A stretch of 64,000 nucleotides of DNA from Escherichia coli (GTDB lineage Bacteria; Pseudomonadota; Gammaproteobacteria; Enterobacterales; Enterobacteriaceae). The position numbers and the translations under genes were made by a program. How positions within the stretch are numbered: position 1 is the first letter of the stretch; every line of letters starts with the position of its first letter. The notes under the pieces are model-generated. The model searched no databases and was not told the DNA's origin. It saw only the letters and a program-made list of their open reading frames with translations. The DNA lies in assembly GCF_050920415.1 (NCBI RefSeq), contig NZ_CP169309.1; one strand, given 5' to 3'. Below are positions 1 through 64,000 of this stretch, in pieces.

Positions 1-407
1 CTTTTGAACCAGTCAATGAACCTAAAAACATTATGTTCGAACATGTCCGAACGGAGTGTGAAAAAACTCCTGACCGTCACGAAGAAACCGACAAGGCATT
101 CGAGGAAATATTCTGGTGTGCAGGCATGCGGAAGGCCGGGAAGAAAAACGCAGCGTCGGCATTCAGAACACAGTTCAGGGAATGGCGTAAAACTACCAGG
201 GGTACGGCAAGCGAGTTTGCCACGATGCTGGCAGAAGACATCGCATGCAGGAATGGTAAGCAGTTCGGATTCGACAGGTTGTTACCATCGAGCTACCTGA
301 ACGGTCAACGCTGGAACGACGAGAAGCCAGAAACTATTCAACCACAATCCAAACCATCATCCGCAATCACCGTATCGAAAACTGGCTACGTGTTTTTCGA
401 CAGGTGA
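1..407 (+). CDS. Phage early/replication-module protein, C-terminal fragment (5' end outside window)
   Basis: Open frame runs from window start to TGA at 405-407; lies directly upstream of the primase-helicase; no family recognised. Confidence 0.4.
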   Translation, partial: FEPVNEPKNIMFEHVRTECEKTPDRHEETDKAFEEIFWCAGMRKAGKKNAASAFRTQFREWRKTTRGTASEFATMLAEDIACRNGKQFGFDRLLPSSYLNGQRWNDEKPETIQPQSKPSSAITVSKTGYVFFDR

Positions 408-409
408 AC

Positions 410-517
410 CATGAAATCAAAAATCAAATCGCTACTGGTCGCTGGTTATAACCACGGCTGGTTAAGTATTTCGTTTGTCGATTTCTGGTTTAAAAATCTC
501 AATCTGAGGGAATCATG
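410..517 (+). CDS. Small hypothetical protein (35 aa)
   Basis: ATG 5 nt after upstream stop with AGGTG-like SD; its stop overlaps primase start (ATGA); absent from ORF track because <60 aa. Confidence 0.3.
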
Positions 518-2395
518 ACGCCAAGTGAACTTAGCGACCTGCTTTGGGCGCAGGTTGACAGGGTGGCTCCGCACCTGTTGCCAAACGGCAAGAAAGAGGG
601 GCATGAGTGGGTTGCCGGTAACGTCAACGGTGACAAGGGAAACAGCCTTAAGGTCAACCTTAGCGGCAAGAAAAAATGGGCTGATTTCGCTGAGGGAGAC
701 GGCGGTGACATGCTTGATTTGTGGATGGCATGTCGTGGAATTAACCTGCATCAGGCTATGCAGGAAGCGAAAGCCTTTCTCGGTATCAAGGATGACGATC
801 ACCATTTCGATGCCAAACGTGAGAAGAAATTCTCCAGACCTGATCGCAAGAAAATCGCCCGCTACGTTACCAGAACAGAATCCCATCTTGAGTACCTGCA
901 ATCGCGTGGCATATCGCCAGAAGTCGTAAAGCGCTACGAGGTTGTCAGCGGCAAGGTGTGGAATGGAGAACGAGAACTTGATGCACTGGTGCTTCCGTAC
1001 AAACGCGATGGTGAGTTGTTGCAGGTCAAGCGAATCAGCACTGAGCGCCCGGACGGGAAGAAAGTCATTATGGCAGAAGGTGATTGTGAACCTTGTCTGT
1101 TCGGATGGCAGGCTCTGGACGCTGGCGTGAGGGCGGTTGTGCTTTGCGAAGGCGAAATTGATTGTATGAGCTATGCGCAATACGGCATCTCGGCGTTATC
1201 CGTGCCGTTTGGTGGAGGAAAAGGCGCTAAGCAGCAGTGGATTGAGTTTGAGTATCACAACCTCGACAGGTTTGAGGAAATATTCATCTCGATGGACGTT
1301 GATGATGTTGGTCGTGAAGCCGCAAGGGAAATCGCAAGCCGACTCGGTGAACATCGTTGCCGTCTTGTTACTCTGCCGTACAAAGACATCAACGAATGCC
1401 TGATGAACGGTGTTACCGAGGATGAAATCTGGCAGTACATCGGCACGGCATCCTACTTCGATCCTGAAGAACTCTACAGCGCGCGAGAGTTTTACCAGGA
1501 CACTATCAACGCTTTCTACGGCAAGCAGCAGTATCTATTTAATCCACCGTGGGAATCTCTGGCAGATAAATTCCAGTTCCGTGAGGCCGAGTTGACGCTG
1601 GTCAATGGTGTGAACGGTCACGGAAAAACGGAGGTTGTCGGGCATATGGCACTTGAGGCAATGCGTCAGGGTGTGAAGACGTGCATCGCGTCACTTGAGC
1701 TGAAGCCTGGTATTCTCCTTAAGCGCCTTACCCGTCAGGCAACGTGCTGCAAGATGCCGCCAGTGCTTGAAATTGACTCTGCATTTAAATTCTATGACGA
1801 AAGACTTTGGGTGTTTGGCCTGACCGGAACGGCGAAAGCCGACAGGTTGATCGAAATATTCGACTACGCTCGCCGCCGATACGGCATCCAGTTATTCATC
1901 ATCGACAGCCTGATGAAATGCGGCATAGGTGACGATGACTATAACGGGCAGAAAGCATTTGTTGACTCGATTTGCGACTTCAAAAACAAAACAAACTCCC
2001 ACGTCATTCTCGTTACTCACTCCAGAAAAGGAGACAGCGAAGAAAAACCAACCGGGAAAATGGACGTAAAAGGCTCTGGAGCGATAACAGACCTGACAGA
2101 CAACCTTTTCATCATCTGGCGTAACAAGGCTCGCGAGAGAGCGTTACAGAGAGTTCAGAGTGGTGAAAAGATGTCAGAGAAGGACGAACAGCTACTGGCA
2201 TCTCCGGCATCTGTTTTGATGCTTGAAAAACAACGTAACGGCGAAGGTTGGGAAGGTGGTGTCCCGTTGTTCCTTGACGAGCAATCGCACCAGTTCCTGC
2301 AACTTGAATCAGGATCGCCTTATAGCTACATCGCCAATATGCCGAAATCGGAATATGACGAGGCGTGGCGACAGGAAAACGTGACGGAGTATTAA
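515..2395 (+). CDS. Phage DNA primase/helicase (Toprim domain fused to DnaB/T7-gp4-like helicase)
   Basis: Toprim acidic motifs (CEGEID, DVDDVG), Walker A GVNGHGKTE, Walker B-like LFIIDSL; 626 aa. Confidence 0.8.
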   Translation: MTPSELSDLLWAQVDRVAPHLLPNGKKEGHEWVAGNVNGDKGNSLKVNLSGKKKWADFAEGDGGDMLDLWMACRGINLHQAMQEAKAFLGIKDDDHHFDAKREKKFSRPDRKKIARYVTRTESHLEYLQSRGISPEVVKRYEVVSGKVWNGERELDALVLPYKRDGELLQVKRISTERPDGKKVIMAEGDCEPCLFGWQALDAGVRAVVLCEGEIDCMSYAQYGISALSVPFGGGKGAKQQWIEFEYHNLDRFEEIFISMDVDDVGREAAREIASRLGEHRCRLVTLPYKDINECLMNGVTEDEIWQYIGTASYFDPEELYSAREFYQDTINAFYGKQQYLFNPPWESLADKFQFREAELTLVNGVNGHGKTEVVGHMALEAMRQGVKTCIASLELKPGILLKRLTRQATCCKMPPVLEIDSAFKFYDERLWVFGLTGTAKADRLIEIFDYARRRYGIQLFIIDSLMKCGIGDDDYNGQKAFVDSICDFKNKTNSHVILVTHSRKGDSEEKPTGKMDVKGSGAITDLTDNLFIIWRNKARERALQRVQSGEKMSEKDEQLLASPASVLMLEKQRNGEGWEGGVPLFLDEQSHQFLQLESGSPYSYIANMPKSEYDEAWRQENVTEY

Positions 2396-2422
2396 ATGAC
2401 CATCTACATCACTGAGCTAATA

Positions 2423-2455
2423 AAAGGCCTGCTGGTAATCGCAGGCCTTTTTATT
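2423..2455 (+). terminator. Rho-independent terminator between primase-helicase and ninB
   Basis: Hairpin AAAGGCCTGC-(loop)-GCAGGCCTTT followed by T-run. Confidence 0.6.
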
Positions 2456-2472
2456 TGGGGGAGAGGGAAGTC

Positions 2473-2913
2473 ATGAAAAAACTAACCTTTGAAATTCGAT
2501 CTCCGGCACATCAGCAAAACGCTATTCACGCGGTACAGCAAATCCTTCCAGACCCAACCAAGCCAATCGTAGTGATCATTCAGGAGCGCAACCGCAGCTT
2601 AGACCAGAATCGGAAGCTTTGGGCTTGCCTTGGTGACGTCTCTCGTCAGGTTGAATGGCATGGGCGTTGGCTGGATGCAGAAAGCTGGAAGTGTGTGTTT
2701 ACCGCAGCATTAAAGCAGCAGGATGTTGTTCCTAACCTTGCCGGGAATGGCTTTGTGGTAATAGGCCAGTCAACCAGCAGGATGCGTGTAGGCGAATTTG
2801 CGGAGCTATTAGAGCTTATACAGGCATTCGGTACAGAGCGTGGCGTTAAGTGGTCAGACGAAGCGCGACTGGCTCTCGAATGGAAAGCGCGATGGGGAGA
2901 TCGGGCTGCATGA
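2473..2913 (+). CDS. ninB: NinB recombination protein
   Basis: Translation MKKLTFEIRSPAHQQNAIHAVQQ... matches lambda NinB as recalled; start at internal ATG 2473 with GGGAGAGGGAAG SD. Confidence 0.9.
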   Translation: MKKLTFEIRSPAHQQNAIHAVQQILPDPTKPIVVIIQERNRSLDQNRKLWACLGDVSRQVEWHGRWLDAESWKCVFTAALKQQDVVPNLAGNGFVVIGQSTSRMRVGEFAELLELIQAFGTERGVKWSDEARLALEWKARWGDRAA

Positions 2914-3437
2914 CTATCAAATCAAATACGCCAGCACACGACAAGGACTGCTGGCAAACGCCGCTTTGGCTTTTTGATGCACTGGATATTGAGTTTGGAT
3001 TCTGGCTGGATTCGGCAGCGAGCGACAAAAACGCTCTGTGCGCTCACTGGCTAACTGAGGCCGACGACGCGCTCAATTCTGAGTGGGTAAGCCACGGTGC
3101 AATCTGGAATAACCCACCGTACAGCAATATCAGGCCGTGGGTGGAAAAAGCCGCTGAGCAGTGTATACAACAGCGACAGACGGTAGTGATGCTTGTGCCA
3201 GAGGATATGTCAGTCGGATGGTTCAGCAAGGCTCTGGAGAGTGTCGACGAAGTTCGTATTATCACTGATGGACGGATTAATTTTATCGAACCATCGACAG
3301 GGCTAGAGAAGAAGGGAAACAGCAAAGGTTCCATGCTGCTGATTTGGCGACCGTTCATCAGTCCTCGACGGATGTTTACTACCGTATCCAAAGCGGCATT
3401 GATGGCGATCGGGCAGGGCGTCAGGAGGGCGGCATGA
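2910..3437 (+). CDS. Phage DNA N6-adenine methyltransferase (Dam-family)
   Basis: NPPY catalytic motif (..[11 protein letters not shown]..); start overlaps ninB stop (ATGA); occupies the ninC/ninD position. Confidence 0.8.
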
Positions 3438-3616
3438 GACGACAGCGACGAAGTATCACCGACATAATCTGCGAAAACTGCAAATACCTTCCAACGAAGC
3501 GCTCCAGAAATAAACGCAAGCCAATCCCAAAAGAATCTGACGTAAAAACCTTCAACTACACGGCTCACCTGTGGGATATCCGGTGGCTTAGAGAACGTGC
3601 GAGGAAAATAAGGTGA
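3434..3616 (+). CDS. ninE: NinE protein
   Basis: [34 protein letters not shown]... matches lambda NinE as recalled. Confidence 0.85.
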
Positions 3617-3783
3617 TTGACCCAAATCGAAGTTACGAACAAGAAAGCGTAGAGCGGGCTTTAACGTGCGCTAACTGCGGTCAGAAGCTGCATGTGCTTG
3701 AAGTTCACGTGTGTGAGCACTGCTGCGCAGAACTGATGAGCGATCCGAATAGCTCAATGTACGAGGAAGAAGACGATGAATGA
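3613..3783 (+). CDS. ninF: NinF protein
   Basis: GTG start overlapping ninE stop; translation ..[46 protein letters not shown].. matches lambda NinF as recalled. Confidence 0.8.
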
Positions 3784-4498
3784 GTTAATAAATGGCAATG
3801 CTATCAAAATGACAAGCATTGAAATCGCTGAGTTGGTGGGTAAGCGTCAAGACAATGTGAAACGTACCATCGAAACGCTGGCTAAAAATGGTGTTATCCG
3901 GCTTCCTCAAATTGAGGTTTCCGAAAGAATCAATAACTTAGGGTTCAATGTTCAGTACGAGCATTACGTCTTCGAAGGCGAACAAGGTAAGCGAGACAGT
4001 ATTGTCGTTGTTGCCCAGTTGTCGCCGGAATTCACCGCTCGTCTTGTTGACCGTTGGCGAGAGCTTGAGGAAACTGCGGTTAATATCCCCAAAACGCTAC
4101 CAGAAGCGTTGCGCCTTGCTGCTGATCTTGCTGAGCAGAAAATGCAACTGGAAAACCAGCTCGCAATTGCCGCACCTAAAGTTGAGTTTGCCGATCGCGT
4201 TGGCGAGGCCAGCGGAATTTTGATTGGAAACTTTGCAAAGGTTGTCGGTATTGGTCCAAACAAACTGTTTGCGTGGATGCGTGATCACAAAATCCTTATT
4301 GCTTCAGGTTCCCGGCGCAATGTGCCAATGCAGGAATATATGGATCGCGGCTATTTCACAGTGAAAGAAACAGCGGTCAACACAAATCACGGAATACAGA
4401 TATCGTTCACCACAAAAATCACCGGGCGTGGTCAACAGTGGCTGACCAGAAAGCTGCTCGATAACGGAATGCTGAAAGTAACAGGGGAGGCTGCTTAA
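3776..4498 (+). CDS. Rha-family phage regulatory protein with KilA-C/antirepressor-like C-terminal domain
   Basis: N-terminus MTSIEIAELVGKRQDNVKRTIETL resembles Phage_pRha domain; 240 aa in the position normally occupied by ninG. Confidence 0.6.
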   Translation: MNELINGNAIKMTSIEIAELVGKRQDNVKRTIETLAKNGVIRLPQIEVSERINNLGFNVQYEHYVFEGEQGKRDSIVVVAQLSPEFTARLVDRWRELEETAVNIPKTLPEALRLAADLAEQKMQLENQLAIAAPKVEFADRVGEASGILIGNFAKVVGIGPNKLFAWMRDHKILIASGSRRNVPMQEYMDRGYFTVKETAVNTNHGIQISFTTKITGRGQQWLTRKLLDNGMLKVTGEAA

Positions 4499-4788
4499 TG
4501 GCTAACCTACGCAAAGAAGCGCGCAACAGAGAATGCCAGGTACGTATTTACGGCGTATGCAATGGCAATCCTGAAACTACAGTTCTGGCACATTACCGGA
4601 TGGCTGGAATTTGCGGAACGGGAATGAAACCTGACGACCTGATCGGCGCATGGGCTTGTAGTGACTGCCACGCGGAGATCGACCGACGCACAAGGATTCT
4701 CGACAACAAAGACGCCAGACTTTACCACCTCGAAGGCGTGATAAGGACGCAGGCGATACTGCTGAAGGAGGGGAAGATTAAGCCATGA
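4498..4788 (+). CDS. DUF1364-family protein (YbcO-like, putative nuclease)
   Basis: Cys/His-rich translation ..RECQVRIYGVCNGNPETTVLAHYR..CSDCHAEIDRR.. resembles DLP12 YbcO as recalled. Confidence 0.7.
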   Translation: MANLRKEARNRECQVRIYGVCNGNPETTVLAHYRMAGICGTGMKPDDLIGAWACSDCHAEIDRRTRILDNKDARLYHLEGVIRTQAILLKEGKIKP

Positions 4789-5146
4789 ACGAATATCAGT
4801 TTGTGCTTCCATACCCGCCGTCGCTGAACACCTACTGGCGAAGACGGGGAGTCAATACTACATCAGCGATAAAGGCCAGAAATACCGAAAAGACGTTCAG
4901 CAAATCATCCGCCAACTTAAGTTAGACATTTTCACCAAATCACGACTCCGCATCAAAGTCATCGCAGACGTTCCAGACTCCCGCCGCCGCGACCTCGATA
5001 ACATCCTGAAGGGTTTACTCGACTCCCTTATCCACGCCGGATTTGCGGAAGACGACGAGCAATTCGATGACATTCGCGTAATTCGTGGTGTGAAAGTACC
5101 AGGCGGACGGCTTGGAATAAAAATCACCGAACTGGAGAACGTATGA
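4785..5146 (+). pseudogene. rusA: Holliday-junction resolvase RusA, interrupted by an apparent 1-nt deletion near 4848-4851
   Basis: N-terminal RusA-like MNEYQFVLPYPPSLNTYWRRRG in frame 0 from 4785, RusA-like C-terminus ..DVPDSRRRDLDNILKGLLDSLIHAGF..GGRLGIKITELENV in frame -1 ending 5146; span 362 nt is one short of 121 codons. Confidence 0.7.
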
Positions 5147-5331
5147 ACGCCACAATTCAAACGATACCAGAGCTTCTTATCCAGACACGAGGCAATCAGA
5201 CCGAAGTGGCGAGGATGCTTTCCTGCGCAAGAGGAACAGTGCTCAAGTACAACCGAGACAGCAAAGGCGAGCGTCACGTAATAGTTAACGGCGTCCTGAT
5301 GGTCAAACAGGGCAAAAGGGGAAGGCCATGA
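5143..5331 (+). CDS. ninH: NinH protein
   Basis: ..TIPELLIQTRGNQTEVARMLSCARGTVLKY.. resembles lambda NinH as recalled; ATGA overlap with rusA stop. Confidence 0.85.
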   Translation: MNATIQTIPELLIQTRGNQTEVARMLSCARGTVLKYNRDSKGERHVIVNGVLMVKQGKRGRP

Positions 5332-5951
5332 GACTAGAAAGCGTAGCTAAATTTCATTCGCCAAAAAGCCCGATGATGAGTGACTCACCACGGGCCACGG
5401 CTTCTGACTCTCTTTCCGGTACTGATGTGATGGCTGCTATGGGGATGGCGCAATCACAAGCCGGATTCGGAATGGCTGCATTCTGTGGTAAGCACGAACT
5501 CAGCCAGAACGACAAACAAAAGGCTATCAACTATCTGATGCAATTTGCACACAAGGTATCGGGGAAATACCGGGGTGTGGCAAAGCTCGAAGGAAATACT
5601 AAGGCAAAGGTACTGCAAGTGCTCGCAACATTCGCTTATGCTGATTATTGCCGTAGTGCCGCGACGCCGGGCGCAAGATGCAGAGATTGCCACGGTACAG
5701 GCCGTGCGGTTGATATAGCCAAAACAGAGCAGTGGGGGAGAGTTGTTGAGAAAGAGTGCGGAAGATGCAAAGGTGTCGGCTATTCAAGAATGCCAGCAAG
5801 CGCTGCATATCGCGCTGTAACGATGCTAATCCCAAACCTTACCCAACCCACCTGGTCACGCACTGTTAAGCCGCTGTATGACGCTCTGGTGGTGCAATGC
5901 CACAAAGAAGAGTCAATCGCAGACAACATTTTGAATGCGGTCACACGTTAG
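5328..5951 (+). CDS. Q: Late-gene antiterminator Q
   Basis: 207 aa; translation matches lambda Q as recalled (MRLESVAKFHSPKSPMMSDSPRATASDS...). Confidence 0.9.
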   Translation: MRLESVAKFHSPKSPMMSDSPRATASDSLSGTDVMAAMGMAQSQAGFGMAAFCGKHELSQNDKQKAINYLMQFAHKVSGKYRGVAKLEGNTKAKVLQVLATFAYADYCRSAATPGARCRDCHGTGRAVDIAKTEQWGRVVEKECGRCKGVGYSRMPASAAYRAVTMLIPNLTQPTWSRTVKPLYDALVVQCHKEESIADNILNAVTR

Positions 5952-5993
5952 CAGCATGATTGCCACGGATGGCAACATATTAACGGCATGATA

Positions 5994-6022
5994 TTGACTT
6001 TTTGAATAAAGTTGGGTAAATT
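5994..6022 (+). promoter_or_regulatory. Late promoter pR' (-35 TTGACT, 17-bp spacer, -10 TAAATT) with adjacent qut region
   Basis: Sequence TTGACTTTTTGAATAAAGTTGGGTAAATT matches lambda pR' as recalled. Confidence 0.7.
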
Positions 6023-6056
6023 TGACTCAACGATGGATAAATGCACTCGTTAAATA

Positions 6057-6085
6057 AAGCCCTGAGTTAATAGCTGGGGCTTTTT
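6057..6085 (+). terminator. tR'-like terminator downstream of pR'
   Basis: Hairpin AGCCCT..GGGGCT followed by TTTTT. Confidence 0.55.
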
Positions 6086-6383
6086 GCGTTTTAAGCACGA
6101 CCTTTCTGAAAGCGCATCAAACCAAATACCAGACAGACCAAAATAATCACCTTATCCGCTGTGGCTACGGTGCGGTGTGCTTTGCATAAAAGAAAACCAG
6201 CTCAATGGCTGGCTTCGTGAAAGCGGGTGGCAAGAGGTTGCGCTAACAACCTCATGCCGTTTTGCCCGTGCATATCGGTCACGAACAAATCTGATTACTA
6301 AACACAGTAGCCTGGATTTGTTCTATCAGTAATCGACCTTATTCCTAATTAAATAGAGCAAATCCCCTTATTGGGGGTAAGAC

Positions 6384-6707
6384 ATGAAGATGCCAGAAAA
6401 ACATGACCTGTTAGCCGCCATTCTCGCGGCAAAGGAACAAGGCATCGGGGCAATCCTTGCGTTTGCAATGGCGTACCTTCGCGGCAGATATAATGGCGGT
6501 GCGTTTACAAAAACAGTAATCGACGCAACGATGTGCGCCATTATCGCCTGGTTCATTCGTGACCTTCTCGACTTCGCCGGACTAAGTAGCAATCTCGCTT
6601 ATATAACGAGCGTGTTCATCGGCTACATCGGTACTGACTCGATTGGTTCGCTTATCAAACGCTTCGCTGCTAAAAAAGCCGGAGTAGAAGATGGTGGAAA
6701 TCAATAA
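6384..6707 (+). CDS. S: Holin S (dual-start MKM)
   Basis: 107 aa; [34 protein letters not shown]... matches lambda S as recalled. Confidence 0.9.
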
Positions 6708-7167
6708 TCAACGTAAGGCGTTCCTCGATATGCTGGCGTGGTCAGAGGGAACTGATAACGGACGTCAGAAAACCAGAAATCATGGTTATGACGTCATTGT
6801 AGGCGGGGGGCTATTCACTGATTACTCCGATCACCCTCGCAAACTTGTCACGCTAAACCCCAAACTCAAATCAACAGCAGCCGGACGTTACCAGCTTCTT
6901 TCCCGTTGGTGGGATGCCTACCGCAAGCAGCTTGGCCTGAAAGACTTCTCTCCGAAAAGTCAGGACGCTGTGGCATTGCAGCAGATTAAGGAGCGTGGCG
7001 CTTTGCCGATGATTGATCGCGGTGATATTCGTCAGGCAATCGACCGTTGCAGCAATATCTGGGCTTCACTGCCGGGCGCTGGTTATGGCCAGTTCGAGCA
7101 TAAGGCTGACAGCCTGATTGCAAAATTCAAAGAAGCAGGCGGAACGGTTAGAGAGATTGAGGTATGA
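6691..7167 (+). CDS. R: Endolysin R (lytic transglycosylase)
   Basis: 158 aa; [39 protein letters not shown].. matches lambda R as recalled. Confidence 0.9.
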
Positions 7168-7601
7168 GCAGAGTCACCGCGATTATCTCCGCTCTGATTA
7201 TCTGCATCGTCGTCTGTCTGTCATGGGCGGTCAATCATTACCGTGATAACGCCATCGCCTACAAAGAACAGCGCGATAAGGCCGCATCCACAATCGCTGA
7301 CATGCAGAAGCGTCAACGTGATGTAGCAGAACTTGACGCCAGATACACAAAGGAGCTTGCTGATGCTAATGCGACTATCGAAAGTCTCCGTGCTGATGTT
7401 TCTGCTGGTCGTAAGCGCCTGCAAGTCGCCGCCACCTGTGCAAAGTCAACGACCGGAGCCAACAGCATGGGCGATGGAGAAAGCCCAAGACTTACAGCAG
7501 ATGCTGAACTCAATTATTACCGTCTCAGAAGTGGAATCGACAAGATAACCGCGCAGGTTAACTACCTGCAGGAATACATCAGGACGCAATGCCTGAAATG
7601 A
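7164..7601 (+). CDS. Rz: Spanin inner-membrane subunit Rz
   Basis: 145 aa with N-terminal TM segment, directly after R. Confidence 0.85.
7363..7548 (+). CDS. Rz1: Spanin outer-membrane lipoprotein Rz1, embedded in +1 frame of Rz
   Basis: Embedded ORF with signal peptide and lipobox-like LLVVSAC followed by Pro-rich segment. Confidence 0.65.
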
Positions 7602-7635
7602 TGGGCGATGAAAACCAAAAAACAGGAGCAATACA

Positions 7636-7910
7636 TGACTAAGCTTTATCACCGCATCTCAACTTTTCTCTCTGGGTGCTGGGCGTTTATCACGTCTATT
7701 TCGTTCGCCATCTTTAGTTTCGGTAGCACAGCATGCTCGCTTAGTCGGGGTATGTGGCGTGCTATTTCAGCACTAGCGCCGAAATTTTTACCTGAAAAGG
7801 CTGTTTGGCGAATTGTAGAGCGAATGTGTAGTGAGAGCGTTCGCGAGAAGATTAACGTATTTGGGCGTCATCCTCGAAATACAGGCGCATTGTGCAGTTC
7901 GTTACTGTAG
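7636..7910 (+). CDS. Hypothetical small membrane protein (91 aa)
   Basis: ATG 7 nt downstream of AGGAG; hydrophobic segment FLSGCWAFITSISFAIFSF; no recognised family. Confidence 0.3.
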
Positions 7911-8139
7911 TCATTACAAAGCCCATCAATGGGTGGGCTTGATAATGAAACCGGAATTTATTCTGGGCCACCAGTTAACGGCAGTACAGCGAAACAACCC
8001 AAGCCAGTAAGTGGGGAAATAACACTGGCAGCCACTGAAAGATGAACCTCCTGCCTTATGGCAAAAAAGATTCTTTGTGGTGGCGGACTGATGGAAAGAC
8101 ATCCACTGAATCGATGATAAACAAGTGGAATAGGTTGCG

Positions 8140-8310
8140 ATGGTTTCCGTGAACAAAGATCCGAAGGAAGGCGTTGAATACATCACTGGTGCTGATGGTG
8201 TGAAAAGGCCAATGGCTTATTACAAAGCTGCTGAAGAGAGGGCAAGAATGGAAAATCCCCCTAAATGCGGATCATTTTTCGACATGCTGGACCTTCAATG
8301 GAAGTTGTGA
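8140..8310 (+). CDS. Hypothetical small protein (56 aa)
   Basis: ORF MVSVNKDPKEGVEYITGADGVKRPMAYYKAAEERARMENPPKCGSFFDMLDLQWKL followed 10 nt later by a hairpin+T-run terminator; weak SD. Confidence 0.3.
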   Translation: MVSVNKDPKEGVEYITGADGVKRPMAYYKAAEERARMENPPKCGSFFDMLDLQWKL

Positions 8311-8319
8311 ACAACTAAC

Positions 8320-8344
8320 AGGTCGCTCAGGCGGCCTTTTTTAT
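8320..8344 (+). terminator. Rho-independent terminator
   Basis: AGGTCGC-TCAG-GCGGCCT stem (one G-U) followed by TTTTTTA. Confidence 0.5.
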
Positions 8345-8449
8345 TGCCATCACAAAAGCCATTCCCTACATAGTGGCTTTGATAATGGCTTATACCCTAC
8401 ACGGGATAACTTAACTGATATCCCTTTTAACGGATAAACGGAGCCAACA

Positions 8450-8692
8450 ATGGCAGAGATTATTCCCATGACTGAAGAACAGAAGTTCAAGTTAGAAATT
8501 TACCGACTGCTATCTAAGAACAATTCAGCGGCAGAGGAAGCTTTTGCATTCATTGGTGCTGACCAACTGAAACTGGAATTGTTCAAGTTGCACTACAACG
8601 ATGGCGGTGCAAATCCAGACTTCACATCTCGCACTATCGAAGCGGTGCGTAAATCGAAGGAAGCGTTAGACCTGTTCACTACCGGAGCATAA
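8450..8692 (+). CDS. Conserved hypothetical phage protein upstream of small terminase (80 aa)
   Basis: Good SD GGAG; 80 aa; position and length like the small ORF preceding gene 3 in P22-like phages (from memory). Confidence 0.55.
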   Translation: MAEIIPMTEEQKFKLEIYRLLSKNNSAAEEAFAFIGADQLKLELFKLHYNDGGANPDFTSRTIEAVRKSKEALDLFTTGA

Positions 8693-8771
8693 ACATGGCA
8701 ACTCAAGGTTTCGACAACCCATCCAAATTCCGCGATGAATGGGATAAGCAAGCAGAAGGGAAATAATCAAT

Positions 8772-9260
8772 ATGGCAGCACCAAAGGGCAACCGATTTTG
8801 GGAGGCCCGCAGTAGTCATGGGCGAAATCCTAAATTCGAATCGCCTGAGGCGCTGTGGGCTGCTTGTTGTGAATACTTCGAGTGGGTGGAAGCTAACCCG
8901 CTATGGGAGATGAAGGCGTTCTCGTATCAGGGTGAAGTAATACAAGAGCCTATCGCCAAGATGCGAGCGATGACCATTACCGGCCTCACTCTGTTCATTG
9001 ATGTGACGCTTGAAACATGGCGCACATATCGCCTGCGAGAAGATTTATCTGAAGTCGTTACGCGAGCAGAACAGGTCATCTACGACCAGAAATTCTCTGG
9101 CGCAGCCGCTGACCTTCTCAACGCTAACATCATCGCCCGTGATTTGGGCCTCAAAGAGCAGTCGCAAGTTGAAGACGTGACACCTGATAAGGGAGATCGC
9201 GATAAGCGGCGCTCTCGTATCAAGGAGCTATTCAACCGTGGAACTGGACGCGATTCTTGA
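8772..9260 (+). CDS. Terminase small subunit (P22 gp3-like)
   Basis: 162 aa; matches P22 gp3 length and position as recalled. Confidence 0.85.
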
Positions 9261-10737
9261 TAACCTGAGCGACGAAGAGCAAATCGAGTTGCTCGAGCTA
9301 CTCGAAGAAGAAGAGAACTACCGGAACACACACCTGCTATATGAATTTACGCCATACAGCAAGCAGCGTGAGTTCATCGACGCCGGGCATGACTATCCAG
9401 AGCGATGTTTTATGGCTGGTAACCAGCTTGGTAAGTCATTTACTGGTGCTGCTGAAGTCGCGTTTCACCTTACCGGTCGTTATCCGGGCACAAAAGGCTA
9501 TCCTGCTGATGGTAAATATGGCGGTGAGTGGAAAGGTAAGCGTTTCTATGAGCCTGTTGTCTTCTGGATTGGTGGAGAGACAAACGAGACTGTAACCAAA
9601 ACGACTCAACGCATCCTGTGCGGTCGTATCGAAGAGAATGGTGAGCCAGGCTACGGTTCCATACCGAAAGAAGACATCATTAGCTGGAAGAAGTCTCCTT
9701 TCTTTCCGAACCTTGTTGATCATCTTCTGGTTAAGCATCACACGGCTGATGGCGTTGAAGATGGCATTTCAATCTGCTACTTCAAACCATACTCGCAAGG
9801 CCGTGCTCGCTGGCAGGGTGACACAATCCACGGCGTGTGGTTTGACGAAGAGCCACCATACAGCATTTATGGCGAAGGTCTTACCCGTACCAACAAATAC
9901 GGGCAATTCTCAATTCTGACGTTTACCCCGCTGATGGGGATGTCTGACGTTGTTACCAAGTTCCTGAAGAATCCCAGCAAGTCTCAGAAAGTGGTCAACA
10001 TGACCATCTATGACGCTGAGCACTACACCGACGAGCAGAAAGAGCAAATCATCGCATCCTATCCTGAGCATGAGAGAGAGGCGCGTGCTCGCGGTATTCC
10101 TACGATGGGTAGTGGTCGAATCTTCCAGATACCGGAAGAGACGATTAAGTGTCAGCCGTTCGAGTGTCCTGATCACTTCTACGTAATTGGCGGTATGGAT
10201 TTCGGATGGGATCACCCGCAGGCGCAGGTTCAGCTTTGGTGGGATAAGGACGCAGACATAATCTACCTTTCACGCGTTTGGAAGGCGAAAGAAAAGACAG
10301 CCGTTCAGGCGTGGGGAGCTGTTAAACCATGGGCGCATAAAGTGCCAACCGCATGGCCTCATGACGGAAACCAGCACGAGAAGGGCGGCGGTGAGCAGCT
10401 CAAAGGGCAGTATGCGGACGCTGGATTTATGATGTTGCAGGAGCATGCGACATGGCCTGATGGCGGTAACGCTGTTGAGCCTGGCATCACTGAATTGCGA
10501 GACATGATGCTCGACGGTCGCTTCAAAGTATTCAACACCTGTGAGCCATTCTTTGAGGAGTTCCGCCTCTATCACCGTGATGAAAACGGGAAAATCGTCA
10601 AGCTTAACGACGACGTGCTATCCGCCGTTCGCTATGCATACATGATGCGCCGCTTCGCAAAAATGATGCGCGACATCAAAAAGCCAAAAGAGAAAAAGAT
10701 ACCAGCCCCAATCAGGCCCATCGCACGGAGAACTTAA
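9238..10737 (+). CDS. Terminase large subunit (P22 gp2-like)
   Basis: 499 aa; position between small terminase and portal. Confidence 0.85.
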
Positions 10738-12903
10738 ATGGCCGACGAAAACAGACTCAATTCCATTCTGTGTAAGTTTGACGCAGACTGGATGGCGAGC
10801 GATGAAGCCAGAACCGAGGCGACAAATGACCTGTATTTTAGCCGAGTGTCGCAATGGGATGACTGGCTATCAAACTACACCACCCTGCAATATCGCGGAC
10901 AATTCGATGTTGTTCGCCCGGTGGTCAGGAAGCTGGTCGCAGAGATGCGCCGGAACCCTATCGATGTTCTCTTCAGACCAAAAGACGGCGCTAATCCTGA
11001 TGCTGCCGATGTGCTGATGGGGATGTATCGTACTGATATGCGCCATAATACGGCAAAAATTGCCGTTAACGTTGGCGTTCGTGAGCAGATAGAGTCAGGC
11101 GTTGGTGCATGGCGTCTGGTCACGCAGTACGAAGACAACGATCCAACAAGCAACAATCAGGTAATCCGACGCCTGCCAATCCATGAAGCCTGCTCACACG
11201 TCATATGGGACGCCAACAGCAAGCAGATGGATAAGAGCGACGCTAAGCACTGCACGGTGATTAACGCCTTGTCGCGCAATGGCTGGAAAGAGTTCGCAGA
11301 GGATTACGGTATTGATCCGGACACGCTGCCATCTTTCCAGAATCCAAACGATACATGGCTGTTTCCGTGGGTATCGAATGATGTCGTCTACGTCGCTGAG
11401 TATTACGAGGTCGAAGAGAAGAAAGAGAAAGTCTTCATCTACCGCGACCCGCTGACAGGTGAGCCGGTCAGCTATTACCAGCAGGATATCAAAGACGTCA
11501 TCGACGACCTGGCTAATCGTGGATTCATTAAGGTAGCAGAGCGCAAGGTGAAGCGTCGGCGTGTGTATAAGTCGATCGTCACCTGCACGCAGATACTGAA
11601 AGACCGCGAGAAGATAGCCGGAGAGCATATTCCAATCGTTCCAGTATATGGCGAATGGTCATTCGCTGGTGACAAGGAGTGCTACGAAGGAGTGGTAAGG
11701 CTGACGAAAGACGGTCAACGCCTTCGTAACATGATCATGTCATTCAACGCCGATATTGTTGCTCGTTCACCGAAGAAGAAACCGACCTTCTTCCCTGAGC
11801 AAATCGAAGGCTACGAATACATGTACGGTGGAAATGATGACTATCCGTACTATCTGCAGAACAGGACCGATGAAAACGGCAACGACCTGCCGATTGGTCC
11901 AATCTCCTACATGGAAAACCCTGAAGTGCCGCAAGCCAACGCTTACATGCTTGAGGCTGCCACCAACGCAGTGAAAGAGGTGGCTAGTCTTGGTGTGGAT
12001 GCGCAGGCAGCAAACTCTCAGGTCGCTTTCGATACCGTCAATCAACTGAACATGCGGGCAGACCTTGAGACATACGTGTTTCAGGATAACCTTGCTACCG
12101 CAATGCGACGTGATGGCGAGATTTATGCTTCAATGGTCAATGATATTTATGACGTTCCTCGTCATGTAACGCTGACACTTGAAGATGGTAGCGAGAAAGA
12201 CGTTCAACTCTACGCGCAAGTTGTAGATTACCAGTCCGGTAATGTGGTCACACTCAACGACATTCGCGGTCGCTATGAGTGCTATACCGACGTTGGACCA
12301 TCCTTCCAGAGTATGAAGGAACAGAACCGCGCAGAGATTCAGGAGTTACTCACCAAGGTTCCGCAAGGTACTCCAGAGTTCCAGATGCTGATGTTGCAAT
12401 ACTTCACGCTGCTTGACGGTAAAGGCGTCGAGATGATGCGAGAGTACGCGAACAAGCAACTGGTGATGATGTGGCTGAAGAAACCAGAAACACCTGAAGA
12501 GATGGAGATGGTGCAACAGGCGCAACAGCAGCCGCAGCAGCCATCAGCAGAGCAAATTCAGGCGCAGGGTATCCTTCTGCAAGGTCAGGCTGAATTGATC
12601 AAGGCAGAGAACCAACAGGCGCAGATTCAGGTTGAAGCCGCCAAGGTTGAAGCCCAAAACCAACTCAACGCCGCGAAGATTGCAGAAATCTTCAACAATA
12701 TGGACCTCGACAAGCAGGCAGAACTGCGTGAGTACCTCAAGCTCGTAGGTCAATTCCAGCAACAGCGCAGCAAAGATGCTCGTGCTAACGCTGAGCTGCT
12801 TCTTAAAGATGCAGACCAGACTCATTCACAACGCATGGATTTCGCGAATCTTATGCGTCAAGTTCAAATCCCCTCCGGCGGAGTAGCCGAGACACCTCAA
12901 TAA
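10738..12903 (+). CDS. Portal protein (P22 gp1-like)
   Basis: 721 aa; translation closely matches recalled P22 portal (..[30 protein letters not shown]..). Confidence 0.95.
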
Positions 12904-12916
12904 GAGAGAGTTAACC

Positions 12917-13828
12917 ATGGACCAAACCACCGACATTCAGGCTTCTGAAGAATTAACCCTGCCCGGCAATCATGCAGCGGCATCTGCTGATGGCTTAGTT
13001 GTCGATAATGCCAACGACAGCGCAGGTCAGGAAGAAGGCTTTGAGATTGTCCTGAAAGACGATGAGAAACCAAAACAAGACCCGGCAACTAATGCTGAAT
13101 TTGCCCGTCGCCGCATCGAACGCAAACGCCAGCGTGAGCTTGAGCAGCAGATGGAAGCGGTTAAGCGTGGAGAGTTGCCGGAGCACCTGCGGGTGAACCC
13201 TGAGTTACCAAAACAACCAGACCCTAACGATTATCTTTCCGAAGATGCACTGGCTAAGTACGACTATGACCAGAGCCGCGCACTGGCTGCCTTCCAGCAG
13301 GCAAACAGTGAATGGCAGATCAAGGCCATGGACGCACGAAGCCAGGCTGTCGCCGAGCAGGGTCGCAAAACTCAGGAGTTCACCCAGCAATCAGCGCAAT
13401 ACGTCGAGGCAGCCCGTAAGCACTACGACGCAGCGGAAAAGCTCAATATCCCTGACTATCAGGAGAAAGAGGATGCATTCATGCAACTGGTGCCGCCAGC
13501 AGTCGGTGCCGACATCATGCGCCTCTTCCCGGAGAAATCCGCTGCTCTCATGTATCACCTTGGTGCTAATCCTGAGAAAACACGCCAGTTACTGGCGATG
13601 GACGGGCAATCCGCGCTGATTGAACTCACTCGACTGTCAGAACGTTTAACTCTCAAGCCTCGAGCCAAGTCTGTTTCAGAAGCCCCGTTACCTGATGAAC
13701 CCATTCAGGGACACGCTGTTGCTGCAAATATCTCTGCGATTGAAAAGCAGATGGAAGCGGCAGCAAACAAAGGTGATGTAGAGACGTACCGCAAGCTTAA
13801 GGCGCAACTGAATAAAGGAATTCGATAA
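12917..13828 (+). CDS. Scaffolding protein (P22 gp8-like)
   Basis: 303 aa, acidic/helical, between portal and coat. Confidence 0.85.
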
Positions 13829-15123
13829 TGGCATTAAATGAAGGTCAACTGGTCACATATGCTCTGGATGAAATCATCGAAACCGTCCAGAACCTGACGC
13901 CAATGGCGTCCAAAGTGACAAAATACACCCCTCCGGCAGAATCCATGCAACGTTCAAGCAACACCGTGTGGATGCCTGTTGAGCAGGAAGCGCCAACTCA
14001 GACAGGCTGGGATTTAACTGGCAACGCAACCGGGATTCTGGAACTCTCCGTGAAATGCAACATGGGCGATCCGGATAACGATTTCTTCGAGCTTCGTGCA
14101 GATGACCTGCGTGATGAGCGTTCTTACCGTCGCCGCATCCAGGCATCCGCCAAAAAACTGGCGAATAACATTGAGTCAGCAATTGCCAAACAGGCAACCG
14201 AAATGGGCTCACTTGTTGTTCACGATACCCGCGCAATTGGTCCATCTACTGGCCTGTCTGGCTGGGATTTTGTGTCTGATGCAGAGCGCCTGATGTTCTC
14301 CCGTGAGCTAAACCGCGATATGGGCATCAGTTACTTCCTGAACCCTGACGATTACCGCAAAGCAGGCCGCAACCTGGTAGATGGTGACATCTTTGGGCGC
14401 GTTCCTGAAGAAGCGTATCGTAACGGTACTATTCAGCGTCAGATTGCTGGCTTTGATGAAATTCTTCGCTCACCGAAACTTCCGGCAGTTACCAAGTCAA
14501 CCGCTACTGGTGTAACTGTTTCTGGTGCGCAGAAGTTTAAGCCGCAGGCATACACCCTTGATACCGATGGTAACAAAGAGAACGTCGACAACCGTGTTGC
14601 AACGGTGACCGTATCCTCCACCACCGGATTTAAGCGCGGCGACAAAATCAGCTTCACTGGTGTGAAATTCCTATCTCAGATGGCGAAGAACGTGCTGACT
14701 GATGATGCTACTTTCTCAATCACCCGAGTGATCGATAGTACTCACATCGAAATCACGCCGAAGCCGATTGCGCTGGATGACTCGTCACTGACAAAAGAAG
14801 AGAAGGCTTACGCTAACGTAAACACCTCTCTTGCTGATGCCACTCCGGTAAACGTTCTGAACGTGGCAACAACCACCGCTAACGTGTTCTGGGCTGATGA
14901 CTCAATCCGCCTGCTGTCTCAGCCGATTCCGGTAACCCATGAACTGTTTGCTGGCATGAAAACTTCTTCCTTCAGCATTCCAGGTATTGGTGTTAACGGC
15001 ATCTTCGCAACGCAGGGTGATATCAACACTCTGTCTGGCAAGTGCCGTATTGCTGTGTGGTATTCAGCATGTGCTGTACGACCAGAGGCAATTGGTGTTG
15101 GTCTGCCTAACCAGACTGCGTGA
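13828..15123 (+). CDS. Major coat protein (P22 gp5-like)
   Basis: 431 aa; matches recalled P22 coat (MALNEGQ.., ..[27 protein letters not shown]..). Confidence 0.95.
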
Positions 15124-15131
15124 TAACCAGA

Positions 15132-15154
15132 GGGAGCTTCGGCTCCCTTTTTTA
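15132..15154 (+). terminator. Rho-independent terminator after coat gene
   Basis: GGGAGC-TTCG-GCTCCC hairpin followed by TTTTTTAT. Confidence 0.75.
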
Positions 15155-15167
15155 TCTGGAGACAAGC

Positions 15168-15405
<238 letters not shown>

Positions 15406-15428
<23 letters not shown>

Positions 15429-15906
15429 TTTAGTTCTTGCGGCATTACGTAAGCTCGGTGTGGCATCAAATGCCACGTTAACCGATGTCGAACCGCAGTC
15501 TATGGAAGACGGCGTCAACGACCTTGAAATGATGATGGCTGAATGGCTTGGCGGTGATGTGTCACCTGGTATCAACGTTGGCTACATTTTCGCTGATGCA
15601 GATGTCGCTCCAGATCCGGGCGATGAGCACGGTTTATCAAATAACGCTATCAATGCTGTCATTTTCAACCTTGCCTGCCGCATTGCACCGGATTATGCGC
15701 TGGAAGCGCCTGCAAAACTTATAACCACTGCCAGATACGGGAAAGAGCGACTCGTCAAACTGTCTGCAATGGACAGAGCAAAAGCCGCTAAATGTAAGTC
15801 CGGTTATCCAAACCGTATGCCTGTTGGTAGCGGTAACCAGTTGGCGAAGTGGAACGGTTGGAATTACTTCCACCGAAAGGAACCTTGCGATAACGGGAGC
15901 GAATAA
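15406..15906 (+). CDS. Head completion/tail accessory protein (P22 gp4-like)
   Basis: Start at internal ATG 15406 ([32 protein letters not shown]..), resembles P22 gp4 as recalled. Confidence 0.8.
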
Positions 15907-17324
15907 TGCCGATTCAGCAACTTCCGCTCATGAAAGGTGTCGGCAAAGATTTCCGAAACGCCGACTATATCGACTATCTGCCAGTGAATATGTTGGCTAC
16001 ACCCAAAGAAATCCTCAACAGCAGCGGATATCTTCGCTCATTCCCGGGCATTGCCAAACGCTCTGATGTGAATGGTGTATCGCGCGGTGTCGAGTACAAC
16101 ATGGCGCAGAATGCTGTTTATCGCGTTTGCGGTGGCAAGCTGTACAAAGGAGAAAGTGAAGTCGGTGACGTTGACGGAAGTGGTCGTGTATCAATGGCGC
16201 ATGGTCGGACATCACAGGCGATAGGCGTTAATGGTCAACTGGTCGAGTATCGCTATGATGGCACGGTTAAAACCGTCTCAAACTGGCCTACAGACAGCGG
16301 ATTCACACAGTACGAGTTAGGTTCAGTTCGCGACATTACGCGCTTACGTGGGCGTTATGCGTGGTCAAAAGACGGAACTGATTCATGGTTTATCACTGAC
16401 CCTGAAGACGAATCGCACCCTGACCGATACAGTGCACAATATCGCGCAGAATCGCAGCCGGACGGCATCATCGGTATCGGGACATGGCGAGACTTCATCG
16501 TCTGCTTTGGTTCTTCGACGATTGAGTATTTTTCCCTGACTGGTGCAACCACCGTTGGTTCTGCTTTGTATGTCGCCCAGCCATCGCTGATGGTGCAGAA
16601 AGGCATTGCCGGGACTTACTGCAAAACGCCATTCGCTGATTCTTATGCGTTTATCAGCAATCCGGCAACAGGTGCGCCGTCTGTGTATATCATTGGCTCC
16701 GGTCAGGTGTCACCAATCGCCAGCGCGAGCATTGAGAAAATTCTCCGCTCCTACACTGCTGATGAACTGGCTGATGGTGTGATGGAGTCTCTGCGATTTG
16801 ATGCGCATGAGCTGCTGATTATCCATCTTCCGCGCCATGTTCTGGTGTACGACGCATCTTCAAGCGCCAATGGTCCGCAATGGTGTGTGCTGAAAACAGG
16901 CCTGTATGACGATGTGTACCGCGCTATCGACTTCATTTACGAAGGCAATCAGATAACGTGCGGCGATAAGCTGGAATCCGTGACCGGGAAATTGCAGTTC
17001 GATATCAGCAGTCAGTACGACAAGCAACAGGAACACCTGCTGTTTACTCCTTTGTTCAAAGCAGATAACGCCAGAGTTTTCGACCTTGAAGTTGAATCTT
17101 CAACTGGCGTTGCGCAGTACGCCGACCGCCTGTTCCTCTCTGCAACCACTGACGGCATAAATTACGGTCGTGAGCAGATGATTGAGCAGAATGAACCGTT
17201 CGTTTACGACAAACGCGTTTTGTGGAAGCGTGTCGGGCGCATCAGGAAAAATGTCGGCTTCAAATTGCGCGTTATCACGAAGTCACCTGTAACTCTGTCT
17301 GGCGCTCAGATAAGGATTGAGTAA
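15906..17324 (+). CDS. Tail accessory protein (P22 gp10-like)
   Basis: 472 aa; position in P22 gene order. Confidence 0.8.
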
Positions 17325-18172
17325 TGGCGGATTCGAATCTCAATGTGCCGGTAATCATCCAGGCTACGCGGCTCGATACATCAGTCCTTCCACGCAATAT
17401 CTTCTCGCAGTCGTATCTGCTGTACGTTATCGCGCAAGGTACTGATGTTGGTAACGTGGCTAACAAGGCCAACGAGGCCGGACAGGGCGCTTATGATGCA
17501 CAGGTCAGGAACGATGAGCAGGATGTGATTCTCGCTGACCATGAGCAGCGAATTTCTGCTGCGGAAGCAACGCTTGTTAATCATGAGGAGCGAATCAGCC
17601 AGGCAGAATCAACTCTTCAGGAACATGAAACGCGAATCGCTCAGAATGAAAGCGATATTGCGTCGCTTGATACCAGAGTTCAGTCGCTGGAATCGCAGGT
17701 TTCAGATCATGAATCGCGCATTGATGCTCTGGATTATGCAACCACGCGCAAGAAGTCAGAGGTTGTTTACTCTGGCGTATCAGTAACCATTCCGACAGCG
17801 CCGACCAACCTTGTTAGCCTACTGAAAACGCTCACGCCGTCATCCGGCTCGTTGACACCATTCTTCGACACCGTTAACAACAAGATGGTTGTGTTCAACG
17901 AGAACAAAACCTTGTTCTTCAAGCTGTCGATCGTCGGGACGTGGCCCAGCGGAACCGCCAACAGGTCAATGCAACTAAGCTTTTCCGGCTCTGTTCCTGA
18001 CACACTGGTAAGCAGTCGCAACTCGGCGACAACAACCGATAACATCCTGTTAGCTACGTTCTTCAGCGTGGATAAAGACGGCTTTCTTGCCACAAATGGC
18101 AGTACGTTAACCATTCAGTCAAATGGTGCGGCGTTTACTGCCACAACCATCAAAATCATTGCGGAGCAGTGA
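17324..18172 (+). CDS. Tail needle protein (P22 gp26-like, long C-terminal domain)
   Basis: Heptad-repeat coiled coil ([40 protein letters not shown]..); 282 aa. Confidence 0.8.
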
Positions 18173-18627
18173 TGATTCAGTTCAAACCAACGCGAAACAT
18201 CGACTTGATCGAAGCAGTCGGAAATCACCCTGACATTATTGCCGGGAGCAACAACGGTGATGGATACGACTACAAACCTGATTGCCGTTACTTTGAGGTG
18301 AACGTGCACGGGCAGTTCGGCGGCATTGTTTACTATCAGGAGATTCAGCCGCTGACATTCGATTGCCACGCCATGTACCTGCCAGAGATTCGCGGCTTCA
18401 GCAAGGAAATTGGGCTGGCGTTCTGGCGATACATTCTGACTAACACCACCGTCCAGTGTGTCACATCGTTCGCCGCACGCAAATTCCGCCACGGTCAGAT
18501 GTACTGCGCAATGATTGGCCTTAAGCGTGTAGGAACCATCAAGAAATACTTCAAAGGCGTGGATGACGTGACTTTTTACAGCGCCACACGCGAAGAACTA
18601 ATCGACTTCCTGAATCACGGGAGATAG
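18169..18627 (+). CDS. Head assembly protein (P22 gp14-like)
   Basis: 152 aa; position in P22 gene order. Confidence 0.7.
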
Positions 18628-18629
18628 CC

Positions 18630-19322
18630 ATGTTATATGCATTTAAGCTGGGCAGAAAACTGCGCGGCGAGGAACCTTATTGCCCTGAAAAAGGCGGGAA
18701 AGGTGGCAGCTCTGATAAAAGCGCAAAGTATGCAGCAGAAGCTCAGAAGTATGCTGCAGATCTGCAAAATCAGCAGTGGCAGACGATCATGAAAAACCTT
18801 GCTCCGTTCACGCCTCTTGCGGAGCAGTATGTTAACCAGCTTCAGAACCTTTCCAGTTTAGAAGGTCAGGGGCAGGCACTTAATCAGTATTACAACTCTC
18901 AGCAGTATAAAGACCTTGCAGGTCAGGCTCGTTACCAGAGTCTTGCTGCTGCGGAGGCTACGGGAGGACTTGGTTCGACAGCCACAAGCAATCAACTGGC
19001 TACGATCGCGCCTACACTCGGTCAGTCTTGGTTATCAAACCAGATGAGCAATTACAACAATCTGGCAAACGTTGGGCTTGGTGCGCTGCAAGGTCAGGCA
19101 AACGCCGGGCAGACGTACGCCAACAACATGAGCAGCATTGCACAGCAAAGCGCAGCACTTGCCGCTGCTAATGCCAATAAACCATCAAGTCTTCAGACTG
19201 CAATTAGCGGTGGCACGTCTGGTGCGATTGCCGGTGCAGGTCTTGCCAGCCTTTTGGGAACATCAACGCCTTGGGGCGCTGGCATTGGTGCTGGTATCGG
19301 ATTGCTTGGCTCGTTGTTTTAA
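18630..19322 (+). CDS. Ejection (injection) protein, gp7-like
   Basis: 230 aa; Gln/Ala-rich with Gly-rich hydrophobic C-terminus; position. Confidence 0.75.
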   Translation: MLYAFKLGRKLRGEEPYCPEKGGKGGSSDKSAKYAAEAQKYAADLQNQQWQTIMKNLAPFTPLAEQYVNQLQNLSSLEGQGQALNQYYNSQQYKDLAGQARYQSLAAAEATGGLGSTATSNQLATIAPTLGQSWLSNQMSNYNNLANVGLGALQGQANAGQTYANNMSSIAQQSAALAAANANKPSSLQTAISGGTSGAIAGAGLASLLGTSTPWGAGIGAGIGLLGSLF

Positions 19323-19331
19323 GGGGTAATC

Positions 19332-20738
19332 ATGGCTACTTGGCAAGGAACAAACGGCGGATTGTTGGCTGGTATCGGCGGCGTCAACTCAAACGCTCCG
19401 AGCGTAAATGACATCGGCAATACGCTTCAGCTTATCAGGCAGAACAATGATATTGAGCGTTCAGGCGCTAACAATGTTGGGCTGACTGCTTTGCAAGGCC
19501 TTTCAGGTATTGCGGGGGTGTTTCAGCAGGAAAAGCAGGCTCAGCGGCAGAAAGAATTTCAGCAGGCATACGCTAATGCTTATGCGTCTGGTGATCGCGG
19601 TGCTTTGCGTCAGTTGGCTACTCAATATCCAGACCAGATTGAATCCGTTCGTAAAGGCATGGGATTCATTGATGAAGACCAGCGTAATTCTATCGGCACC
19701 TTAGCGGCTGGCGCTCGCCTTGCGGCATCGTCTCCAGAAGCGATGCAATCATGGCTGCAAAACAACGCCAAGGAACTGACTCGCGTAGGTGTTGACCCTA
19801 ACAACGTTGCTCAGATGTATCAGCAGAATCCTTCAGGATTTGGTGAGTTTGTTGATCACCTTGGGATGGCTGCTCTTGGTCCGATTGATTACTTCAATGT
19901 TCAGGACAAGATGGCTGGTCGTGAAATTGACCGAGGCAGGCTGGCAGAGACAATCCGCAGCAATCAGGCTGGCGAGGCACTTCAGGCGAGAGGGCAAAAC
20001 CTTTCCTATCAGTCAGCAATGACTGGACACAATATCGCAGCGCAACGCTTGGCTCTGGATCAGCAAGAGTTCGGGTTTAAGATGCAGCAAGCGCAGGAAA
20101 AGGCTCAGCAGTTGATTAGCGAAGCACCTAAGCTGTCAGTAAACATGGAAAAAGGCATCGAGACGGCTGTAAACAATGCCACAGCATCATCAAACTCAGC
20201 CAATTCCATGAGTGCGCTTGCTCAACAGTTCAGAGCAGAAAAACCAACGACAGGTTTGTTCGGTAACGCACAGAACATGTTCGCAAAACTTACCGGAAGC
20301 GATACGACATTGCGTGATTTGCGCATTCGCCAAAATGCCCTTGTTAACAGTCAGGTTCTTAAATTCCTACCTCCCGGCCCAGCAACGGATAAAGACGTTG
20401 AGATCGTTCGACAGGGTGCGCCAACTGACATGGATAACCCTGAGACGGTCGCAAGATGGCTTGATGCAATGGCAAACCTTGAGCGACGAAACGCGCAGTT
20501 TAATGAGTTTAAAGCCGAGTGGATGAGCGCGAATGGCAACCCTGGACAATCGCGTAATGGCGGTCAGATATTGGGGTTGGATGTTAAAAAAGGTGAATCA
20601 TTGGGGAGTGCCGTTAAGCGGTATATGTCAATGAATACTGACGCAGCGCCAGCACAAGATTCGACACCTTCAGGAGAACCACGGAATCAGGTTGGATCAT
20701 ATACCTCAAAATCAGGCATTCAATTTACGGTGGAATGA
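19332..20738 (+). CDS. Ejection protein, gp20-like
   Basis: 468 aa; position. Confidence 0.75.
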   Translation: MATWQGTNGGLLAGIGGVNSNAPSVNDIGNTLQLIRQNNDIERSGANNVGLTALQGLSGIAGVFQQEKQAQRQKEFQQAYANAYASGDRGALRQLATQYPDQIESVRKGMGFIDEDQRNSIGTLAAGARLAASSPEAMQSWLQNNAKELTRVGVDPNNVAQMYQQNPSGFGEFVDHLGMAALGPIDYFNVQDKMAGREIDRGRLAETIRSNQAGEALQARGQNLSYQSAMTGHNIAAQRLALDQQEFGFKMQQAQEKAQQLISEAPKLSVNMEKGIETAVNNATASSNSANSMSALAQQFRAEKPTTGLFGNAQNMFAKLTGSDTTLRDLRIRQNALVNSQVLKFLPPGPATDKDVEIVRQGAPTDMDNPETVARWLDAMANLERRNAQFNEFKAEWMSANGNPGQSRNGGQILGLDVKKGESLGSAVKRYMSMNTDAAPAQDSTPSGEPRNQVGSYTSKSGIQFTVE

Positions 20739-22741
20739 TGAAAGTAACTGCAAACGGTAAGACATTTACCTTCCCTGATGGTACGAGCACGGAAGATATT
20801 GGCACCGCCATTGATGAGTATTTTGCTGGTCAGTCAGCACCAACACAACAAGGTGTTCAGCAATCGCCAGCAGACAACTCACTTGCATCAGGATATGCAC
20901 AGCTTGCCACTCAGCAGAAGGAAGGACTAGATCGCTCTGCTGAGCAAGGGGCTGTTTTAGGTGCTGCAATGCGCGATGCCGTTACCGGTGAAAGCCGAAT
21001 GACACCAGAAATGGAGAGACTGCAAAATGTTGGGTCTGCTCCAGAGCTTAATAGCTTAAGCACTGATGCGCTGCGTGCTGGATTGGGGCAGCTATTTGGT
21101 TCCGACGCTTCACAGGAGAAAATACTGCAAAGTATTGGCGGGAAAATCCGGAAGGATGAGAAGGGAAATTCCATAGTCACCCTTCCTTCAGGGGAATATG
21201 CACTTAACAAGCCTGGTTTGTCACCGCAGGATATAACGTCATTCTTGGCAAATGCTCTTGCATTCACTCCAGCAGGTAGAGCTGCGTCTGTTGTAGGTGC
21301 AACACTAAAATCAGGCGCTACTGATTTAGCTTTACAGGGTGCCACTAAGATCGCTGGCGGTGAGAATGTTAATCCAGTTCAAACTGCAATTTCTGCTGGT
21401 CTTGGTGGGGTACTGAAGGGTGTAGAAAACACCGCAAGCGCAGTGTCTCGTTCTGCTATGGGTAAGATTGCTCCTGAAAAACAAGCTCAGATTGACTTTG
21501 CCAAGCAGAACAACTTGCCACTGATGACAACAGATCTTGTGGAACCGGGAACAAATATTGGTAAGCAAGCACGAGCTATGGCTGAGCGAATCCCAATAGC
21601 CGGAACAGGTGGGATAAGAAATGCACAGCAAAAGGCCAGGGAAGATTTAGTTAGAACTTTTAGCGATAATGTTGGTGGAATATCTGACGCACAACTTTAC
21701 CAATCAGCTACTCGTGGTCAGCAGCAATTTATTCAGGCTGCTGGCAAGCGGTACGACAGGATCATCAGTTTGATGGGGGATACTCCTGTTGACATCACTG
21801 GAACAGTGAAAGCAATTGATGAGCAGATTTCCAAGTTAACTCGCCCAGGAGTATCGCAAGATCGCTCAGCTGTTTCTGTCCTTCAACAGTTTAGAAATGA
21901 CATCACCAGCGGTCCAAATAACCTGCAATTAGCTAGAGAAAACCGTACAAACTTACGTAAGCGCTTTATGGCAGCACCTGACGAGGTCGATAGAGATACG
22001 CTGGAGAAAGCTGCGCAGTCTGTTTATAACGCATACACAACAGACATGAAAAAAGCGGTTGGCGCAAAACTAGGTGCGAAGGAAGCGCAAAACATGTCGC
22101 GTGTTGATCGTTCTTGGGCAAAGTTCAACGACATGATGAGCAATACACGTGTCCAAAAAGCTATTCAGAGTGGTAAAACAACGCCAGAAGATGTCACTAA
22201 ACTAGTATTCAGCCAAAGCCCAGCGGAAAGGGCGCAACTTTATCGATTGCTTGATGATAGTGGGCGTCAAAATGCTAGAGCAGCACTTGTTCAGCGTGCA
22301 ATGGATAAGGCGACAAGCGATTCAGGAAAGCTTAGCGTTGAGAAGTTTATTAATGAAATGAAAAGGAATCGGAAGCAGGCTGAGACGTTCTTCAGAGGAG
22401 AGCATGGGAAACAGCTTGATGGGATAATGAAATATCTTGATTCCACTAGACAGGCAGCTACTGCTGCCGCAAGCCCACTAACAGGGCAAATGGTAGCTGG
22501 TCCAGCAGCGCTGATAACAGCTCTTGCGTCTGTTACAAATCCAATGTTTGCAAAAGTTGCGGCAGTTGGAGCTGGTATCGGTATGGCTGGCAGGGGCTAT
22601 GAGTCACGCGCGATGAGGAACGCATTACTAAAGTTAGCAAACACGCCAAAAGGAAGTACTGCTTATGATAGAGCGATCAGACGGGTATCTGAAACTCTTA
22701 CACCTCTAATTCAGGCTTCAAGTGAGAAAGCCCAGCAGTAA
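20735..22741 (+). CDS. Ejection protein, gp16-like
   Basis: 668 aa; position. Confidence 0.75.
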   Translation: MMKVTANGKTFTFPDGTSTEDIGTAIDEYFAGQSAPTQQGVQQSPADNSLASGYAQLATQQKEGLDRSAEQGAVLGAAMRDAVTGESRMTPEMERLQNVGSAPELNSLSTDALRAGLGQLFGSDASQEKILQSIGGKIRKDEKGNSIVTLPSGEYALNKPGLSPQDITSFLANALAFTPAGRAASVVGATLKSGATDLALQGATKIAGGENVNPVQTAISAGLGGVLKGVENTASAVSRSAMGKIAPEKQAQIDFAKQNNLPLMTTDLVEPGTNIGKQARAMAERIPIAGTGGIRNAQQKAREDLVRTFSDNVGGISDAQLYQSATRGQQQFIQAAGKRYDRIISLMGDTPVDITGTVKAIDEQISKLTRPGVSQDRSAVSVLQQFRNDITSGPNNLQLARENRTNLRKRFMAAPDEVDRDTLEKAAQSVYNAYTTDMKKAVGAKLGAKEAQNMSRVDRSWAKFNDMMSNTRVQKAIQSGKTTPEDVTKLVFSQSPAERAQLYRLLDDSGRQNARAALVQRAMDKATSDSGKLSVEKFINEMKRNRKQAETFFRGEHGKQLDGIMKYLDSTRQAATAAASPLTGQMVAGPAALITALASVTNPMFAKVAAVGAGIGMAGRGYESRAMRNALLKLANTPKGSTAYDRAIRRVSETLTPLIQASSEKAQQ

Positions 22742-22749
22742 AAAGTTGG

Positions 22750-23070
22750 TTAGCGGTTGATGGTTGCTTTTTTCGGGTCATACCATCTCGGCCATTCTTT
22801 CAGGAATGGGAATGAGTCGGGAGCGTGGTTCTTTTTGTACGATTTAAGCAGCCTTAACCGCTCTATCGCACACTCATAAACCTCTTGTTGCCCTGTAGTC
22901 ATCTCGGTCCATGAAAGGTGATCCATTGATAAGACAACGTTTTCAGCTTCTTTTATGAGGGCGTTTTTATTTCTCACCGCAGCAGCATGGCTGACAGAGC
23001 AATCCTGCCATATTCTTAAAAGCCAAATAGCTAAGCAGATAAAAAAAATGGTAGATAGCGATATATACAC
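22750..23070 (-). CDS. Hypothetical single-pass membrane protein (about 106 aa)
   Basis: GTG start 5 nt after AAGGAGG; N-terminal TM segment YISLSTIFFICLAIWLLRIW; longer 178-aa ORF in the track would overlap the + strand gene. Confidence 0.45.
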   Translation of the reverse strand: MYISLSTIFFICLAIWLLRIWQDCSVSHAAAVRNKNALIKEAENVVLSMDHLSWTEMTTGQQEVYECAIERLRLLKSYKKNHAPDSFPFLKEWPRWYDPKKATINR

Positions 23071-23100
23071 ACCAACCTCCTTAGTTTTGAGCAGGATACC

Positions 23101-23466
23101 ATGAAAAAAGTTAACATTGGAAACGTACCAAAGATGCTCGTACCGCTCTTTGAGAGCGGTACAATTGTGTTTTGTAGAGACTTTCCAGAATGGCAACGCC
23201 TGCATCAAAAACTTGGCGTTGACGTGCATGACTCGGACGCCAACGGAGCGTCTCATACAATGAGTAGCGAGAATGGTGTTTTGCATGTGATAGGCGTGTT
23301 CAATGGCAAACTATCTACTATTGCCCATGAGTGCGCTCACATGGCATTCGATATCTGCTCAAGGGTAGGTGTTGATGTTGAACCAGGAAGAGCCAACGAG
23401 ACTTACTGCTACTTAATGAGCAGGCTTGTTGAGTTCTGCGAGCGACATATCAAAAAGCCGGAGTGA
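23101..23466 (+). CDS. Putative zinc metallopeptidase (HExxH motif; ImmA/IrrE- or SprT-like)
   Basis: 121 aa; HECAH motif at residues 76-80. Confidence 0.45.
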   Translation: MKKVNIGNVPKMLVPLFESGTIVFCRDFPEWQRLHQKLGVDVHDSDANGASHTMSSENGVLHVIGVFNGKLSTIAHECAHMAFDICSRVGVDVEPGRANETYCYLMSRLVEFCERHIKKPE

Positions 23467-23479
23467 CCCGGCTTGATTA

Positions 23480-23659
23480 TTACTTTTTGCTGTCTGGAGT
23501 TCGCTTATCCAATACCCAGCCATGACCTGGCTTTGTTGTTGGTGGAAGCCTTTCGTTGTCCTTGACGGTGGCAAAATTGTCTTTCTTACCGCCGCGTGGG
23601 CCAACTTCTTGGTATATTCCGCCGTTTTTTCCTGTGTTTTCACCTGGTTTTTTCGCCAT
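23480..23659 (-). CDS. Hypothetical small Gly/Lys-rich protein (59 aa)
   Basis: ATG preceded by GAGG; MAKKPGENTGKNGGIYQEVGPRGGKKDNFATVKDNERLPPTTKPGHGWVLDKRTPDSKK. Confidence 0.45.
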   Translation of the reverse strand: MAKKPGENTGKNGGIYQEVGPRGGKKDNFATVKDNERLPPTTKPGHGWVLDKRTPDSKK

Positions 23660-23758
23660 GATATACCTCAACATACACCCGTTATTGGGCGATTAAATAT
23701 TGATCTCATTTTATAAGTAGTCAATATGGCCCAGGTAAATGCAAAAATTAACTCACCG

Positions 23759-24010
23759 TCAGGTGGTTTTTTTGTACAAATCCTTCAGCGTATCAAACAC
23801 CATCTTCTTAACAAGATCTGACTGCTCATCAGCGAGTCGTTCTGCATCGTCACGATATCCAGTCACAGGCGATGGTTTTGATAGAGCATCTTGGACGATT
23901 TGCAACAATTCTGAGTTCATTGATCTACCATTTGACTCTGCTCTGTATTTTAATTTTTCTCTTACTTCCAAAGGCATGCGGAAGTTAAAGTGCGGATCGT
24001 CTCTAGCCAT
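23759..24010 (-). CDS. mnt: Mnt repressor (ribbon-helix-helix)
   Basis: 83 aa; matches recalled P22 Mnt (MARDDPHFNFRMP.EVREKLK.RAE.NGRSMNSELLQIV..). Confidence 0.9.
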   Translation of the reverse strand: MARDDPHFNFRMPLEVREKLKYRAESNGRSMNSELLQIVQDALSKPSPVTGYRDDAERLADEQSDLVKKMVFDTLKDLYKKTT

Positions 24011-24033
24011 GCCATCACTCCAAGTTAGTATCT

Positions 24034-24291
24034 TTAACTTTCGTCTTTATTGTTGCCATACATGCATTTCAACTTCTCAACATCATGTTCAAGATCTATC
24101 AATCGTGATGCTATAGTTGCAAGGTCTAGTGCTTGAATGTGTTTATTTTTTTCGGTCCATGCTTCAAGTGCCGCGACCATCTCAGCATTTAATGAACGAG
24201 AATTAGCCTCAGCCAGTTCAATAAGACGTTCCTTTATCTCTACAGGAAGCCTCAGATTCACTTGAGGGTTTTTGTACTTACGATCAGACAT
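24034..24291 (-). CDS. Arc/Mnt-family ribbon-helix-helix regulator (second RHH protein)
   Basis: RHH N-terminus PQVNLRLPVEIKERLIELAEANSRSLNAEMV; directly upstream of mnt on the same strand. Confidence 0.7.
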   Translation of the reverse strand: MSDRKYKNPQVNLRLPVEIKERLIELAEANSRSLNAEMVAALEAWTEKNKHIQALDLATIASRLIDLEHDVEKLKCMYGNNKDES

Positions 24292-24396
24292 CGGCACATC
24301 CTGAATAATTTTTTACCACAGGATATGTAGGTATCTATTGACTATCAATGCGTACCTAAATACTATGTATGCGTACCACATACAACGGAGGATGCA

Positions 24397-24537
24397 ATGA
24401 AGGTAAAAACACTGCGTATGCCAGAGAAGTTAGAAAAAATCCTTGAAGAGAAAGCAAAGGAAGAGTGTCGCTCATTTAGCGCAGAAGTAATTAAACGGGT
24501 GATGGACAGCCTGAAGAGAGATGGGGTGGCGATATGA
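24397..24537 (+). CDS. arc: Arc-like repressor (46 aa RHH)
   Basis: MKVKTLRMPEKLEKILEEKAKEECRSFSAEVIKRVMDSLKRDG resembles P22 Arc as recalled; divergent from mnt. Confidence 0.7.
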   Translation: MKVKTLRMPEKLEKILEEKAKEECRSFSAEVIKRVMDSLKRDGVAI

Positions 24538-24716
24538 ATAAAGAAGATGGCTTTAAGTGCTCCTTCTGCTGAAAGCCTCAGCATGAATGTGCAATGTTGA
24601 TTCGCGCTAAAGCAGAGATATTTATCTGTAATGGTTGTGTATCTCTTTGCGTTGAAGCGATGGGGAAAGAGTTAAATTCTAGAAAAACAATGTTAGATGT
24701 GAGCATAAAACAGTGA
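24534..24716 (+). pseudogene. ClpX-type C4 zinc-finger small protein with in-frame TGA at 24570-24572
   Basis: MNKEDGFKCSFC-TGA-KPQHECAMLIRAKAEIFICNGCVSLCVEAMGKE.. parallels ClpX N-terminal zinc finger (CSFCGK...ICDECV..LC); TGA sits where ClpX has Gly. Confidence 0.5.
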
Positions 24717-24778
24717 AGCCCCAACTGCGGTAACAGTCAGGGCTTCGGTATCAACAAAACTTACGAGGTATTATTGAT

Positions 24779-25348
24779 ATGTCAAGCTTAGCAAAGTCAA
24801 CTGTAAATTGCACTAATAGCATCATCATTTCTGACGTCAAGATTCATATGGATTCAGAGGGTCGTTACTCGCTTAATGACCTTCATGTAGCGTCTGGAAA
24901 GGAGGAAAAACATCAGCCAGCTTTCTTCATGCGTAGAAATGAAACTATTGAATTGATTAATGAAATTTTTAATTCTGCGGATATGCAGAATAAGAATCCC
25001 GTCATTTCTAAGAAAGGTAGATATGGTGGAACATACGTGTGCAAGGAGCTTGTTTACTCCTACGCCATGTGGATTAGCGCAGCATTTGCGCTGAAGGTTA
25101 TCCGCGCATATGACGCAATGGTTACTGCCACACAAGAGAGGAAGGCTATTGGCGGTAAAACTTCAGTAGCTGAACGCACGCCGCTACGCGATGCAGTAAA
25201 CATGCTGGTAGGAAAGAAAGGACTTCGCTATGACGATGCATACAATATGGTTCATCAGCGTTTTGGTATTGACAGCATTGATGAACTTTCAATTGAACAA
25301 ATCCCGCTGGCCGTAGAGTACATCCACAGGGTAGTGCTTGAAGGTGAG
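24779..25348 (+). pseudogene. ant: Antirepressor Ant, 5' part (KilA-N domain), interrupted by IS2
   Basis: KilA-N-like N-terminus; reading frame runs into IS2 left end, which supplies the stop (TAG at 25349-25351). Confidence 0.75.
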
Positions 25349-25439
25349 TAGACTGGCCCCCTGAATCTCCAGACAACCAGTATCACTTAAATAAGTGATA
25401 GTCTTAATACTAGTTTTTAGACTAGTCATTGGAGAACAG

Positions 25440-25805
25440 ATGATTGATGTCTTAGGGCCGGAGAAACGCAGACGGCGTACCACACAGGAAAAGATCGCAA
25501 TTGTTCAGCAGAGCTTTGAACCGGGGATGACGGTCTCCCTCGTTGCCCGGCAACATGGTGTAGCAGCCAGCCAGTTATTTCTCTGGCGTAAGCAATACCA
25601 GGAAGGAAGTCTTACTGCTGTCGCCGCCGGAGAACAGGTTGTTCCTGCCTCTGAACTTGCTGCCGCCATGAAGCAGATTAAAGAACTCCAGCGCCTGCTC
25701 GGCAAGAAAACGATGGAAAATGAACTCCTCAAAGAAGCCGTTGAATATGGACGGGCAAAAAAGTGGATAGCGCACGCGCCCTTATTGCCCGGGGATGGGG
25801 AGTAA
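25440..25805 (+). CDS. insC: IS2 transposase OrfA
   Basis: [41 protein letters not shown].. matches InsC as recalled. Confidence 0.9.
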
Positions 25806-26668
25806 GCTTAGTCAGCCGTTGTCTCCGGGTGTCGCGTGCGCAGTTGCACGTCATTCTCAGACGAACCGATGACTGGATGGATGGCCGCCGCAGTCGTCAC
25901 ACTGATGATACGGATGTGCTTCTCCGTATACACCATGTTATCGGAGAGCTGCCCACGTATGGTTATCGTCGGGTATGGGCGCTGCTTCGCAGACAGGCAG
26001 AACTTGATGGTATGCCTGCGATCAATGCCAAACGTGTTTACCGGATCATGCGCCAGAATGCGCTGTTGCTTGAGCGAAAACCTGCTGTACCGCCATCGAA
26101 ACGGGCACATACAGGCAGAGTGGCCGTGAAAGAAAGCAATCAGCGATGGTGCTCTGACGGGTTCGAGTTCTGCTGTGATAACGGAGAGAGACTGCGTGTC
26201 ACGTTCGCGCTGGACTGCTGTGATCGTGAGGCACTGCACTGGGCGGTGACTACTGGCGGCTTCAACAGTGAAACAGTACAGGACGTCATGCTGGGAGCGG
26301 TGGAACGCCGCTTCGGCGACGATCTTCCGTCGTCTCCAGTGGAGTGGCTGACGGATAATGGTTCATGCTACCGGGCTAATGAAACACGCCAGTTCGCCCG
26401 GATGTTGGGACTTGAACCGAAGAACACGGCGGTGCGGAGTCCGGAGAGTAACGGAATAGCAGAGAGCTTCGTGAAAACGATAAAGCGTGACTACATCAGT
26501 ATCATGCCCAAACCAGACGGGTTAACGGCAGCAAAGAACCTTGCAGAGGCGTTCGAGCATTATAACGAATGGCATCCGCATAGTGCGCTGGGTTATCGCT
26601 CGCCACGGGAATATCTGCGGCAGCGGGCTTGTAATGGGTTAAGTGATAACAGATGTCTGGAAATATAG
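25763..26668 (+). CDS. insD: IS2 transposase OrfB (overlaps orfA in -1 frame)
   Basis: 301 aa; DDE transposase matching InsD as recalled. Confidence 0.9.
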
Positions 26669-26679
26669 GGGCAAATCCA

Positions 26680-27005
26680 GTGAGTTCATTGGCAAACAAG
26701 AGAAGAAAACCAACGAGCTTTCTGCAAAAGAAGCAAACAGCCTTGTATGGTTATGGGATTATGCCAACCGCTCACAGGCATTATTCCGCGAATTGTATCC
26801 GGCATTAAAACAAATTCAATCGAACTATTCCGGCAGATGTCATGACTGCGGTTATGAGTTCTCCCGTATTATCGATATAGCGAGAGACGTTTTAATTAAT
26901 CACACACGAGATGTTGATATCAATGAGCCAGACGGACCAACGAATCTTTCCGCATGGATGAGACTTAAGAATAAAGAATTACCTCCTTCAGTACATAATT
27001 ACTGA
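26680..27005 (+). pseudogene. ant: Antirepressor Ant, 3' part
   Basis: After removing IS2 and one TSD copy (1336 bp) this frame joins 24779..25348 in frame, reconstructing a 296-aa protein. Confidence 0.7.
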
Positions 27006-27105
27006 CAGATAACCAACGCAACGACCCAGCTTCGGCTGGGTTTTTTTATGCCCAAAATTCACCGTAGCCATGCTGCGGCGATTCCTTGTATCTGGAGCAA
27101 ATTAA

Positions 27106-29063
27106 ATGACAGACATTACAGCCAATGTTGTAGTGAGCATGCCTTCGCAACTCTTTACTATGGCCCGCTCTTTTAAAGCCGTAGCTAATGGTAAAATTTA
27201 TATCGGTAAAATTGACACTGACCCGGTAAATCCTGAAAACCAGATTCAGGTTTATGTAGAGAACGAAGACGGCTCTCACGTTCCTGTTTCGCAACCAATC
27301 ATCATTAACGCTGCTGGATATCCGGTATATAACGGACAGATTGCCAAATTCGTAACTGTGCAAGGCCATTCTATGGCTGTATATGATGCGTATGGTGCAC
27401 AGCAGTTCTATTTTCCTAATGTGCTGAAGTATGACCCTGATCAGTTTAAGCAGCAGTTAGAAAGCGATGCTGATGGAATGGGAGATGCATTAGTTACAGT
27501 TAAACAACCGTACACTGGTGCTACTTCTATTTCACAGCACATTAAAAATTCACAGGCTATAAGTGTTATTGATTTTGGCGCTACAATTGACGGAACGCTT
27601 CACCCTTTAAGCGAGATATTTTCAACACTATCAGCCGCTCAGATGGTATATCCATTTGTTTCATCTCTATCTCAATCTGTTGATTATGCTGCGCTTCAGT
27701 CCGCATGTAACACGGGAAAAACAGTGCTTATTCCAAAGGGAACTGGTTACTATAATTCAACTATTTTTCTGAAAAACTCCGTCAGGATTGTTGGAGAGGG
27801 AACTGATACAATAAATAGAGCGCAATCATTTATGTCTATTGTTGGTAATATTTCAGCCTTTGCTTTAGATCAAGGTGATTCACTATCGACAAAAATGATT
27901 CAGATTTTTATTGATGGTCTTTATATTTTCTATGATCCAGGAACCACACCAACGAATCCTGAAGATGATGGTGGGAAAATTGCATTTAATTTCTACTCGA
28001 CAATTCCAAATTCAACAAGCTTGGAAATGTCTGAAATTAAAAACTGTACAGTTCATGGTGCATGGTCATGCTTTAATGATCAGACTGGCACATACTTGAC
28101 AAAACTTACGAATGTGTGGGCCAGAAACTGCCATAATGGTTTTACAAAAGGAACTGGCACTACCATTCTGATGGAAAGATGTTATACATCTGGATGTATA
28201 TCACCATATCAGTTTGGTTCTGTCTTTGCAGCTACAATGATTAACTGTGCCATGGATGGATCAAATATTTCGTTAAACGCAGGTTCGCTTGGTGGGGCTG
28301 GCGTTCATGTTCTTAACACACATAGTTTTAACATTATTGGTTTTGATGCGGAGGGTAACACCATCTCTACAGATGGTTATGGAGAGGCAGCACTATTCCA
28401 TTTCGAAAATAGTAGTGGTGGCATTTCTGGCCTGACTGCACATCAGAACAGCATGCGAAGTGTTGCGCCAAGTGATGCTGGTGTAGTTTCCTACATCAGG
28501 GCGTCAGGTAGCAGCGATGTAAAATTGAGTCATCAGAAGATGATTTATCTGACACCAACACAGTTGCATATACTGGGTCTGGGTATCCCATCATGCTACA
28601 TGCAACTGACACAGCTAAAATAAGCGTCTTTAATAGCAGATTCAGGGCGACTACCACTGGTACCCCTGTCTTAAGTACGCTAAGTACTGGTGATGTATCA
28701 TGGTATGACTGCCCTAAAAAAACAGGACTTATCGTAGATGGTTATTCACAAATAACATCTAAGGAAGGATTGCAAACATCATGCTTCTATACCAGTAAAG
28801 GCTCTACTGCTGTTGCTGAAAATACTCCGACAACACTTTTCTCTCTACCAGATTCGCAAGGTACTTACATTATTAGCGTATGGGGGGCTGGAAGCGGAGA
28901 AAATTACGCATCTACACAACTGGCAATGTATGATGGAGATAAGCTAATTCTTGTTGCGTTAAAAATAGCAGCATTTCTTAGTTTTTCAGCAACAGGGAGA
29001 ATTGTAACCATTACAAGCCAGGGCACAGGCACTTTTAATTGGACCTACACAAAAATAGGTTAA
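27106..29063 (+). pseudogene. Tailspike with P22-like head-binding N-terminus and divergent receptor-binding domain; apparent 1-nt frameshift between 28512 and 28590
   Basis: N-terminus [11 protein letters not shown]...[33 protein letters not shown] matches P22 gp9 as recalled; frame 27106..28623 and frame 28512..29063 overlap, together about 652 codons. Confidence 0.65.
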
Positions 29064-29206
29064 TATATTTTGAACTATCTACGTTATTTAGTTCGTTAAG
29101 TAGACATAGGGCGGTTATCTCTGTTGCTGGTGAGAAAAAAATGAGAAACACAAAGCTTTGCACTGTATTGCAAGGCTTTGCGCTCTTCGATAGTGGTTAA
29201 GGTGGA

Positions 29207-30364
29207 TCACTCCACCTTTTCATCAATCCAATCCGCCCACCACTGCATCATTTCTCTGCGCTTATCGAGATACTGAGCATGGTTGTAAATTCCGCGCACA
29301 GATCCGCCGTTGGCATGTGCCAGTTGCACTTCAATAGCATCAGCAGGCCATTCGTGCTCGTTCATAATCGTGCTGAATTCATGCCTGAATCCGTGACCGC
29401 TTTCCAGACCTTCATAGCCGATTTGTTTGATCACAAGCAGTACCGCGTTCTCGCAGATTGGCTTCTTCTTATCGTTGCGCCCGGCAAAAACAAACTCTGA
29501 TACTGGTTTGGTGATTGAGCTTAGCGTAGTGAGAAGTTCAACCACCTGGTCCGACATCGGGACAACATGAATCTTGCGTCCCTTCATCACACTGGCGTCG
29601 ATAGTGATAATCCTGTTTTCAAAATCGACGTTCTTCCATTGCATGGAACGAAGCTCTTTCGTTCTTAGGGCTGTGTAGCGTAAAACTTTGGTCGCAATGA
29701 GCGATACGATACTTCCTGAAAATGTTGCCAGTGCTTTGTTGAATGCAGGGATCTGGTCTGCAGGAAGAAACGGGAAGTTCTTCTTGCGGTATCCCTTCAT
29801 GGCGTCAGCAAGGTCAGGTGCCGGGTTATATTTAGCCCTTCCGGTGACAATAGCGTAACGGAAAACCTCGCCGCATCTTCTGCGTGCTTTGTTGGCTCGC
29901 TCCATTGCACCGCGATCTTCAAATCTGCGGATTACTTCCAGAAGTTGCATCGGCTCAATATCCTGAATTTCAAGGCTGCCGATGATAGGTAAAATGTCGT
30001 CATCAAACATTTTGGCAAGTTCAGTTGCATAGCCTACTGACCAGACTTGCTTCTTGTGCTCGTACCATTCCTTGTAAATCGCACTAAAGGAATTGTTGTT
30101 AGACGAAGCCTTTTTCGCCTTTACCGGATCGATACCAACCGAGATGTCTTTCCTCGCAGTCCATGCTTTATCCCTTGCCTCCTGCAAAGTCATAAGCGGA
30201 TATTTTCCGACGGTCAGGATTTTCTCCTTACCGTCAATCTTGTAGCGAAGCTGCCATACCTTTTTCCCTGACACAGGGACATAAAGGTACAGGCCATTAC
30301 CATCGAGAAGGCGGTATGGTTTTTCTTTCGGCTTTGCTGCTTCAATCTGCTTAACGGTGAGCAT
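29207..30364 (-). CDS. intS: Tyrosine integrase (IntS-like)
   Basis: MLTVKQIEAAKPKEKPYRLLDGNGLYLYVP.. matches recalled K-12 IntS; start taken at Met13 of the listed ORF. Confidence 0.9.
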   Translation of the reverse strand: MLTVKQIEAAKPKEKPYRLLDGNGLYLYVPVSGKKVWQLRYKIDGKEKILTVGKYPLMTLQEARDKAWTARKDISVGIDPVKAKKASSNNNSFSAIYKEWYEHKKQVWSVGYATELAKMFDDDILPIIGSLEIQDIEPMQLLEVIRRFEDRGAMERANKARRRCGEVFRYAIVTGRAKYNPAPDLADAMKGYRKKNFPFLPADQIPAFNKALATFSGSIVSLIATKVLRYTALRTKELRSMQWKNVDFENRIITIDASVMKGRKIHVVPMSDQVVELLTTLSSITKPVSEFVFAGRNDKKKPICENAVLLVIKQIGYEGLESGHGFRHEFSTIMNEHEWPADAIEVQLAHANGGSVRGIYNHAQYLDKRREMMQWWADWIDEKVE

Positions 30365-30525
30365 GGGTAAAAATCCGGTGGGTAAAATTATTTTATCCAC
30401 TTTTTACCCGTCATGGTGTGCGGCTGTCAACGATCTGACGCGAACCATGACGAACTGTGAATCTACGGAAGGCTTGATATTCAGGGGATTTTGCGGACTG
30501 GTACGGATGGGAGCGAACTGATAAA

Positions 30526-30600
30526 TGGTGTCCCCTGCAGGAATCGAACCTGCAATTAGCCCTTAGGAGGGGCTCGTTATATCCATTTAACTAAGAGGAC
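30526..30600 (-). tRNA. argW: tRNA-Arg (argW), prophage integration site
   Basis: Reverse complement reads GTCCTCTTAGTTAAATGGATATAACGAGCCCCTCCTAAGGGCTAATTGCAGGTTCGATTCCTGCAGGGGACACCA. Confidence 0.95.
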
Positions 30601-30675
30601 AATGCGGCATGAGTATACCCGCTAATGCTCAGCGGGGTAAGTACACTGCCGCTCGATTGCTTAAACCCTCGCCAT

Positions 30676-31608
30676 TTATGCCGGGTTTTTATCATTTTTC
30701 TTAATGTTTTCCGCACGTTCTGCTTTTTGTCGTGCTTCTGCTTTGCGCTTGTTGCTCATGTCGTTACGGATCTGTGCATGACTCATTAACGCGAATATAA
30801 AGGTGCCGCCGCAGATGTTTCCTGCCAGAGTAGGCAGCGCGAAGGGCCAGATGAAATCGCTCCAGTGCAGCGTGCCGTTAAATACCAGATAGAGGATTTC
30901 TACAGAACCGACAACGATGTGGGTGGTGTCTCCGAGGGCGATAAGCCAGGTCATTAATATAATCACTACAATCTTTGCCGCACCCGCTGCAGGAAACATC
31001 CATACCATAGTGGCGATCAGCCAGCCGGAAATGATCGCGTTGGCAAACATCTCACTGGGGGTGTTCTTCATCACATCCATGCCGATTTTTACAAATGCAT
31101 CGCGAGTTTCTTCATTAAAGATAGGCATATATTCAAATGCCCACGCCGCAATACCTGTCCCGAGAATATTCCCCAGCAGCACGACGCCCCATAACCGCAT
31201 AAGTAAGCCGACGTTGCTCATTGTCGGTTTTTGCATGACGGGTAGTACCGCAGTCACGGTGTTTTCGGTAAATAATTGCTGGCGGGCCATAATGACGATA
31301 ATAAAGCCAAAGGTATAACCGAGATTCTCCAGCAAGAAACTGCCCGGCACGCCTTCCAGTTCGACATGAAATATCCCTTTTGCCAGTAGTGAAGCGCCCA
31401 TCGACAGACCCGCCGCAATGGCTGACCACAGTAGCGCCATTGCGTCGCGTTCCAGCTCTTTTTCACCATCCTGGCGGATATGTTCATGAATTGCCATCGC
31501 CCGGGAGGGGAGTCGGTCTTCATCTATTTCTATTTTTTTGCCGCGTTCTTTTTCTTCGCTCTCAACTTCAATTTCGTCGCTGTGTTGATCAATTTTGTCG
31601 TTGTCCAT
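30676..31608 (-). CDS. yfdC: Formate/nitrite-transporter-family inner membrane protein
   Basis: 310 aa polytopic membrane protein; synteny with K-12. Confidence 0.8.
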   Translation of the reverse strand: MDNDKIDQHSDEIEVESEEKERGKKIEIDEDRLPSRAMAIHEHIRQDGEKELERDAMALLWSAIAAGLSMGASLLAKGIFHVELEGVPGSFLLENLGYTFGFIIVIMARQQLFTENTVTAVLPVMQKPTMSNVGLLMRLWGVVLLGNILGTGIAAWAFEYMPIFNEETRDAFVKIGMDVMKNTPSEMFANAIISGWLIATMVWMFPAAGAAKIVVIILMTWLIALGDTTHIVVGSVEILYLVFNGTLHWSDFIWPFALPTLAGNICGGTFIFALMSHAQIRNDMSNKRKAEARQKAERAENIKKNDKNPA

Positions 31609-31902
31609 GGTCTCTTCTCTTGAATTAGCACGTATAGCTAAAGCGTAGCGGCTTTTTTGCTCGCAACTGGCGGGAGTTACTCTGAAAATGTAGAAAAGGC
31701 TGTGTTTGCCTTTTTCTGTTTCTATAGAATCAAGTAGCCTACAGGGCGTCGATTACCAGGCTATGATCAAATCAGCAAATCAGGGCGTCTGGACATCAGT
31801 TGACGTGCTGTTACAATCGCCCACACCTAAACAGGCGGATACGGTATCGTTCCGTCATGGATGGCAAACTGCATAAGCCATAAAAAAAACAGGGAGACAT
31901 TT

Positions 31903-32658
31903 ATGAAGCTTCGCCTGTCGGCGCTTGCTCTTGGAACTACGCTTCTGGTGGGGTGTGCGAGTTCCGGTACAGATCAGCAAGGGCGTTCTGACCCATTAGA
32001 AGGGTTCAACCGCACCATGTACAACTTCAACTTCAATGTATTAGACCCGTATATTGTTCGACCGGTCGCAGTCGCCTGGCGTGATTATGTTCCGCAACCG
32101 GCGCGTAACGGTTTGAGCAACTTTACCGGCAACCTTGAAGAACCTGCGGTGATGGTTAACTACTTCTTGCAGGGCGACCCTTATCAGGGGATGGTCCACT
32201 TTACCCGCTTTTTCCTGAACACTATTTTGGGGATGGGCGGCTTTATTGATGTTGCGGGGATGGCGAACCCGAAACTGCAACGGACTGAACCTCACCGCTT
32301 CGGTAGTACGCTTGGTCATTATGGCGTGGGGTATGGGCCGTACGTACAATTACCGTTCTACGGAAGCTTCACGCTGCGTGATGACGGCGGTGATATGGCG
32401 GATGGTCTTTACCCGGTACTTTCCTGGCTGACCTGGCCGATGTCCGTGGGTAAATGGACGCTTGAAGGTATCGAAACCCGTGCGCAACTGCTGGATTCCG
32501 ACGGCCTGCTGCGTCAGTCGTCCGACCCATACATTATGGTGCGCGAAGCGTACTTCCAGCGTCATGATTTCATCGCCAATGGCGGCGAACTCAAACCGCA
32601 GGAAAACCCGAACGCGCAAGCGATTCAGGATGAGTTAAAAGATATCGATTCTGAATAA
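31903..32658 (+). CDS. mlaA: Outer-membrane lipoprotein MlaA (VacJ)
   Basis: Start at ATG 31903 (MKLRLSALALGTTLLVGCASS lipoprotein signal); 251 aa. Confidence 0.9.
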   Translation: MKLRLSALALGTTLLVGCASSGTDQQGRSDPLEGFNRTMYNFNFNVLDPYIVRPVAVAWRDYVPQPARNGLSNFTGNLEEPAVMVNYFLQGDPYQGMVHFTRFFLNTILGMGGFIDVAGMANPKLQRTEPHRFGSTLGHYGVGYGPYVQLPFYGSFTLRDDGGDMADGLYPVLSWLTWPMSVGKWTLEGIETRAQLLDSDGLLRQSSDPYIMVREAYFQRHDFIANGGELKPQENPNAQAIQDELKDIDSE

Positions 32659-32668
32659 GAAACAAATA

Positions 32669-32698
32669 AAAAGGTGAGTCGCAAAACTCACCTTTTTT
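32669..32698 (+). terminator. Rho-independent terminator after mlaA
   Basis: AAAGGTGAGT..ACTCACCTTTTTT hairpin. Confidence 0.7.
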
Positions 32699-32837
32699 GT
32701 TGTTATCCCTCAATTACCACAAGTAAAAGGAGACAAACCGACAATGACCCGGACGAATTATGTAAAAATACTGATGTTCGTCACTGACTGTTTCCGATAT
32801 TCAGACGTTGAAAAATCAAAAAACTGGACAAATAATT

Positions 32838-34037
32838 TTAATTATCATCAAAATTAACACCCAACGCAGAGAGTTGTTTAATTTCACTTTGATATTTCAT
32901 CTGGCGATTTTGAAGTCTTTTTTCAACTTTATCTTCGATTTCCTTAAACTGTTTATATTCATTTTGAGAGTTGTCAACGTCAACTTCGTTAGCGAATAAA
33001 GTAGAAATTATTTCTTTTACATTATCGCGTCTAAATTTTGCATCGTCCACTTGAAAATTGTATCTTATTGCTCGACCTAAACGTTTAAAAACTTCGTTAG
33101 GTTCTCTCAGTCTTTCCCCGTTGAGCTCGTTTACAACCTGATGATCGGAACCTGTTGCGAATGATTCTGCCATGATAGCTTTACTGCTTTCAAACCACGC
33201 TGAAGCATTCCTGGCGTTTTCACTACAATATTGGGTGAGACTATCACCATTAATACGAATTCCTCTTTGAATGTGGTAGTCGTCCTGATCGTAGTAACCG
33301 AGAGATAAGTAATCATTTCCGTTTTTATTTTTAATTACAATAGCGAGAGAGTCGCCTTTTTTATCTTTACCGTACCAGGTAAATAAGTCCGTTGGTTCGC
33401 TTTTCCCGCTCTCATCAAGTTTCGTTACCGTATGTCTGAGTTTGTGTGATATTTTATCGAAGATAAAACCAGGATTTCCATCATATATTTCTTTTATTGC
33501 GCTGAAGATCATTTCCTTGTTATGGATATCATGAGTATTCTCTACTACATTTTCACTGATGATGGTTTGACCGACTTTTTTGTTTTCATCGTTCGCAGGT
33601 GATTTTGTTGGTTCTTGATTATTAATACCAATAATACCATCATCAGTATATTCAGCATTATTTATATCATCATGAGTCTTCTCAACTATGTTGTCATTAA
33701 TGATAGTACGGACGAGTTCTTTGTCTTTATAGTTCGCAGATAATTTTATTGGTTCTTGGTTGTCGATACCAATAGTAATATAGTCTGTATCATTGGAGCC
33801 AATATCAATATAAGTAACTGAGGAATTATTGATAATTATTCTATCAAGTTCACCGGTTCCTCGTATGGCATTTTTTATAAGCTCAAGTAGATGTTTAATA
33901 CAGGTACTTATTCCTTCCTTGCCATTAAAAAGGTTTTTGAACTCTTGTACTAATCCATTAACTTCATTATTGTTATTTTCATTGGTGGATTCTGTGTAAG
34001 TTGGGCAGGTATTGTTGATTGAAACAGCTGGTAGCAT
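32838..34037 (-). CDS. yfdF: Uncharacterised protein YfdF-like
   Basis: 399 aa, Asn/Asp-rich; position between mlaA and fadL. Confidence 0.6.
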   Translation of the reverse strand: MLPAVSINNTCPTYTESTNENNNNEVNGLVQEFKNLFNGKEGISTCIKHLLELIKNAIRGTGELDRIIINNSSVTYIDIGSNDTDYITIGIDNQEPIKLSANYKDKELVRTIINDNIVEKTHDDINNAEYTDDGIIGINNQEPTKSPANDENKKVGQTIISENVVENTHDIHNKEMIFSAIKEIYDGNPGFIFDKISHKLRHTVTKLDESGKSEPTDLFTWYGKDKKGDSLAIVIKNKNGNDYLSLGYYDQDDYHIQRGIRINGDSLTQYCSENARNASAWFESSKAIMAESFATGSDHQVVNELNGERLREPNEVFKRLGRAIRYNFQVDDAKFRRDNVKEIISTLFANEVDVDNSQNEYKQFKEIEDKVEKRLQNRQMKYQSEIKQLSALGVNFDDN

Positions 34038-34403
34038 GATTTTATTCCACGTTGATTGATTTGTTGCAAATATATATTACCTAATAAAATAGACTATCAA
34101 AAAACGCTCATTTATTTAGAACCTATCTTTAATTTGAGTGTATGAGTGCATAATAGCCAGGGTGGTTTGAGTATCCTGGAAATTCAGAAAAGTAAACTCA
34201 TTGAGAAGGACGAGCAGAATGCCTGATAATCTGTCTTTCCCTTTAGGCCTGTCTGTGGATAACGCTTACAAATTTGCAAGGGCAAGCTGCCATCAGGCTG
34301 TTTGCAAAACTCAGGAGGCAAGCAATGAGGAAACTACTTTCGGTGAAGAGAGGGAGTTAAAGTCACCTGCATAGCAGGTGACTTTAACTAAGCTAACGCG
34401 TTA

Positions 34404-35744
34404 TCAGAACGCGTAGTTAAAGTTCGTCCCGAACAGCCAGGCTTTACCTTCAGACTCGAACTGATATGGGCCTTCGTTAATTTTCACGCTCTGGCCGTGC
34501 ATATAAGAAACACCAACGTCGACTGAAGCATCTTTATTAAATGCGTAAGTCGTACCTGCACTCAGCCAGAAACGGTCCTGGTCCGGAATGGAGATAGAAC
34601 GATTCTGTGCCGGAACTGGGCTGTCATCGAAGGCGATACCGGTACGGAAGGTCCAGTTATCATCGTAGTAATAAGTGGTACCCAACGCGATGCGGTAAGC
34701 ATCTTTAAAGCCTTCATGTTTCTGGAACAGCGTGTCGCCACTCGTTGATGTCGCTTTCAGTTGCTGGAACTGACTCCAGCTGGTGTAAGCCAGGCTATAG
34801 TGAATTGCCCACTGCGGATCAACACGGTTATAACCCGACACTTCCCACATTTCAGGCAGGTTCAGCGTCAGATAACCCGACTGCGTAGAGCCACCTGTCG
34901 CGGTAGGAATTGGCAAACCGTAGTTATTAAAAGCCGGGTTAAGATCGCTGCTGTAGTTACCCTTGAAGTCAATTTTCACTTCAGAGCGGTAGGTCAATGC
35001 GTAGCGGTTGTTTTTATCCAGTTCGTACAGGATCCCGGCGTTCCAGCCAAAGCCCCACTGGTTACCGTTCAGGTGAGCGATTTTGGTATTACTGTCGATG
35101 CCGTTGGCGGTAGCTGCTAATGCTTGCCCCTGAGGAGTCCGCCCAGCAGGAGATTGCATAATCTGACCAGCCACCAGTTGCCCCAGATCGCCTGCAAAAC
35201 GTTCAATTTTCGCACGAGCGTAGACGGCGTTGAAACCGAGACCAAAGCTCCATGCATTATTTAAGCGATACGCACCGCTTAAGTTCAGGTTCATGGTTTC
35301 GAGGTCGGTGGTACCACCGACAGAGCCGCCTGCATAAGTATCGTTAAACTCTGTCGCCAGACCATAGTTAGAGGTAATAGAAGCCCCCCAACCAAATTGG
35401 TCGTTAATCGGTGCAACAAAGTGCATGTTCGGAACCCATGCCGTAGGCGCGATATTATCGGCTTTCAGGCTACGACCAGACGGAGACGTTCCGCTGATAT
35501 TTACGTCCGGATCTATATAAACCGCACCCGCAGAAAATGTCGGGCGGTCAAACATGGTAATCAACGCGGGGTTACGGCTGACGTTACCTGCATCATCGGC
35601 AATAGCGCCTTCCCCTGAATAAGCCCGGCCCAGGCCAGAGGAAGAAAATTCGTTTAACTGAAAGCCTGCCGACCAGGCCTGGGTGGAGATAAGTGCCACT
35701 GCGACTGCGATAGCAGACTTTGTAAACAGGGTTTTCTGGCTCAT
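34404..35744 (-). CDS. fadL: Long-chain fatty acid outer-membrane transporter FadL
   Basis: Signal peptide [26 protein letters not shown]-terminal aromatic residue; 446 aa. Confidence 0.9.
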
Positions 35745-36115
35745 GACCATAACCTCAATGATTTATTTTTATACAAACTATGTTACGTACTGTAACAGGA
35801 GCGCGAAGTGTAGGGTCTGAGGTACATCTTAGAAATCAGACCAGTGGCGAGAGTATAGGTCGGACCAGATGGAATGTTGCAAGTATGTTTCTATATTTTT
35901 TCAAATATGATCTAAGAAACGCGATCCAGCTGGCAAAATTTGGAGGTGGCGCACTCATGGATTCGGGTGAATTTTGTTTTAGATCATTTTTAAGTGTGAT
36001 TTCGGTCACTTATCCGATTTTGCAGAATTAACAACTGGAGCAGCACTTTCCGGAAGCGTAAAATATCCCCAACGTTTATCTGGCACCTTAGGTGCACATA
36101 CAGAGGAAATCAACG

Positions 36116-36400
36116 ATGAGTAAATGTAGTGCTGATGAAACCCCGGTTTGCTGCTGTATGGATGTTGGCACCATTATGGACAACTCCGACTGCACCGCGT
36201 CTTACAGCCGCGTGTTTGCAAACCGCGCAGAAGCAGAACAAACGCTGGCGGCGCTGACTGAAAAAGCCCGTAGCGTGGAATCCGAACCTTGCAAAATCAC
36301 CCCGACTTTCACTGAAGAGTCTGACGGTGTGCGCCTGGATATCGATTTCACTTTTGCCTGCGAAGCTGAAATGTTGATCTTCCAGCTGGGTCTGCGTTAA
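36116..36400 (+). CDS. yfcZ: YfcZ family protein
   Basis: 94 aa MSKCSADETPVCCCMDVGT.. ; synteny. Confidence 0.8.
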   Translation: MSKCSADETPVCCCMDVGTIMDNSDCTASYSRVFANRAEAEQTLAALTEKARSVESEPCKITPTFTEESDGVRLDIDFTFACEAEMLIFQLGLR

Positions 36401-36581
36401 TTCCTCTCGGGTATATACGCCCCTGTCAGTTCCTGGCGGGGGCTTTTTTATTTTCTCTTCCTCTTTTCTCTCTGTGTCATAGCTCCCACTTTCCCTTTTC
36501 TCCACTTGGCTAAATGTAAAAAAATGGTTAAGACTATGATCAGGTCAGACCACTTTATTTATTTTTTTACAGGGGAGTGTT

Positions 36582-37892
36582 ATGGGTCAGGTTTTACCGC
36601 TGATTACCCGCCAGGGCGATCGTATCGCCATTGTTAGCGGCTTACGTACGCCTTTTGCCCGTCAGGCGACGGCTTTTCATGGCATTCCCGCTGTTGATTT
36701 GGGGAAGATGGTCGTAGGCGAATTGCTGGCACGCAGCGAGATCCCCGCCGAAGTGATTGAACAACTGGTTTTTGGTCAGGTCGTACAAATGCCTGAAGCC
36801 CCCAACATTGCGCGTGAAATTGTTCTTGGCACCGGAATGAATGTCCATACCGATGCTTACAGCGTCAGCCGCGCTTGTGCTACCAGTTTTCAGGCGGTTG
36901 CAAACGTCGCCGAAAGCCTGATGGCGGGAACTATTCGTGCGGGGATTGCCGGCGGGGCAGATTCCTCTTCCGTATTGCCCATTGGTGTTAGTAAAAAACT
37001 GGCGCGCGTGTTGGTGGATGTCAACAAAGCCCGCACGATGAGCCAACGACTGAAACTTTTTTCTCGCCTGCGTTTGCGTGACTTAATGCCCGTACCGCCT
37101 GCGGTGGCGGAGTATTCCACAGGCTTGCGGATGGGCGACACCGCCGAACAAATGGCGAAAACCTACGGTATTACTCGCGAACAGCAAGATGCGCTGGCGC
37201 ACCGTTCACATCAGCGTGCTGCTCAGGCATGGTCAGAAGATAAGCTCAAAGAAGAGGTAATGACCGCCTACGTTCCTCCTTATAAACAACCGCTCGCGGA
37301 AGACAACAATATTCGCGGCAATTCCACGCTTGCTGATTACGCAAAGCTGCGTCCGGCGTTTGATCGCAAACACGGGACGGTAACGGCAGCAAACAGTACG
37401 CCGCTGACCGATGGCGCAGCGGCGGTGATCCTGATGACTGAATCACGGGCGAAAGAATTGGGCCTGGTGCCGCTGGGATATCTGCGTAGCTACGCATTTA
37501 CCGCTATTGATGTCTGGCAGGACATGTTGCTCGGCCCGGCCTGGTCAACGCCGCTGGCGCTGGAACGCGCTGGATTGACGATGGCCGATCTGACATTGAT
37601 TGACATGCACGAAGCCTTTGCCGCCCAGACGCTGGCTAATATTCAGTTGCTTGGCAGCGAACGTTTTGCGCGCGACGTACTGGGGCGTTCCCATGCTACT
37701 GGTGAAGTGGACGATAGTAAGTTTAACGTGCTTGGTGGTTCCATTGCGTACGGGCATCCCTTCGCAGCGACTGGAGCGCGGATGATTACCCAGACATTGC
37801 ATGAACTTCGCCGTCGCGGCGGTGGATTTGGCTTAGTGACCGCTTGTGCTGCTGGTGGGCTTGGTGCGGCAATGGTTCTGGAGGCGGAATAA
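36582..37892 (+). CDS. fadI: 3-ketoacyl-CoA thiolase (anaerobic beta-oxidation)
   Basis: 436 aa thiolase; synteny with fadJ. Confidence 0.95.
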
Positions 37893-40036
37893 TGGAAATG
37901 GCATCAGCTTTTACTCTTAATGTTCGTCTGGACAACATTGCAGTCATCACCATCGACGTTCCCGGTGAGAAAATGAATACCCTGAAGGCGGAGTTTGCCT
38001 CGCAGGTGCGCACCATTATTAAGCAACTTCGCGAAAACAAAGAATTACGTGGAGTTGTATTTATCTCAGCGAAACCGGACAACTTTATCGCCGGAGCAGA
38101 CATCAACATGATCGGCAACTGCAAAACGGCGCAAGAAGCGGAAGAGCTGGCGCGGCAGGGGCAACAGTTAATGGCGGAGATTCATGCTCTGCCTGTTCCG
38201 GTTATCGCGGCTATTCATGGCGCTTGCCTGGGGGGCGGGCTGGAACTGGCACTGGCGTGTCATGGCCGCGTCTGCAGTGACGATCCTAAAACGGTGCTTG
38301 GCTTGCCGGAAGTTCAGCTTGGATTATTGCCAGGTTCAGGCGGTACTCAGCGTTTGCCGCGCCTCATTGGCGTCAGCACCGCGCTGGAGATGATCCTCAC
38401 AGGCAAGCAACTACGGGCAAAGCAGGCTTTCAAACTGGGGCTGGTGGATGATGTCGTTCCGCACTCTATTTTACTGGAATCCGCCGTTGAGTTGGCAAAG
38501 CAGGATCGACTATCTTCCCGCCCGCTACCTGTACGCGAGCGTATTCTGGCGGGGCCGCTAGGTCGTGCACTGTTGTTCAAAATGGTCGGCAAGAAAACAG
38601 AGCAGAAAACTCAGGGGAACTATCCGGCGACAAAACGCATTCTTGAAGTCATCGAAACCGGATTAGCGCAAGGCACCAGTAGCGGCTATGACGCGGAAGC
38701 CCGTGCCTTTGGTGAACTGGCGATGACACCACAATCGCAGGCTCTGCGTAGTATCTTTTTTGCCAGTACCGAAGTGAAGAAAGATCCGGGCAGTGATGCT
38801 CCGCCCGCGCCGTTAAATAGCGTAGGAATTTTAGGTGGTGGCTTGATGGGGGGCGGTATTGCTTATGTTACTGCTTGTAAAGCGGGCTTGCCGGTCAGAA
38901 TTAAAGATATCAACCCGCAGGGCATAAATCATGCATTGAAGTACAGCTGGGATCAGTTGGAGGGCAAAGTGCGCCGCCGACATCTCAAAGCCAGCGAACG
39001 TGACAAACAGCTGGCATTAATTTCGGGAACAACGGATTATCGCGGCTTTGCCCATCGTGACTTAATTATTGAAGCGGTGTTTGAAAATCTCGAATTAAAA
39101 CAAAAGATGGTGGCGGAAGTAGAGGAAAATTGCGCCACTCATACCATCTTCGCTTCGAATACGTCATCTTTACCAATTAGCGATATTGCCGCTCACGCCT
39201 CGCGGCCGGAGCAGGTTATCGGTCTTCATTTCTTCAGCCCGGTAGAAAAAATGCCGCTGGTGGAGATCATTCCCCATACGGGGACATCGGCGCAAACCAT
39301 CGCTACAACGGTAAAACTGGCGAAAAAACAGGGAAAAACGCCAATTGTTGTGCGTGACAAAGCCGGGTTTTATGTCAATCGCATTTTAGCGCCTTACATC
39401 AATGAAGCTATCCGCATGTTGACTGAAGGTGAACGGGTTGAGCATATCGATGCCGCACTGGTCAAGTTTGGTTTTCCGGTGGGACCAATCCAACTTTTGG
39501 ATGAGGTAGGAATCGACACCGGGACTAAAATTATTCCTGTACTGGAAGCCGCTTATGGAGAACGTTTTAGCGCGCCTGCAAATGTTGTTTCTTCAATTTT
39601 GAATGACGATCGCAAAGGCAGAAAAAATGGTCGGGGTTTCTATCTTTATGGGCCGAAAGGGCGTAAAAGCAAAAAACAGGTCGATCCTGCTATTTATCCG
39701 CTGATTGGCGCGCAAGGGCAGGGGCGACTCTCCGCACCGCAGGTTGCTGAACGGTGTGTGATGATGATGCTGAATGAAGCTGTACGTTGTCTGGACGAGC
39801 AGGTTATCCGTAGCGTGCGTGACGGGGATATCGGCGCGGTATTTGGAATTGGGTTTCCGCCGTTTCTCGGTGGCCCATTTCGCTATATCGACGCTCTCGG
39901 TGCGGCAGAAGTGGTTGCAATAATGCAACGTCTGACCGCGCGGTACGGTTCTCGTTTTACCCCTTGCGATCGTTTAGTTGAGATGAGCGAACGTGGGGAA
40001 AGTTTTTGGAAAACAACTGCAACTGACCTGCAATAA
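37892..40036 (+). CDS. fadJ: Enoyl-CoA hydratase/3-hydroxyacyl-CoA dehydrogenase
   Basis: Start [11 protein letters not shown] at 37892 overlapping fadI stop; 714 aa. Confidence 0.95.
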
Positions 40037-40238
40037 GAAGGTCAAAGTTATATGAATCCGCGCTGAATGGCGGAGTGTTGGTCAAAATGTAAACGCATAT
40101 TGACTATACTTACGCCATTGAGGTAAAAAACAGCGTTTCATTCGGTGAATGGATAAGGCACAATGCCGGCCACCGTCGTGTTTCTCTGGTTTCAGATGAA
40201 ACACGATGGGCGAATCTGGTTAACAAAAGCGGTGCAAT

Positions 40239-40724
40239 ATGCAAGTTTTTATCATGCGTCACGGCGACGCAGCCCTCGATGCCGCCAGTGATTCGGTTCG
40301 TCCTCTGACCACTAATGGTTGTGACGAATCTCGCCTGATGGCGAACTGGCTGAAAGGTCAAAAAGTGGAAATCGAACGTGTTCTGGTGAGCCCGTTCCTG
40401 CGAGCCGAGCAAACACTGGAAGAAGTGGCGGATTGTATGGACCTGCCTTCCAGTGTAGAAGTTCTGCCTGAGCTAACGCCCTGTGGCGATGTTGGTCTGG
40501 TCAGTGCGTATCTCCAGGCACTGACCAACGAAGGTGTCGAGTCGGTACTGGTTATCTCCCACTTACCATTAGTCGGGTATCTGGTTGCCGAGTTATGTCC
40601 GGGCGAAACGCCGCCTATGTTTACCACTTCAGCGATTGCCAGCGTTACACTTGATGAAAGTGGAAACGGTCAATTCAACTGGCAGATGAGCCCGTGTAAT
40701 CTGAAGATGGCAAAAGCAATTTAA
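40239..40724 (+). CDS. sixA: Phosphohistidine phosphatase SixA
   Basis: 161 aa, RHG motif (IMRHGDA). Confidence 0.9.
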   Translation: MQVFIMRHGDAALDAASDSVRPLTTNGCDESRLMANWLKGQKVEIERVLVSPFLRAEQTLEEVADCMDLPSSVEVLPELTPCGDVGLVSAYLQALTNEGVESVLVISHLPLVGYLVAELCPGETPPMFTTSAIASVTLDESGNGQFNWQMSPCNLKMAKAI

Positions 40725-41271
40725 AAGCTCATATGCCCGGTTGCGTACGCGTATACCGGGCAAATTTTTTCTGTCCTAATTGTGATCATATTTTACATAT
40801 CACGAATTTTATTATCTTTCTTGTTATTGAAACTGGTAATAACACAGTGGAATAATGGTTTTGTATCTTGAATATATATTAATTAATTTAATTGAGATTT
40901 AATCTTATCAATAAATAATTGCAAAATCATTATAAATTATCTCAGTGGTTTTTATATTCAATGCATTCACATTGATTATGATGTCTTTTCTTTTTTTTGA
41001 TAATGCGCATGTTTTTTTATTGAAAAGCGAGTGAGATATTCTGGTTGTGTATTGATTAATTAAATCTACATAAAGTCTTTAAGTATTGCTACATTGATTA
41101 TTTTTAAGGATAAGACCAACATAACGACACACCAGAGAATATCTGTTTACATTCTATGATTATTTGGGACATATGATGTTCAATGGTTAACTAAAAGCGT
41201 CAGACATAATATATACAATAATATTATGTCAGTTGCTTGTATTATACATTTTAATGATTTAAGGACAAATA

Positions 41272-41832
41272 ATGAGTAAGTTTGCCAAAACAGCCATTGC
41301 TGCCGCAATGGTGATGGGCGCAGTTGTCTCCGCGTCAGCATTTGCTGCAGGCAACAACGGTACTGCACGTTTCTACGGCACCATTGAAGACTCCCCGTGC
41401 TCTATCGTTCCAGACGATCACAAACTGGAAGTGGATTTAGGTAACATCGGTGCCGAAGTACTGAAAAACAACGGGACTACCACGCCGAAAGATTTTCAGA
41501 TTCGTTTGCAGGACTGCGTATTTGAAACCCAAACGAACATGGAAACGACGTTCACCGGTAACGTTTCTACGGGAAACGAGAATTACTACACCATTTTTAA
41601 TACCGATACAGGTGCTGCGTTTAACAATGTAAGCCTGGCGATTGGTGATAAGCAAGGTACTTCCTATAAAAGCGGTGCTGGCATTAAACAGGCGATCGTA
41701 AATGACTCAGCAACCAATAAAGGCAAACCTAAACAGACTCTGAACTTCAAAGCCTGGTTAGTCGGTGCGACGGGTACGCCTGACCTGGGTGGTTTTGAAG
41801 CGAATACCACTTTCCAGATTACCTATCTCTAA
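41272..41832 (+). CDS. yfcV: Fimbrial major subunit (Yfc chaperone-usher fimbriae)
   Basis: 186 aa with signal peptide and fimbrial C-terminal beta strand; AT-rich upstream region. Confidence 0.8.
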   Translation: MSKFAKTAIAAAMVMGAVVSASAFAAGNNGTARFYGTIEDSPCSIVPDDHKLEVDLGNIGAEVLKNNGTTTPKDFQIRLQDCVFETQTNMETTFTGNVSTGNENYYTIFNTDTGAAFNNVSLAIGDKQGTSYKSGAGIKQAIVNDSATNKGKPKQTLNFKAWLVGATGTPDLGGFEANTTFQITYL

Positions 41833-41904
41833 GGTAATTCACCCCCATAGCATCTCGCTATGGGGGATTTTGGCGAGTTTTTGGACTTATTATAATAATC
41901 ACGG

Positions 41905-64000: not shown

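Follow-up and report, generated by a model that had tools for sequence, protein, structure and literature searches.

[quoted passage not shown] Here we describe a gene for a stand-alone domain of this type, located in the immunity I (immI) region of a P22-like prophage and interrupted by a premature stop codon that very probably makes this copy a pseudogene.

The immI region of phage P22 combines divergent promoters, an Arc-family gene, the antisense RNA gene sar and an antirepressor with a P22_AR_C domain. All of these recur, together with an identical hairpin, in the window, by which we mean the whole 64,000-nucleotide stretch of Escherichia coli DNA that was analysed (GCF_050920415.1, NZ_CP169309.1). 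The prophage in the window is P22-like, of the Lederbergvirus type, and adjoins tRNA-Arg(CCT) (argW, 30526-30600); on the flank, the mlaA-fadL region matches an E. coli chromosome with 100% identity. As expected of a P22-type immI, an Arc-family repressor gene and an antirepressor gene are present with a sar gene (RF00262) between them. The features of the region are as follows, in window coordinates.

23759-24010, - strand: second mnt-like copy; CUS-3 likewise has two annotated mnt genes at this place
24034-24297, - strand: mnt-like repressor gene of the Arc/MetJ family (PHROG 795/228)
24348-24320, - strand: Pmnt-like promoter, divergent, from a consensus scan
24338-24366, + strand: Pant-like sigma-70 promoter, TTGACT-17-TACTAT, from a consensus scan and a consensus-level match only
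24397-24537, + strand: arc, an Arc-family repressor gene of 46 codons that opens the Pant operon (PHROG 228 'Arc-like repressor', E=5e-8)
24534-24716, + strand: stand-alone gene of 60 codons for a ClpX-type C4 ZBD, very probably a pseudogene (profile, structure, orthologue WP_047668240.1)
24570-24572, + strand: premature opal stop at codon 13, in place of the GGA (Gly) of the CSFCGK zinc knuckle, which alignments indicate to be ancestral
24594-24716, + strand: residual 40-codon ORF from Met21, without the first CxxC pair (in STEC_7v a 'hypothetical protein', EGE64283.1)
24712-24777, - strand: sar antisense RNA gene (Rfam RF00262, 62.8 bits versus a gathering score of 43, E=3.7e-12)
24779-25348, + strand: 5' part of ant, with the KilA-N N-domain, cut by IS2 (PHROG 2812/129/2127)
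25349-26679, + strand: IS2, 1331 bp, complete, inside ant (NCBIfam IS2 TnpA/TnpB; junctions)
26680-27005, + strand: 3' part of ant, with the P22_AR_C domain; the translation matches the C-termini of STEC_7v Ant and CUS-3 Ant

In position, the promoter-like pair corresponds to the divergent Pant and Pmnt of P22 immI. A Pfam Arc domain is recorded on the identical arc gene of two related loci (L013 and L014). The stem of the sar terminator (24715-24746), a terminator-like hairpin of 14 pairs, extends into the stop codon that ends the zinc-finger gene, and positions 24714-24749 are 100% identical to P22; the 5' part of sar faces the ribosome-binding region of ant. Unlike P22 immI, the window has two mnt-like genes and an ant gene split by IS2, whose 5-bp target duplication, GTGAG, is found at 25344-25348 and 26680-26684. 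The STEC_7v prophage encodes an intact 296-aa Ant in which KilA-N and P22_AR_C are joined.

A further difference from P22 lies between arc and sar. In P22 only 3 nt separate the arc stop from the sar terminator hairpin, whereas the window has a 177-nt zinc-finger cassette there. Small ORFs occupy the same slot elsewhere, namely in CUS-3 (67 aa), vB_EcoP-611R6 (73 aa), EC.P3 (89 aa) and phiv205-1 (57 aa), and each of them overlaps the arc stop, as ATGA or GTGA, and ends at the TGA that opens the hairpin. With the left boundary reading …GGGGT.G.G.TATGA and the right boundary TGAAGCCCCAAC…, at least five unrelated small ORFs are found in this slot, none of them in P22. Its coordinates are 24537-24716 in the window, 1584-1805 in L010, 1584-1853 in L011, 1581-1754 in L012 and 447-451 in L026. 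The zinc-finger gene is one of several alternative cassettes with fixed boundaries, running from the arc stop to the sar terminator, and it is found with three types of antirepressor N-domain (KilA-N, P22_AR_N and Bro-N). An intact copy would be transcribed from Pant, translationally coupled to arc and upstream of ant. The region corresponds to the hypervariable 'ant moron' of Casjens and colleagues (PMC2629481).

In CUS-3 (L009, CP000711.1), positions 2532-2738 and 2735-2938 are annotated just as 'bsq2 boundary sequence'. This stretch contains an Arc ORF almost identical to the arc of the window; CUS-3 is described in the epsilon34 paper as being without arc. The coupled 67-aa Cys-rich ORF (CCFCG...CSDCV) is present on more than 1,000 contigs. 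Its product has no Pfam match and may be a very diverged ZBD, for which the hhalign comparison (P=4.4e-4, probability 33%) is no more than suggestive.

The zinc-finger frame comprises 60 codons at 24534-24716 on the + strand, and its start overlaps the arc stop as ATGA, the ATG occupying 24534-24536 and the TGA of arc 24535-24537. It translates as MNKEDGFKCSFC up to an internal TGA at codon 13 (24570-24572) and then as KPQHECAMLIRAKAEIFICNGCVSLCVEAMGKELNSRKTMLDVSIKQ up to the terminal TGA at 24714-24716. The first-pass annotation had described it as a small ClpX-type zinc-finger gene coupled to arc, with an opal codon exactly at a conserved Gly. Sequence and coordinates agree with the coupled 60-codon frame. 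The position of the stop is likewise as described: the near-identical intact genes have GGA at this codon, and Gly directly follows the second Cys in 37 of the 42 aligned ZBD sequences (the window protein and 41 homologues). The annotation also drew attention to the frame continuing beyond the TGA. As a description this is accurate, with 47 sense codons still open, but it counts for little as evidence, since an open run of that length is by itself unremarkable (roughly 10% by chance, a rough estimate); the frame remains open past the stop because the mutation is recent.

Protein comparisons were made on the window frame with codon 13 restored to Gly. The repaired protein matches Pfam PF06689 (zf-C4_ClpX) with E=3e-11 over model positions 2-36 of 39, and it matches ClpX ZBD structures in the PDB, including that of E. 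coli (1OVX, E=1.2e-7) and 2DS5 (E about 1e-7). The four Cys ligands, C9, C12, C32 and C35 in a CxxC...CxxC arrangement, are invariant across the 42-sequence alignment. The likeness to ClpX, first noticed in the two CxxC pairs and their spacing, lies far above chance. In an AlphaFold2 model of the repaired protein the core (residues 11-40) has pLDDT values of 89-93, and the PDB entries that fit it best are 2DS5, 2DS6, 2DS7 and 2DS8, all crystal structures of the ClpX ZBD, with an rmsd of 0.7-0.8 A over 38-39 residues and a probability of 1.00. The predicted fold is that of the ZBD, with its zinc knuckle, beta-hairpin and C-terminal helix. The zinc-finger assignment of the repaired frame is solid. 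A full-length ClpX unfoldase is ruled out: the gene has 60 codons and no AAA+ module, and NCBIfam ClpX models match at positions 3-54 only, with 30-34 bits against cut-offs of 359-371. In the window copy there is no uninterrupted ORF encoding the domain, the TGA at codon 13 preceding the second CxxC pair.

Intact forms of the gene are found in other prophages. The complete E. coli genomes LR-64-1 and AR_0118 carry a 60-codon gene in the same place, between Arc and the antirepressor, whose product is WP_047668240.1, named 'ClpX C4-type zinc finger protein' in RefSeq. This gene is an orthologue of the window gene, occupying the same slot between arc and ant and being identical at 180 of 183 nt. 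The three differing bases, given as change towards the window, are GGA>TGA (G13*), AGT>AAT (S33N) and AAC>AGC (N57S). RefSeq copies of WP_047668240.1 and its cluster, from prophages of E. coli, Salmonella and Shigella, are intact. At 90% identity the protein cluster has 13 variants, all of 60 aa, and its main allele, labelled 'ClpX C4-type zinc finger protein [Enterobacteriaceae]', is present on 469 contigs from E. coli and Salmonella; about 500 contigs carry intact orthologues. The gene is rare nonetheless among complete E. coli genomes (9 of 5,426), which argues that its function, whatever its nature, is dispensable. Each of these nine copies differs from the window at 3-4 of the 183 bases, and none therefore has the TGA allele.

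To recover the ancestral state at codon 13, we searched with a DNA pattern permitting any base at the mutated site. Seven of the eight loci recovered have G at this site; the IMG/VR contigs among the results number six, five with G and one with T. In genome and metagenome contig collections, the exact pattern with any base at the mutated position gave no match, because the gene is too rare for them. Every intact allele that was compared has GGA at codon 13, and no allele other than that of the window's lineage has anything but GGA or GAA there. Alignment with homologous prophage loci thus indicates that GGA is the ancestral codon, from which a single G-to-T change makes the stop.

The TGA itself is not confined to the window. 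Five other E. coli contigs, among them STEC_7v (GCA_000194575.2) and GCA_021088925.1, carry an exact copy of the residual 40-aa ORF that starts at Met21 and has N33 and S57. As in the window, G13*, S33N and N57S occur together at these loci, which are identical to the window over 23880-25349 but for one indel. In total, the TGA allele is common to at least six records, window included. Given that the same TGA is present in independent assemblies, it is no sequencing error but a change with a single origin, passed down within one prophage lineage. In the STEC_7v-type genomes with the TGA, ant is intact (296 aa), and IS2 is absent from the loci L004, L013 and L014; the TGA is therefore older than the insertion of IS2 into the ant gene of the window. 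A second variant of the 40-aa ORF (P0018) was considered as an independent truncation and rejected, because the gene there is intact, with GGA, and had been called too short. The first-pass annotation had left a choice between a fresh nonsense mutation (GGA to TGA) and a site of recoding or readthrough. The nonsense mutation and its GGA ancestor stand; 'fresh' does not, for an allele that is shared by at least six records and predates IS2.

With intact orthologues, one disabling change and an inherited allele, the window copy has the marks of a unitary pseudogene. We consider it highly probable that a nonsense mutation specific to this lineage has made a pseudogene out of an accessory gene of P22-like prophages. 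In the argW-located lineage to which STEC_7v also belongs, the G-to-T change turned Gly13 (GGA) of the CSFCGK motif into TGA, and the sequence contains no signal that redefines the stop. On this account translation would halt after 12 residues, leaving two of the four zinc ligands, and no zinc finger would form; loss of the protein would cost the lysogen little or nothing.

Other parts of the prophage also differ between members of the lineage. Relative to STEC_7v and GCA_021088925.1, the window has a 1-nt deletion at 28519 that divides a 652-aa tailspike into ORFs of 505 aa and 156 aa (27106-28623 and 28593-29063); either the prophage has decayed further here, or a homopolymer was misread in sequencing. 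The IS2 of the window is absent from the otherwise near-identical STEC_7v prophage. At window position 24146, within the mnt-like gene at 24034-24297 (- strand), STEC_7v is without one T that is present in the window and in L014, which shortens the mnt-like gene call to 54 aa (L013 3534-3698); members of the lineage thus carry different small immI lesions. Lying between the region of the DNA-transfer genes and the distal mnt-like gene, window positions 23088-23822 and L013 positions 2386-3230 form an unrelated stretch of roughly 0.7 kb, with about 99.9% identity on both sides. The ant moron has here undergone a local replacement of mosaic type.

Three other explanations of the stop codon were weighed against the pseudogene. 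That the T at 24570 is a sequencing or assembly artefact of one record might be thought of for any single-base difference, the more so in a window whose 1-nt deletion at 28519, a tailspike frameshift, is itself possibly an error. Nevertheless, GCA_000194575.2, GCA_021088925.1, three further contigs and an IMG/VR record have this T too, along with the two missense changes linked to it. These independent assemblies effectively refute a sequencing error, and we give the idea practically no weight. Programmed recoding would have the UGA read as selenocysteine, or as Trp by readthrough at a useful rate, perhaps to supply the full-length finger at a deliberately low dose. It would account for the 47 codons open past the stop and for the persistence of the allele in several genomes with intact ant, and the A that follows the stop makes for a termination context short of the strongest. 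Against this, the UGA lacks conservation, all other alleles having GGA or GAA. The fold of 24560-24640 (81 nt) is no better than that of shuffled sequences (z=-0.69), and the interval some 11-40 nt 3' of the UGA, the place required of a bacterial SECIS, contains no hairpin. With permissive settings, Rfam yields sar alone over 23600-25400. Downstream of the stop, the bases are those of the intact alleles except for the two missense changes, so that no signal has co-evolved with it. Moreover, Trp or selenocysteine in place of the knuckle Gly would probably harm the fold. The suggestion of a recoding or readthrough site thus fails on each of these counts, and we regard it as very improbable. Low-level natural readthrough of UGA in E. 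coli may still give a little full-length protein with Trp13.

The third explanation is that the nonsense allele was selected, either through re-initiation at Met21 (24594), giving a 40-residue fragment, or through uncoupling from arc, which would lower ant expression (by polarity, or by freed sar pairing) and make lysogeny stabler. Gene callers do annotate the 40-aa ORF; but there is no Shine-Dalgarno-like sequence upstream of Met21, and a fragment with one CxxC pair would have no C4 site. About 200 nt are left untranslated before ant, a stretch that is not C-rich, so that Rho-dependent polarity is not predicted. Within the N57S sub-lineage, G13E and G13* are two independent changes of codon 13, and another allele, C9Y, has lost a zinc ligand, a pattern that hints at repeated inactivation; that two of six changes should fall in one codon is nevertheless not statistically unusual, with a probability of about 0.25 by rough estimate. 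On balance, selection for the nonsense allele appears improbable, and we retain the lineage-specific nonsense pseudogene as the preferred reading.

Variation in the intact gene bears on the same question. The differences among near-identical alleles are all non-synonymous (six of six: G34S, S33N, N57S, G13E, G13* and C9Y), and damaged alleles circulate: C9Y loses a zinc ligand, and G13E alters the same codon as the stop. This pattern would fit relaxed constraint as well as function, the counts being too small to separate relaxed constraint from selected loss. A homologue with 88% identity in the same slot of another prophage (L024) has kept all of its Cys residues, and differs by four synonymous and six non-synonymous changes (pN/pS about 0.33). 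From this one diverged homologue, with its small counts, there is a weak indication of purifying selection on the intact gene.

The relatives of the gene are distant. A word-indexed protein search returned the gene's own cluster only, and its 50% cluster has no close relatives. By tblastn against 50,697 phage records we found no close relative, the best matches being below 60% identity, and the gene is thus known from prophages only. More broadly, about 2,000 clusters at 50% identity match the zinc-finger protein at E<=1e-3; the top-ranked of these are mostly short proteins with 2-4 ZBD copies, and further matches include PHROGs 6797, 12435 and 5259 and a gene of the P2-like phage P88. By its sequence the window gene belongs, in disabled form, among the stand-alone ZBD proteins of PF06689. 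Neither the zinc finger nor the neighbouring genes matched any PADLOC defence model. A literature search found no study of what this protein does, nor any on phage ClpX ZBDs that stand alone. The view in the first-pass annotation that a ClpX zinc-finger mimic between arc and ant had not been described therefore applies to the searchable literature and not to databases, where RefSeq already names the WP_047668240.1 family; the family is annotated but functionally uncharacterised.

What the intact protein does can be proposed by analogy with the isolated ClpX ZBD. We tentatively suggest that it may act as a ClpX N-domain decoy that damps adaptor-dependent ClpXP proteolysis. It would dimerise as the ClpX ZBD does, and would compete for ZBD-dependent adaptors or substrates, or poison the ClpX N-domain by pairing with it. 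Adaptor-dependent ClpXP proteolysis would then be transiently damped while the arc-ant operon is on. It is rather doubtful, though conceivable, that such a docking-domain mimic, co-produced with the antirepressor, briefly protects proteins of phage or host against ClpXP at anti-immunity or induction, with C9Y, G13E and G13* reflecting a costly activity that is repeatedly lost in established lysogens.

Two kinds of neighbouring gene touch on the same proteolytic system. A gene for a 178-aa ClpP-related protease lies just downstream of mnt, on the same strand, in L024 (2958-3494, -), L012 (533-1069, -) and L011 (536-1072, -). It matches the NCBIfam models for a ClpP-like prohead protease/major capsid fusion (6.8e-14) and a ClpP-related head maturation protease (4.9e-13) as well as Pfam CLP_protease, and by eye the catalytic Ser and His seem to be kept. 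To our knowledge P22, the best-known member of the group, has no prohead protease. In L024 the ClpP-related gene and the ClpX-ZBD gene share one accessory region, and a functional pairing is possible. A SocA/Panacea-domain protein is also encoded in several immI regions with an intact zinc-finger gene (L001 1686-2129; L022 and L023 1106-1549). The founding member of the SocA/Panacea family is a ClpXP adaptor-type antitoxin, and this neighbour may represent a second ClpXP-related theme or a coincidence.

Taken alone, the stop codon matters little, being an ordinary case of gene decay in a prophage that is degrading. Its value is in pointing to an uncharacterised stand-alone ClpX adaptor-docking domain, coupled in translation to arc and so built into the best-studied type of antirepressor operon, that of P22 immI. 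Were the intact protein to interfere with adaptor-dependent ClpXP proteolysis, it would link a phage immunity switch to regulated proteolysis in the host and would constitute a natural, genetically encoded ZBD competitor; as a docking-domain mimic, it would found a new class of protease modulators, encoded by phages and working through domain mimicry. The natural alleles GGA, GAA, TAC (C9Y) and TGA form a ready allelic series, and the fixed cassette slot between arc and sar should aid the annotation of P22-like prophages.

The closest characterised domain is the N-terminal ZBD of E. coli ClpX (residues ~1-60), with which the repaired protein has in common the CSFCGK...ICxxCVxLC motif and the four Cys ligands, at an identity of 42-45% over ~39 residues. 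The loop of the repaired protein is one residue longer, and the Gly-Pro of the LIAGP segment is missing. Unlike the domain in ClpX, the phage-borne gene stands alone, without an AAA+ module and co-transcribed with arc and ant, and the window copy ends early, at codon 13. Other proteins with stand-alone or repeated ClpX ZBDs, mostly uncharacterised and many of them short with 1-4 ZBD copies, share the domain, but their identity is only 33-50% and their genomic contexts are unlike that of the immI gene. In its proposed logic, that of a small protein blocking selected substrate delivery to an AAA+ protease, the intact protein would resemble the anti-adaptors IraD, IraM and IraP, which act on RssB. 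The phage Lon inhibitors T4 PinA and T7 gp4.5 follow a like logic. The zinc-finger protein has no sequence relationship to the anti-adaptors or to the Lon inhibitors, and unlike them it would act by mimicry of the protease's own docking domain.

Follow-up and report, generated by a model that had tools for sequence, protein, structure and literature searches.

The DNA analysed here is a 64-kb stretch of Escherichia coli (hereafter the window) that carries a P22-like prophage at argW. Genes for terminase, portal, scaffold, coat and DNA-injection proteins lie upstream of the immI region. Most of these upstream genes are as long as their counterparts in the functional phage APC_JM3.2; the differences concern the tail and DNA-injection proteins that come after gp10. 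Beyond immI are the tailspike gene and, further on, the integrase gene, tRNA-Arg(CCT) (argW, 30526..30600) and yfdC. For comparison we used contigs from other genomes, of which two are the most informative. The prophages of L010 (GCA_000194575.2) and L014 are 98.8-100% identical to the window on both sides of the antirepressor gene ant, and that of L010 occupies the same argW/yfdC locus as the prophage described here.

The immI region of the prophage

The order of the Mnt-like genes, arc, sar, ant, terminator and tailspike gene agrees in every feature with the annotated P22 record, and the orientation and the location, past the DNA-injection genes and up to the tailspike gene, are the same too. 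This layout is that of the 'ant moron' described in P22-like phages (PMC2629481). On the minus strand, mnt (23759..24010) encodes 83 residues, 78 of which are identical in P22 Mnt. A second Mnt-like ribbon-helix-helix gene (24034..24297, minus strand, 87 aa) adjoins the promoter region, in which promoter-like sites on both strands overlap and diverge (24320..24366), as do Pant and Pmnt in P22. The plus-strand site is TTGACT-17-TACTAT (24338..24366) and the minus-strand site TTGATA-17-TATCCT (24348..24320). Both match the consensus, and the P22 layout suggests that they function as promoters. An imperfect palindrome at 24324-41/24345-62 is a candidate operator.

An arc-like ribbon-helix-helix repressor gene follows on the plus strand (24397..24537, 46 aa); a Pfam Arc match was obtained on the identical arc gene of L008, L010 and L014. 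The antisense RNA sar lies on the minus strand directly before ant (24712..24777; Rfam RF00262, score 62.8 bits, gathering score 43). It ends two bases before the ant ATG, has a terminator hairpin at 24746..24715 and shares with P22 sar an identical core of 36 nt. After ant, an intrinsic terminator (27023..27042, plus strand) stands at the same position as the annotated ant terminator of P22.

The region departs from P22 immI in several ways. Arc has 46 residues and is diverged, one more Mnt-like gene is present, and the first ∼126 residues of Ant are replaced by a KilA-N domain. In E. coli LR-64-1 (L004), the small ORF between arc and ant (24534..24716 in the window) encodes a 60-aa 'ClpX C4-type zinc finger protein'. 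In the prophage described here, codon 13 of this ORF has changed from GGA to TGA (24570..24572; CSFC*KPQ). In addition, the P22-type Mnt operator ATAGGTCCACGGTGGACCTGT was found nowhere in the 64-kb window when up to three mismatches were allowed, although a P22-like Mnt is encoded. The N-terminal DNA-reading arm of the distal Mnt is identical to that of P22 Mnt, and this P22-like Mnt may be an orphan acting on incoming phages.

To the left of immI, comparison with the otherwise 99.5%-identical L010 and L014 shows a replacement of the segment 23088..23822, which separates the gp16-like injection gene from mnt. The replaced segment holds a 64-aa ORF (23480..23674, minus strand, phrog_3202), and a 178-aa ORF (22750..23286, minus strand, phrog_10450) starts within it.

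To the right, the tailspike gene (27106..29063, plus strand), the homologue of P22 gene 9, is frameshifted by a deletion of 1 nt near 28519. Compared with the near-isogenic L010, in which the product has 652 aa, one T of a TT is missing, so that a frameshifted ORF of 505 aa and a remnant ORF of 156 aa (28593..29063) are left. Because of this frameshift, the prophage is probably unable to make infectious particles, whatever the state of ant. At 28555..28670, 17 clustered SNPs have the look of a small patch of recombination. The chromosomal flank on the side of yfdC and mlaA (30309..33000) is 99.7% identical to L010, whereas its identity to several E. coli genomes is only about 96%. The value of about 96% may mean that the host comes from a divergent lineage, or that the region is recombinant.

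The IS2 element and its empty site

A complete IS2 element of 1331 bp (25349..26679, plus strand), the only copy in the 64-kb window, lies within ant, with IRL at the left and its transposase genes co-oriented with ant. It comprises insC (OrfA/TnpA; 25440..25805, plus strand), the 121-aa product of which is identical to InsC1 of K-12, and insD (OrfB, the DDE transposase part; 25763..26668, plus strand), the 301-aa product of which has the single change N186D from K-12. The two genes are joined by a programmed -1 frameshift at AAAAAAG (the A6G site; 25757..25763, plus strand). The initial annotation had described the element as complete with both genes intact, and this description stood up to alignment. 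Compared with the annotated IS2A of E. coli K-12 MG1655 (insC1/insD1), the element is gapless and identical at 1326 of the 1331 positions, with 5 mismatches, identical termini and both ORFs open. In NCBIfam, the IS2 TnpA model scored 276 (curated cut-off 229) and the IS2 TnpB model 725 (cut-off 597), both above their thresholds. Since its ORFs and ends are intact, and a copy 100% identical to it is present in E. coli MFDS1022581, this IS2 is apparently active.

The element is flanked by a perfect direct repeat of GTGAG, also reported in the initial annotation, which can be read from the sequence at 25344..25348 on the left and at 26680..26684 on the right. The 1331 bp exactly between the two copies begin with TAGACTGGCCCCC and end with GGGGCAAATCCA; the termini can also be given as TAGACTGGCCCCCTGAATCTCCAGACA at the start and TGTCTGGAAATATAGGGGCAAATCCA at the end. 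The probability that a 5-bp flanking repeat would arise by chance is about 1/1024. There is no sixth matching base on the left side. The base after the target (T) is the same as the first base of IS2, so that a repeat of 6 bp could formally be drawn; we set it at 5 bp because the canonical ends of IS2 fix it, as they do at IS2A of K-12. We checked the 5-bp rule on the K-12 reference copy itself, which is flanked by ATTAC/ATTAC, and the duplication found here therefore fits IS2. In length, termini, A6G site and size of duplication the two elements are the same, and only their location differs.

The insertion follows codon 190 of ant and divides the gene into two fragments on the plus strand. 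The 5' fragment (codons 1-190, 24779..25348) encodes KilA-N (aa 19-114) and, of the P22-Ant-like part, the initial 64 residues. Its ORF runs to 25351 and stops at the TAG of 25349-25351, with which IS2 begins; the element does supply the stop, as had been proposed. The 3' fragment (26685..27005) consists of codons 191-296 and the stop codon, and encodes P22_AR_C (aa 196-268 of the rebuilt protein). It lacks a credible start codon of its own; the sole in-frame start is a GTG inside IS2, which gives an ORF of 26643..27005. When IS2 and one copy of the repeat are taken out, 24779..25348 and 26685..27005 join in frame into 891 nt encoding 296 aa, in agreement with the length given in the initial annotation. 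The rebuilt protein is an exact public-database entry (P0001, 'MULTISPECIES: P22AR C-terminal domain-containing protein [Escherichia]') and belongs to a cluster of 429 proteins, other members of which are named 'phage antirepressor Ant'.

Among the contigs that encode exactly this protein we found L010 and L014, in which the gene is uninterrupted, differs from the rebuilt ORF at none of the 891 nt and holds GTGAG once. GTGAG is single-copy in the empty site of L005 too. In a blastn comparison of the window with L010, the alignment breaks exactly at 25349 and 26680. The target repeat together with an exact empty site puts the insertion beyond reasonable doubt, barring misassembly. That an assembler had wrongly placed a multi-copy IS2 here is conceivable in principle, as IS2 is highly repeated in E. 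coli and the junction turned up in none of the other genomes, plasmids, species representatives and metagenomes that we searched. Against such an artefact, both junctions lie at the exact canonical termini of IS2, and GTGAG is duplicated here and single-copy in the empty site, a duplication that a misjoin would not create. We regard misassembly as extremely improbable.

Neither fragment of ant has any nucleotide change from the uninterrupted allele and the IS is undecayed, which indicates that the event is recent. The initial annotation had drawn the same conclusion from the intact duplication; identity of both fragments to the empty-site allele supports recency better than the duplication alone. 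The small ORF that precedes ant has its nonsense codon in L010 and L014 as well, so that this lesion predates the insertion of IS2.

A mosaic antirepressor gene

The initial annotation had identified the interrupted gene as a KilA-N antirepressor close in length to Ant of P22 (300 aa), a reading that holds with one qualification, the composite nature of the protein. On the rebuilt protein, Pfam found KilA-N (PF04383) at aa 19-114 with an E-value of 3.4e-19 and P22_AR_C at aa 196-268 with an E-value of 2e-28. Residues 127-296 are 84% identical to residues 131-300 of P22 Ant (E 1e-108). Residues 1-126 have no similarity to P22 Ant, and KilA-N stands there in place of the P22-type N-terminal domain. 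The gene is therefore a mosaic in which a KilA-N head is joined to the C-terminal 170 residues of a P22-type Ant, and not a full-length orthologue of P22 ant. Comparison with P22 Ant and Sf6 Ant had been proposed as a check. P22 provided the match over 170 residues, whereas Sf6 is an unsuitable comparator as it is without the ant region (PMC2629481).

The closest phage protein is Ant of Salmonella phage vB_SemP_Emek, which is 97.3% identical over the full length. The ant gene of Emek and the E. coli alleles (P0001; L004, L005 and L007-L014) encode the same 296-aa arrangement of KilA-N and P22_AR_C, and all of them are intact, in contrast to the IS2-split gene of the window. Among 5426 complete E. 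coli genomes, the 3' module is present in about 1100 with varied 5' modules, which makes it the common core of these genes, and the full-length KilA-N allele is present in 31. IS2 has inserted just before this P22_AR_C module. Recombination breakpoints in ant across E. coli cluster near nt 394-403, 520-535, 558 and 576 of the rebuilt ORF. This zone of nt 394-576 corresponds to about 25172..25348 plus 26685..26690 of the window, and the IS2 site (nt 570) lies inside it, at the edge of P22_AR_C.

Could the gene encode something other than an antirepressor, so that no such function was lost? It might be a KilA-N DNA-binding regulator with another role, or a relic that was already defective. The N-terminal third of the protein is unrelated to P22 Ant. 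PHROGs returned anti-repressor families for the central and C-terminal parts, and the best family, phrog_2812, is without assigned function; NCBIfam gave no model for the rebuilt product. The annotators of Emek marked the same gene '(Defective?)'. On the other hand, the 84% identity over 170 residues is to an experimentally defined antirepressor, and the gene stands at the position of ant in P22 with sar, arc and mnt in place. Genes for Ant are also modular, and several alternative N-terminal domains are found on the same C-terminal module. Finally, the full-length ORF is kept in the 31 complete E. coli genomes and in many Salmonella, with mainly synonymous divergence. A role other than antirepression is thus unlikely. 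By analogy with P22, the mosaic Ant would bind and inactivate a c2-type prophage repressor.

Comparison with relatives indicates that the intact gene is under purifying selection. The rebuilt ant differs from that of L004 by 10 nt and 1 aa, and from that of Emek by 26 nt and 8 aa, so that the differences are mostly synonymous. We based this comparison on L004 and Emek, which were not selected for their protein sequence. An alternative argument, from 20 variant sites that are all synonymous in the loci encoding the exact protein, was dropped as circular since these loci had been chosen for an identical protein. As a separate observation, PADLOC returned a weak partial match of the KilA-N region to PDC-S22.

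Proposed course and likely consequences of the insertion

Very probably, IS2 transposed into codon 190/191 of the mosaic immI ant gene of this P22-like argW prophage and duplicated GTGAG, and the outcome is most likely a null allele. In the course that we propose, a complete and apparently active IS2 would have entered the antirepressor gene, with duplication of the 5-bp target. Translation from Pant would then halt after residue 190 at the TAG supplied by IS2, and the P22_AR_C module, the part common to most E. coli Ant variants, would be cut off. It is the loss of this conserved C-terminal module that makes a null allele most likely. The prophage would thereby be deprived of a protein able to inactivate its own repressor or those of other lambdoid phages; mnt, arc and sar are still in place. 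The 190-aa fragment keeps the promoter, the ribosome-binding site and KilA-N, and could retain some activity; our search of the literature and of structures found no solved structure or domain-mapping paper that places repressor binding in one half of Ant.

The identity and boundaries of IS2, the target duplication, the empty site, and the homology and surroundings of ant are shown directly by the sequences; loss of antirepressor activity is inferred from them, and induction, cross-induction and, through polarity, the tailspike gene may be affected. In P22, late transcription must cross the ant region to reach the tailspike gene (PMC2629481). A simple scan of IS2 for intrinsic terminators in the direction of the tailspike gene detected none. 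Polarity may in any case be of no consequence, as the tailspike gene is itself frameshifted. In P22, Ant acts against c2 and against the repressors of several other phages, but neither prophage induction nor lytic or lysogenic growth is reported to require it (PMC3121763). The claim of the initial annotation that loss of Ant would change the induction behaviour of the prophage was therefore overstated, all the more as the tailspike gene is frameshifted too.

To see whether the insertion occurs elsewhere, we searched several collections. By megablast, the region 24300..27500 had no match covering at least 80% of it at any place in the 5426 complete E. coli genomes, and the junction was in none of them. 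The left-junction 30-mer GTGCTTGAAGGTGAGTAGACTGGCCCCCTG had no exact occurrence in the GTDB species representatives or in the JGI metagenomes, and no match in the plasmid collection spanned the junction region. Neither the truncated product of 190 aa nor the 120-aa ORF that is a hybrid of IS2 and ant had an exact-protein record. As NCBI labels such genes pseudogenes, and assemblies of short reads are interrupted at copies of an IS, the absence of the truncated proteins is weak evidence.

The top matches to IS2 with its flanks were considered as the same insertion and rejected, as their IS2 or IS2-like copies lie in or before the tailspike gene and not in ant. In other P22-like prophages of E. 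coli, L001 (3530..4860), L002 (4722..6052) and L003 (2898..4228) carry IS2 (99.8%) or IS2-like (95%) elements, either inside the tailspike gene or in the spacer between ant and tailspike gene. The idea of an IS2 hot spot in the ant-tailspike region was dropped. About six genomes, two of them clonal, have such insertions, which by a rough estimate is close to what chance would give, since E. coli genomes carry a median of four copies of IS2.

Was the insertion selected? A knockout of ant might shield the host from self-induction or cross-induction, or might rescue a phage in which the control of Ant had failed. The ant gene is degraded in the phages HK620 and Scho1, and rapid gene flux is described for the 'ant moron' (PMC2629481). 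The action of P22 Ant on the repressors of several other phages (PMC3121763) would also favour selection. Within the prophage, the other lesions, namely the frameshift in the tailspike gene and the nonsense codon in the small ORF before ant, point in the same direction, and so does a P22-like Mnt encoded without a P22-type operator. Weighing against selection, the insertion is a one-off, as none of the 5426 E. coli genomes has a parallel insertion in ant, the mnt-like and arc genes look intact, and the IS2 insertions nearby in other strains occur at roughly chance frequency. We consider selection of the insertion rather improbable. The case resembles HK620 and Scho1 in the loss of ant from an otherwise P22-like late region (PMC2629481), and differs in that the gene described here is perfect in sequence except for one clean IS insertion.

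More far-reaching consequences can be imagined. IS2 lies in sense orientation in a unit that would be silent in the lysogen (through Mnt, Arc and sar) and crossed by antiterminated late transcription, which might tie expression of the transposase to derepression or induction. The 190-aa KilA-N fragment might act as a new regulator or as a dominant-negative protein, or the loss of ant might be adaptive, with the prophage locked in and co-resident prophages spared from cross-induction. We would give these scenarios very little chance of being right. Our preferred reading remains a recent transposition that most likely inactivated ant.

Disruption of a prophage gene by an IS is a textbook event. 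What is new is only the position of this insertion, as IS2 and the rebuilt ant are both exactly known sequences. It is an ordinary kind of prophage damage that matters little beyond correct annotation: the ORFs 24779..25351 and 26643..27005 should be described as one ant pseudogene split by IS2 and not as two small genes. Seen in this one sequence and in none of the other collections searched, the insertion is a clean strain-specific marker. Together with the frameshift in the tailspike gene, it portrays a young P22-like prophage at the start of decay. As a natural and most likely null allele of ant, the gene could also be used to ask what role Ant plays in polylysogens, a question described as open in the literature (PMC3121763).

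Follow-up and report, generated by a model that had tools for sequence, protein, structure and literature searches.

The interval 27106..29063 (+) of the window, a 64,000-nt stretch of Escherichia coli contig NZ_CP169309.1, is in our judgement, with good confidence, the tailspike gene of a prophage that is P22-like (Lederbergvirus-type), almost intact and inserted at argW; the gene carries a receptor-binding domain (RBD) of O2/O50 type and is frameshifted. As assembled, the gene is a pseudogene of the P22-like tailspike family. Instead of the one uninterrupted full-length frame of this family, a 1-nt deletion leaves a truncated 505-aa product. The gene is 1958 nt long, compared with 1959 nt and 652 aa for intact homologues.

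The first open reading frame (27106..28623, +) encodes 505 aa, and its ATG start is preceded at 8 nt by a GGAG sequence. A second frame begins immediately behind a TAG (28509-28511) and stays open from 28512 until the stop at 29061-29063. An earlier note on this DNA had described a gene split into 27106..28623 and 28512..29063, and both frames are present. It had also placed a 1-nt deletion within 28512-28590, and the alignment located it there. The global alignment of 27106-29063 with its counterpart in E. coli ETEC1730, an intact gene of 1959 nt, contains 48 substitutions and a single indel: the window lacks a T after 28519, which changes GATGTTAAAATT to GATGTAAAATT. No further indel appeared when the alignment was widened to 26680-29292. 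Homologues read GAT GTT AAA ATT GAG at this position, and the window reads GAT GTA AAA TTG AG. The deleted base is one T of the TT dinucleotide that abuts the AAAA run (28521-28524) on its 5′ side; the note had suggested a possible loss within the run itself. When the T was put back, a single 652-codon frame was obtained, which agrees with the length of about 652 codons predicted for the restored gene.

In a megablast search against complete E. coli genomes, five full-length matches were found at 97.6% identity, each of 1959 nt versus 1958 nt here. The complete cluster members whose sequences were retrieved (7/7) are 652 aa long and uninterrupted across the break site, and the shorter cluster members listed are named 'partial' or are fragments. 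A natural end at 28623, the other arrangement that the note had considered, was found in none of the complete cluster members examined, all of which read straight through. The 505-aa product and a 156-aa product are each recorded from one contig only, a 5,311,592-bp E. coli chromosome, in whose assembly the proteins XVM74075 and XVM74076 are listed. The latter product is a separately annotated open reading frame starting at the ATG at 28593, and no obvious ribosome-binding site is found upstream of it in the sequence. A natural two-gene arrangement was ruled out because each complete homologue seen has one frame of 652 aa and no ribosome-binding site is visible for the 156-aa frame. Broken prophage genes are common, and the frameshift is important chiefly for annotation: the tailspike is currently annotated as two proteins (WP_432780934 and WP_432780935) and needs either correction or a label as a frameshifted pseudogene. 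The coordinates of the features are listed in Table 1.

Table 1. Features of the tailspike gene and its surroundings (window coordinates)
Feature	Coordinates	Strand	Basis and remarks
Whole tailspike gene (equivalent of P22 gene 9 and Sf6 gene 14)	27106..29063	+	Open reading frames, homologue alignment, repaired translation
Head-binding (particle-attachment) domain, residues 1-113	27106..27444	+	Pfam PF09008; PDB matches to the P22 and Sf6 N-terminal domains
In-frame part of the exchangeable RBD, residues ~140-471	27525..28518	+	Predicted N-terminal cap and right-handed parallel β-helix; holds D325, D384, D414 and E416
1-nt deletion site	28519..28520	+	G-TT-AAAA in homologues, G-T-AAAA in the window; frame diverges from codon 474 (TTG for ATT)
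Out-of-frame tail of the 505-aa product	28521..28623	+	About 32 aberrant residues from codon 474; TAA at 28621-28623
Frame for the lost C-terminal 181 residues (472-652)	28512..29063	+	Predicted last helix rungs and all-β C-terminal module
Prophage integrase	29207..30400	-	Followed by tRNA-Arg(CCT) (30526-30600) and yfdC; right prophage end at the argW attachment site
Terminator-like GC-rich hairpin and T run (cccagcttcggctgggttttttt)	27020..27046	+	Read from the sequence; between the ant remnant and the tailspike start
IS2, 1331 bp, with 5-bp target duplication GTGAG	25349..26679	+	Inserted in the antirepressor gene just upstream of the tailspike

The tailspike lies at the position of gene 9 in P22: the immI region and a complete virion module precede it, and the integrase follows. 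The genes upstream are TerS/L, portal, scaffold, coat, gp4, gp10, gp26, gp14, gp7, gp20 and gp16, followed by the ant remnant. Compared with the related prophage of strain GB089, 21 other prophage genes, including Q, holin, lysozyme, Rz, TerS, TerL, portal, scaffold, coat, gp4, gp10, gp14, gp7, gp20 and gp16, are full length and in a single frame. With the IS2 insertion in ant, the prophage has undergone a separate and real inactivation, which may have a polar effect on the tailspike gene. The second 1-nt deletion that the note had seen, in rusA, is present in the sequence as a missing A after 4849 (GGGGAAG to GGGGAG); the homologous genomes among the matches listed all have 862 nt in this region versus 861 nt in the window. 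No near-identical prophage was found elsewhere, the best match being a mosaic one with 96-97% identity over ~78% of the query. The chromosomal flank (30520-64000) aligns over 33,481 nt with the independent assembly of a sister strain, MFDS1022581, with 3 mismatches and no gap, and the argW site of this sister strain is empty. Therefore, the prophage was either recently gained here or recently lost in the sister strain.

We lean slightly towards the view that the deletion in the tailspike gene is a real and very recent mutation. There is an appreciable chance, though short of even, that the gene is intact in the real genome and that the missing T and the missing A of rusA are errors made in the consensus or in polishing. 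The 505-aa and 156-aa products come from exactly one contig, all other complete cluster members seen being of 652 aa, and both deletions affect a dinucleotide abutting a 4-mer homopolymer (TT|AAAA to T|AAAA and GGGG|AA to GGGG|A), a context typical of signal-based miscalls. The gene shows no other decay; the two substitutions found in no compared homologue (27783 and 27882) are at third codon positions. The absence of the prophage from the sister strain (3 SNPs in 33 kb) points to a probably recent infection, for which a working tailspike would have been needed. The break also lies within a 1.4-kb stretch that is apparently duplicated at >99% identity in the same genome, which would make mis-mapping during polishing possible, but mis-mapped reads from an intact paralogue would not produce a deletion. 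Against an error and for a real mutation are the zero indels in the 33.5-kb flank relative to the independent assembly, in whose RefSeq annotation no gene of the flank is marked as frameshifted, the intactness of all 21 other prophage genes tested, and the bona fide IS2 insertion with its target duplication in the same prophage. The contrast between 0 indels in the 33-kb flank and 2 in the 30-kb prophage is not significant, as it comprises only two events. Such decay does occur in another prophage as well. In PEC422, the homologous tailspike of a prophage at the same argW site is split by an IS2-like element at the equivalent of 28562-28567, and it is thus independently destroyed at ~45 nt from the deletion site here.

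The head-binding domain that the note had assigned to the first ~120 residues is well defined. Pfam PF09008 matches residues 1-113 over its full profile length (E = 2.5e-67, 224.7 bits against a cutoff of 24), and the corresponding DNA is 90-95% identical to that of HK620, CUS-3, Sf6 and other P22-like phages. Megablast matches to phages are confined to nt 1-357, and the similarity ends at approximately nt 340-357. Likewise, a sequence search of the PDB matched the P22 tailspike chains 8tvr and 2xc1 to residues 1-117 only, and no P22-tailspike body domain was detected in a Pfam scan with E values up to 1. At the level of sequence, the body beyond approximately residue 120 falls outside the RBD family of the P22 endorhamnosidase, and the note's remark that the remainder does not resemble this enzyme is confirmed to that extent.

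The RBD body is modeled as a right-handed parallel β-helix, the fold of tailspikes. In a Foldseek search with the predicted structure, the Sf6 tailspike was the top match and the P22 tailspike was matched with a probability of 1.0. Of the two folds that the note had put forward, the prediction thus favors the β-helix and not an EndoN-like fold. The pectate-lyase-like family PF12708 scored 16.8 bits at residues 152-383, against a cutoff of 27. Precomputed PF12708 assignments are present on some homologues, and the predicted structure is consistent with a pectate-lyase-like β-helix. The fold by itself cannot distinguish a hydrolase from a lyase or from pure binding.

Solved structures in the PDB match the RBD by sequence or profile over its first ~90 residues, and none matches the catalytic body beyond them; because of this, catalytic residues were proposed from conservation alone. 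The acidic helix residues D325, D384 and E416 are invariant, and D414 is nearly so. We propose D384, D414 and E416, which would lie on adjacent rungs, as candidate catalytic acids, and D325 is also among the putative active-site residues. The spacing of D384, D414 and E416 resembles that of the catalytic acids of the P22, Sf6 and HK620 tailspikes. Conservation is 0.50-0.58 in the lost C-terminal part versus 0.58-0.67 in the rest of the RBD, and every full-length homologue covers the C-terminal end of the RBD.

Among characterized tailspikes, a close comparison is Sf6 gp14 (an endorhamnosidase; PDB 2vbk and 7sg7), also from a P22-like phage. The head-binding domains are almost identical, and sequence similarity is detectable to approximately residue 257 (E = 7e-77). 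However, the β-helix body and the C-terminal module show no detectable sequence similarity past the first rungs, and the catalytic residues are not alignable. The substrate of the Sf6 tailspike is a rhamnose-rich O-antigen; its host is Shigella flexneri, whereas the host here is E. coli, probably of type O2/O50. P22 gp9, another endorhamnosidase, has the same arrangement of a head-binding domain, a β-helix and a C-terminal assembly region, but only residues 1-117 match in sequence and the serogroup is different. The tailspikes of Pseudomonas phages LKA1 (gp49) and phi297 (PDB 4ru4 and 4ru5) match over ~90 residues, corresponding to the N-terminal helix cap only, and act on other hosts and glycans.

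Comparison of the homologues by sequence indicates that the RBD, from approximately residue 140, is mobile, occurring as a module joined to at least four different N-terminal adaptors. On a 751-aa tail protein it is 96-98% identical; this protein belongs to another prophage, of podovirus type, which encodes a T7_gp14-type internal protein and lies near yfgI, beside an O-antigen-type acyltransferase. It is 59-66% identical on proteins of ~660-670 aa with a PF18668 anchor, encoded on contigs of 44-48 kb, and 46% identical on a second P22-type tailspike lineage, P0121 (639 aa). Among 50,697 GenBank phage records, no cultured-phage RBD exceeds 54% identity. The closest ones, from JeanPiccard (Veterinaerplatzvirus, Drexlerviridae), SU57 and RobRod40, are 53-54% identical over 98-99% of the module; in JeanPiccard, the module (53%) is part of a lateral tail fibre with another N-terminal anchor on a siphovirus virion.

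The O2/O50 wzx-wzy segment was found in 135 of 5426 complete genomes (2.5%). All six complete E. coli genomes that carry the RBD of the window (ETEC1703, ETEC1717, ETEC1718, ETEC1730, PEC422 and FT130) have the O2/O50 cluster, as do all seven with the 46%-identical P0121 lineage (SB0258h1, YZLc1-3, PSJ-23, EC17CM6, Ec-U3, EFF60 and FT130), so that 12/12 distinct genomes with either lineage are O2/O50. One homologue is from a record named 'Escherichia coli O2', and the O-antigen cluster of FT130 is identical to that of APEC O2-211. The prophages with the two lineages occupy three integration sites at least (torT, argW and yfgI), and a bioA-adjacent site is also used by the P0121 lineage in draft genomes. 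They are of different phage types and come from unrelated host sources. Because of these multiple sites, phage types and sources, the association does not reduce to a single clone, though the four ETEC strains probably have a common background. The sister strain MFDS1022581 has an O2/O50-family wzx/wzy cluster (no record places its exact Wzy protein on the 5.31-Mb contig), and from this near-identical strain we infer an O2/O50 O-type for the host of the window. The note had expected a glycan specificity different from that of P22, and the apparent confinement of the RBD to O2/O50 hosts among the complete genomes examined is in line with it.

A lyase mechanism requires a uronic acid, and the O2/O50 O-unit is not known to contain one. 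The O2 and O50 O-antigens have a common main chain in which L-Rha occurs more than once and to which O2 adds a D-Fuc3NAc branch (PMC7685785). Because the RBD is found only with O2/O50 hosts and this main chain contains L-rhamnose, we suggest that the RBD is an O2/O50-specific endoglycosidase, possibly an endorhamnosidase.

It is quite improbable that the target of the RBD is not the O-antigen but another surface glycan (such as capsule, colanic acid or enterobacterial common antigen) and that its link with O2/O50 is indirect. The β-helix fold does not define the substrate, and PHROG 8280, a tail spike group whose annotation includes degradation of colanic acid, matches residues 1-300; however, this match is limited to the shared N-terminal part, and the best whole-protein match, PHROG 8649, has no function assigned. 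The 53%-identical module of JeanPiccard belongs to a phage isolated on K-12, which lacks O-antigen. In the available text of the BASEL paper, JeanPiccard is mentioned only for LptD, its likely terminal receptor, and the passages on wecB and enterobacterial common antigen concern other phage groups. Enterobacterial common antigen as the receptor, proposed by way of the JeanPiccard fibre, was dropped for this reason. The occurrence of O2/O50 in 12/12 genomes with the two RBD lineages versus a base rate of 2.5%, over varied phages, sites and sources, argues for the O-antigen as the target.

Mosaic tailspikes whose RBD tracks the host O-serogroup are already well known. In the available text of a study of E. 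coli phage and prophage tailspikes, C-terminal RBDs are swapped horizontally across phage genera, N-terminal anchors are genus-specific and RBD clusters track O-serogroups (PMC10408124, Virol J 2023), which is the same principle as observed here. The serogroups given there are STEC-associated (O26, O45, O91, O103, O104, O111, O145, O146 and O157); in the main text as available, O50 is absent and the sole match to 'serogroup O2' is the start of 'O26'. No O2-specific tailspike was found in the literature searched, relative to which both the assignment to O2/O50 and the two diverged lineages confined to these O-types appear to be new. The practical value lies in this assignment. Among extraintestinal pathogenic E. 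coli of birds and humans, O2 is a major serogroup, and the O2/O50-restricted module, defined by its sequence, is a ready candidate for use in serotyping reagents, in engineered phages or tailocins, and in predicting host range.

By analogy with the tailspikes of P22, Sf6 and HK620, the intact protein would be a trimer that binds and cleaves the host O-antigen. Residues 1-113 would attach it to the virion, and the part from approximately residue 140, a β-helix followed by an all-β C-terminal module, would serve as the exchangeable receptor-binding module. The loss of one T from the TT at 28519/28520 is predicted to take the ribosome out of frame after codon 473 and to lead it to the stop at 28623. 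The product of 505 aa retains the head-binding domain and most of the helix, and the frameshift would remove 181 conserved C-terminal residues, from the last rungs through to the end of the C-terminal module. Trimer assembly of P22-type tailspikes depends on the C-terminal region, which drives it. Because this region is lost, the 505-aa product should be non-functional. The prophage should thus be unable to make infectious particles on its own, and tailless particles are expected.

We consider it extremely unlikely that the break is leaky, with a -1 slip of tRNA-Lys on A_AAA (28521-28524) yielding some full-length tailspike: in the frame-0 sequence GAT GTA AAA TTG, re-pairing from AAA at 28522-28524 to 28521-28523 would place ATT GAG next and restore the wild-type ...D-V-K-I-E... 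exactly, and slippage of Lys-tRNA on A runs is known in E. coli, but the site (GTA AAA T) contains no canonical X XXY YYZ heptamer, GTA in the P site cannot re-pair, no stimulatory structure is evident, four A residues are too few for transcriptional slippage, and the expected efficiency is very low. Every homologue compared has a single frame, so the site is not a conserved recoding site, and the conserved pair of frames and the slippery heptamer of a programmed ribosomal frameshift are both lacking.

The RBD and the P0121 lineage might together define a hitherto unassigned O2/O50-specific depolymerase family on at least four anchors, of which this host would hold at most three copies. The repeated knock-out of such genes, by a frameshift here and by an IS2-like element in PEC422, would then reflect selection against a self-targeting depolymerase instead of neutral decay, and a co-resident P22-type prophage whose head-binding domain is compatible could supply tailspikes in trans. 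We regard this combined scenario as improbable. The genome of the window appears to carry, in addition, the module in its 751-aa form and a P0121 cluster member, giving up to three copies. At 28592-28814, the window shares variants with the 751-aa allele and not with the ETEC1730 allele, which suggests recombination between the tailspike and the 751-aa copies.

The homologous tailspike gene of PEC422 is split by an IS2-like element (locus L003, 5463-6794) at a position equivalent to window 28562-28567, approximately 45 nt 3' of the tailspike deletion in the window. The PEC422 prophage carrying the broken gene also sits at argW, and its IS2-like element shows 95.6% identity to the IS2 of the window and has the opposite orientation. 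Through this insertion the tailspike gene has been knocked out a second time, independently of the deletion in the window.

Two other genes of the prophage are also interrupted. A 1-nt deletion at 4849-4850, which changes GGGGAAG to GGGGAG, splits rusA (about 4779-5140); the rusA region comprises 861 nt in the window and 862 nt in homologous E. coli genomes among the top matches listed. The rusA and tailspike deletions have a common context, a dinucleotide adjoining a 4-mer homopolymer. The prophage antirepressor gene (ant) is interrupted by a complete IS2, and only the last 52 nt of its 5' half are related to the ant gene of ETEC1730, a strain with an intact tailspike homologue.

Coordinates of IS2, ant and the fimbrial adhesin gene in the window
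Feature	Position	Strand	Remarks
IS2, complete, 1331 bp	25349-26679	+ (insC/insD)	5-bp target duplication GTGAG
ant, one side of IS2	24779-25351		
ant, other side of IS2	26643-27005		
StfH/YfcO-family adhesin gene	about 46876-47721		placed by correspondence with L011 16516-17361

Within the receptor-binding domain of the tailspike, approximately 17 variant sites at window 28592-28814 agree with P0020, the gene for the 751-aa tail protein of a different prophage type, and not with the 652-aa ETEC1730 allele. The 751-aa gene is apparently also present in the window's own genome. The variant patch looks like the product of recombination or gene conversion between two copies of the domain.

P22-type tailspikes include a second lineage, 639 aa long and with a receptor-binding domain 46% identical; at loci L006-L009 and in seven complete genomes it is always followed by an Acyl_transf_3 gene. 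This lineage adjoins bioA in the draft genomes examined, and all seven complete genomes are O2/O50. The lineage may have adapted to an acetylated variant of O2/O50. In the O2/O50 clusters of the sister strain MFDS1022581 (L012, 13528-13974) and of FT130 (L013, 3704-4075), which carries the domain, the acyltransferase gene flanked by the 3,4-ketoisomerase and aminotransferase genes of the Fuc3NAc pathway appears in the annotation as two pseudogene fragments, both partial.

From 30520 onward, the window differs from MFDS1022581 (L010) by 3 mismatches and 0 gaps over 33.5 kb. The argW site of MFDS1022581 is empty, with the order csc genes, tRNA-Arg and yfdC, and its chromosome is shorter than that of the window's source by 89,387 bp, about the size of two prophages. 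The annotation of the sister strain lists its StfH/YfcO-family fimbrial adhesin gene (L011) as a pseudogene containing an internal stop, and the window copy presumably has the same defect.

When the flanks were compared, cross-matches revealed an 83-nt element present twice in the yfcL-mnmC intergenic region, as direct copies approximately 96% alike (window 53065-53147 and 53159-53241).

Follow-up and report, generated by a model that had tools for sequence, protein, structure and literature searches.

Organization of the locus

The stretch of DNA analyzed here, 64 kb long and referred to as the window, contains an integrase gene and its leader between a P22-type tailspike gene and the tRNA gene argW (Table 1). 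The integrase gene and argW both lie on the minus strand, with the 5′ end of the integrase gene directed toward the tRNA, and argW has its 3′ end regenerated by the att core of the prophage. The 3′ ends of the integrase and tailspike genes are 143 bp apart, close to the estimate of about 145 bp in the initial annotation of this region. The integrase is identical to K-12 IntS at 382/385 residues (99%), and its gene shares 95.8 to 97.7% DNA identity with int of HK620, Sf6, and CUS-3. Three Pfam domains, Arm-DNA-bind_3, Phage_int_M, and Phage_integrase, all score over their gathering scores. The longest open reading frame would begin at a GTG at 30400; this start was rejected in favor of the ATG at 30364 because the mapped transcription start is downstream of it and because K-12 IntS comprises 385 residues.

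To the left of the tailspike-integrase junction, ∼30 kb of contiguous P22-like genes follow one another in canonical order as full-length open reading frames. They comprise primase/helicase, Q, lysis genes, small and large terminase, portal, scaffold, coat, head-completion, and DNA-transfer proteins, ant, and the tailspike, with PHROGs matches for the small and large terminase, portal, major head protein, head closure protein, DNA transfer protein, Q, and endolysin. The window begins in replication genes, and the prophage runs beyond its left edge. Two of these genes are damaged. A 1-nt deletion near 28520, visible as a single 1-nt gap against the intact 652-residue gene of E. coli ETEC1730, splits the tailspike into two frames (27106-28623 and 28593-29063), and ant is interrupted by an IS2 element with an intact 5-bp target duplication.

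Table 1. Coordinates of the genes and of the mapped, transferred, or predicted sites around the argW-integrase junction
Feature	Position	Strand	Basis or remark
P22-type tailspike gene, convergent with intS	27106..29063	+	Pfam Head_binding, E = 1.7e-67, residues 1-113
Probable intS intrinsic terminator, GCGCAAAGCCUUGCA-AUACAG-UGCAAAGCUUUGUGU, then UUCUCAUUUUUUU	29135..29183	-	Folding, inverted repeat, HK620 annotation
Hairpin AAGGTGGA-TCAC-TCCACCTT over the intS stop codon, function doubtful	29199..29218	+	Folding
intS, 385-aa tyrosine integrase with arm-DNA-binding N-terminal domain	29207..30364	-	ATG to TGA
Candidate arm-type site GGGTAAAAA, assigned P'4	30365..30373	+	Directly abuts the intS start codon
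Candidate arm-type site GGGTAAAAT, assigned P'3	30380..30388	+	In transcribed leader, orientation opposite to P'1
Candidate arm-type site GGATAAAAT (plus strand ATTTTATCC), assigned P'2	30390..30398	-	Inverted repeat and pattern match; spans the transcription start
Predicted intS transcription starts, T at -31 and A at -30	30394..30395	-	Transferred from K-12 primer extension; 30-nt leader
IntS arm-type site P'1, GGGTAAAAA on minus strand (plus strand TTTTTACCC)	30401..30409	-	Overlaps the -10 box (PMC2951348)
PintS, -35 TTGACA (30430..30425), 18-nt spacer, -10 TAAAAA (30406..30401)	30401..30430	-	Hexamers as in PMC2951348 (TTGACA, TAaAAa)
TorI block I3;I4;I5, CACAGTTCGTCATGGTTCGCGTCAGATC	30432..30459	-	K-12 2464472-2464499, -95 to -68 (PMC2951348); abuts the -35 box
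TorI (excisionase/RDF) block I1;I2, ATCAGTTCGCTCCCATCCGTACCAGTCC	30495..30522	-	K-12 2464409-2464436, -158 to -131 from ATG (PMC2951348)
attL core CTGCAGGGGACACCAT, 16-bp crossover sequence common to phage and argW	30525..30540	-	Exact KplE1 core (PMC2951348)
argW, tRNA-Arg(CCT)	30526..30600	-	ARAGORN; Rfam tRNA, 63.4 bits; identical to K-12 argW over the aligned part

Attachment core and intS leader

The attL core corresponds to the sequences annotated as 'attP core' in HK620 and Sf6. Homology to free phage genomes ends at 30540, and one boundary of the prophage is fixed at this position. With up to three mismatches allowed, the core occurs once in the 64-kb window, and no core-like sequence lies between the tailspike and the integrase gene (29064-29206), in agreement with the initial annotation, in which this gap was described as free of a tRNA-derived att copy. 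The paired P-arm sequence GGGTAAAATAGCGGGTAAAAT, composed of two GGGTAAAAT sites, was not found in the window either. Thus attR must lie past the left edge of the window, together with the predicted torI-like xis and P-arm sites of that prophage end. In 28900-30750, a permissive Rfam search returned only the tRNA and one sub-threshold chance match.

The attL sites were reportedly first mapped by Panis et al. in 2007 (J Biol Chem). Mapping in the K-12 leader has covered the 16-bp core, five TorI sites, PintS with its start site, and four P' sites, the arm-type sites of IntS, all of which contain TAAA (Panis et al. 2010, PMC2951348). The coordinates of that study, in which the intS transcripts start at 2464536/2464537 and the attL clone spans -223 to +64 (2464344-2464630), were transferred to the present leader through an alignment with the K-12 leader. 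The comparison with the K-12 argW-intS junction that had been proposed initially yields 217/221 identical base pairs, and none of the four substitutions falls in the core, the TorI pentamers, the promoter hexamers, or the P' sites. The published coordinates fall exactly on the expected bases for the core, the TorI blocks, TTGACA, TAAAAA, and the T/A start sites. Approximately 35% of complete E. coli genomes have this argW-int leader.

The five TorI pentamers at the mapped positions read GTTCG, GTCCG, GTTCG, GTTCG, and GATCG. Those of block I1;I2 (GTTCG and GTCCG) are invariant in the Klebsiella phages Chronis and RCIP0114, and I4 and I5 are the sites through which TorI represses PintS in K-12 (PMC2951348). 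The PintS hexamers are identical in K-12, HK620, Sf6, and CUS-3, the spacer differs from that of K-12 by one substitution (A for T), and a 'prophage excision' promoter is annotated at the same position in HK620. With its tRNA gene upstream of an integrase gene of the same orientation, here the minus strand, and a putative promoter inside attL, the locus has the shape termed 'STI' in PMC2951348.

Repeats in the intS leader and control of intS

The initial annotation listed GGGTAAAAA at 30365-30373, GGGTAAAAT at 30380-30388, and an inverted TTTTTACCC at 30401-30409 as candidate arm-type or autoregulatory sites. All three are present and match published P' sites of K-12 (PMC2951348), and a fourth, degenerate inverted copy, GGATAAAAT at 30390-30398 on the minus strand, had been overlooked. 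A repeat search shows that the four copies form a nested palindrome; the numbering P'2 to P'4 in the present leader is our putative assignment, made from the sequence. Shuffles predict 3.5 occurrences of the pattern GGRTAAAA in the 64-kb window; there are 12, and four of these fall within 45 bp. By simple arithmetic, the chance of finding three further copies within 45 bp of any one copy is ∼3e-8.

Absence from related intS leaders, which the initial annotation had named as contrary to its reading, is not what is seen; the copies are kept, or nearly so, in K-12, HK620, Sf6, CUS-3, and Klebsiella phages. The copy at 30365-30373 is conserved in all relatives compared (as GGGTAAAAT in the Klebsiella phages), and the copy at 30380-30388 is conserved in K-12, HK620, Sf6, and CUS-3 and reads GGGTAAAGT in the Klebsiella phages. 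P'1 is invariant in the Klebsiella phages, and the copy at 30390-30398 is the least conserved, being GAGTAAAAC there. In Chronis, the four copies keep 9/9, 6/9, 8/9, and 8/9 bases, in a Klebsiella module that is only ∼76% identical. More distant argW-type leaders carry a GGGCAYAT-like motif instead, in the same four positions. The GGGTAAAAT motif also occurs twice on the other attP arm in HK620 and likewise in the attR of K-12, and its presence on both sides of the core is the pattern that would be expected of arm-type sites.

The near-identity to K-12 suggests that IntS and TorI work in the present strain as they do there. In the free phage, attP has xis (torI/hkaC) on one side and the 5′ end of int on the other. 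Integration separates int from the early-left operon and leaves it beside the tailspike, and int in the prophage would be transcribed from its own sigma-70 promoter inside attL. Reading from the tRNA, the leader presents the 16-bp core, two blocks of sites for TorI, the recombination directionality factor (RDF), the promoter, and four IntS arm-type sites (GGRTAAAA), whose nested palindrome covers the -10 box and the start site as well as the 30-nt 5′ UTR. Binding of the N-terminal arm-binding domain of IntS to the arm sites would build the excisive intasome, while IntS on the site over the -10 box would repress its own transcription ∼five-fold and TorI bound beside the -35 box would repress it further. 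Together, autorepression and repression by TorI would keep Int low and constant and place excision under the control of RDF supply.

In K-12, both IntS and TorI bind their sites and repress PintS, and excision requires TorI (PMC2951348). IntS represses its own promoter ∼five-fold there, and P'1, which overlaps the -10 box, is implicated in this autorepression (PMC2951348). The authors ascribe repression to the site at the -10 box. The site is not rigorously proven even in K-12, because P'1 and the -10 box were inseparable (PMC2951348) and because single P'2 to P'4 mutants are still repressed. An autoregulatory role for the repeats, as initially considered, can be retained for the inverted copy, P'1, whereas the two direct copies are not implicated: changing TAAA to ATTT singly in P'2, P'3, or P'4 left repression at 4.0 to 5.2-fold (PMC2951348).

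A rather unlikely alternative assigns autorepression to the two direct GGGTAAAA copies (30365-30373 and 30380-30388) of the transcribed leader, at which bound IntS would block elongation or access of the ribosome; their role would then go beyond that of arm sites for recombination. Their placement fits this role: transcription starts upstream of both, at 30394, and the copy nearer the gene adjoins the ATG. They are also invariant or nearly so in distant relatives, and PintS is repressed ∼five-fold by IntS in K-12 (PMC2951348). Set against these points are the published assignment of repression to the -10 box and the repression retained by the K-12 mutants, which were single-site mutants only and leave room for redundancy among the sites. 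Repression through P'1 is the preferred reading. The notion that the GGGTAAAA copies arose by chance from the A+T richness of the promoter and leader, with no protein-binding role, draws on the A+T-rich leader and on the coincidence of one copy with the -10 hexamer, but is already effectively refuted by clustering far above chance, by conservation across relatives with diverging flanks, by the pairing of the same motif on the opposite att arm, and by the earlier publication of IntS sites on attL that is cited in PMC2951348.

The attL end of an argW prophage and its relatives

The segment 29064-30540 very probably forms the attL end of a prophage of the P22-like (Lederbergvirus) type that has inserted into argW, with a site-specific recombination module of the KplE1/CPS-53-HK620-Sf6-CUS-3 type, as judged from its sequence. 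All sequence data are compatible with this explanation and no contradiction was seen. The argW-integrase junction is ordinary and already known, being explained by earlier work on KplE1 (CPS-53) in E. coli K-12. The two elements share the integrase (99%), the 16-bp core, the five TorI pentamer sites, the -35 and -10 hexamers of PintS, four TAAA-containing P' sites, and the orientation relative to argW and yfdC; the order in K-12 is argW-attL-intS ... torI-attR. They differ in what follows the integrase. In K-12, gtrABS (yfdGHI) lies directly downstream of intS in a 10-kb remnant, whereas here the tailspike adjoins int and is part of ∼30 kb of P22-like late genes.

The phages HK620, Sf6, and CUS-3 resemble the present prophage in this latter respect. 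As here, ∼160 bp separate their attP or attL core from the int ATG downstream of it, with a promoter annotated in this interval, and int occupies the genome end next to the tailspike, in convergent orientation to the late operon. An attP upstream of int is the normal layout for this subgroup of P22-like phages (PMC2951348). In HK620 and Sf6, the position of the attP core ahead of the int start keeps int at the tailspike end of the prophage. Each of these phages carries a lysogenic-conversion gene between tailspike and int, namely oac in Sf6, an O-antigen modification gene in HK620, and neuO in CUS-3; the slot is empty in the present prophage, which has only the 143-bp gap. The receptor-binding part of the present tailspike also differs.

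Phage P22 itself, which integrates at thrW, shares the overall phage type, the late gene order, and the tailspike head-binding domain. Its attP core, however, is found past the 3′ end of int, between gtrA and int, whereas the present core is at the int 5′ end. In P22, int and xis are co-oriented and adjacent with the core at the int 3′ end, and int and gene 9 thus come to lie at opposite ends of the prophage. This classic att layout is not that of the present locus, where no core lies downstream of the int stop or elsewhere in the window besides 30525-30540, and the distinction drawn from P22 in the initial annotation holds.

The same annotation had described the locus as an island-like arrangement of tRNA, integrase, and cargo as in CPS-53. 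The CPS-53-type layout is borne out by the integrase and the leader, but 'island-like' is misleading, as the element is a nearly full P22-like prophage. A reading as a cryptic island or remnant comparable to CPS-53 of K-12, made up of a tRNA, an integrase, and some cargo in place of a complete P22-like prophage, is unlikely. The recombination module is indeed that of CPS-53, the tailspike is frameshifted, IS2 splits ant between intact 5-bp duplications, and the far end of the prophage is outside the window, points that speak for a remnant. CPS-53, however, is only ∼10 kb long and has none of the P22-like genes that extend here for ∼30 kb in canonical order and at full length. In the preferred reading of an argW-integrated P22-like prophage, the lesions in the tailspike gene and ant suggest that the prophage may no longer be viable.

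The value of the locus lies in a secure annotation, attL of an argW-integrated P22-like prophage with an IntS/TorI module, and it has little significance beyond that. The K-12 experiments allow the core, the TorI sites, PintS, and the four arm sites of IntS to be placed here base for base. At the other boundary, a second CTGCAGGGGACACCAT is predicted, preceded by two GGGTAAAAT copies and a torI-like gene.

The satellite phage P4 offers a possible functional parallel to the KplE1-type module. Its int is transcribed away from att, the promoter overlaps Int sites, and Int and the RDF both lower expression; autoregulation of the P4 integrase was described by Piazzolla et al. (cited in PMC2951348). 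P4 differs from the argW-type module in its att site and sequence. The P4 RDF, Vis, has been proposed to act on int mRNA, whereas TorI binds DNA beside the -35 box (PMC2951348).

Hairpins and terminators in the int 3′ region

The gap between the tailspike and the integrase gene and the end of int contain two stem-loops. The upstream one in the int transcript had been noted initially as a hairpin at 29201-29220 that overlaps the int stop, and it is present: a core of GGTGGA-TCAC-TCCACC followed by TTTT overlaps the int TGA (29207-29209). For the full hairpin, with its 8-bp stem, the folding energy is -13.2 kcal/mol on the plus strand (z = -3.4); the minus strand gives -12.4, and z is about -3.5 for the two. 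Its conservation was compared in K-12, Sf6, CUS-3, PEC422, and one Klebsiella phage. Two of the eight pairs are broken in K-12 (GCGACC for TCCACC) and one or two stem positions are altered in CUS-3, in neither case with compensating changes, and in Sf6 the sequence diverges at this point and the hairpin is absent.

The second stem-loop occupies 29151-29180 within the 29135-29183 feature, 30 nt farther on the int strand. It has a folding energy of -21.9 kcal/mol (z = -3.5) and is followed by a run of seven T. It corresponds to the 'terminator for prophage excision transcript' annotated in HK620, and its stem is kept in K-12 and PEC422. The consensus scan for terminators made no call at 29135-29183, a miss that is explained by the T run beginning more than 2 nt past the stem. 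This stem-loop is probably the intrinsic terminator of intS.

The suggestion that the hairpin at 29199-29218 is a bidirectional intrinsic terminator, serving both the tailspike (late) and int transcripts, did not hold up and is improbable. Its stem is stable on both strands, and on the plus strand four U follow the 6-bp core stem, but in the tail after the full 8-bp stem (TTCATC) the run shrinks to two. The minus-strand tail AACCACUAUCG (AACCAC) has no U run, and on that strand the stem lies within the last translated codons of int. The scan called no terminator at 29199-29218 on either strand, the stem is broken, altered, or missing in relatives, and the stronger U7-tailed hairpin lies at the position of the HK620 int terminator.

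A separate reading of the gap is more speculative still. The two stem-loops could act as staggered terminators in opposite directions, 29199-29218 for the late transcript and 29151-29180 for int, giving a 3′ overlap of ∼60 to 90 nt whose duplex might lower int mRNA during lytic growth; this is improbable. The first hairpin of this pair is weak and is not conserved. If the arrangement were real, the overlap would constitute a functional analogue of the sib retroregulation of phage lambda.

The argW junction and layout

The only tRNA gene in the window is tRNA-Arg(CCT) (argW), called by ARAGORN with agreement from Rfam. The integrase gene, int, follows downstream of argW, also on the minus strand. 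Its frame of 385 codons encodes a protein with the Pfam domains Arm-DNA-bind_3, Phage_int_M, and Phage_integrase, which shares 382 of 385 residues with IntS from CPS-53 (KplE1), a cryptic prophage of K-12. As in K-12, the other side of the tRNA is flanked by yfdC, a 310-aa formate/nitrite-transporter-family gene. The order tailspike, intS, tRNA-Arg, yfdC is annotated in many complete E. coli genomes.

A megablast search against phage genomes matches 29131-30540 to HK620, Sf6, CUS-3, HK633, N7, Kapi1, and others at 95.8 to 97.7% identity; the match to free phage genomes ends 15 nt into the tRNA, which marks a junction between phage and chromosome. The mosaic boundary of the int module varies between phages (29131, 29159, 29171, 29214). 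The equivalent of 30525-30540 is annotated in GenBank as 'attP core' in HK620 and Sf6, where an int promoter ('prophage excision', pX) is marked between this core and the start codon of int, and as 'attL core' in CUS-3. Panis et al. 2010 (PMC2951348) give this same 16-nt sequence as the duplicated core of KplE1. The comparison with the K-12 argW-intS junction, proposed in the initial annotation, reveals four differences over the 221 bp that begin within argW and end 25 nt into int, and the mapped elements are intact. Of 5426 complete genomes, 1897 carry the 160-bp leader, and nearly all of these copies reach ≥95% identity.

The contrast drawn with P22 is correct according to the phage annotations. 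P22 is ordered gene 9, gtrCBA, attP core, int 3′ end, with xis beyond int, and thus int and gene 9 occupy opposite prophage ends; HK620 and Sf6, unlike P22, have the core upstream of where int starts. The description of the region as an island-like tRNA-int-cargo arrangement holds for the CPS-53-type layout but not for an island with cargo, which is rejected because the 30 kb left of int encode primase/helicase, Q, endolysin, small and large terminase, portal, coat, head-closure and DNA-transfer proteins, ant, and the tailspike. The tailspike gene (P22 head-binding domain, Pfam E = 1.7e-67) is convergent with int. The slot between them harbors a lysogenic-conversion gene in Sf6 (oac), HK620 (O-antigen modification), and CUS-3 (neuO), and its equivalent in K-12 CPS-53 holds gtrABS, whereas in the window it is an empty gap of 143 bp (29064-29206).

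Features of the argW-int region
Feature	Position	Strand	Sequence or remark
tRNA-Arg(CCT)	30526-30600	minus	
attL core	30525-30540	minus	CTGCAGGGGACACCAT
TorI block I1;I2	30495-30522	minus	ATCAGTTCGCTCCCATCCGTACCAGTCC; transferred from K-12
TorI block I3;I4;I5	30432-30459	minus	CACAGTTCGTCATGGTTCGCGTCAGATC; transferred from K-12
-35 box	30430-30425	minus	TTGACA
-10 box	30406-30401	minus	TAAAAA
Inverted copy, P'1	30401-30409		TTTTTACCC
Degenerate copy	30390-30398	minus	GGATAAAAT
Transcription starts	30395 / 30394	minus	T, A; transferred from K-12
Direct copy	30380-30388		GGGTAAAAT
Direct copy	30365-30373		GGGTAAAAA
int	30364-29207	minus	ATG at 30364, TGA 29207-29209
Short hairpin	29201-29220		GGTGGA-TCAC-TCCACC plus TTTT
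Long hairpin	29151-29180		then UUCUCAUUUUUUU on int strand
Tailspike gene	27106-29063	plus	

Arm-type sites in the int leader

The initial annotation gave exact coordinates for three repeats and a hairpin, and overlooked a fourth, degenerate copy, GGATAAAAT. Together the four make up a nested palindrome (repeats I6 and I8). The window contains 12 occurrences of GGRTAAAA where 3.5 are expected, and four of the 12 lie within 45 bp, a chance of ~3e-8 by our arithmetic. K-12 has four IntS arm-type sites, P'1 to P'4, each containing TAAA, with P'1 overlapping the -10 box (PMC2951348). Since the stretch from the -10 box to the ATG holds exactly four TAAA-containing GGRTAAAA copies, one of them on the -10 box, the inverted TTTTTACCC is P'1. 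The direct copies are the two arm-type sites closest to the ATG, within the 30-nt 5′ UTR; the numbering of P'2 to P'4 in the window is one that we infer. The proposed arm-type or autoregulatory sites thus correspond to the published IntS P' sites of K-12 (PMC2951348).

The copies persist in related leaders. Two Klebsiella phages with a module only ~76% identical conserve all four well while the flanks have diverged: P'1 is identical, two copies have one base change each, and P'2 carries three changes in its nine bases in Chronis and four in RCIP0114. These phages also retain the core, the -35 box, and the TorI pentamers, of which one or two of the five show G-to-C changes. Two direct GGGTAAAAT copies lie ~60 bp from the core on the other attP arm of HK620 and in K-12 attR, as expected if the N-terminal domain of the integrase binds sites on both arms. 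In two argW-type leaders of greater distance, another repeated motif (GGGCATAT, GGGCACAT, inverted GGTCATTT and GGGCATAA) occupies the same four positions, which are thus conserved although their sequence has changed. Aligned to 30365-30409, the distant leaders of ECO95 1-6-1 and S.Kent 1-2-1 retain the core, -35 box, and site spacing, with a GGGCAYAT-like motif replacing GGRTAAAA. Judged from these alignments, arm sites may co-vary with the integrase N-terminal domain.

Predicted control of int

The K-12 attL clone spans -223 to +64 (2464344-2464630), with intS starts at 2464536/7 and TorI blocks at 2464409-36 and 2464472-99 (PMC2951348). Transfer of these coordinates to the window finds all expected bases in place, and near-identity to the K-12 module suggests how int would be controlled. 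With attP between xis and int, integration would cut int off from the early-left operon, so int would be expressed only from its promoter PintS inside attL. IntS lowers PintS about five-fold in K-12 (6368 versus 1270 units), and TorI, the RDF, represses it by a similar degree, acting at I4 and I5 adjoining the -35 box (PMC2951348). Repression persists with single P'2, P'3, or P'4 mutations, and a P'1 mutation is inseparable from loss of the -10 box (PMC2951348). Excision efficiency has a narrow IntS optimum, and the authors propose that Int is held low and constant while RDF supply governs excision (PMC2951348). IntS and TorI would likewise repress PintS at the window's leader.

Hairpins at the int 3′ end

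The short hairpin, proposed as a bidirectional terminator, folds stably on both strands (-13.2 and -12.4 kcal/mol), but a consensus scan calls no terminator there. On the int strand no run of U follows it, and the stem falls within translated codons; on the plus strand just two U follow the full stem. K-12 and CUS-3 have uncompensated breaks in the stem, and the Sf6 sequence diverges there, making a function doubtful. The long hairpin (-21.9 kcal/mol) is retained in K-12 and PEC422 and is the counterpart of the HK620 feature 'terminator for prophage excision transcript'; we take it as the probable int terminator. The initial observation is therefore confirmed, and its interpretation stands for layout and repeats, but the terminator is wrong or unsupported; the correct parts have been in the literature since 2001-2010.

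Other lesions and repeats

The tailspike gene is split into two frames (505-aa and 156-aa ORFs) near 28520 by a 1-nt deletion (GATGTTAAAA to GATGTAAAA) relative to an intact 652-aa homologue, 97.8% identical, in porcine E. coli ETEC1730; the lesion is either a true pseudogene or a sequencing error. ETEC1730 (NZ_CP122832.1, 3566-4075) and sister strains carry the same tailspike and intergenic region with only the last ~86 nt of intS, adjoining torT, and hence an int-truncated copy of the prophage end elsewhere in the chromosome. The P22-type antirepressor gene ant (24779-27005) is interrupted by a 1331-bp IS2 copy (25349-26679) with an intact 5-bp target duplication, GTGAG, at 25344-25348 and 26680-26684, leaving a KilA-N part (24779-25351) and a P22_AR_C part (26643-27005). 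Just past the coat gene, a CAGAGC tandem run (15313-15358) comprises ~46 nt of the 6-nt unit, reported by the repeat search as three overlapping 22-nt copies with 12-nt spacing.

What the first reader, a model, noticed from the sequence alone, without database searches (positions are those of the whole stretch)
41203..41230. Perfect 10-bp inverted repeat 40 bp upstream of the fimbrial major-subunit gene
GACATAATAT-(8 bp)-ATATTATGTC lies in the AT-rich yfcV leader. A perfect 10/10 palindrome in a promoter region suggests a dimeric regulator binding site or an RNA structure in the leader.
Basis: seen in the sequence. Interest (0 to 1): 0.25.

Follow-up and report, generated by a model that had tools for sequence, protein, structure and literature searches.

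The report
Hairpin tip in yfcV mRNA leader
The perfect 10-bp palindrome is real, but it is best read as the tip of a longer RNA stem-loop in the untranslated leader of the yfcV fimbrial gene, a stem-loop whose sequence differs between E. coli lineages while its base pairing is kept; this is a modest new example of a known kind of element, with no function shown.

Summary
GACATAATAT (41203-41212) and ATATTATGTC (41221-41230) are perfectly complementary, with an 8-nt spacer, and end 41 nt before the yfcV ATG (41272). About 5% of shuffles of the 27%-GC spacer give such a repeat.

The exact palindrome is single-copy and occurs in only 21 of 5426 complete E. coli genomes. Other yfc lineages carry different sequence at this position. 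Every lineage nevertheless has its own hairpin at the same place, between conserved flanks (TTCAATGG upstream, TTTAAGGACAAATAATG downstream).

Pairing is kept through compensatory changes:
- E. albertii turns two pairs of the palindrome itself from C-G to U-A and from A-U to G-C.
- The basal stem is 86-89% paired, against 32-49% when partners are slid.
- Six of its 11 pairs show double changes.

A promoter-like conservation pattern (TTGATT-17-CAACAT, 41094-41122) would place the palindrome at about +75 to +102 of a ~143-nt 5' UTR.

The best reading is an RNA stem-loop in the leader, working like the papA/ompA stabilising hairpins. That function is inferred, not shown. A conserved operator for a dimeric regulator is disfavoured, because sequence and spacing are not conserved, there are no other copies, and no regulator gene is nearby. 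A neutral origin is not excluded. Interest is modest.

The parts
41203..41212 (+). Left arm of the perfect palindrome (GACATAATAT); 5' strand of the apical stem.
   Evidence: In alignment A4, pair 41205-41228 is C-G in 12 rows and U-A in E. albertii. Pair 41204-41229 is A-U (5 rows), G.U (7) or G-C (1).
41213..41220 (+). Apical loop (ATACAATA). It is 8 nt here and 6 nt in the B2-type and E. albertii leaders.
41221..41230 (+). Right arm of the palindrome (ATATTATGTC); 3' strand of the apical stem.
   Evidence: A41223 is the base that makes the repeat 10/10; B2-type leaders have T there, giving 9/10.
41192..41241 (+). Whole stem-loop: basal stem (41192-41201 with 41232-41241), internal loop, and apical stem. 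The MFE structure extends weakly to 41182-41250.
   Evidence: The hairpin folds at -14.8 kcal/mol, z = -4.7. It is the only element kept in the centroid of the 176-nt leader fold. The basal stem is 89.4% paired in 32 leaders and 85.8% in 23 leaders, against 32-49% when slid.
41179..41186 (+). Conserved block TTCAATGG immediately 5' of the hairpin.
   Evidence: The block is nearly invariant in 69 unique leaders and in distant orthologues. It can pair with 41132-41141 or with 41292-41299. Its role is unknown.
41128..41141 (+). Conserved block CACACCAGAGAATA, probably at or near the 5' end of the transcript. CCA..GAATA is complementary to TGTTCAATGG (41177-41186).
   Evidence: The pairing was found by RNAalifold, but both sides are invariant, so there is no covariation.
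41094..41122 (+). Candidate sigma-70 promoter: -35 TTGATT (41094-41099), 17-nt spacer, -10 CAACAT (41117-41122). The inferred start is near 41129.
   Evidence: The conservation pattern over 69 unique leaders keeps exactly TTG-N3-N17-cAnnAT. This is inference only. The consensus scan did not call it and no TSS data were found.
41242..41271 (+). AU-rich single-stranded linker and Shine-Dalgarno sequence (AAGGA, 41261-41265), left unpaired by the hairpin.
   Evidence: TTTAAGGACAAATAATG is conserved in loci found by protein search and is near-identical in albertii and Stf leaders.
41272..41832 (+). yfcV-type major fimbrial subunit gene.

Best explanation
The palindrome is the apical stem of a ~50-nt AU-rich stem-loop (41192-41241) in the 5' untranslated leader of the yfcV mRNA. 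The gene encodes the major subunit of the core E. coli Yfc chaperone-usher fimbria.

The element is defined by its pairing and position, not its sequence. Each yfc lineage has a different hairpin between the same conserved flanks, ending about 20-30 nt before an unpaired AU-rich linker and the Shine-Dalgarno sequence. The perfect 10/10 repeat seen here is the version found in one rare lineage. It differs from the B2 version mainly by one base (A41223) and a 2-nt longer loop.

The most likely action is at the RNA level. A structured 5' UTR element would protect the message from RNase E-type decay and/or set translation efficiency for the most abundantly needed subunit, as described for the papA and ompA leaders.

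- **Shown:** the repeat, the predicted fold, its lineage distribution, and retention of pairing with compensatory changes.
- **Inferred:** that the region is transcribed (promoter at 41094-41122), that the structure forms in vivo, and any effect on stability or translation.

I put about 0.6 on a hairpin under selection for pairing and about 0.3 on the specific stabiliser role.
For: 1. **Fold.** The palindrome is embedded in a longer hairpin: the repeat finder I1; MFE -22.2 kcal/mol, z = -2.6 for 41165-41275; -14.8 kcal/mol, z = -4.7 for 41192-41241. It is the only structure kept in the centroid of the 176-nt leader.
2. **Same place, different sequence.** Thirty-four unique leader cores from 120 metagenome loci and reference genomes nearly all fold into a single hairpin at the same place, although the apical sequences are unrelated.
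3. **Basal stem.** It is 89.4% paired against 32-49% for slid partners, with covariation 0.338 against 0.185 (0/500 shuffles). With distant orthologues added it is 85.8% paired, 6 of 11 pairs show double changes, and there are 17 pair types against 14.3 (28/500).
4. **The palindrome itself.** E. albertii has GGTATAATAT..ATATTATACT, so two adjacent pairs change on both sides (C-G to U-A, A-U to G-C). B2 leaders show the G.U intermediate.
5. **Fold energies.** In 18 of 20 leaders, including the Salmonella, Citrobacter and Enterobacter stfA leaders, the fold-energy z-score is negative, with a mean of about -1.6.
6. **Promoter-like pattern.** The conserved TTG-N17-cAnnAT pattern lies upstream of the hairpin. 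An independent genomic-SELEX prediction places a K-12 yfcV promoter even further upstream (PMC3946193).
7. **Precedent.** The papBA transcript is cut by RNase E upstream of a hairpin that then protects papA mRNA (as described in PMC5927463).
Against: - No transcription start or RNA 5' end is known for yfcV. The K-12 locus is H-NS-silenced.
- Thermodynamic support is uneven. Fold z-scores are about 0 for the L010 type (635 genomes), L043 and P. corydidari.
- RNAalifold on an ordinary alignment gives the hairpin only -0.34 kcal/mol, SCI 0.03, because the apical parts are not homologous.
- The conservative covariation measures are not, or only marginally, above shuffles: 4 against 3.4 pairs, and 6 against 4.6 (70/500).
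- The apparent preference for the sense strand (E+ below E- in 32 of 32 leaders) is explained by G+T-rich composition, so the strand is not established.
- Few independent lineages carry the signal.
Confidence: 0.5

Rival explanations
1. The hairpin is a neutral by-product of AT-rich DNA. Inverted repeats are common in this H-NS-bound 'promoter island'. Replication template switching, which copies one arm from the other, can create and refresh hairpins and mimic compensatory substitutions without any selection on an RNA or protein-binding function.
For: - About 5% of shuffles give a perfect 10-bp repeat.
- The 600-bp region holds 25 inverted-repeat pairs.
- The K-12 spacer is listed as a promoter island with H-NS binding (PMC3661553).
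- The two compensatory pairs in E. albertii are adjacent, as one template switch would produce. The mechanism is described in PMC8794818.
- The conservative covariation measures are weak, and several lineages have fold z-scores near 0.
Against: - A hairpin sits at the same position, between conserved flanks, in every lineage examined. This includes stfA leaders at 38-44% protein identity and at a different locus.
- G.U intermediates and single-sided wobble changes are frequent. Template switching would give perfect complements.
- Pairing is 86-90% against 28-49% for slid partners.
Confidence: 0.2
2. The palindrome is a DNA operator for a dimeric transcription factor. The factor could act as a roadblock repressor downstream of the start site, or as a lineage-specific regulator.
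For: The repeat is a perfect 10/10 dyad with a short spacer near the start of a tightly silenced operon. It is 100% identical in all 21 genomes of this lineage, although their spacers differ by up to 7%.
Against: - The half-site sequence is not conserved. The K-12 type (3503 genomes), L010 type (635) and others have unrelated sequence there.
- The spacer is 8 nt here and 6 nt in the B2 and albertii relatives, which would rotate the half-sites.
- Changes between lineages are complementary rather than conservative.
- There is no other copy in 5426 genomes, and half-site matches in the window are at the chance level.
- No regulator gene is in or next to the operon.
Confidence: 0.1
3. The hairpin is a leader attenuator. 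In this reading an AU-rich stem-loop followed by a U-rich tract terminates or pauses part of the transcription entering yfcV, damping read-through from the many spurious promoters of the AT-rich spacer.
For: - Every lineage has U-rich sequence 3' of the stem; for example, K-12 has ..GUUUAUA UUUUAAUUAUUUAU.
- The spacer is a promoter island.
- yfcV rises when Rho is inhibited by bicyclomycin, which shows that termination contributes to silencing (PMC10980228). This points to Rho rather than to an intrinsic terminator.
Against: - The terminator scan finds nothing on the + strand here.
- The apical stem has only 2 G-C pairs.
- In this window the tail after the base is UUAUACAUUUU, not a clean U-run.
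- An efficient terminator 30 nt before the SD would abolish expression unless antiterminated, and no such signal was seen.
Confidence: 0.1
4. The palindrome acts as a DNA structural element. In this reading the AT-rich palindrome extrudes as a cruciform or nucleates H-NS filaments, making the promoter sensitive to supercoiling.
For: The core is AT-only and rich in TpA steps. The K-12 region is H-NS-bound.
Against: In the variable basal pairs, 42 cells are G.T pairs and only 4 are A.C. G.T pairs are tolerated in RNA but weaken a cruciform on both strands. The interrupted stems with 3-nt internal loops are also poor cruciforms. Nothing in the data speaks specifically for this idea.
Confidence: 0.05

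Closest known systems
papA 5' stem-loop of the papBA transcript (P fimbriae, uropathogenic E. coli)
   Same: Both are hairpins in the untranslated region just upstream of the major-subunit gene of a chaperone-usher fimbria, followed by an accessible ribosome-binding site. In pap, RNase E cuts upstream of the hairpin and the hairpin then protects papA mRNA (PMC5927463 citing Bricker & Belasco 1999). The papB-papA spacer folds into comparable hairpins.
   Different: There is no sequence similarity (the yfc leader hits one place per genome). yfc has no upstream papB-like cistron, because sixA ends with its own terminator-like hairpin. No processing site, 5' end or half-life effect is known for yfcV.
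ompA 5' UTR stabilising hairpins and 5'-terminal base pairing (Belasco laboratory; references listed in PMC3997798)
   Same: Both have a structured 5' UTR upstream of an AU-rich single-stranded segment and the SD of a very abundant envelope protein. The possible pairing of the transcript's first bases (41132-41141) with 41177-41186 would give a base-paired 5' end.
   Different: The yfcV 5' end is only inferred. The flagged hairpin would be internal (+64 to +113), not 5'-terminal. Nothing has been measured.
Palindromic operators of dimeric regulators
   Same: It is a perfect dyad of 10 bp near a promoter.
   Different: Sequence and spacing are not conserved, changes are complementary, it is single-copy, and there is no adjacent regulator.
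Intrinsic terminators and leader attenuators
   Same: It is a stem-loop followed by U-rich sequence in a leader.
   Different: The stem is AU-rich and interrupted, the U-tract is weak, and the scan does not call it.

Membership tests
Stabilising 5' UTR stem-loop (papA/ompA type) | Lies within the transcribed 5' untranslated region of the mRNA it controls. | tested here: inconclusive
   A conserved promoter-like pattern at 41094-41122 and a SELEX-predicted K-12 promoter further upstream both put it in the leader. No TSS data were found.
Stabilising 5' UTR stem-loop (papA/ompA type) | Forms a stable stem-loop, more stable than composition predicts. | tested here: met
   The hairpin folds at -14.8 kcal/mol, z = -4.7. 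Across the family 18 of 20 leaders have z below 0, but three lineages are near 0.
Stabilising 5' UTR stem-loop (papA/ompA type) | Pairing is maintained in evolution (covariation). | tested here: met
   See: 86-90% of cells are paired against 28-49% when slid, and double changes occur at 6 of 11 basal pairs and 2 apical pairs. The conservative measures are only marginal (28/500 and 70/500).
Stabilising 5' UTR stem-loop (papA/ompA type) | Sits at or within a few nucleotides of the mature 5' end (primary or RNase E-generated). | not testable with these tools
   Needs 5' RACE or dRNA-seq. The inferred primary start (about 41129) is 63 nt upstream of the hairpin base.
Stabilising 5' UTR stem-loop (papA/ompA type) | Removing or disrupting it shortens mRNA half-life. 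| not testable with these tools
   Experimental.
Operator of a dimeric transcription factor | Half-site sequence is conserved among orthologous promoters. | tested here: not met
   The exact sequence occurs in 21 of 5426 genomes. Sequence at the same position is unrelated in the K-12, L010, E69 and whittamii types.
Operator of a dimeric transcription factor | Fixed spacing between half-sites. | tested here: not met
   The spacer is 8 nt here and 6 nt in the B2 and E. albertii leaders, which share the half-sites.
Operator of a dimeric transcription factor | Further copies in the genome (a regulon) or a cognate regulator gene nearby. | tested here: not met
   There is one place per genome. Half-site matches in the window are 5 against 2.9 expected. 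The neighbours are sixA and fimbrial structural genes only.
Rho-independent terminator / attenuator | G+C-rich stem followed immediately by a U-run. | tested here: not met
   No + strand terminator is called in 40600-41400. The apical stem has 2 G-C pairs, and the tails are AGUUGCUU and UUAUACAUUUU.
Any curated RNA family (Rfam 15) | Match at or near a family's gathering score. | tested here: not met
   The best hit is sau-19 at 23 bits against a gathering score of 80, E = 0.15.

The most novel reading that the evidence does not exclude
The whole ~143-nt yfcV leader may be a conserved, multi-part riboregulator rather than a simple hairpin. The invariant block UUCAAUGG (41179-41186) can pair either with the transcript's first bases (CCAnnGAAUA, 41132-41141) or with codons 7-10 of yfcV (AGCCAUUG, 41292-41299). 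The lineage-variable hairpin that carries the palindrome sits between these alternatives. Such a switch could gate translation or decay of the major subunit of a core, normally silent E. coli fimbria (and of Salmonella Stf) in response to a factor yet to be found.
Probability: 0.1. Interest if true: 0.6.

Novelty: new member of a known kind. Interest (0 to 1): 0.3.

Why it matters
Yfc is one of the few chaperone-usher fimbriae present in almost all E. coli (PMC3559732). yfcV is widely used as a uropathogen marker, yet how its expression is controlled beyond H-NS silencing is unknown.

A leader hairpin kept by compensatory change in Escherichia, Pseudocitrobacter and, by position, the Salmonella/Citrobacter stfA leaders would point to post-transcriptional control of the major subunit, as in pap. 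It gives a concrete, cheap target for mutagenesis.

It is also a caution for motif hunters. The 'perfect palindrome' is a lineage-specific state of a structure, not a conserved DNA site.

Tried and rejected
- **Rfam scan** of 40600-41500 at E up to 10 gave only spurious sub-threshold hits.
- **TSS or 3'-end data for yfcV.** Nothing was found in the supplements of the Term-seq paper or the Cappable-seq paper (files may be truncated). Bricker & Belasco 1999 is not held.
- **Strand test.** Sense-strand RNA is more stable than antisense in 32 of 32 leaders. I rejected this as evidence because shuffles of the same G+T-rich composition show the same difference.
- **Sliding RNAalifold/SCI** over 330 nt. 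The hairpin gets only -0.34 kcal/mol because apical stems of different lineages are not alignable, so the method is uninformative here rather than negative.
- **Regulon idea.** I searched for other copies of the palindrome in 5426 genomes and for half-sites in the window. There were none beyond chance.
- **Promoter inside or next to the palindrome.** The consensus scan found only an antisense-strand match (TTGTCC-16-TATAAT, 41268-41241) at the chance level of 5 found against 4.4 expected.
- **Small leader ORF.** From reading the sequences, the ATGs around TTCAATGG open ORFs of different frames and lengths in different lineages, so no conserved peptide is present.
- **Stf leaders** could not be aligned to Yfc leaders, so they support the hairpin only by position and fold energy.
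- **Two folds** (L003, L002) used badly chosen coordinates and are disregarded.

Full report
**1. The observation**

The window holds GACATAATAT at 41203-41212 and its exact reverse complement ATATTATGTC at 41221-41230, separated by ATACAATA. The repeat ends 41 nt before the ATG (41272) of a 186-aa ORF. That ORF is a Pfam Fimbrial protein, 82% identical to K-12 YfcV.

The gene order is fadI-fadJ-sixA, a 547-bp spacer, yfcV, usher, chaperone, three minor subunits and an adhesin. It matches an E. coli chromosome at 100%.

The spacer is 27% G+C. In 5000 dinucleotide-preserving shuffles of it, 4.8% contained a perfect 10-bp inverted repeat with a 0-20 nt loop. The repeat is therefore real and correctly located, and mildly unusual by itself.

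**2. Distribution**

I did this on 5426 complete genomes.

| Leader type | Genomes |
|---|---|
| Window type (spacer at 90% identity or more) | 21 |
| B2/ST131 type (spacer about 76% identical) | ~1220 |
| K-12 type (including ~426 O157-like at 80-90%) | 3503 |
| L010 type | 635 |
| E69 type | 1 |

- The 36 nt around the palindrome are 100% identical in all 21 window-type genomes and occur nowhere else.
- The B2/ST131 type carries GACATAACAT-ATATTA-ATTTTATGTC, which is 9/10 complementary with a 6-nt spacer.
- The K-12, L010 and E69 types have unrelated sequence at the same place.

**3. What is conserved**

I collected 140-nt leaders from three sources. These were a protein-guided genome scan, a DNA-pattern metagenome scan (120 loci, 42 unique leaders), and protein homologues with their contigs.

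All Yfc-type leaders share the same architecture:
- the block CACACCAnAGAATA;
- a variable stretch;
- TTCRATGG;
- a hairpin;
- an AU-rich linker;
- TTTAAGGAYRAATAATG.

Part of the downstream flank was imposed by my search pattern, but it is also present in the loci found by protein.

Nearly every one of the 34 unique cores folds into one long hairpin at the same place. The base of the hairpin (TAWAARNNNN / NNNNYTTWTA) is homologous throughout. The apical stem comes in at least two unrelated forms:
- GACATAA/TTATGTC in the window, B2 and albertii types;
- ATTGA/TCAAT in the K-12, whittamii, E69 and L010 types.

In the window the palindrome is the apical stem. The complete hairpin 41192-41241 folds at -14.8 kcal/mol (z = -4.7). 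It is the only structure that survives in the centroid of the 176-nt leader fold.

**4. Is pairing kept?**

*Basal stem, 32 distinct leaders (A2).* 89.4% of cells are paired, against 32-49% when the 3' partners are slid by 1-3 columns. Four pairs change on both sides, for example G-C in 14 rows and A-U in 13 at one pair. The covariation score is 0.338 against 0.185 in shuffles (0/500).

*Basal stem with distant orthologues added (A5, 23 rows).* 85.8% of cells are paired, against 34-46% slid. Six of 11 pairs show double changes (shuffles 4.6; 70/500). There are 17 further pair types against 14.3 (28/500). Covariation is reached by 0/500 shuffles.

*The palindrome itself.* E. albertii (YfcV 71% identical) has GGTATAATAT-ATAATA-ATATTATACT.
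- Pair 41205-41228 goes from C-G to U-A.
- Pair 41204-41229 goes from A-U to G-C, and B2 leaders show the G.U intermediate.
- Pair 41203-41230 goes from G-C to G.U.

*Another E. coli variant (L144).* It changes the K-12 basal TTG/CAA to TCA/TGG.

*Fold energies.* Z-scores are negative in 18 of 20 leaders, with a mean of about -1.6. This set includes five stfA leaders from Salmonella, Citrobacter and Enterobacter. Those cannot be aligned to yfc but also carry a hairpin ending 25-35 nt before the SD.

**5. Limits of that evidence**

- The measures least prone to phylogenetic artefact (number of pairs with double changes, number of pair types) are at best marginal.
- Three lineages, including the common L010 type, fold no better than shuffles.
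- RNAalifold on a plain alignment sees only a weak 5-bp consensus.
- The number of independent lineages is small.
- My first strand test was not valid. The sense strand is more stable in 32 of 32 leaders, but shuffled sequences of the same G+T-rich composition behave the same way.
- The excess of G.U over A.C cells in the variable basal pairs (42 against 4) favours the sense strand only weakly.

**6. Where is the promoter?**

The consensus scan gives nothing convincing near the palindrome. Across 69 unique leaders the invariant positions spell TTG-N3-N17-cAnnAT, followed by CAC.ACCAnAGAATA. These are the positions that matter most in a sigma-70 promoter.

In the window this is TTGATT (41094-41099) and CAACAT (41117-41122). 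It predicts a start near 41129 and a ~143-nt leader in which the palindrome is +75 to +102. This is inference.

Independent genomic SELEX placed a K-12 yfcV promoter (TTGAAA-17-TATAGT) about 376 nt upstream of the ATG, with H-NS binding (PMC3946193). The spacer is also listed as a 'promoter island' (PMC3661553). Either way the palindrome is downstream of the start, in the leader. No TSS data were found.

**7. Mechanism**

I commit to an RNA stem-loop in the 5' UTR. The SD and a conserved AU-rich linker stay single-stranded, so the hairpin does not mask the ribosome-binding site.

The nearest precedent is the related P-fimbrial operon. There RNase E cuts the papBA transcript upstream of a hairpin that then protects the long-lived papA mRNA (PMC5927463). 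The ompA leader is the general paradigm (references in PMC3997798). The papB-papA spacer fetched for comparison has comparable hairpins but no sequence similarity.

A stabilising or translation-setting role for the most abundant subunit is therefore the most economical reading, but nothing here measures it.

Rivals:
- neutral AT-rich palindromes refreshed by template switching (PMC8794818);
- a lineage-specific operator;
- a leader attenuator;
- a DNA structural role.

**8. Comparison and novelty**

No Rfam family matches, and I found no paper describing a yfcV or stfA leader structure. It is a new member of a known kind, a 5' UTR stem-loop upstream of a fimbrial major-subunit gene, rather than a new kind of element.

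**9. Verdict**

- Interest is modest (0.3).
- The most novel reading not excluded is that the whole leader, with the alternative pairings of UUCAAUGG, is a riboregulatory switch (probability about 0.1).

Noticed in passing
window 41181-41188 with 41292-41299, or 41177-41186 with 41132-41141: The invariant leader block (T)TCAATGG has two alternative partners. One is AGCCATTG in yfcV codons 7-10: an 8-bp helix in the MFE, kept in the K-12, B2 and E69 types, weak in L043, and broken in the L010 type. The other is CCAnnGAATA near the inferred 5' end, found by RNAalifold, with both sides invariant. This may explain why the block is conserved. Note 4 in the notebook gives the CDS coordinates one base too high.
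   Followed up: partly
window 41094-41141: The conservation pattern over 69 unique leaders keeps TTG-N3-N17-cAnnAT and then CAC.ACCAnAGAATA. This is a likely proximal yfcV promoter and transcript start that the consensus scan misses. Further conserved blocks lie upstream, TTAAnnAAATCTACA and TTAGTAAAnTTAAATTG at about 41058-41098, and may be regulator sites.
   Followed up: partly
window 41842-41866: A perfect 10-bp G+C-rich inverted repeat, CCCCCATAGC-ATCTC-GCTATGGGGG, lies 10 nt after the yfcV stop and before the usher gene, followed by ATTTTGG. It looks like the attenuating or 3'-stabilising hairpin usual between major-subunit and usher genes, but the scan does not call it a terminator because the T-tail is short.
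   Followed up: partly
window 40731-40765: A terminator-like hairpin (ATATGCCCGGT...ACCGGGCAAAT followed by a T-run) lies directly after the sixA stop. yfcV is therefore unlikely to be co-transcribed with sixA.
   Followed up: no
L028 and L056 (metagenome loci): Two leaders have unrelated sequence joined inside the hairpin (L028, at the apical loop) or just after it (L056). The cause could be an insertion, a rearrangement or an assembly chimera.
   Followed up: no
L006 (Pseudocitrobacter vendiensis); L138, L140, L141: P. vendiensis encodes a YfcV 97% identical to the window protein but has a quite different leader hairpin, which suggests recombination between leader and gene. In P. corydidari, L140 and Salmonella stf, the operon sits next to sspB rather than sixA.
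   Followed up: no
L001 15152-15997 (the same operon in the 100%-identical genome, roughly 6 kb downstream of the finding in the window): The StfH/YfcO-family adhesin gene at the end of the operon is annotated as a pseudogene with an internal stop in strain MFDS1022581. In ST131 the usher is truncated by IS1, and in K-12 yfcU is a pseudogene.
   Followed up: no
window 41268-41241 (minus strand): An antisense promoter-like site, TTGTCC-16-TATAAT (10 of 12), points back into the hairpin. The number of such sites in the region is at the chance level, 5 against 4.4.
   Followed up: no
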